In this document: piece by piece, positions 1 to 16,506 of the stretch
Layout: every line of letters starts with the position of its first letter
Position numbering within the stretch: the first letter of the stretch is position 1
IMG/VR virus record: IMGVR_UViG_2728369593_000027
Coordinates: 1 to 16,506 of that record
Length of the DNA stretch: 16,506 nt
Direction: 5' to 3' (one strand)
Origin: a virus
Taxonomy: Duplodnaviria > Heunggongvirae > Uroviricota > Caudoviricetes
Notes under the pieces: model-generated
The model's database searches: none
What the model saw: only the letters and a program-made list of their open reading frames with translations
Told to the model about the DNA's origin: nothing
Program-made: the position numbers and the translations under genes

Positions 1-7929: not shown

Positions 7930-8383
7930 GCAGCAAATCCGGCAGGTCTGCCGCCAGTGCATGGACTGCTGCCGGGCGGGTGAAACATGGCCTCCGGACC
8001 TGGCTGAGTTTGTGGCGCTGATTTCGGAAAGCGGGGCCAATCCATTTGGTCTGACGGTGGATGCTGTGATGGAGGAGTACCGCCGCTGGCGCAATGAGTC
8101 CTGGCGATACGACGGAAGTGATAAGTACCCGTGGTCTCAGCCTGTGCTGTATCACATTTGCCTCGAGATGCGTTCAAAGGGGATTGAACGCCAGATGACC
8201 GAAGGGGAGTTAAAACGGCTTGCAGAACGGCAGCTGACGAAATGGGCAAAGCATGTTAGCAACGGCCTGAGTGTTCCGCCTGTCCGGCGACAACTGGCAG
8301 CACCCAAACGTCCTGCGGGACCAACGCCAATTGAGTTGCTGAAACAGGAATATGAACGCCGGAAAGCGGCTGGGTTTGTCTGA
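7718..8383 (+). CDS. Lambda-P-like replication protein (helicase loader family)
   Basis: 221-aa ORF, ATG at 7718 with AAGGGGGT 5 nt upstream. The C-terminal half (...FGLTVDAVMEEYRRWRNESWRYDGSDKYPWSQPVLYHICLEMRSKG...ELKRLAERQL...) parallels lambda P as I remember it. The 5' end overlaps the initiator reading frame by 212 nt. Confidence 0.7.
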   Translation: MQQHQVEPHHGQFRKFGQHVSSGNVKTDLSATETAWKLWELMGEVYSNRWTQKNGAAPSKLWIAQIGAMTEQQIRQVCRQCMDCCRAGETWPPDLAEFVALISESGANPFGLTVDAVMEEYRRWRNESWRYDGSDKYPWSQPVLYHICLEMRSKGIERQMTEGELKRLAERQLTKWAKHVSNGLSVPPVRRQLAAPKRPAGPTPIELLKQEYERRKAAGFV

Positions 8384-8415
8384 TTTGAGAAGTAATTTTT
8401 ACCGGGAGGAAATTT

Positions 8416-9162
8416 ATGGAGACTGTTTTTGACGCACTGAAAGCGATGGGAAAAGCCACGTCGGTAGAGCTGGCTGCGCGACTTGATATCAGTCGTGAAG
8501 AAGTGCTGAACGAGCTGTGGGAACTGAGAAAGGCTGGCTTCGTTGATAAAAGCGTATACACCTGGCGTGTGGCTTATAACAACGTTCAGCAGGAACAGCC
8601 AGCGCCGGCAGAACTGTCGGAAGAAACCACCACGGCAACAGTCGCTAAAATTTCGGAGTGCGATTTAACTGCGACGGTTGAACAACGCGGACCACAAACG
8701 GCTGATGAGCTGGCTACGTTGTTCGGTACAACATCACGCAAAGTGGCTTCAACGCTGGCAATGGCAATCAGCAAAGGTCGTCTGATTCGTGTAAACCAGA
8801 ACGGTAAATTTCGTTACTGCATGCCGGGCGATAAGTTACCAGCAGAGCCGAAATCCGTGCCGGTAACGGAAAATGATGGTAAAGCCTTTCCTCAGCCAGC
8901 AGGTGTTGCGTTACCAGTACAGGAAGCTGCAACACAGGAAGATATTAAAACAGAAACTGTGGCTGATATTGTGCAATCGTTGCCATCGTTTACTGAAACG
9001 CGAGCGGATGACCTGGTTTTACCATCGCTGCATATGGCAAACCGCGAATTGCGTCGGGCGAAAAGTCATGTCCAGAAGTGGGAGCGAGTCTGCGCCGCGC
9101 TGCGGGAGCTGAACAAGCACCGAGATATGGTTGCCGGGATTTGTCGGAAGTCCGGGCAATGA
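8416..9162 (+). CDS. Hypothetical protein with two winged-helix-like segments (248 aa)
   Basis: ATG at 8416 with GGGAGGA 5 nt upstream. Two segments look like winged-helix DNA-binding units (residues ~1-50 and ~85-135), followed by a basic C-terminus. No family identified. Confidence 0.6.
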
Positions 9163-10021
9163 GCGGATGGTGCAGGCCTGAAATTATGATACTAACAATG
9201 AAGGTAAAATGCATCGGCAGTCTGATTGGTCGTAGTGAGGCGGCGGTCAGGATGAAAGCCCGGGTTAAGGGAATAAGCCTGATTCTGCGGGGTAATTTTC
9301 ACCAGTCAACAAAATATCCGTAGCGCGATAACGGTCAAAAATCATGGCGCTGACACTTTTGTGCCACTGTAGATGACTGTACCTAAGTTCAGGGGAGAAG
9401 AACACGTCCGGTGGGATGGTCGGGCCAGATTTAAAGGGCAGGTCATGGCTCCAGCCAGTACGCTGGCAATGGAGGCTGCCTGGCTGGAAATTGATATGGG
9501 AACCACGCCACTCAGGGATTTACTGCCGGTCCAGAGAATAAATTCCTGTTACGGTTACACCACTGTGATCTTGCAAGTGCAGGAAAGTAGGTCTACACGG
9601 TAACGCGAGTGCGTGTAACTTTTGATGTTATTTCCGTAGAAACACCGGACAAATTTTCGCTGGCAGGTCATGCTGAAGGTATAAATCTGCAGATTATGGA
9701 CAATTACGGATATCCGGCAAGAGCCGGAAAAAGCATGCCGCCTCTAATTCTCAGTGGAAGATGGACTTGATTATACTCATTGCATTGTCAGAAATAGTTA
9801 TCCATTAAAGGCTGGCTATTCCAAACAGGATGTTGATTACAAAAATGTAATCAACATGTAAGGTTTATACTCTTCAATATGCGTATAATTTTCCTTATTT
9901 TGTTAACTTTAAATAACAAGCTATGCACGAGGTAAAGTCGGATAAGTTTATCTGGATGTAATATATATTATTTGTAGTGTTTATAACTTTATTTCATGAT
10001 AACCAATAAAAGGAGTTTTTT

Positions 10022-10780
10022 ATGAGGAACATAATGGCAGGTTTTTTAATATTCCTGTCTTCTGCTGCTTATGCTGATATCAATCTGTATGGTCCTGGTG
10101 GCCCGCATACAGCCTTGCTTGATGCAGCCAAACTTTATGCCGAAAAAACAGGTATTATAGTGAACGTTCATTACGGCCCACAGAACAAATGGAATGAAGA
10201 TGCCAAAAAAAATGCAGATATCTTGTTTGGCGCATCAGAACAATCTGCTCTGGCTATCATTCGGGACCATAAAGACAGCTTCAGTGAAAAAGATATTCAG
10301 CCTCTTTATCTGCGAAAAAGTATTTTACTGGTAAAGAAAGGTAATCCTAAAAATATCCGGAGTATTGACGACCTGACCAGACCCGGGATTGGCGTAATTG
10401 TTAATGATGGTGGTGGTACCAGTAATACATCAGGCACTGGCGTCTGGGAAGATATTGCCGGACGTAAAGGGAATATAGAAACTGTCGCCGCAATCCGAAA
10501 AAATATTATTTTATATGCGCCCAATAGCGGAACTGCACGTAAGGCTCTTGAGAATCAGCCTGAAGCAGATGTCTGGATAACCTGGGCTGACTGGGCAGCC
10601 AGTAATCCAGAAATTGGTGATGTCGTGGAAATAGCGCCAGACTACGTGATATGGCGTGATATGAACATTACAGTACGTCAGGATGCAAATGATGAAACCC
10701 GTCGATTTGCAGAATGGCTACAAACCGATGAAGCGGCGCCTGCATTCAAAAAATATGGCTGGACCAGGAAAGGCACTTGA
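10022..10780 (+). CDS. Orphan periplasmic solute-binding protein (ModA/PBP2-like) with signal peptide
   Basis: 252-aa ORF, ATG at 10022 with AGGAG 6 nt upstream. N-terminus MRNIMAGFLIFLSSAAYA has a signal-peptide pattern. C-terminal ...FAEWLQTDEAAPAFKKYGW resembles ModA-type binding proteins. No permease or ATPase gene adjacent; AT-rich upstream region. Confidence 0.75.
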   Translation: MRNIMAGFLIFLSSAAYADINLYGPGGPHTALLDAAKLYAEKTGIIVNVHYGPQNKWNEDAKKNADILFGASEQSALAIIRDHKDSFSEKDIQPLYLRKSILLVKKGNPKNIRSIDDLTRPGIGVIVNDGGGTSNTSGTGVWEDIAGRKGNIETVAAIRKNIILYAPNSGTARKALENQPEADVWITWADWAASNPEIGDVVEIAPDYVIWRDMNITVRQDANDETRRFAEWLQTDEAAPAFKKYGWTRKGT

Positions 10781-11118
10781 CATCCTCCACGTCCTTCAGA
10801 ACGTGGATTCTTTTTCCGGATGCCGCGCCAGCGGCATGTAGGGGCAGCTCACAAAACGGAAAAAATTGTACGCTAAGCCTCGCCAGGTGAACTGAATTCA
10901 TTCCGATATGGGAATTCCCATATCGGACGAAAACGGCTTGCTGTAACGGCAGAGTTAAGTAGAATTGCTGCGGGTGCTTGAGGCTATCTGCCTCGGGCAT
11001 GAACACCAACGGCAGATAGATAAAAGCCCCACCCGACTATAAATCGAAGTGAGGCCCCTATATGCTCGTCACATATAGATTGCCTCTTACGGACCGAAAG
11101 GTCAAGGAGAAGCAGGCT

Positions 11119-11274
11119 ATGAAGCAGCAAAAGGCGATGTTAATCGCCCTGATCGTCATCTGTTTAACCGTCATAGTGACGGCACTGGTAACGAGGAAAG
11201 ACCTCTGCGAGGTACGAATCCGAACCGGCCAGACGGAGGTCGCTGTCTTCACAGCTTACGAATCTGAGGAGTAA
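11119..11274 (+). CDS. hok: Hok/Gef-family type I toxin (51 aa)
   Basis: ATG at 11119 with AGGAG 9 nt upstream. Translation MKQQKAMLIALIVICLTVIVTALVTRKDLCEVRIRTGQTEVAVFTAYESEE is a typical Hok (single transmembrane helix, conserved Cys, RIRTGQTEVAVF). An in-frame upstream ATG at 11062 would add 19 residues. Confidence 0.85.
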   Translation: MKQQKAMLIALIVICLTVIVTALVTRKDLCEVRIRTGQTEVAVFTAYESEE

Positions 11275-11342
11275 GAGACCCGGCGGGGGAGAAATCCCTC
11301 GCCACCTCTGATGTGTCAGGCATTCTCAACGCACCCGCATTT

Positions 11343-11369
11343 AACCCGCTTCGGCGGGTTTTTGTTTTT
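11343..11369 (+). terminator. Rho-independent terminator downstream of hok
   Basis: Stem CCCGC (11345-11349), loop TTCG, stem GCGGG (11354-11358), then TTTTTGTTTTT. Confidence 0.6.
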
Positions 11370-11494
11370 ATTTTCAACGCGTTTGAAGTTCTGGGCGGTG
11401 CCGGAATAGAATCAAAAATACTTAAGTAGCGCGCAGGGATAAGAGGGATGGACCCCGAACAGGGGAGTGCTATTTATCTGGAAGGATTCTGTTG

Positions 11495-11755
11495 ATGAAA
11501 ATCGAAGAATTACGTGAAATTTTTACTGAAGATGGCCTCTATACTGTGCGCGTTGAGAATGGTGCTATTGTCAGTCACTGCCGTATTAAATGTTTACAAT
11601 CTAAACAAAGGAAGAGTGGTGCTGCGTTAATTTATTTTGTGGATGAACTTGTGACAGATGGTTTTATTTTGCGTGAAAATGAATTTGTCACATCATTGCA
11701 GTCTCTGAAAGAAGCTGGGCTTAAGGCTGGTTTTTCTGCTTTTGAAGATGAGTAA
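11495..11755 (+). CDS. Rem-like small protein (86 aa)
   Basis: ATG at 11495 with GGAAGGA 8 nt upstream. Occupies the position between hok and the DUF968 gene that rem holds in K-12 Qin; AT-rich codon usage. Function unknown. Confidence 0.5.
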   Translation: MKIEELREIFTEDGLYTVRVENGAIVSHCRIKCLQSKQRKSGAALIYFVDELVTDGFILRENEFVTSLQSLKEAGLKAGFSAFEDE

Positions 11756-11821
11756 ATTCATCTACAATTCAGCACAGGGCTGAACCCCTGTTGAGTAACA
11801 CTGTGCCACCGGAGAAAACCG

Positions 11822-12100
11822 ATGGCGCAAAATTCCAGACCACACAATTCTGATAATTCAGCCGTCTTTGCCAGCAGGCACGGGCGGCGTTCTCATGCAT
11901 TCAAATATGACTGGTACCAGCATGACCCATGCACTGAAGAACAGGCCGAATGGCTGATTCAGAACTACCGCAGGCGTGGGTATGAGTTTAGGAAAGCCCT
12001 CAGCCTCGATTATCGTCACTGGATAATCTACGTCAGGCTCCCTTATTCCGAACGCCCACCGCGTCCGTCCCGCACATTCCAGCAACGCATCTGGAGGTAA
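11822..12100 (+). CDS. Hypothetical protein (92 aa)
   Basis: ATG at 11822 with GGAGA upstream; stop TAA at 12098-12100 immediately precedes the GTG of the next gene, suggesting translational coupling. No family recognised. Confidence 0.5.
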   Translation: MAQNSRPHNSDNSAVFASRHGRRSHAFKYDWYQHDPCTEEQAEWLIQNYRRRGYEFRKALSLDYRHWIIYVRLPYSERPPRPSRTFQQRIWR

Positions 12101-12101
12101 C

Positions 12102-13151
12102 GTGCGGGTATTACTTCGACCTGTTCCGGTACCGGAACTTGGGCTGGTGGTCCTTAAGCCGGGCCGTGAATCCATGCAGGTATTTCATAACCCTCGAGTG
12201 CTGGTGGAGCCGGAACCAAAAAGCATGCGCGGTCTGCCGTCCGGAGTCGTTCCTGCCGTTCGCCAGCCGCTGGCGGAGGATAAATCATTACTGCCATTTT
12301 TCAGCGATGAGCGGGTGATTCGTGCTGCTGGCGGCGCTGGTGCACTGTCTGACTGGCTGTTGCGTCATGTCAAATCCTGCCAGTGGCCTCATGGTGACTA
12401 TCATCACAGTGAAACCGTCATACATCGTTACGGTACCGGCGCGATGGTGTTGTGCTGGCACTGCGACAACCAGCTGCGTGACCAGACCTCTGAATCACTC
12501 GGGCAACTTGCTCATCAAAACCTGTCAGCATGGATGATTGACGTCATACGCCATGCAATGAATGGCACACAGGAGCGGGAATTATCTCTGGCTGAATTAT
12601 CCTGGTGGGCGGTCCGCAATCAGGTGGCGGACGCGCTACCGGAAGCTGTATTACGTCGTTCACTGGGGTTGCGTGCGGAAAAAATCCGCTCCTTGTACCG
12701 CGAAAGCGACATCGTACCGGGAGAGCAGACCGCCACCAGCATACTGAAGCAGCGCACAAAAAATCTTGCGCCGTTGCTTCACACCCACCAGCCACAGAAC
12801 CCAGCACAGGAAAAGGCGGTGGTCAGCATTACCGTTGATCCGGAGTCTCCGGAATCCTTCATGAAACGACCTAAACGTCGCCGCTGGGTAAATGAGAAAT
12901 ACACACGCTGGGTAAAGACACAGCCGTGTACATGTTGTGGTAAGCCAGCAGACGATCCCCATCACCTGATTGGTCACGGTCAGGGCGGAATGGGGACAAA
13001 ATCTCACGATATTTTCACGCTACCGCTGTGTCGGGAGCATCACAACGAGCTTCATGCGGATCCGCTGGCGTTCGAAGAAAAGCATGGTTCCCAGGTTGAT
13101 TTAATTTTTCGTTTTCTTGATCACGCCTTTGCAACCGGCGTGCTCGGGTAA
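12102..13151 (+). CDS. ydfU: DUF968-family nin-region protein (YdfU-like) with C-terminal Cys/His-rich HNH-like motif
   Basis: 349-aa ORF, GTG at 12102 with GGAGG upstream. C-terminus ...CTCCGKPADDPHHLIGHGQGGMGTKSHDIFTLPLCREHHNELHADP... is the Cys/His signature I associate with DUF968/YdfU; sits just before rusA. Confidence 0.7.
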   Translation: MRVLLRPVPVPELGLVVLKPGRESMQVFHNPRVLVEPEPKSMRGLPSGVVPAVRQPLAEDKSLLPFFSDERVIRAAGGAGALSDWLLRHVKSCQWPHGDYHHSETVIHRYGTGAMVLCWHCDNQLRDQTSESLGQLAHQNLSAWMIDVIRHAMNGTQERELSLAELSWWAVRNQVADALPEAVLRRSLGLRAEKIRSLYRESDIVPGEQTATSILKQRTKNLAPLLHTHQPQNPAQEKAVVSITVDPESPESFMKRPKRRRWVNEKYTRWVKTQPCTCCGKPADDPHHLIGHGQGGMGTKSHDIFTLPLCREHHNELHADPLAFEEKHGSQVDLIFRFLDHAFATGVLG

Positions 13152-13163
13152 AAGAGGTTACTG

Positions 13164-13523
13164 ATGCGTATAGAGTTTGTTTTGCCTTACCCGCCGACGG
13201 TGAACACCTACTGGCGACGTCGTGGCAGCACATATTTTGTATCAAAAGCCGGTGAGCGTTATCGCCGGGATGTGGCACTTATTGTTCGCCAGCAGCGGCT
13301 GAAATTAAACCTGTCCGGAAGGCTGGCGATAAAGATTATTGCCGAGCCACCGGATAAGCGCCGCCGTGACCTGGACAATATTCTGAAAGCGCCGCTGGAT
13401 GCGCTGACGCATGCGGGGGTGCTAATGGACGATGAGCAGTTTGATGAAATCAATATTGTACGTGGTCAGCCAGTATCTGGTGGACGGCTGGGTGTGAAGA
13501 TTTACAAAATTGAGAGTGAGTGA
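13164..13523 (+). CDS. rusA: Holliday-junction resolvase RusA
   Basis: 119-aa ORF, ATG at 13164 with AAGAGG upstream. Contains the RusA catalytic region ...PDKRRRDLDNILKAPLDALTHAGVLMDDEQ.... Canonical position before Q. Confidence 0.85.
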   Translation: MRIEFVLPYPPTVNTYWRRRGSTYFVSKAGERYRRDVALIVRQQRLKLNLSGRLAIKIIAEPPDKRRRDLDNILKAPLDALTHAGVLMDDEQFDEINIVRGQPVSGGRLGVKIYKIESE

Positions 13524-13531
13524 GCGTAAAT

Positions 13532-14083
13532 ATGATATATCCGGAAATTACAGGCAAAAGCGGCGAACATTTACGCCTGAACACGCTGGAAGCAGTCTGG
13601 ATCCAGGGGAAATTACGGATGTGGGGGCGGTGGTCGTATATCGGTGGGGGTAAATCCGGAAATATGTTTAACCGGTTACTGGTTTCGAAAAAGCTGACGA
13701 AAACAGCAGTTAATGAGGTTTTACGCAGAATGAAGAAATCCGGGCTGGAAAAACCGGAACTTGAGGCATTTTTTCGGGATATGACAAGAGGAAAGCAGAA
13801 GAGCTGGTTGTCACATTGTACAGACACAGAGGCGTTGATTATTGATCGCGTTATCAGTGAGGTGCTTGGGGAATATCCCGGGCTAATCAATGTTCTCCGG
13901 CAAAGGTACGAAGGACGGGGAATGAGCAAACTGAACATGGCCGAAAGGTTAAATGCAGATCATCCTGATTGGTCGTTGGTTACGTGCAGACGCCGAATTG
14001 ATCAATGGTTGGGGGTATCTGAATTTATGTTATATGCCCCCATGCGCATGGCTTTTGTTACAGAGAAAAATGTTGCAAACTGA
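13532..14083 (+). CDS. Q-like late-gene antiterminator (assigned by position and context)
   Basis: 183 aa from the ATG at 13532 (track ORF begins at an overlapping GTG 13520). Lies immediately after rusA and directly upstream of a short leader ending in a strong intrinsic terminator, which is the Q/PR'/tR' arrangement. Family not verified. Confidence 0.6.
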   Translation: MIYPEITGKSGEHLRLNTLEAVWIQGKLRMWGRWSYIGGGKSGNMFNRLLVSKKLTKTAVNEVLRRMKKSGLEKPELEAFFRDMTRGKQKSWLSHCTDTEALIIDRVISEVLGEYPGLINVLRQRYEGRGMSKLNMAERLNADHPDWSLVTCRRRIDQWLGVSEFMLYAPMRMAFVTEKNVAN

Positions 14084-14162
14084 TCAATAAACTGCTTCAA
14101 TCCGTATAAGCTTCGCAAAGCTGTATCGCGAGGCGAAACGCAAGTTTTTTTCGCACAAGGAA

Positions 14163-14184
14163 GCCACCGGAAGGTGGTTTTTTT
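14163..14184 (+). terminator. tR'-like intrinsic terminator downstream of the Q-like gene
   Basis: Stem CCACC (14164-14168), GGAA tetraloop, stem GGTGG (14173-14177), then T7 (14178-14184). A second T7 run at 14145-14151 follows a weaker stem. Confidence 0.65.
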
Positions 14185-14307
14185 GTGTCCGCGATATACA
14201 GTAGCGCAATAAATTCGCTGGTGGTTATTAATACCGTTCTTTCAGCTTGCTGGCTTTTTCGACAAGAGTTATTGGTGTGTCACGTTAACCGGAAAAGGGA
14301 AAAAGAC

Positions 14308-14505
14308 ATGCTAAAACAGCAGGATATGACAGAAACCGCCAGAGTGGTGTTTAATGAATTAAGCGTTACCGAACCGGCGACAGTCGGGGAGATAGCGCAG
14401 AATACTTACCTTTCACGCGAACGCTGCCAGTTAATACTGACCCAGCTGGTTATGGCGGGTCTGGCAGACTATCAGTTCGGTTGTTACAGACGCCTTCCGC
14501 AGTGA
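14308..14505 (+). CDS. Small hypothetical protein (65 aa), possible winged-helix regulator upstream of the methyltransferase
   Basis: ATG at 14308 with AAGGG 8 nt upstream. The track ORF starts at GTG 14185, directly abutting the terminator T-run with no RBS, so the ATG is preferred. Stop TGA at 14503-14505 lies inside a terminator hairpin. Confidence 0.45.
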   Translation: MLKQQDMTETARVVFNELSVTEPATVGEIAQNTYLSRERCQLILTQLVMAGLADYQFGCYRRLPQ

Positions 14506-14516
14506 AGGCTTTTTTA
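14492..14516 (+). terminator. Intrinsic terminator overlapping the small-ORF stop codon
   Basis: Stem GCCTTC (14492-14497), loop CGCAGT, stem GAAGGC (14504-14509), then TTTTTT (14510-14515). Confidence 0.5.
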
Positions 14517-14655
14517 TTTGTGGTAAATGGGCGGCTGGTGGGTGTTAGGGGCACCCACCAGCCATCTGCTCATGCGTTGGGTTCACAAGCAAACCTCAGG
14601 CCCACTGCTTTGCGCAAAAGCAGAATGAGCCTATCAGAGACAGGCTTAATGATCC

Positions 14656-15705
14656 ATGCTTAATACTGTAAAAATATCCAGTTGTGAGTTAATCAACGCC
14701 GACTGCCTGGAATTTATCCGGTCGTTACCCGAAAATTCTGTTGACCTGATAGTCACGGACCCGCCGTACTTTAAAGTGAAGCCTGAGGGCTGGGATAACC
14801 AGTGGAAGGGCGACGATGATTACCTGAAGTGGCTGGACCAGTGTCTGGCGCAGTTCTGGCGGGTGCTGAAACCTGCCGGAAGTCTTTACCTGTTCTGTGG
14901 TCATCGCCTGGCATCTGATATCGAAATCATGATGCGTGAACGCTTCAGTGTGCTGAACCATATTATCTGGGCGAAGCCGTCCGGACGCTGGAACGGATGC
15001 AACAAGGAAAGCCTGCGGGCGTATTTCCCCGCCACAGAGCGCATTCTGTTCGCGGAACATTATCAGGGGCCGTATCGCCCGAAAGATGCCGGGTATGAGG
15101 CGAAGGGCAGGGAACTGAAACAGCATGTGATGGCCCAGCTGATTTCTTACTTTCGTGATGCACGCGCGGCCCTGGGGATAACGGCAAAACAGATTGCAGA
15201 TGCCACAGGAAAGAAAAACATGGTGTCGCACTGGTTCAGTGCCAGTCAGTGGCAGCTACCGAACGAAAGCGATTATCTGAAATTACAGTCGCTGTTTGCC
15301 CGGGTGGCAGAAGAGAAACATCAGCGGGGAGAACTGGAAAAGTCCCATTACCAACTGGTCAGCACATACAGTGAGCTGAACCGGCAGTATATGGAACTGC
15401 TGAGTGAATATAAAAATTTGCGGAGGTATTTCGGTGTGACGGTGCAGGTGCCGTACACCGATGTGTGGACGTATAAACCGGTGCAGTACTATCCAGGGAA
15501 ACATCCGTGCGAAAAACCGGCAGAAATGCTGCAGCAGATAATCAGCGCAAGTAGTCGTCCTGGTGATCTGGTTGCGGATTTTTTCATGGGGTCGGGTTCA
15601 ACGGTAAAAGCGGCGATGGCACTGGGGCGTCGTGCGATTGGTGTTGAGCTGGAGACCGGACGTTTTGAGCAGACAGTCAGGGAAGTTCAGGATTTAATCG
15701 TTTGA
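14656..15705 (+). CDS. Orphan DNA amino-methyltransferase, beta class (probably N6-adenine; N4-cytosine not excluded)
   Basis: 349-aa ORF, ATG at 14656. Motif IV DLIVTDPPY near the N-terminus and motif I DFFMGSGST near the C-terminus (order IV then I = beta class). No restriction endonuclease gene adjacent. Confidence 0.85.
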   Translation: MLNTVKISSCELINADCLEFIRSLPENSVDLIVTDPPYFKVKPEGWDNQWKGDDDYLKWLDQCLAQFWRVLKPAGSLYLFCGHRLASDIEIMMRERFSVLNHIIWAKPSGRWNGCNKESLRAYFPATERILFAEHYQGPYRPKDAGYEAKGRELKQHVMAQLISYFRDARAALGITAKQIADATGKKNMVSHWFSASQWQLPNESDYLKLQSLFARVAEEKHQRGELEKSHYQLVSTYSELNRQYMELLSEYKNLRRYFGVTVQVPYTDVWTYKPVQYYPGKHPCEKPAEMLQQIISASSRPGDLVADFFMGSGSTVKAAMALGRRAIGVELETGRFEQTVREVQDLIV

Positions 15706-15754
15706 AACGGATGAGATTGCAGAATTAATTACGCACCATTATTATTCTGCTCCC

Positions 15755-15830
15755 GGCCCTTTAGCTCAGTGGTGAGAGCGAGCGACTCATAATCGCCAGG
15801 TCGCTGGTTCAAATCCAGCAAGGGCCACCA
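15755..15830 (+). tRNA. ileZ: tRNA with CAU anticodon, ileX-like (tRNA-Ile2; Met not excluded)
   Basis: Hand-folded cloverleaf: acceptor GGCCCTT/AAGGGCC, D-arm GCTC-AGTGGTGA-GAGC, anticodon loop CUCAUAA, T-arm GCTGG-TTCAAAT-CCAGC, discriminator A, encoded CCA. Very similar to E. coli ileX as remembered. Confidence 0.8.
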
Positions 15831-15837
15831 TCACATA

Positions 15838-15914
15838 CCGCCATTAGCTCATCAGGAAAGAGCGCCAGCTTTCGAAGCTGGTTGCGCGGAGTTCGGGTCC
15901 CCGAAGGCGGTCCA
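15838..15914 (+). tRNA. argN: tRNA-Arg-like, anticodon UCG as folded (argN-like); imperfect stems
   Basis: Hand-folded: acceptor CCGCCAT/AAGGCGG with one A-A mismatch; anticodon arm CCAGC-TTTCGAA-GCTGG; T-arm CGGAG-TTCGGGT-CCCCG with one A-C mismatch; encoded CCA. Begins 7 nt after the previous tRNA. Confidence 0.65.
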
Positions 15915-15927
15915 TTATCTGTATCCT

Positions 15928-16004
15928 GCGTTGTTAGCTCAGCCGGACAGAGCAATTGCCTTCTAAGCAATCGGTCACTGGTTCGAATCCAGTACAACGC
16001 GCCA
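15928..16004 (+). tRNA. argO: tRNA-Arg (anticodon UCU, reads AGA/AGG), argO-like
   Basis: Hand-folded: acceptor GCGTTGT/ACAACGC, D-arm GCTC...GAGC, anticodon arm ATTGC-CTTCTAA-GCAAT, T-arm ACTGG-TTCGAAT-CCAGT, discriminator G, encoded CCA. Confidence 0.85.
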
Positions 16005-16019
16005 CACTTATTTTCCCTG

Positions 16020-16044
16020 GCTCGCTTTTGCGGGCTTTTTTTTT
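16020..16044 (+). terminator. Rho-independent terminator after the tRNA cluster
   Basis: Stem GCTCGC (16020-16025), loop TTTT, stem GCGGGC (16030-16035, one G-U pair), then T9 (16036-16044). Confidence 0.6.
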
Positions 16045-16132
16045 AAATGTCTCACAATTCAGGCGGTTGACTGTTGTCTGGTTTGCGGGGAGTTTGTTAA
16101 AAGAAACTGGCATGGTGAATCCCCCTGTGCGG

Positions 16133-16506
16133 CTGTCTCTTGATCAGATCTCCTGATCAAGAGACTTCATCACCAGGTAACCCTCAACCATATCCTGAAG
16201 TCTGAACCAGCCATCCCACATGACTACCCAACCGGGGCGACCGGTGCGTTTGCTGTCATGCCATCGCCCCAGTTTCGCCAGTTTCAGACAGGCCCATTTC
16301 AGTGTCGGCATCTGTGACGGAAGCGGTTTTCCTTCCAGCTTAACCCACAGCAGTTTCCACTCTGTCGGCGTCAGTATTTTCTCACAGCTGTCATTTTGTG
16401 TTTCTTCACTGATACCGCCCTGCCGCAGGCCCAGCACCCGCACCGCGATAAACGCCTTGATAACCACCATGCGCTCGAGGTTATCCCGGGTCTGCATTCG
16501 CACGAT
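16133..16506 (-). mobile_element. IS50-like (IS4-family) insertion sequence, inside-end portion; element continues beyond the window
   Basis: CTGTCTCTTGATCAGATCT at 16133-16151 is identical (19/19, from memory) to the Tn5/IS50 inside end. The transposase stop codon lies within it, as in IS50, and the gene body extends rightward out of the window. Confidence 0.75.
16144..16506 (-). CDS. IS50/Tn5-like transposase, C-terminal fragment (5' end outside window)
   Basis: Frame is open from the window edge to stop TGA at 16144-16146. C-terminal residues ...DNLERMVVIKAFIAVRVLGL...TLKWACLKLAKLGRWHDSKRTGRPGWVVMWDGW... parallel the Tn5 Tnp C-terminus (...DNLERMVSILSFVAVRLLQL...GGFMDSKRTGIASWGALWEGW...) but are clearly diverged. 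Confidence 0.8.
   Translation of the reverse strand: MVRMQTRDNLERMVVIKAFIAVRVLGLRQGGISEETQNDSCEKILTPTEWKLLWVKLEGKPLPSQMPTLKWACLKLAKLGRWHDSKRTGRPGWVVMWDGWFRLQDMVEGYLVMKSLDQEI

Follow-up and report, generated by a model that had tools for sequence, protein, structure and literature searches.

Separate paa, hok/mok/sok and rem modules in a Qin/OI-57-type lambdoid prophage

The paa-hok-rem region as a mosaic

From our analysis of positions 9780-11760 in a 16.5-kb stretch of prophage DNA (the window), we consider it very probable that this region is a mosaic of three independent, already described modules and a gene remnant within a Qin/OI-57-type lambdoid prophage. The modules are a paa moron with a proposed periplasmic anion-binding mechanism, a complete hok/mok/sok locus, and rem, and they are mutually unrelated units. 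The finding is real but ordinary. The paa-hok-rem set is already known and routinely annotated from a common pathogenic E. coli prophage, and little is added to it here because paa/adfO and ckf already serve as standard O-island 57 (OI-57) markers when EHEC and EPEC are typed for virulence and the role of Rem was published in 2023. What changes is the picture of the region: in place of a single 'cargo block' there are three independent modules, and rem among them belongs to the phage switch. In addition, the mobile paa cassette is now delimited to about 1.0 kb and moves among prophages, IncF enterotoxin plasmids, and the chromosome of E. albertii; the hok/sok locus of the prophage is fully intact, in contrast to Qin of K-12 with just a truncated hokD; and encoding without a transporter emerges as a trait of the whole AcfC/PEB3/Paa family, which bears on how these 'adhesins' act.

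The three ORFs, paa (10022-10780), hok (11119-11274), and rem (11492-11755), are all on the + strand between replication genes (O/P-like, DUF1627) and ydfU/rusA/Q-like genes. An RBS-like motif precedes each of them (AAGGAG at 10010-10015 for paa). A previous sequence-only reading of the window had described three such genes, each with its own RBS, between the replication and nin-side genes, and this layout was borne out. Its statement that all of them are located in AT-rich DNA is correct for the region upstream of paa (25.9% GC), paa itself (43.9%), and rem (37.1%), but not for the hok/sok module, whose GC content of 51.8% is above the window mean of 48.8%.

Among 5426 complete E. coli genomes, 564 carried the whole block, which also occurs in deposited Stx-phage/PPompW records, where its genes are labelled Paa, gef, and rem. 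A record with a 100% DNA match carries the annotations 'paa: AcfC family adhesin Paa' and 'hokD'. With Paa/AdfO and ckf published, the region is what the sequence-only reading had allowed for as the alternative to its own account, a common cargo set that is annotated already and whose role is known. The paa gene itself was present in 611 genomes, at 582 chromosomal places, and is 99-100% conserved across about 577 records. Since the window as a whole is just ∼95% identical to the prophage of O157:H7 and 98% identical to pig strain DCE7, it is another mosaic variant of the paa carrier prophage.

Paa and its family

Paa is the porcine attaching-effacing associated factor. The 252-aa product in the window is identical to WP_001815900.1 (RefSeq 'AcfC family adhesin Paa') and is annotated paa in 100%-identical records. 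The paa copies of O157:H7 are 99.7% identical in DNA, and the adfO PCR primers for OI-57 of O157:H7, taken like the ckf typing primers from PMC4366395, match perfectly at 10096-10597. It is the same gene as Paa/AdfO (z2053) of OI-57/CP-933O-type elements from EHEC, EPEC, and porcine E. coli, with the same neighbors (ckf/hok, rem, ydfU) in the same type of prophage and no difference of substance. The primary work on Paa and AdfO is reportedly that of Batisson in 2003, Ho in 2008, and Imamovic in 2010.

The profile search that the sequence-only reading had proposed matched the ORF to Pfam SBP_bac_11 (E=1.6e-34). A phmmer search of the PDB returned PEB3 (E=4.1e-82) and AcfC (E=1.5e-81) across Paa residues 11-248, and identity over the whole mature chain is 54% to PEB3 and 52% to AcfC, both solved structures. 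On these sequence comparisons, Paa is classed as a member of the AcfC/PEB3/Paa family and not of the ModA or Sbp family. The sequence-only reading had assigned it to a 'ModA/PBP2 type', of which the binding-protein part stands, with SBP_bac_11 as its family, and the ModA part does not. NCBIfam scores were 22.7 bits for the sulfate-binding protein model (cut-off 288) and 18.6 bits for ModA TIGR01256 (cut-off 62.5). Membership in ModA, CysP, or Sbp was rejected in general, with scores of 18-23 bits where the cut-offs lie at 62 to 470 bits and no neighboring permease or ATPase either here or in the relatives. These proteins share with Paa the broad Pfam type (SBP_bac_11/PBP class II) and, near the anion-binding loops at residues ∼96-204, a low degree of local similarity, and from its sequence Paa would likewise work as an anion-binding protein.

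The first 18 residues (10022-10075) form a Sec signal with R2, a hydrophobic core at residues 4-12, and A16-Y-A18 ahead of D19; mature PEB3 crystal constructs begin at the residue that aligns to Paa 19, and the protein is without any cysteine. At least 95% of 77 family sequences agree at 53 positions, and Paa keeps every one of these, including the motifs YGxGGP (23-28), NTSGTG (135-140), WED (142-144), SG (169-170), and DxWITW (183-188). A single-sequence AlphaFold2 model of Paa was poor (pLDDT 39.5), so that membership in the fold rests on sequence identity to solved structures; at more than 50% identity, a class II binding-protein fold is the probable one. By analogy to this fold, the invariant loops would line the ligand cleft.

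As the sequence-only reading had stated, the secreted binding protein is without a transporter partner, and we found no transporter gene or ABC component in the 16.5-kb window. This is not peculiar to the prophage. We searched the surroundings of 80 AcfC/PEB3/Paa family loci from distinct species with five E. coli probes (ModB, ModC, CysA, CysU, and CysW), and an adjacent ABC permease or ATPase was found at none of them; 12 of the loci had matches within about 8 kb, the nearest at 2.2 kb, and 68 had none. Solitary encoding is therefore the norm of the family.

Possible mode of action of Paa

We propose that Paa would be cleaved between A18 and D19 and delivered to the periplasm, from which it may partly be released. 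Its inter-domain cleft, putatively built by Y23-G-x-G-G-P28, N135-T-S-G-T-G140, S169-G170, and D183-x-W-I-T-W188, may bind an anionic ligand, which from sequence and analogy could be an oxyanion of sulfur or phosphorus, or else a group of a host molecule or metabolite that carries sulfate or phosphate. Paa would feed no ABC importer. The promotion of adherence and colonization that has been published for Paa/AdfO would most probably be an indirect outcome of sensing, of chemotaxis, or of effects on the envelope, for which AcfC offers the demonstrated precedent: this periplasmic protein binds sulfated glycans and is required for mucin chemotaxis (PMC5976639). For PEB3, a function in the transport or binding of 3-phosphoglycerate is described. 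Among the roles suggested in the sequence-only reading, signaling and scavenging overlap with this published work on AcfC and PEB3, and nothing supports receptor masking.

AcfC of Vibrio cholerae (PDB 4jb7) and PEB3 of Campylobacter jejuni (PDB 2hxw, 3fj7, and 3fjg) share with Paa the architecture of signal peptide plus binding protein, the family-invariant loop residues, the encoding without an ABC partner, and a link to gut colonization. They differ in vehicle, paa being carried by a lambdoid prophage or an IncF plasmid whereas AcfC and PEB3 are encoded on the VPI-1 island or in the core chromosome. The glycosylation sequon of PEB3 (DFNVS) is missing from Paa.

Paa is unlikely to act as a classical surface adhesin, although the opposite has its own evidence. 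If Paa were a genuine adhesin on the cell surface, in direct contact with a host-cell receptor and with the binding-protein fold merely as a scaffold, this would fit the reduced adherence of paa and adfO mutants to explants and HeLa cells that reviews report, the original description of PEB3 as an adhesin, and the binding of AcfC to heparin, chondroitin sulfate, and mucin in ELISA (PMC5976639). However, Paa bears only a Sec signal and is without outer-membrane anchor, lipobox, autotransporter, or fimbrial features. AcfC was localized to the periplasm and mediated no cell adhesion (PMC5976639), the PEB 'adhesins' may, according to a review, act indirectly as transport proteins, and even among free-living bacteria of sea and soil the small-ligand cleft does not vary. 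In the adfO mutant, the secretion of other proteins was lost as well (PMC8565820), which points to an indirect effect. We therefore regard direct receptor binding as a possibility of some weight but an unlikely one, and we keep to a periplasmic, indirect role. The published 'adhesin' label for Paa is in conflict with a purely periplasmic role of this kind.

The free-living homologues (43-48% identical) come from Alpha-, Beta-, and Gammaproteobacteria and keep the same cleft, and their genes repeatedly adjoin an ECF sigma/anti-sigma pair, a SorAB-type sulfite dehydrogenase, a SLAC1/TehA anion channel, and a LysR regulator. One could speculate that Paa, AcfC, and PEB3 are widespread ABC-independent periplasmic sensors or handlers of sulfur oxyanions, neither adhesins nor importer components, with paa as an input for sensing sulfite, sulfate, or sulfated mucin and with the palindrome at 9833-9854 (described below) as its operator. 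We hold this to be a long shot; if true, prophage paa would steer E. coli colonization via the sensing of these compounds.

The hok/mok/sok locus

Whereas hokD of K-12 is truncated, the hok locus here is complete as a hok/mok/sok module, with Sok itself as a prediction. Rfam, alignment to K-12, RNA folding, and promoter and terminator scans together delimit a complete hok mRNA unit at 10938-11366 (+), with a promoter-like TTGCTG-16-TAGAAT at 10938-10965, a 5' end at ∼10972, and an intrinsic terminator at 11343-11360. In the minimum free energy structure (-161.7 kcal/mol, z=-6.75), the 5' tac segment (10972-10983) pairs with the 3' fbi segment (11324-11336), which closes the mRNA end to end. 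The Rfam sok/hok leader model RF01794 is matched over its full length at 103.9 bits (gathering score 59) on the sense (+) strand, and the locus aligns at 81% to K-12 hokC/mokC/sokC.

A mok-like extended ORF of 70 aa (11062-11274, +), which is the 'ckf' marker ORF of OI-57, was recognized from the ORF list, from a match to phrog_251 'MokW-like host killing' (E=1.7e-32), and from the ckf primers, which map at 11062-11263. It runs in frame into the 51-aa hokD-type toxin (11119-11274, +), the arrangement of mokC/hokC in K-12. The hok toxin named in the sequence-only reading is confirmed by its hokD annotation, by Pfam HOK_GEF (E=2.9e-23 for the longer in-frame ORF of 70 aa, 11062-11274), and by identity to K-12 HokD at 50 of 51 residues (98%). 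A Sok-like antisense RNA is predicted on the minus strand at 11020-11070, a position derived from the aligned, annotated sokC of K-12, where it would cover the mok start and SD. The antisense-strand fold shows a terminal hairpin followed by UUUUAU, and no Sok promoter on the minus strand reached the threshold of the promoter scan.

The locus matches known type I systems (hok/sok of plasmid R1, hokC/mokC/sokC, ckf of OI-57, and lambdoid MokW) in toxin family, in-frame mok extension, leader, tac-fbi closure, and terminator. By comparison with these systems, a stable hok mRNA held closed by its 5'-3' pairing, a mok frame coupled to hok, and the putative Sok-like RNA over the mok start would make up an addiction or host-killing module of the prophage. 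Homology to the Qin prophage of K-12 begins only at 11105, so K-12 hokD (relF) is without the sok/mok leader that is retained here; relBE, for its part, is absent from this copy. It could be argued that the locus is a decayed relic which contributes nothing, as chromosomal hok loci of K-12 are commonly inactivated, and in that strain hokD lacks the whole leader and hokC has an IS186 copy abutting it. Such decay is improbable here given that every canonical element is present, with Sok as a prediction, the Rfam model is matched in full, and the toxin departs from K-12 HokD at one residue.

rem and the DicA-type switch

The third ORF encodes an 87-aa Rem homologue (86 aa from the ATG at 11495) with a match to phrog_340 and 74% identity to K-12 Rem (E=7e-43), in agreement with the 'Rem-like' label of the sequence-only reading. 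The protein had at the same time been called a small unknown, which it is not. K-12 Rem is an experimentally shown antirepressor of DicA and derepresses the DicA-controlled dicBp 165-fold (PMC10448788). As a predicted antirepressor, rem belongs to the phage switch and life cycle rather than to the cargo. The claim that the block is unexplained by the phage life cycle accordingly holds for the paa moron and fails for rem.

Compared with Rem of the cryptic prophage Qin, the homologue is similar in size, has a 4-residue insertion, and occupies the same position between hokD and ydfU. As in Qin, the element also carries a DicA-like repressor, a DicC/Cro-like protein, an annotated dicB, and DicF (4541-4592, Rfam 76.7 bits); replication genes, which are lost from Qin, are kept in this prophage. 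By analogy to K-12, the Rem protein is predicted to counteract, as an antirepressor, the DicA-type repressor whose gene lies at 5670-6077 (-), and rem would thus be part of the circuit that controls lysis-lysogeny and dicBF. The pairing of Rem and repressor is an extrapolation across variants, with the repressor just 61% identical to K-12 DicA and Rem just 74% to its K-12 counterpart.

The paa cassette and its flanks

The paa (adfO) cassette spans 9828-10843 (+) and consists of a palindrome at its left edge, an AT-rich upstream region, the RBS, the CDS, and two 3' hairpins. Exactly this segment is shared at 86-89% identity, in unrelated flanks, with IncF plasmids of porcine and bovine ETEC/STEC, and its GC content is 41% (26% in the upstream part) against 49% for the window. 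An 87%-identical homologue is located in the aga locus of E. albertii, where homology is confined to the CDS. The cassette, being discrete, of deviating composition, provided with its own terminator-like hairpin, and found in other genetic contexts, is a phage moron. A terminator scan placed the two hairpins directly downstream of the paa stop (10786-10837), the first at 10786-10807 followed by a T-run and the second at 10820-10837 (ATGCCGC/GCGGCAT); both are kept in the plasmid cassettes. A promoter scan between 9800 and 10025 found no -35/-10 pair scoring at least 8/12 (a perfect TATAAT is present at 9884-9889), and therefore autonomous expression of paa in the lysogen would follow from the literature; in strain EDL933, paa/acfC was induced in bovine rumen and rectum contents (PMC8524897).

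The sequence-only reading had raised the question of whether the three genes work together. The genes are indeed co-oriented and adjacent, nearly all chromosomal copies of paa adjoin hok/rem (564 whole-block genomes against the 582 chromosomal places), and adfO (z2053) and ckf (z2054) of OI-57 were reported as always co-occurring (PMC8565820), as would be expected of one operon-like cargo unit. The linkage is, however, one-way. Adjacent hok/sok and rem occur in 1827 of the 5426 genomes, just 564 of which have paa as well, and paa is found with neither hok nor rem on IncF enterotoxin plasmids and in E. albertii. Terminator-like hairpins stand between paa and hok, a strong terminator stands between hok and rem, both hok and rem have promoter-like sites of their own (that of rem at 11383-11412), the hok mRNA fold is self-contained, and each component has a separate established role. 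A joint functional unit is accordingly highly improbable, and paa, hok/sok, and rem are separate modules.

The left boundary of 9780 set in the sequence-only reading falls inside a decayed PapH-like fimbrial minor-subunit gene (9328-∼9818, +), which abuts the cassette proper. This remnant has frameshifts and internal stops, and PGAP describes it on identical or near-identical records as 'fimbrial protein, frameshifted; internal stop'. It has weak matches to papH and shares 85% DNA identity with an intact 195-aa gene, which in a chaperone-usher operon comes second, behind papB/papA-like genes. The similarity to that gene ends at ∼9818, and the last ∼13 codons have been replaced by the paa cassette.

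That paa is itself a fragment of a host ABC-transporter operon of the ModA/sulfate type, captured by illegitimate recombination and either functionless or scavenging for a chromosomal transporter, is hardly credible, for although its fold class is that of ABC substrate-binding proteins, sub-threshold matches to sulfate and molybdate binding proteins exist, and the neighboring PapH-like remnant attests to illegitimate capture at this very spot, those matches stay far below the model cut-offs, PEB3, AcfC, and the 80 family loci likewise have no adjacent ABC permease or ATPase, and paa is full-length, highly conserved, and complete with signal peptide, RBS, terminators, and every family-invariant residue.

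At the junction with the remnant, the left edge of the cassette is marked by a perfect palindrome, TTGATTACA-AAAA-TGTAATCAA (9833-9854), which is unique in the window, is not expected by chance, and is the first sequence conserved among the three contexts of the cassette. The decayed PapH-like gene at the cassette edge and this conserved palindrome are new details.

Identity of the block between the P and ydfU genes

The window carries, on the plus strand, a 252-aa ORF at 10022-10780 (Pfam SBP_bac_11, E=1.6e-34), a 51-aa ORF at 11119-11274 (Pfam HOK_GEF, E=2.9e-23) within a 70-aa in-frame ORF starting at 11062, and an 87-aa ORF at 11492-11755, which had no match in the Pfam or NCBIfam profile search. 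A sequence-only reading had described these genes as AT-rich cargo comprising an orphan ModA/PBP2-type binding protein, a hok toxin and a Rem-like protein, and the ORF list of the window has all three where that reading placed them. Against a window mean GC of 48.8%, the AT-rich description holds for the 205 bp upstream of the 252-aa ORF (25.9%), for that ORF itself (43.9%, GC3 35%) and for the 87-aa ORF (37.1%); it fails for the hok module (51.8%).

Using megablast against 5426 complete E. coli genomes, 100% matches were found for 9600-11900; the annotation there names 'paa: AcfC family adhesin Paa' and 'hokD', together with hypothetical proteins and a pseudogene labelled 'fimbrial protein', and 564 of the genomes contain at least 80% of this stretch. 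By annotation, the surrounding genes belong to a lambdoid prophage inserted beside a tRNA-Ser gene and mtfA, in the order integrase, exonuclease, dicB, DicF, ydfABC, DicA-like repressor, Cro/DicC, YdaT, O-like, P, DUF1627, the block, ydfU (DUF968), rusA and Q-like. The same arrangement is shared by Stx2a-phage/PPompW records, in which the genes are labelled 'porcine attaching-effacing associated protein Paa/adherence factor', 'gef: phage maintenance protein' and 'rem'. O-island 57 (OI-57) of E. coli O157:H7 contains adfO (z2053, Paa-like) and ckf (z2054, a cell-killing factor associated with phage), which are always found together according to a review of the O157:H7 O-islands (PMC8565820). 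We mapped the adfO and ckf typing primers from PMC4366395 onto the window. The adfO primers matched perfectly at 10096-10597 (502 bp; published, 501 bp) and the ckf primers matched at 11062-11263 with one mismatch (202 bp; published, 201 bp), which identifies ckf as the mok/hok ORF and the block as the known adfO-ckf pair. As a whole, the block corresponds to the paa/adfO-ckf(hok)-rem segment already known from OI-57-type prophages. The gene identifications of the sequence-only reading were largely right, and its view of the block as unexplained cargo is overturned by the annotated matches and the primer mapping.

The paa cassette and the fimbrial remnant

The 252-aa protein (Paa, or AdfO) is 92-94% identical to Paa encoded on IncF plasmids of porcine and bovine ETEC/STEC. 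DNA homology to these plasmids (86-89%) is confined to 9818/9828-10843; the flanks are unrelated, being repA/yacAB in one plasmid and IS1 with the sta1 enterotoxin gene in another. In E. albertii NBRC 107761, a paa homologue (L008:8001-8762, 87% identical) lies in the aga (N-acetylgalactosamine PTS) locus, and its homology to the window is restricted to the paa CDS. A 155-aa secreted ORF lies upstream of this homologue. The occurrence of paa on IncF plasmids and in the E. albertii aga locus is indicative of a classical moron which moves alone.

The left boundary of the cassette is marked by a perfect palindrome, TTGATTACA-AAAA-TGTAATCAA (9833-9854), unique in the window, which is the first sequence conserved across all three contexts and is shared by the cassette copies on the prophage and on IncF plasmids. 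It is followed by an AT-rich leader and an RBS-like AAGGAG six bases ahead of the paa ATG. Beyond the CDS lie a hairpin with a T-run (10786-10807) and a second, conserved hairpin (10820-10837). Neither the standard nor the relaxed promoter scan placed a sigma-70-like promoter ahead of paa.

To the left of the cassette, three-frame translation of 9328-~9818 (plus strand) revealed a decayed PapH-like fimbrial minor-subunit gene with frameshifts and stops. Its intact counterpart (85% identical in DNA) is a 195-aa gene at L006:6931-7518, preceded by papB- and papA-like genes within a chaperone-usher operon of the pap type; papH itself is matched weakly by the remnant. Homology to the intact gene stops at ~9818, where the paa cassette starts, so the annotated C-terminus of the fimbrial pseudogene is cassette sequence. 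The remnant and the cassette were joined secondarily; a common origin is rejected because fimbrial homology ends at ~9818 and the plasmid cassettes start at 9818-9828 without fimbrial sequence.

Paa as a solitary binding protein

Paa aligned over residues 11-248 with two proteins of solved structure, C. jejuni PEB3 (E=4e-82, 54% identity) and V. cholerae AcfC (E=1.5e-81, 52% identity). Its membership of this fold is predicted from the identity to these structures, the single-sequence AlphaFold2 model having a pLDDT of 39.5. A typical Sec signal is present, with R2 and a hydrophobic core ahead of AYA|D (residues 16-19), and aligned position 19 corresponds to the start of the mature PEB3 crystal chains. 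As Paa has no cysteine, it is not a lipoprotein.

The absence of a transporter partner was correctly noted in the sequence-only reading, yet this prophage is not special in that respect. We probed 8 kb on either side of 80 family loci from distinct species with E. coli ModB, ModC, CysA, CysU and CysW; none of these ABC components was matched within that distance in 68 of the loci, and none of the 80 had one adjacent. An alignment of 77 family proteins has 53 positions at which 95% or more of the sequences agree, with motifs that include YGxGGP (23-28), NTSGTG (135-140), WED, SG (169-170) and DxWITW (183-188), and Paa retains all 53. With every conserved position retained in a family habitually encoded alone, Paa is probably an intact ligand-binding protein.

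Most likely, Paa is a periplasmic anion-binding protein that would promote colonisation indirectly. Its relative AcfC, a periplasmic protein, is required for mucin chemotaxis and binds mucin as well as heparin and chondroitin sulfate; no AcfC-mediated adhesion was seen to the cell lines used (PMC5976639). PEB3, for its part, is viewed as a protein that transports or binds 3-phosphoglycerate. As summarised in reviews, paa contributes to attaching-effacing lesions, and an adfO mutant shows reduced HeLa adherence and secretes fewer proteins. A direct adhesin role for Paa is a live rival to indirect action, though we consider it rather unlikely. In EDL933, paa is induced in bovine rumen and rectum contents (PMC8524897). 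That Paa is a fragment of a captured transporter operon is contradicted by its intact conserved positions and the family-wide solitary encoding. The ModA designation was too specific, as ModA and sulfate-binding-protein models match only locally and below threshold, and membership of either group is ruled out on score and gene context.

An environmental clade of the family (Rhodobacteraceae, Aureimonas, Paracoccus, Bordetella and others; loci L029-L087), 43-48% identical to Paa, has recurrent neighbours, e.g., at L085:3432-8528, L087:165-5256 and L046:2488-7475, and in several loci all of them lie on one strand. These neighbours are an ECF sigma factor (29 loci), a putative anti-sigma factor (19 loci; assigned by position beside the sigma gene only, with no Pfam match), a LysR regulator (19), a SLAC1/TehA anion channel (14), a SnoaL-like protein (14), a SorA-type molybdenum sulfite oxidase (13) and a probable c-type cytochrome (10; recognised by eye from two CxxCH motifs). 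Such recurrence suggests that the Paa family handles or senses sulfur oxyanions; for Paa itself, this is speculative.

A probably complete hok/sok module

The Rfam sok/hok-leader model matched in full at 10972-11121 (103.9 bits; gathering score, 59), and K-12 hokC/mokC/sokC aligned at 81% with the module from the promoter -10 through hok. A promoter scan placed a promoter-like TTGCTG-16-TAGAAT at 10938-10965, and a terminator scan placed a strong terminator at 11343-11360. The hok transcript of 395 nt folds with z=-6.75, its 5' end (10972-10983) pairing with 11324-11336 in the tac-fbi closure typical of hok mRNAs. From homology to sokC, an antisense Sok RNA should lie on the minus strand at ~11020-11070, which folds as a hairpin followed by UUUUAU; standard and relaxed scans found no Sok promoter on that strand. 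An isrK-like Rfam match at 11283-11364 (25.8 bits; gathering score, 50) was attributed to the hok 3' UTR and terminator and not to an sRNA gene.

In the Qin prophage of K-12, by contrast, homology resumes only at 11105, 14 nt ahead of the hok start codon, so K-12 hokD is without the sok/mok leader that is intact here. Whereas K-12 hokD is located behind relBE with its leader absent, this prophage probably has the complete system; in the place taken in K-12 by relBE, ydfV and flxA, replication genes, the fimbrial remnant and paa are found here.

rem and the DicA-type circuit

The 87-aa protein shares 74% identity with K-12 Rem and, like it, is encoded between hokD and ydfU. K-12 Rem acts as an antirepressor on DicA, inducing dicBp 165-fold and leading to DicB/DicF-dependent filamentation (Ragunathan et al., J Bacteriol 2023, PMC10448788). 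The window also contains a DicA-like repressor (5670-6077, 61% identical to DicA), dicB and DicF, which suggests that rem belongs to the regulatory circuit of the prophage; the Rem homology proposed earlier is sound, and the cargo status of rem is not. A promoter-like site precedes rem at 11383-11412. As no LexA box (CTGT-N8-ACAG, one mismatch allowed) was found between hok and rem, SOS control of rem, as in Gifsy antirepressors, is not supported. On the minus strand, DicF (4541-4592; Rfam 76.7 bits) has dicB downstream (4334-4543) as in Qin, and a sub-threshold STnc100-like match adjoins DicF.

Distribution of the three genes

hok/sok and rem are adjacent in 1827 genomes (at least 80% of 10930-11760), paa occurs in 611 and the full block in 564; on the IncF plasmids and in E. 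albertii, paa is found without hok or rem. paa, hok/sok and rem each come with signals and a documented role of their own, and these features together with the different distributions speak against the three genes functioning together. The reported co-occurrence of adfO and ckf is explained by insertion of paa, in a single prophage lineage, beside a hok/sok-rem backbone that was already in place.

Other features of the window

Relative to pig strain DCE7, 9600-11900 is 100% identical and 1412-14302 is 98% identical; both ends (1-1411 and 14303-16506) differ, and the window is a mosaic. The best matches to the whole window are O157:H7 prophages, at only ~95%. Three ORFs, each in a different frame (1422-2876, 2896-3543 and 3573-3833), make up the exonuclease region (1422-3833, minus strand), which in DCE7 is a single CDS of 2472 nt; the gene here is either a pseudogene or disrupted by indel errors of the assembly. 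The alignment to DCE7 has 18 gap openings over 12.9 kb. A DNA-methyltransferase is among the genes under the match in the best-matching O157:H7 prophage records and is not tied to the 349-aa ORF at 14656-15705. Three tandem tRNA genes (Met-type with CAT anticodon, Arg-TCG and Arg-TCT) lie 3' of this ORF at 15755-16004 on the plus strand and resemble the ileZ-argN-argO set of Stx-type lambdoid phages.

Follow-up and report, generated by a model that had tools for sequence, protein, structure and literature searches.

A probable hok/mok/sok type I toxin-antitoxin cassette in a Qin-like Escherichia coli prophage and a palindrome related to KilA-N genes upstream of it

[quoted passage not shown] The mok and hok frames occur in two known layouts. 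In plasmid R1, mok is out of frame with hok, and the same out-of-frame layout is seen in K-12 mokB/hokB, where the stop codons of the two frames are 40 nt apart. In the second layout, which is the standard one for the hokD/hokW/hokC group, mok is in frame with hok. For example, mokC (210 nt) and hokC (153 nt; also named gef) of K-12 have a common stop codon and are related by a 19-codon in-frame extension, and mokW (213 nt) and hokW (156 nt) of the Stx2 phage 933W likewise share a stop codon and a 19-codon in-frame extension. A model of hok regulation based on the tac/fbi and ucb/dcb elements has been summarised (PMC9841398). [quoted passage not shown]

We analysed a 16,506-nt stretch of a caudoviricete virus record (IMG/VR identifier IMGVR_UViG_2728369593_000027), referred to here in its entirety as the window. 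Its positions 10930-11369 very probably form a complete type I toxin-antitoxin cassette (hok/mok/sok) that belongs to the hokD/hokW/hokC group, is carried as cargo of a Qin-like prophage after the gene paa and would work by the established hok model. The parts of this cassette, their positions, their computed folds and their homology to annotated loci were obtained directly. The kind of locus is already known, viz., a conventional hok/mok/sok cassette. The original prediction, made from the sequence alone, was correct in recognizing a hok gene that does not lie behind relBE and that has a structured leader and an in-frame upstream start, but the features that made the locus appear unusual do not hold.

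The hok toxin ORF (11119..11274, plus strand), present as predicted, encodes a protein of 51 aa (MKQQKAMLIALIVICLTVIVTALVTRKDLCEVRIRTGQTEVAVFTAYESEE) and is preceded by a Shine-Dalgarno (SD) sequence, AAGGAG, at 11104-11109 on the same strand. The protein matches the Pfam family HOK_GEF (PF01848) with 82.9 bits, against a cut-off of 22, and covers the full profile (positions 1-42). RefSeq gives it the name 'type I toxin-antitoxin system toxin HokD' in genomes that are identical or nearly so. The window Hok is identical to HokW except for four C-terminal residues, and differs at 1/51 residues from HokD of the K-12 Qin prophage.

The gene upstream of hok is paa, an adhesin gene of the AcfC family (window 10022-10780), which was assigned from the annotation of genomes with 99-100% identity to the 590-nt stretch. 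A terminator-like hairpin with a T-rich tail, found by a terminator scan (10786..10815, plus strand), lies 3' of the paa stop codon (10780); it folds weakly (-9.6 kcal/mol, z = -1.35) and is part of the context, outside the hok cassette. The window also carries DicF (4541-4592), and DUF968, RusA and tRNA genes are found downstream, and the cassette is cargo of a Qin-like lambdoid E. coli prophage located directly 3' of paa. The hokW cassette of 933W, which is also present in the Sakai prophage Sp5, is prophage cargo as well, although it is situated near the right end of the 933W genome whereas the window cassette lies between the replication and nin-like modules.

The absence of relBE, noted in the original prediction as a departure from K-12, was confirmed. 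K-12 Qin does carry relB-relE-hokD, with hokD (relF) as part of the relBEF operon, whereas the window locus follows paa and has its own promoter, mok and sok. The two loci have the same 3' UTR, fbi box and terminator, and the same prophage position upstream of a rem-like ORF and DUF968/ydfU. However, the homology between them begins only at ~11104, just upstream of the hok SD, and everything 5' of this SD in K-12, i.e., the promoter, tac, mok and sok, is replaced by the 3' end of relE. As homology stops at the relE 3' end, the window holds the intact form of the cassette and hokD of K-12 is a truncated derivative.

The ATG at 11062, 19 codons ahead of hok, was correctly predicted to open a 70-aa ORF in frame with hok (11062..11274, plus strand). 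Its in-frame position had been taken to distinguish it from mok, but the very same layout is annotated as mok at both mokC/hokC and mokW/hokW. The N-terminal extension, MLVTYRLPLTDRKVKEKQA, aligns with those of MokC (MLNTCRVPLTDRKVKEKRA) and MokW in support of the assignment from the ORF list, and a SD sequence, GAGG, is present at 11051-11054, 7 nt 5' of the ATG. We therefore consider 11062 to be the mok start. The window thus has an overlapping upstream frame with its own SD, for which translational coupling to hok is predicted. As in the window, the 933W locus has a 70-codon in-frame mok and a 51-codon hok, though residues 8-14 of the Mok extension differ between the two. K-12 hokC likewise has an in-frame mok that extends hok by 19 codons, though MokC begins MLNTCRVPLTDRKVKEKRA and the window Mok begins MLVTYRLPLTDRKVKEKQA.

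An alternative reading is that the locus is an unconventional hok that lacks Sok, is controlled through a palindrome-rich leader of ~280 nt and makes a 70-aa extended toxin in place of mok coupling. The in-frame ATG and three inverted repeats on which this rests are real, and a simple promoter scan does not list an antisense promoter. Nevertheless, this reading is highly improbable. A scan of the whole window against Rfam at gathering thresholds found the sok family, RF01794, at 10972-11121 on the plus strand over the entire model (positions 1-157) with 103.9 bits and E = 4e-23, well above the gathering score of 59. The consensus of RF01794 begins GGGUGCUUGAGG and ends at the hok AUG, hence the model represents the hok leader in the sense orientation. 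Loci with an annotated Sok served as a control for orientation: hokC, hokW and hokB match on the hok strand with 118, 114 and 110 bits, respectively, and the annotated sokC, sokW and sokB are each nested antisense within the RF01794 match of their own locus. While hokB/mokB/sokB belongs to the same Rfam family, its mok is out of frame, unlike that of the window. The original prediction, which stated that no sok could be identified, had held that an Rfam sok match in the leader accompanied by a standard out-of-frame mok would make this a conventional locus; the match was found and speaks against the prediction, while the mok is of the in-frame rather than the out-of-frame form.

The predicted Sok RNA itself was located by positional homology and fold (11020..11070, minus strand, ~49-55 nt). 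In alignments of the window with the K-12 hokC and 933W hokW loci, the annotated 5' ends of sokC and sokW both fall on window base 11070, and their 3' ends on 11016 and 11022, respectively. The predicted Sok begins with 9-12 single-stranded nt (the 5' tail, GACGAGCAUAUA), after which comes one GC-rich hairpin ending in UUUU; it is antisense to the first three codons of mok, to the mok SD and to the stretch 5' of this SD. It folds at -21.1 kcal/mol and shares its design with sokC and sokW; a longer stretch of 63 nt (11008-11070) folds with z = -4.59. At 71 nt, sokW is longer than the window Sok of ~51 nt and its hairpin is longer by ~21 nt. The putative Sok promoter (11077..11105, minus strand), identified from the sequence and from alignment with sokC and sokW, consists of TTGACC (-35, 11105-11100), a 17-nt spacer and CAATCT (-10, 11082-11077), and the predicted start at 11070 is 7 nt downstream of the -10 hexamer. 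The aligned promoter of sokC is TTGACC-17-CACTCT, that is, with the same -35 and spacer, and that of sokW has TTGCCT/TAACCT. Thus, the window has a predicted antisense RNA over the mok initiation region, with its own promoter and terminator hairpin, and the Sok gene can be identified from its promoter, its fold and the corresponding positions of two annotated Sok RNAs. Two independently annotated Sok RNAs on the same bases, a -35 kept at the same spacing and a common tail-plus-terminator-hairpin design are difficult to reconcile with a hok that has no Sok, as are the Rfam match and the in-frame layout annotated as mok in K-12 and 933W.

A scan for consensus promoters with a 9/12 threshold listed neither the hok nor the Sok promoter. 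Both fall below this threshold and were consequently located via alignment to the annotated loci; in the case of Sok, the weak -10 is the reason why the promoter was missed by the scan as well as in the original prediction. Measured against consensus, both the -10 of Sok (CAATCT) and the -35 of hok (TTGCTG) are weak. The putative hok promoter (10938..10965, plus strand), found by sequence and homology, comprises TTGCTG (-35, 10938-10943), a 16-nt spacer and TAGAAT (-10, 10960-10965), which amounts to an 8/12 match to consensus. It aligns with the hokW promoter of 933W and, from the -10 onward, with that of K-12 hokC. By homology, transcription likely starts at 10972, 6 nt downstream of the -10, in agreement with the start of the Rfam model. 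The leader then measures 147 nt as far as the hok AUG (90 nt as far as the mok AUG), half of the about 280 nt of structured leader that had been proposed. The full-length hok mRNA would thus extend over ~394 nt (10972..11365, plus strand), from the 5' end GGGUGCUUGAGG to the intrinsic terminator at its 3' end. This terminator, AACCCGCTTCGGCGGGTT followed by a T-run (11343..11369, plus strand), was detected both as an inverted repeat and by the terminator scan, which places the hairpin at 11343-11360.

The predicted mRNA (10972 to ~11366) has a minimum free energy (MFE) of -161.7 kcal/mol with z = -6.75, and 0/100 shuffled sequences are as stable. In the MFE structure of the full-length mRNA, nt 1-12 are paired with nt 353-365, i.e., the tac (translational activator) box at 10972..10983 is paired with the fbi (fold-back inhibitory) box UCUCAACGCACCC at 11324..11336 (both plus strand), which is the fold-back expected of a hok mRNA. 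The fbi box is kept in K-12 hokD and in 933W. The tac/fbi pairing recurs in four other intact cassettes, viz., those of 933W, L026, L034 and the divergent L055. The two boxes are invariant across the compared cassettes, which are too similar for a test of covariation, and the fold-back is hence supported by conservation and thermodynamics rather than by covariation. In hokW/mokW/sokW, the promoter, tac, the leader hairpins and fbi are all the same as in the window. K-12 hokC, on the other hand, is chromosomal rather than prophage-borne and has ~80% nucleotide identity to the window; IS186 lies directly downstream and its 3' region does not align with the window fbi box.

Three hairpins on the plus strand make up the predicted leader structure. 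The 5' leader hairpin (10973..11030) contains the 9-bp inverted repeat CTATCTGCC...GGCAGATAG (arms at 10984-10992 and 11011-11019) and corresponds to the first helix of RF01794. The next hairpin (11026..11055), which is seen in the MFE structure, corresponds to the second RF01794 helix and is supported by the Sok fold, hides the mok SD (GAGG) against an upstream C-rich box that resembles ucb; its complement is the terminator hairpin of Sok. The third hairpin (11058..11078) is an inverted repeat, CTATATG (11058-11064)...CATATAG (11072-11078), which contains the mok AUG and is part of the third RF01794 helix. It is the region with which the 5' tail of Sok, whose 5' end maps to 11070, would pair. 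Both the 9-bp repeat and the CTATATG/CATATAG repeat are present where they had been predicted and, as helices 1 and 3 of the RF01794 consensus, these two of the three inverted repeats originally listed are conserved hairpins of hok leaders and not novelties. The leader as a whole matches RF01794 with 103.9 bits against 59.

The transcription, processing, toxicity and physiological role of the cassette would presumably follow the established hok model. The moderate promoter TTGCTG-16-TAGAAT would give rise to an mRNA of ~394 nt from 10972, in the full-length form of which the 5' tac would pair with the 3' fbi and the mok SD would be buried, so as to permit neither translation nor Sok binding. 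Slow trimming of the 3' end would strip off fbi, upon which the leader would refold and ribosomes could start at the mok AUG (11062). Translation of mok would in turn open the hok start (AUG at 11119) and, because mok is in frame here, it would also read through hok. The short and unstable Sok (minus strand, 11070 to ~11020) would pair with the mok start region and block mok translation, and the Sok-mRNA duplex would be marked for RNase III. When Sok synthesis stops or falls, on loss of the element or on induction of the prophage (the latter as demonstrated with hokW-sokW), the stable hok mRNA would be translated and Hok would then depolarise the inner membrane.

A structurally intact cassette could nonetheless be a physiologically silent passenger remnant, like the chromosomal hok loci of K-12. 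As summarised in a preprint, native chromosomal hokA, hokB and hokC gave no post-segregational killing in earlier work (bioRxiv 10.1101/2025.08.07.668861), and hence activity in the host of the window prophage is not guaranteed. The weakness of both the hok and the Sok promoter, as judged by consensus, also fits with a silent locus. However, all parts of the window cassette are intact, with neither an IS element nor a frameshift. This contrasts with the decayed copy in phage vB_EcoS-673R7 (L008), which is frameshifted, has lost the fbi box and does not show the tac/fbi pairing. Moreover, L055 retains the non-coding tac and fbi boxes and their pairing even though its Hok sequence is quite different, and the close homologue hokW-sokW is active (PMC8621323). 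On balance, we consider a silent remnant to be unlikely, and favor a cassette that works by the hok model.

The whole 590 nt are present in ~715/5,426 complete E. coli genomes and the spacer between paa and hok in ~580 complete E. coli genomes, among them O157:H7 EDL933. The RefSeq annotation at this locus is confined to the hokD CDS, which leaves mok and Sok unannotated in hundreds of genomes of pathogenic E. coli, including O157:H7, O103, O111, O145 and O55. A working hok/sok next to paa, a virulence adhesin gene, could aid the retention of this region of the prophage. Alternatively, it could take part in lysis upon induction, as hokW-sokW has been shown to do.

Further upstream lies the largest of the inverted repeats, a perfect palindrome (10902..10927, no strand assigned; TCCGATATGGGAATTCCCATATCGGA), which the original prediction had described as 24 bp long and which an inverted-repeat search extends to 26 bp. 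The palindrome is real but had been wrongly placed in the hok leader: with the hok mRNA starting at 10972, it covers -70 to -45, ahead of the promoter and outside the transcript, which further weakens a Sok-less reading that depends on the leader. Its 24-mer occurs at a single place in the window, and 200 dinucleotide-preserving shuffles gave no match with up to three mismatches allowed, hence the palindrome is not attributed to chance. A permissive Rfam scan of 10700-11450 found nothing at the palindrome and returned only sub-threshold matches in the hok 3' UTR. We rejected a role as an intrinsic terminator, as a T-run follows on neither strand, and we also rejected the palindrome as a part of the hok cassette, as it is absent at hokW and occurs elsewhere without hok. 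The 933W cassette is homologous to the window only from ~10931 onward and, unlike the window, has no palindrome upstream. Conversely, in a prophage of O170:H18 the same 38 nt lie at the corresponding place in the map, adjacent to a different cargo and without hok.

The minus strand at 10933-10889 reads FSSDMGIPISE*IQF, and the window copy therefore looks like a ~45-nt fragment of a KilA-N gene. It has the exact consensus dyad with ~14 nt of KilA-N-like flank, and a stop codon follows, so that it does not lie inside an ORF. The palindrome is probably a free-standing copy, or a relic, of a dyad element that is otherwise located inside KilA-N genes. This element is defined here as a 20-26-bp sequence GATATGGG-NNNN-CCCATATC, or a compensated variant thereof, in the D-M-G-I-P-I-S frame of an ORF with a KilA-N domain. 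The 20-nt core, or a variant with one base changed at the centre, is found in >170 contigs of the viral collection, in three contexts. The first is upstream of hok: in 72 cassettes of the retrieved viral contigs, the tac box follows the core at a distance of exactly 47 nt. The second is the same lambdoid junction, with the core directly before a tR2-like terminator. The third is the inside of genes for KilA-N domain proteins (Pfam, 94.5 bits), where it encodes ...LSxDMGIPISELIQ.... An intact KilA-N gene is divergent from the hok cassette, and 528 nt away from it, in nine contigs. Derivation of the window layout by simple deletion from such a divergent KilA-N/hok pair as found in L008 (528 nt apart) is not supported, since the two hok promoter regions share similarity only from the -10 onward.

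The fixed distance of 47 nt to the tac box in these 72 cassettes, an invariant core between variable flanks and the dyad-preserving covariation in the native KilA-N context would be expected if the palindrome were an operator or structural site acting on the hok promoter, which would make the cassette a regulated variant of hok/sok. Yet hokW is active without the palindrome, the same element is found without hok both at the same prophage junction and elsewhere, and the ~14 nt of additional KilA-N-like flank on the minus strand (FSSDMGIPISE*IQF) give the copy the appearance of a gene fragment. A regulatory site for hok is thus quite unlikely, and the conventional cassette described above is preferred.

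With regard to the palindrome itself, it is possible, though we suggest this only tentatively, that it is a functional copy of a dyad-symmetric nucleic-acid element, apparently undescribed so far, which belongs natively to the KilA-N genes of many bacterial phyla. Searches of the literature for the motif sequence and for palindromes in KilA-N genes returned no description of such an element. Free-standing copies are found at a module junction that recurs among lambdoid phages, including the position 47 nt upstream of hok cassettes. If functional, the dyad could form a hairpin or serve as a binding site for a dimer, and might promote module exchange or regulate neighbours such as hok. A KilA-N dyad that is conserved across phyla and recurs at module junctions is a testable candidate for a regulatory or recombinogenic site; this by-product of the analysis may matter more than the hok finding, and poses a separate question on KilA-N genes and phage module junctions.

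Within KilA-N genes, the nucleotide sequence of the dyad itself appears to be under constraint. A comparison of 32 distinct KilA-N genes, chosen by protein similarity, showed synonymous diversity to be lower at the motif than anywhere else in the gene: its heterozygosity is 0.10 against a mean of 0.42 and ranks last among 168 sliding windows. Two rare codons of the motif, CCC and ATA, are fixed, and in these 32 genes only the central Gly codon varies. A search of one genome per species (596 Gb) recovered the 20-mer 108 times, compared to an estimated chance expectation of ~2, and the occurrences span at least 9 phyla with a local GC of 0.32-0.72.

A second sample, of 45 distinct metagenomic KilA-N sequences retrieved via degenerate peptide patterns, allows covariation to be assessed. 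Here substitutions in the dyad come in pairs and change both of the encoded amino acids. The covariation score from pair counting is 0.215 versus 0.104 ± 0.012 for shuffles, and 0/500 shuffles reach this score, though the shuffle control ignores phylogeny. The cells with double changes number 38 against 14.9 expected. Such symmetric change would be expected of a dimer-binding DNA site no less than of a hairpin, and template switching between the arms of a repeat can homogenise them without selection (PMC8604942). The paired fraction is 82% for the structure and 34-50% for slid controls, and the variants DIGIPIS, DTGIPVS, ETGIPVS, VMGIPIT and VTGIPVT are each 10/10 palindromic.

The Rfam model RF01794, although named 'sok antitoxin', in fact represents the hok leader in the sense orientation, and the last of its 157 positions falls at the hok AUG. 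Sok itself, the antisense RNA, is the reverse complement of the middle third of the model. Since the model describes the sense leader, the strand of an RF01794 match is the hok strand and not the Sok strand, and this holds for the matches in the window (10972-11121) and in three comparison loci (L004 502-654, L010 1543-1717 and L005 567-718).

Homology between the window cassette and K-12 hokD starts just 5' of the hok Shine-Dalgarno sequence (junction at window ~11104; positions 1775-1850 of L003, the K-12 relB-relE-hokD sequence). In K-12, the 3' end of relE takes the place of the promoter, tac box, mok and sok of the window, whereas the fbi box and terminator are retained as in the window. 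The K-12 hokD gene is therefore derived from this cassette by 5' truncation.

Codon 47 of the window hok is TAC followed by G (UACG, 11257-11260). According to a recent survey, A-to-I editing by TadA in hokB mRNA, and similarly in those of hokC, hokD and hokE, recodes a Tyr to a Cys that is required for a disulfide (bioRxiv 10.1101/2025.08.07.668861). A candidate TadA editing motif is present at window codon 47. The hok 3' UTR, comprising the fbi box and terminator (11283-11364, + strand), gave a sub-threshold match over the full model length to isrK, a Salmonella prophage sRNA family. The match scored 25.8 bits (E = 0.002), where the family's gathering score is 50, and this resemblance could reflect either chance or distant relatedness. 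We also note an unannotated hok cassette in the record of phage vB_EcoS-673R7 (ON470616.1; L008 2561-2950), in which the hok ORF is frameshifted and the fbi box is gone while the leader is still intact. The same record has an intact KilA-N gene, divergently oriented and 528 nt away from the cassette.

The palindrome at window 10902-10927 appears, by sequence, to be a member of a dyad element that is embedded in KilA-N domain genes of many phyla, with further copies at L008 2001-2033, at L006 3010-3040 and in L260-L367 and L368-L447. Within these genes the dyad encodes the peptide D-M-G-I-P-I-S, synonymous change is lowest at the dyad compared with the rest of the gene, and the symmetry is maintained through compensatory substitutions that alter both amino acids. 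In one-genome-per-species data the dyad occurs 108 times against about 2 expected. We found no prior description of this KilA-N element in the literature.

A one-base variant of the dyad, GATATGGGAATCCCCATATC, is recurrent in the arrangement ...TACCATACAAGC-dyad-GACAGCCAGGGCCTCTTCGGAGGCCTTTTT (L130 ~2150-2235, L172 ~6060-6160, L160 ~6290-6380 and about 15 more viral contigs). It is free-standing, immediately 5' of an intrinsic terminator, and is located at the left edge of the lambdoid phage module of small ORFs, RusA, DUF968 and Q, which is also the window's map position. In some genomes the 20-nt dyad core is central to far longer perfect palindromes of 44 bp and 38 bp in apparently non-coding DNA. 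Contigs of Saprospiraceae and Haliscomenobacter contain short related repeats, which point to a possible small repetitive element. These observations come from Patescibacteria (L294 ~7736-7779, L308 ~7658-7701) and from L320 and L344.

DicF sRNA (4541-4592, - strand, 76.7 bits), three clustered tRNA genes (15755-15827, 15838-15911 and 15928-16001, + strand), DUF968, RusA and replication genes show the window to be, as judged by gene content, a Qin-like lambdoid prophage. A frameshifted fimbrial-protein pseudogene is annotated by RefSeq just 5' of paa in the genome identical to the window (window ~9373-9861; L001 4593-5081), so the paa region has the appearance of a degraded adhesin/fimbrial cargo island within the prophage.

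Follow-up and report, generated by a model that had tools for sequence, protein, structure and literature searches.

A conserved folded leader RNA upstream of an M.EcoGII-like adenine methyltransferase gene behind a phage Q antiterminator

M.EcoGII is widely used as a tool for the non-specific m6A footprinting of chromatin and RNA, and its natural regulation and its role for the phage have only been guessed at. M.EcoGI and M.EcoGII are prophage methyltransferases of E. coli O104:H4 C227-11 that remain silent in the lysogen and harm the cell when made constitutively, and induction was presumed to turn them on (Murray et al., 2018, PMC5778455). The locus described here raises the question of what holds back such a gene in the lysogen and what releases it. 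The window analysed is the whole 16,506-nt stretch of the IMG/VR virus record IMGVR_UViG_2728369593_000027 (positions 1 to 16,506), in which a close relative of M.EcoGII lies behind a Q-type antiterminator gene, two terminators and a folded leader RNA (Table 1).

Table 1. Features of the late region in the window (coordinates are those of the window)
Feature	Position	Strand	Description
Q-type late antiterminator	13532..14083	+	183 aa from ATG; 187 aa from GTG at 13520
Candidate PR'	14073..14101	+	-35 TTGCAA (14073-78), 17-nt spacer, -10 TTCAAT (14096-101)
Predicted PR'-tR' short transcript	14108..14184	+	~75 nt; two small hairpins, then terminator; presumed start
tR'-like intrinsic terminator	14155..14186	+	core stem 14164-14177, T7 14178-14184, A-rich 5' flank
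Mobile cargo cassette	14207..16050	+	small ORF, leader, methyltransferase, three tRNAs, terminator
Conserved block 5' of small ORF	14246..14283	+	CTTGCTG (14246-52), then AAGAGTTATTGGTGTGTCAC (14264-83)
65-aa stand-alone winged-helix protein (predicted fold)	14308..14505	+	phrog_331; ATG preceded by AAGGG
t2 intrinsic terminator	14492..14516	+	GCCTTC-CGCAGT-GAAGGC (14492-14509), T6; overlaps small-ORF stop codon
Structured 5' leader RNA of the methyltransferase	14520..14655	+	~135 nt; three-way junction P1-P2-P3, hairpins P4 and P5
Leader helices	P1 14528-32/14600-04; P2 14533-63; P3 14565-93; P4 14605-23; P5 14624-50	+	
M.EcoGI/GII-family N6-adenine DNA (and RNA) methyltransferase, probably non-specific	14656..15705	+	349 aa, beta class, orphan
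Three phage tRNAs	15755..16004	+	ileZ-type (CAT anticodon), argN TCG, argO TCT
Intrinsic terminator after tRNAs	16019..16045	+	7-bp stem, T9

Q gene, candidate late promoter and terminators

The preliminary description placed a Q gene just 5' of the module, and this is borne out by the ORF ending at 14083. Its product matches DUF1133 with 348 bits and Phage_antitermQ with 30.5 bits (cut-off 26) in Pfam, phrog_753 ('anti-termination protein Q-like') and, in the PDB, the Q21 structures 6p18 and 6jnx at about E=1e-5 (6p18, E=1.3e-5). An identical gene is named 'DUF1133 family protein' in RefSeq. The protein falls into the DUF1133 subfamily and is related to Q21 only distantly, the alignment between the two being limited to the ends. 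The order of Q, candidate promoter, short transcribed leader, intrinsic terminator and late genes is the same as in the late cassettes of lambda, 21, 82 and 933W, and this generic Q cassette architecture has been described (bioRxiv 10.1101/651190, PMC7547250).

The candidate late promoter PR' had been called weak, which agrees with our results, as each of its hexamers matches the consensus at four of six positions and the site stays under the threshold of the promoter scan. Its position is nevertheless conserved across Q alleles. In alleles of 87, 78 and 46% identity both hexamers stay in place and 17 nt apart (TTGCTT/TTGAAT, TTGCTT/TTCAAT and TTGATA/TCATAT, respectively), and the spacer sequence varies. 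The PR' spacer carries the direct repeat AAACTG (14077-82 and 14089-94), which could be a Q-binding element; the element bound by Q21 consists of two 8-bp direct repeats (bioRxiv 10.1101/651190).

The stem of tR', CCACC-GGAA-GGTGG (14164-14177), folds with -19.4 kcal/mol (z = -5.2). In the consensus scan this hairpin was found on the minus strand only, and the T7 of the plus strand was taken from the sequence directly. An equivalent GC hairpin followed by a run of seven to nine T is present at the same place after every other Q/PR' module that precedes the cassette. The 6-bp stem of t2 was found by the scan (-8.9 kcal/mol, z = -2.65), and in relatives this hairpin is kept despite changed arm sequences, with a U-tract that is degenerate in many of them. 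Where the small ORF is missing, a strong terminator is still located directly 5' of the leader. That two terminators bracket the 65-aa ORF thus holds, with tR' (14164-84) and t2 on its two sides. Terminator-like sites are not more frequent in the region than expected by chance (4 found, 3.1 expected), so it is where the terminators lie, and that they are conserved, which speaks for them, and not their number.

Transcription from PR' to tR' would yield a short RNA whose predicted fold has -32.2 kcal/mol (z = -4.7), and the segment GCTTCGCAAAGCTGTATCGCGAGGCGAA of this transcript is kept among Q alleles bearing different terminators. It would be an analogue of the PR'-tR' RNA that gives rise to StxS (PMC7547250). 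However, the distance between PR' and tR' is ~75 nt here and 258 nt in the Stx phages, and no sequence similarity to StxS was seen in the PR'-tR' RNA, any sRNA role of which is putative.

Methyltransferase, small ORF and tRNAs in a mobile cassette

The methyltransferase matches Pfam N6_N4_Mtase (E=1.4e-44, residues 29-340, with a central insertion) and carries VTDPPY at residues 33-38 and FFMGSGST at residues 309-316, which is the motif order of the beta class. No restriction gene adjoins it, with the tRNAs located 3' and Q/RusA 5'. The protein is identical to M.EcoGII at 338 of 350 aligned positions (97%), both being 349 aa long; as the M.EcoGII reference is a machine-read copy of Supplementary Table S1 of PMC11551740 with some errors, the true identity is probably slightly higher, and some of the ~8-12 residue differences are reading errors in the reference copy. 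M.EcoGII is likewise of the beta class (DPPY ... FxGxG) and a prophage-borne orphan. The best phage match was obtained with phage 1720a-02, which has been named as carrying an enzyme very similar to M.EcoGII (PMC5778455). M.EcoGII methylates adenine in any context, in DNA and in RNA (PMC5778455), and from the sequence identity we infer that the methyltransferase of the window is its orthologue with the same context-free activity. The earlier classification as an orphan beta-class methyltransferase can therefore be kept, but the enzyme would not be site-specific, and the likely target motif that the preliminary description wanted to assign would not exist.

M.EcoGI/GII homologues are inactive in the methylomes of O111 STEC (PMC6602927). 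A PDB search returned only distant beta-class relatives (RsrI, CcrM, MboIIA, a methyltransferase at E=5e-26) and no M.EcoGII structure. In the literature searched, no report of virion-DNA m6A hypermethylation by the M.EcoGI/GII family after induction was found, and in the published work consulted on M.EcoGI/M.EcoGII no description of upstream terminators, a small ORF or a leader RNA.

The 65-aa ORF between the two terminators matches phrog_331 (E=1e-37) and, with identities as low as 37%, is found 5' of the methyltransferase in ~35 of the 50 loci from enterobacteria. With dN of 0.08-0.21 and saturated synonymous sites, its dN/dS is ~0.1 or less. The AlphaFold model (pLDDT 91.8) has an H-H-H-beta-hairpin fold, and its best structural matches are the winged-helix domains of MarR/IclR regulators, O-methyltransferases and SelB. 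The ORF, whose conservation had been in question and starts at the ATG, is a real protein under purifying selection, with a winged helix as its predicted fold. In RefSeq it is named either 'TrmB family' or 'DprA-like winged helix'. A 106-aa form starting at a GTG (14185-14505) was rejected, since it starts within the T-run of the terminator and conservation is found only from the ATG at 14308. About one third of the related enterobacterial loci have the leader and the methyltransferase without the 65-aa gene, which is a frequent but not an obligatory neighbour of the methyltransferase.

The conserved block 5' of the small ORF is present only in loci with this ORF, always ~44 nt before its ATG and on the plus strand only. 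A weak promoter, an operator and an element of the 5' UTR are all conceivable functions, and because of its promoter- or operator-like character the small ORF may have its own transcription. In this respect the locus resembles those of the controller (C) proteins of restriction-modification systems, where likewise a small protein of DNA-binding type is encoded 5' of the modification gene and a conserved block precedes its own gene. In contrast to the C proteins, the protein here is a predicted winged helix and not an Xre-type HTH, no restriction/endonuclease gene is present, and the gene is dispensable in one third of the loci. No palindrome like the C-box is conserved, and the CAGA/TCTG dyad of the relatives is lost in the window.

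Small ORF, methyltransferase and tRNAs form a mobile unit that is placed just after the tR' of unrelated Q/PR' modules. The cassette shows 88-93% nucleotide identity to Stx2 phages. Similarity to phage 1720a-02, phiP27 and the Stx2a/2c/2d phages begins at position 14207-14216 of the window, and in 39 of 80 viral loci it begins at 14207. In 80 E. coli prophage loci the distance from tR' to the cassette is ~25-30 nt, and the Q/PR' modules that precede it there are of at least five unrelated kinds. The Stx phages (phiP27 with L23/L24, 1720a-02, Stx2a/2c/2d) have the same small ORF, methyltransferase and ileZ/argN/argO cassette after Q; in phiP27 it lies between Q and stx2e, and in the DEC5B prophage, which is identical, 5' of the lysis genes. 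Unlike the Stx phages, the window has no stx genes downstream, and the late operon is interrupted after the tRNAs by ISEc13, so that the prophage may be defective. This IS4-family element was identified by BLAST, and an assignment of the window end to IS50/Tn5 was rejected. Also rejected was the identity of the window with the E2348/69 locus, where a different Q is followed directly by tRNAs and the cassette is absent. The first tRNA is called Met(CAT) by ARAGORN and tRNA-Ile, ileZ, in RefSeq and in the phage records.

A conserved folded RNA before the methyltransferase

A 12-bp GC-rich hairpin had been pointed out before the methyltransferase. It is indeed present at 14533-14563, with a perfect 12-bp stem, a 7-nt loop and no T-run after it (-29.9 kcal/mol, z = -5.2), but it is not a stand-alone element and forms helix P2 of a larger conserved leader. 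This leader ends with hairpin P5, 5 nt before the ATG, with GATCC in between. Its identity is 70-82% where the third codon positions of the methyltransferase keep 40-56%, and judged from these alignments conservation of the leader exceeds both that of the genes on either side and the neutral expectation.

In 43 leaders aligned with MAFFT, 94.6% of the cells pair according to the structure, compared to 27-44% when the partners were slid, and RNAalifold recovered P1-P4 and part of P5. Among 59 diverse members 34 of the 38 pairs have changed on both sides, and the covariation score of 0.42, against 0.13 for shuffled alignments, was reached in 0 of 500 shuffles, although this alignment was fitted to the model and its covariation statistics therefore lean towards the proposed structure. 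The conserved nucleotides comprise GAAA 5' of P1, CCAAG in J3/1, the internal loop of P3 and the loop sequence GGUCAC.

With the covariance model R1 the motif was found only 5' of the methyltransferase and on the plus strand only. It accompanies this methyltransferase family from enterobacteria as far as Zooshikella and Acinetobacter, always located immediately 5' of a start codon, which is either that of the methyltransferase or that of a Com-like ORF preceding it. The latter is the case in distant family members, where a Com-type zinc-ribbon ORF (PF10122) is inserted between leader and methyltransferase (48 bits in L072 and L311; 23.3 bits in L167, with a cut-off of 22.9).

A search of 14050-14720 against Rfam 15 gave no family at gathering thresholds and none in a permissive scan, the best sub-threshold match being P26 on the minus strand (24 bits, threshold 36). 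A tRNA- or tmRNA-like nature of the leader was rejected, as ARAGORN calls only the three tRNAs. Coding by a 60-aa ORF (14481-14663) that spans the leader was rejected as well, because relatives differ across it by single-base indels; it also has no Pfam match. No published RNA motif upstream of such methyltransferases was found in a literature search. The leader is a previously undescribed conserved folded RNA that is absent from Rfam 15.

No canonical Shine-Dalgarno sequence precedes the AUG of the methyltransferase, and we infer that the leader is a cis-acting regulator of translation, by a mechanism that is putative. Tentatively, we propose a new class of cis-regulatory RNA dedicated to the M.EcoGII-type methyltransferases of temperate phages, which may gate translation by sensing a small molecule, a phage protein (Com-like or winged-helix) or the methyltransferase itself. 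As M.EcoGII also methylates RNA, sensing of the methyltransferase could run as an m6A-based feedback loop.

In the window and several relatives, the structure of minimum free energy is an alternative fold ('state B'), in which the 3' strand of P3 pairs with UGAUC directly before the AUG. This fold pairs in 80% of the cells, compared to up to 78% in shuffles, and its double-sided changes do not exceed those of the shuffles. Showing no covariation beyond sequence conservation, 'state B' was rejected as a supported fold and is treated as hypothetical only. Nor is a pseudoknot joining the P3 loop to the start region supported, since the longest complementary stretch has a mean of 4.25, compared to 4.29 with shuffled loops.

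Two other functions of the leader were weighed. The three-way junction followed by hairpins, the tRNAs downstream in the same transcript and the terminator directly 5' of the leader in most clades would agree with an RNA processing or stability element, e.g., a tRNA-like structure or an RNase target that splits the methyltransferase-tRNA transcript from the upstream RNA, or with a trans-acting sRNA, and short RNAs of antiterminated late operons can become sRNAs (PMC7547250). We consider this unlikely, because the leader has no terminator of its own and no promoter is predicted 5' of it, its 3' end always abuts the start of the next ORF (methyltransferase or Com-like), and neither a tRNA/tmRNA call nor an Rfam match was obtained for it. 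A ligand-sensing riboswitch that responds to SAM, SAH or another late-infection signal and sets the translation of the methyltransferase has a very low, though real, probability in our judgement. The leader does have the generic feature of riboswitches, a conserved, structured, aptamer-like element with covariation in the 5' UTR of linked genes; its junction nucleotides are highly conserved next to covarying helices, two mutually exclusive folds are possible and the enzyme of the controlled gene uses SAM. However, it is unlike any known riboswitch class, the alternative fold is without covariation, and its restriction to a single family of enzymes carried by mobile elements would be expected just as much of a site for protein binding or autoregulation. 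In addition, the gene of the Com-like translational activator is attached to the leader in some clades, which points to protein-mediated control.

Expression of the cassette and comparison with Mu mom

A scan of 13400-16506 for sigma-70 promoter-like sites on the plus strand found none. Together with the two terminators and the position of the cassette after tR', this argues for expression of the methyltransferase by Q-dependent readthrough, as had been proposed, though a promoter in the conserved block would make at least the small ORF independent of Q. Placement behind the tR' of several Q/PR' modules that are unrelated to each other is in line with late expression under Q and with a role against restriction like that of Mom. 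Probably, the region is the part of a lambdoid late operon closest to its promoter, with a cargo cassette that encodes a promiscuous and toxic enzyme for DNA modification, and the arrangement suggests that the phage does not switch the methyltransferase on until it is about to kill the cell.

In the lysogen, RNA polymerase starting from PR' would stop at tR' and produce only the short RNA. Upon induction Q would render the polymerase terminator-resistant, leading to readthrough of tR' and t2 and to transcription of the winged-helix gene, the leader, the methyltransferase and the tRNAs; in relatives that are intact, transcription would go on into the stx or lysis genes. The methyltransferase made at this late stage would place m6A over the replicating and packaged phage DNA, and this cover would protect the progeny from many restriction systems in the next host, as for Mu Mom and Hia5/Hin1523. 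The leader would gate or limit translation initiation on the methyltransferase mRNA, possibly by a switch from the three-way junction to the fold in which the 3' strand of P3 pairs with the sequence just 5' of the AUG. Such a second level of control, built into the methyltransferase mRNA, would be explained by the harmfulness of the enzyme.

The anti-restriction role for progeny DNA suggested in the preliminary description fits the precedent of Mom and Hia5, where the place of mom is taken by adenine methyltransferases without sequence specificity, whose repression is presumed to last until the lytic cycle (PMC3299994). As in Mu com-mom and com-hin1523/com-hia5 (PMC3299994), a toxic, broad anti-restriction adenine modifier would be made only late. 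The Mu-type systems also have a small regulatory gene 5' and control via the mRNA structure at the start, the latter being what we propose for the leader. In contrast to Mu Com, the small protein of the window is a predicted winged helix instead of a zinc ribbon and is encoded 5' of the leader, with a terminator in between; the proposed control is by Q antitermination, whereas Mu uses the C protein and Dam/OxyR. A leader shared with Mu com-mom was rejected, as the motif has no match there.

Control of the methyltransferase need not be purely by Q readthrough if the winged-helix gene is an autonomous, moron-like unit of promoter, ORF and terminator that is expressed in the lysogen and whose product keeps the methyltransferase off as a repressor or, as the preliminary description speculated, a controller, or serves another role there. 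The -35-like CTTGCTG and the 20-nt block between tR' and the ORF, strictly linked to the latter, the hairpin/terminator directly 3' of the small ORF, the winged helix typical of DNA-binding regulators and the strong purifying selection would all agree with this. We find it doubtful, since the conserved final T is missing from the best -10 sequences (TATTGG in the window, TATCTG in relatives), none of the candidate promoters reaches the threshold of the scan, and no operator-like copy of the block was found near the methyltransferase. As the small gene is missing in about one third of the loci that keep leader and methyltransferase, it cannot be an essential off-switch. Orphan methyltransferases such as Dam and CcrM have regulatory roles, and the enzyme could by analogy be a constitutive epigenetic regulator or a host-protective enzyme in the lysogen, with incidental hairpins upstream. 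This is highly improbable: M.EcoGI and M.EcoGII show no detectable methylation in the lysogen and are deleterious if expressed (PMC5778455, PMC6602927), regulation at specific sites is incompatible with a non-specific enzyme, the upstream region has two terminators but no promoter, and selection acts on the structure to which the hairpin belongs.

The Q-dependent late cassette, with its two terminators and then the leader, provides a concrete model of how context-free anti-restriction could be carried without killing the lysogen. The leader might also help to tame toxic M.EcoGII expression in the laboratory. It is a candidate new regulatory RNA that is widespread in the prophages of Gammaproteobacteria, and in the Stx phages it shares a transcript with the toxin genes.

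Prophage setting and position of the cassette

The window belongs to a lambdoid prophage of E. coli, with genes for the DicF sRNA and the sok antitoxin RNA and, before the methyltransferase region, a DUF968 gene, RusA and a Q-type gene in this order. Over positions 13500-16132 the sequence matches prophages of E. coli D1, O55:H7 DEC5B and others with 100% identity. In DEC5B the tRNA genes are followed by iraM and lysis genes, and the same is found in relatives without an insertion sequence. In the window an ISEc13 element (IS4 family; minus-strand ORF 16144-16503) starts at ~16133, right after the tRNA terminator, and the copies in E2348/69 share 99.7% identity with this part (16133-16506). 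As the element cuts the late operon, the window prophage may be defective. The first tRNA (15755-15830) was called Met (anticodon CAT) by ARAGORN and is listed as tRNA-Ile (ileZ) in RefSeq and phage records; we take it to be the isoleucine tRNA with a lysidine-modified CAT anticodon that is usual in Stx-type phages.

The window becomes similar to Stx phages (1720a-02, phiP27 L23/L24 and many Stx2a/2c/2d phages) at 14207-14216 and stays so through the tRNAs; phiP27 has Q, small ORF, methyltransferase, tRNAs and stx2e one after the other. Among 80 E. coli viral contigs with a 94-100% identical methyltransferase, the sequences upstream of this junction fall into several unrelated classes, every one of which ends in a strong GC hairpin with a T7-9 run ~25-30 nt before the junction. 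Hairpin and T-run are also found before the junction in other enterobacterial genera. The E2348/69 prophage (NC_011601.1 1441845-1443111, locus L393) has neither small ORF nor leader nor methyltransferase; here a different 229-aa Q is directly followed by tRNA-Ile and tRNA-Arg and then by ISEc13. From the varied upstream classes ending in tR'-like hairpins and from the cassette-free E2348/69 we infer that the cassette (small ORF, leader, methyltransferase and tRNAs) is optional cargo, which settled repeatedly just after tR', the terminator behind Q, of Q-controlled late operons.

Features of the window and, in the last row, of related loci
Feature	Position	Strand	Remarks
DicF sRNA gene	4541-4592	minus	76.7 bits
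sok antitoxin RNA of hok/sok (hokD-type) locus	10972-11121	plus	103.9 bits
Q, late antiterminator gene	13532-14083	plus	DUF1133 match; above Phage_antitermQ cut-off; phrog_753; weak match to the solved Q21 protein
Terminator 1 (tR'-like)	14164-14184	plus	CCACC-GGAA-GGTGG + T7; -19.4 kcal/mol
Conserved block, CTTGCTG then AAGAGTTATTGGTGTGTCAC	14246-14283	plus only	only in loci with small ORF
65-aa small ORF	14308-14505	plus	phrog_331 match
Terminator 2	14492-14516	plus	
12-bp hairpin	14533-14563	plus	helix P2 of the leader
Methyltransferase	14656-15705	plus	349 aa; beta class, DPPY first, FxGxG last
Three tRNAs and further terminator	3' of methyltransferase	plus	
Com-type ORFs between leader motif and methyltransferase	L072 3820-4008; L311 1347-1538; L167 1301-1438		also in L157-L163, L173, L180

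Candidate late promoter and terminators

All features listed in the preliminary description (Q, two terminators, 65-aa ORF, 12-bp hairpin and methyltransferase) were found again in the sequence. Terminator-like sites in the region are not above chance (4 found, 3.1 expected in the scan), and the terminators are credible through their position and conservation, not through counts. The tR' hairpin was reported by the terminator scan on the minus strand only. The A-rich 5' flank of this terminator mirrors the T7 tail, and all 32 nt of 14155-14186 can be paired, as in bidirectional terminators.

The candidate late promoter PR' (TTGCAA, 17 nt, TTCAAT) had been called weak and indeed stays below the threshold of the consensus promoter scan. 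However, in the alignment of sequences downstream of Q alleles that are 87, 78 and 46% identical, the two hexamers persist at the same 17-nt distance with a changed spacer between them, which is how a real promoter would behave. In the same comparison the transcribed stretch GCTTCGCAAAGCTGTATCGCGAGGCGAA is conserved too, even where the terminator differs, and the predicted PR'-tR' RNA of ~75 nt folds well. Its counterpart in Stx phages becomes StxS (PMC7547250), and a generic cassette with Q gene, PR', pause element and terminator ahead of the late genes has been described for Q21 (bioRxiv 10.1101/651190). Inside the candidate PR' spacer lies a direct repeat AAACTG (14077-14082 and 14089-14094, 12 bp apart), of which other Q alleles keep only the downstream copy. 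Since Q21 binds two directly repeated subsites, the repeat is a possible Q-binding element, which we give as a lead only.

The methyltransferase and its small partner gene

The assignment of the methyltransferase to the beta class, based on the order of its motifs, was confirmed. The idea that a target motif could be assigned to it was not, as the enzyme is identical to the non-specific M.EcoGII at 338 of 350 aligned positions (97%); the true identity is probably slightly higher because the reference, taken from the supplement of the SUPREM paper (PMC11551740), is a machine-read copy with a few errors. M.EcoGII is a prophage enzyme of the beta class, 349 aa long, and methylates adenine whatever the sequence context; it agrees with its paralogue M.EcoGI at 333 of 349 residues, and phage 1720a-02 carries a 'very similar' enzyme (PMC5778455). 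The same phage is the best phage match here, with 93.6% nucleotide identity. By homology, the window enzyme is predicted to make N6-methyladenine without a target motif, which answers both the question of N6A versus N4C and that of the motif. M.EcoGI and M.EcoGII are reported to be silent in the lysogen and harmful to the cell when expressed constitutively (PMC5778455), and in O111 STEC methylomes the homologues are likewise inactive (PMC6602927). The earlier interpretation, in which the methyltransferase would be made only upon Q-dependent readthrough, holds in outline, but needed updating on three points: which enzyme this is, what the hairpin belongs to and how the small protein is to be regarded.

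Conservation of the 65-aa ORF had been named as a check. Of 50 enterobacterial loci, ~35 have the ORF, with identities as low as 37%; dN is 0.08-0.21 and synonymous sites are saturated, and judged by this pattern it is a real gene. Its protein is modelled as a winged helix with three helices and a beta-hairpin (pLDDT 91.8), and the best structural matches are the winged-helix domains of MarR/IclR regulators, of O-methyltransferases and of the RNA-binding SelB; the modelled fold would decide neither DNA nor RNA binding. In about one third of the loci other genes precede the leader, and the small ORF is an optional partner of the methyltransferase. The loci L012 and L018 lack the winged-helix ORF; before their leader lies an ORF (3558-3797) for a cysteine-rich, zinc-finger-like protein of 79 aa, which may be a further small partner without homology to the winged-helix one.

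Loci with the small ORF, and only these, carry a conserved block ~44 nt 5' of its ATG, consisting of CTTGCTG and then AGAGTTATCTGTATGTCAC. The block could be a weak promoter, an operator or a 5'-UTR element, and the proposed Q dependence of the whole region is most open to doubt here.

A structured leader before the methyltransferase

The GC hairpin described before the methyltransferase is present, but it is one helix (P2) of a larger conserved leader RNA (14520-14655). The spacer between small ORF and methyltransferase measures 137-154 nt in ~32 loci (147-154 nt in all but one) and is 70-82% identical to the window, compared to 40-56% at the third codon positions of the methyltransferase; the leader is also kept in loci without the small ORF. 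Five helices were derived from 43 enterobacterial sequences: P1 (UGGGC/GCCCA) is the closing helix of a three-way junction that also includes P2 and P3, followed by P4 and by P5, which ends 5 nt before the ATG. In the MAFFT alignment of these sequences 94.6% of the cells are paired, against 27-44% with the partners slid, and nine pairs are changed on both sides, a value reached in 0 of 500 shuffles. The clearest covarying pair, 14567/14591, occurs as C-G, U-A, A-U or U-G. After several single-sided changes in P2 the pair survives only as a plus-strand G-U, a sign of a structure of RNA rather than DNA.

The covariance model found the motif on the plus strand only and upstream of the methyltransferase only, in all enterobacterial loci but two and also in Zooshikella, Gilliamella and Acinetobacter. 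A set of 82 distant viral contigs, with methyltransferases just 44-67% identical to that of Zooshikella, furthermore gave matches in 52. In an alignment of 59 diverse members, which was fitted to the model and favours the proposed structure, 88% of the cells pair (29-37% with slid partners), double-sided changes occur in 34 of 38 pairs, and covariation scores 0.42 versus 0.13 in shuffles, with 0 of 500 as high. RNAalifold recovers P1-P4 and part of P5 from this alignment, and single-sequence folds of distant members show the same junction. No similar family was found in Rfam 15 and no description of such a leader motif in a literature search.

At its 3' end the leader invariably runs up to a start codon, and most clades have a terminator immediately 5' of the leader. 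A canonical Shine-Dalgarno sequence is absent in most members; the enterobacterial ones contain UGAUC, a complement to part of the 16S rRNA 3' end. In one distant clade the ORF after the leader encodes a 38-63-aa Com-type zinc ribbon (PF10122; L072 and L311 exceed the cut-off with 48 bits), and the methyltransferase comes next. The same arrangement is known from Mu com-mom, com-hin1523 and com-hia5, and by its gene order the unit of these distant phages is a com-mom-like cassette with a methyltransferase in place of Mom. In com-hin1523 and com-hia5 the place of Mom is taken by non-specific adenine methyltransferases, which are presumed to stay repressed up to the lytic cycle (PMC3299994). The leader motif is absent from Mu itself.

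In single-sequence folding the window and several relatives prefer an alternative fold, in which AUGGGC pairs with GCUCAU and the freed 3' strand of P3 pairs with GCUU...UGAUC beside the AUG, and this preference suggests a two-state switch. For this fold, however, no covariation is seen beyond what sequence conservation gives, and direct testing found no support for pairing of the P3 loop with the start region. While the enzyme and the logic of the late operon were already known, the structured leader seems to be new and is most likely a cis-acting regulator of methyltransferase translation; candidates for its trigger are a ligand, a phage protein and the methyltransferase itself.
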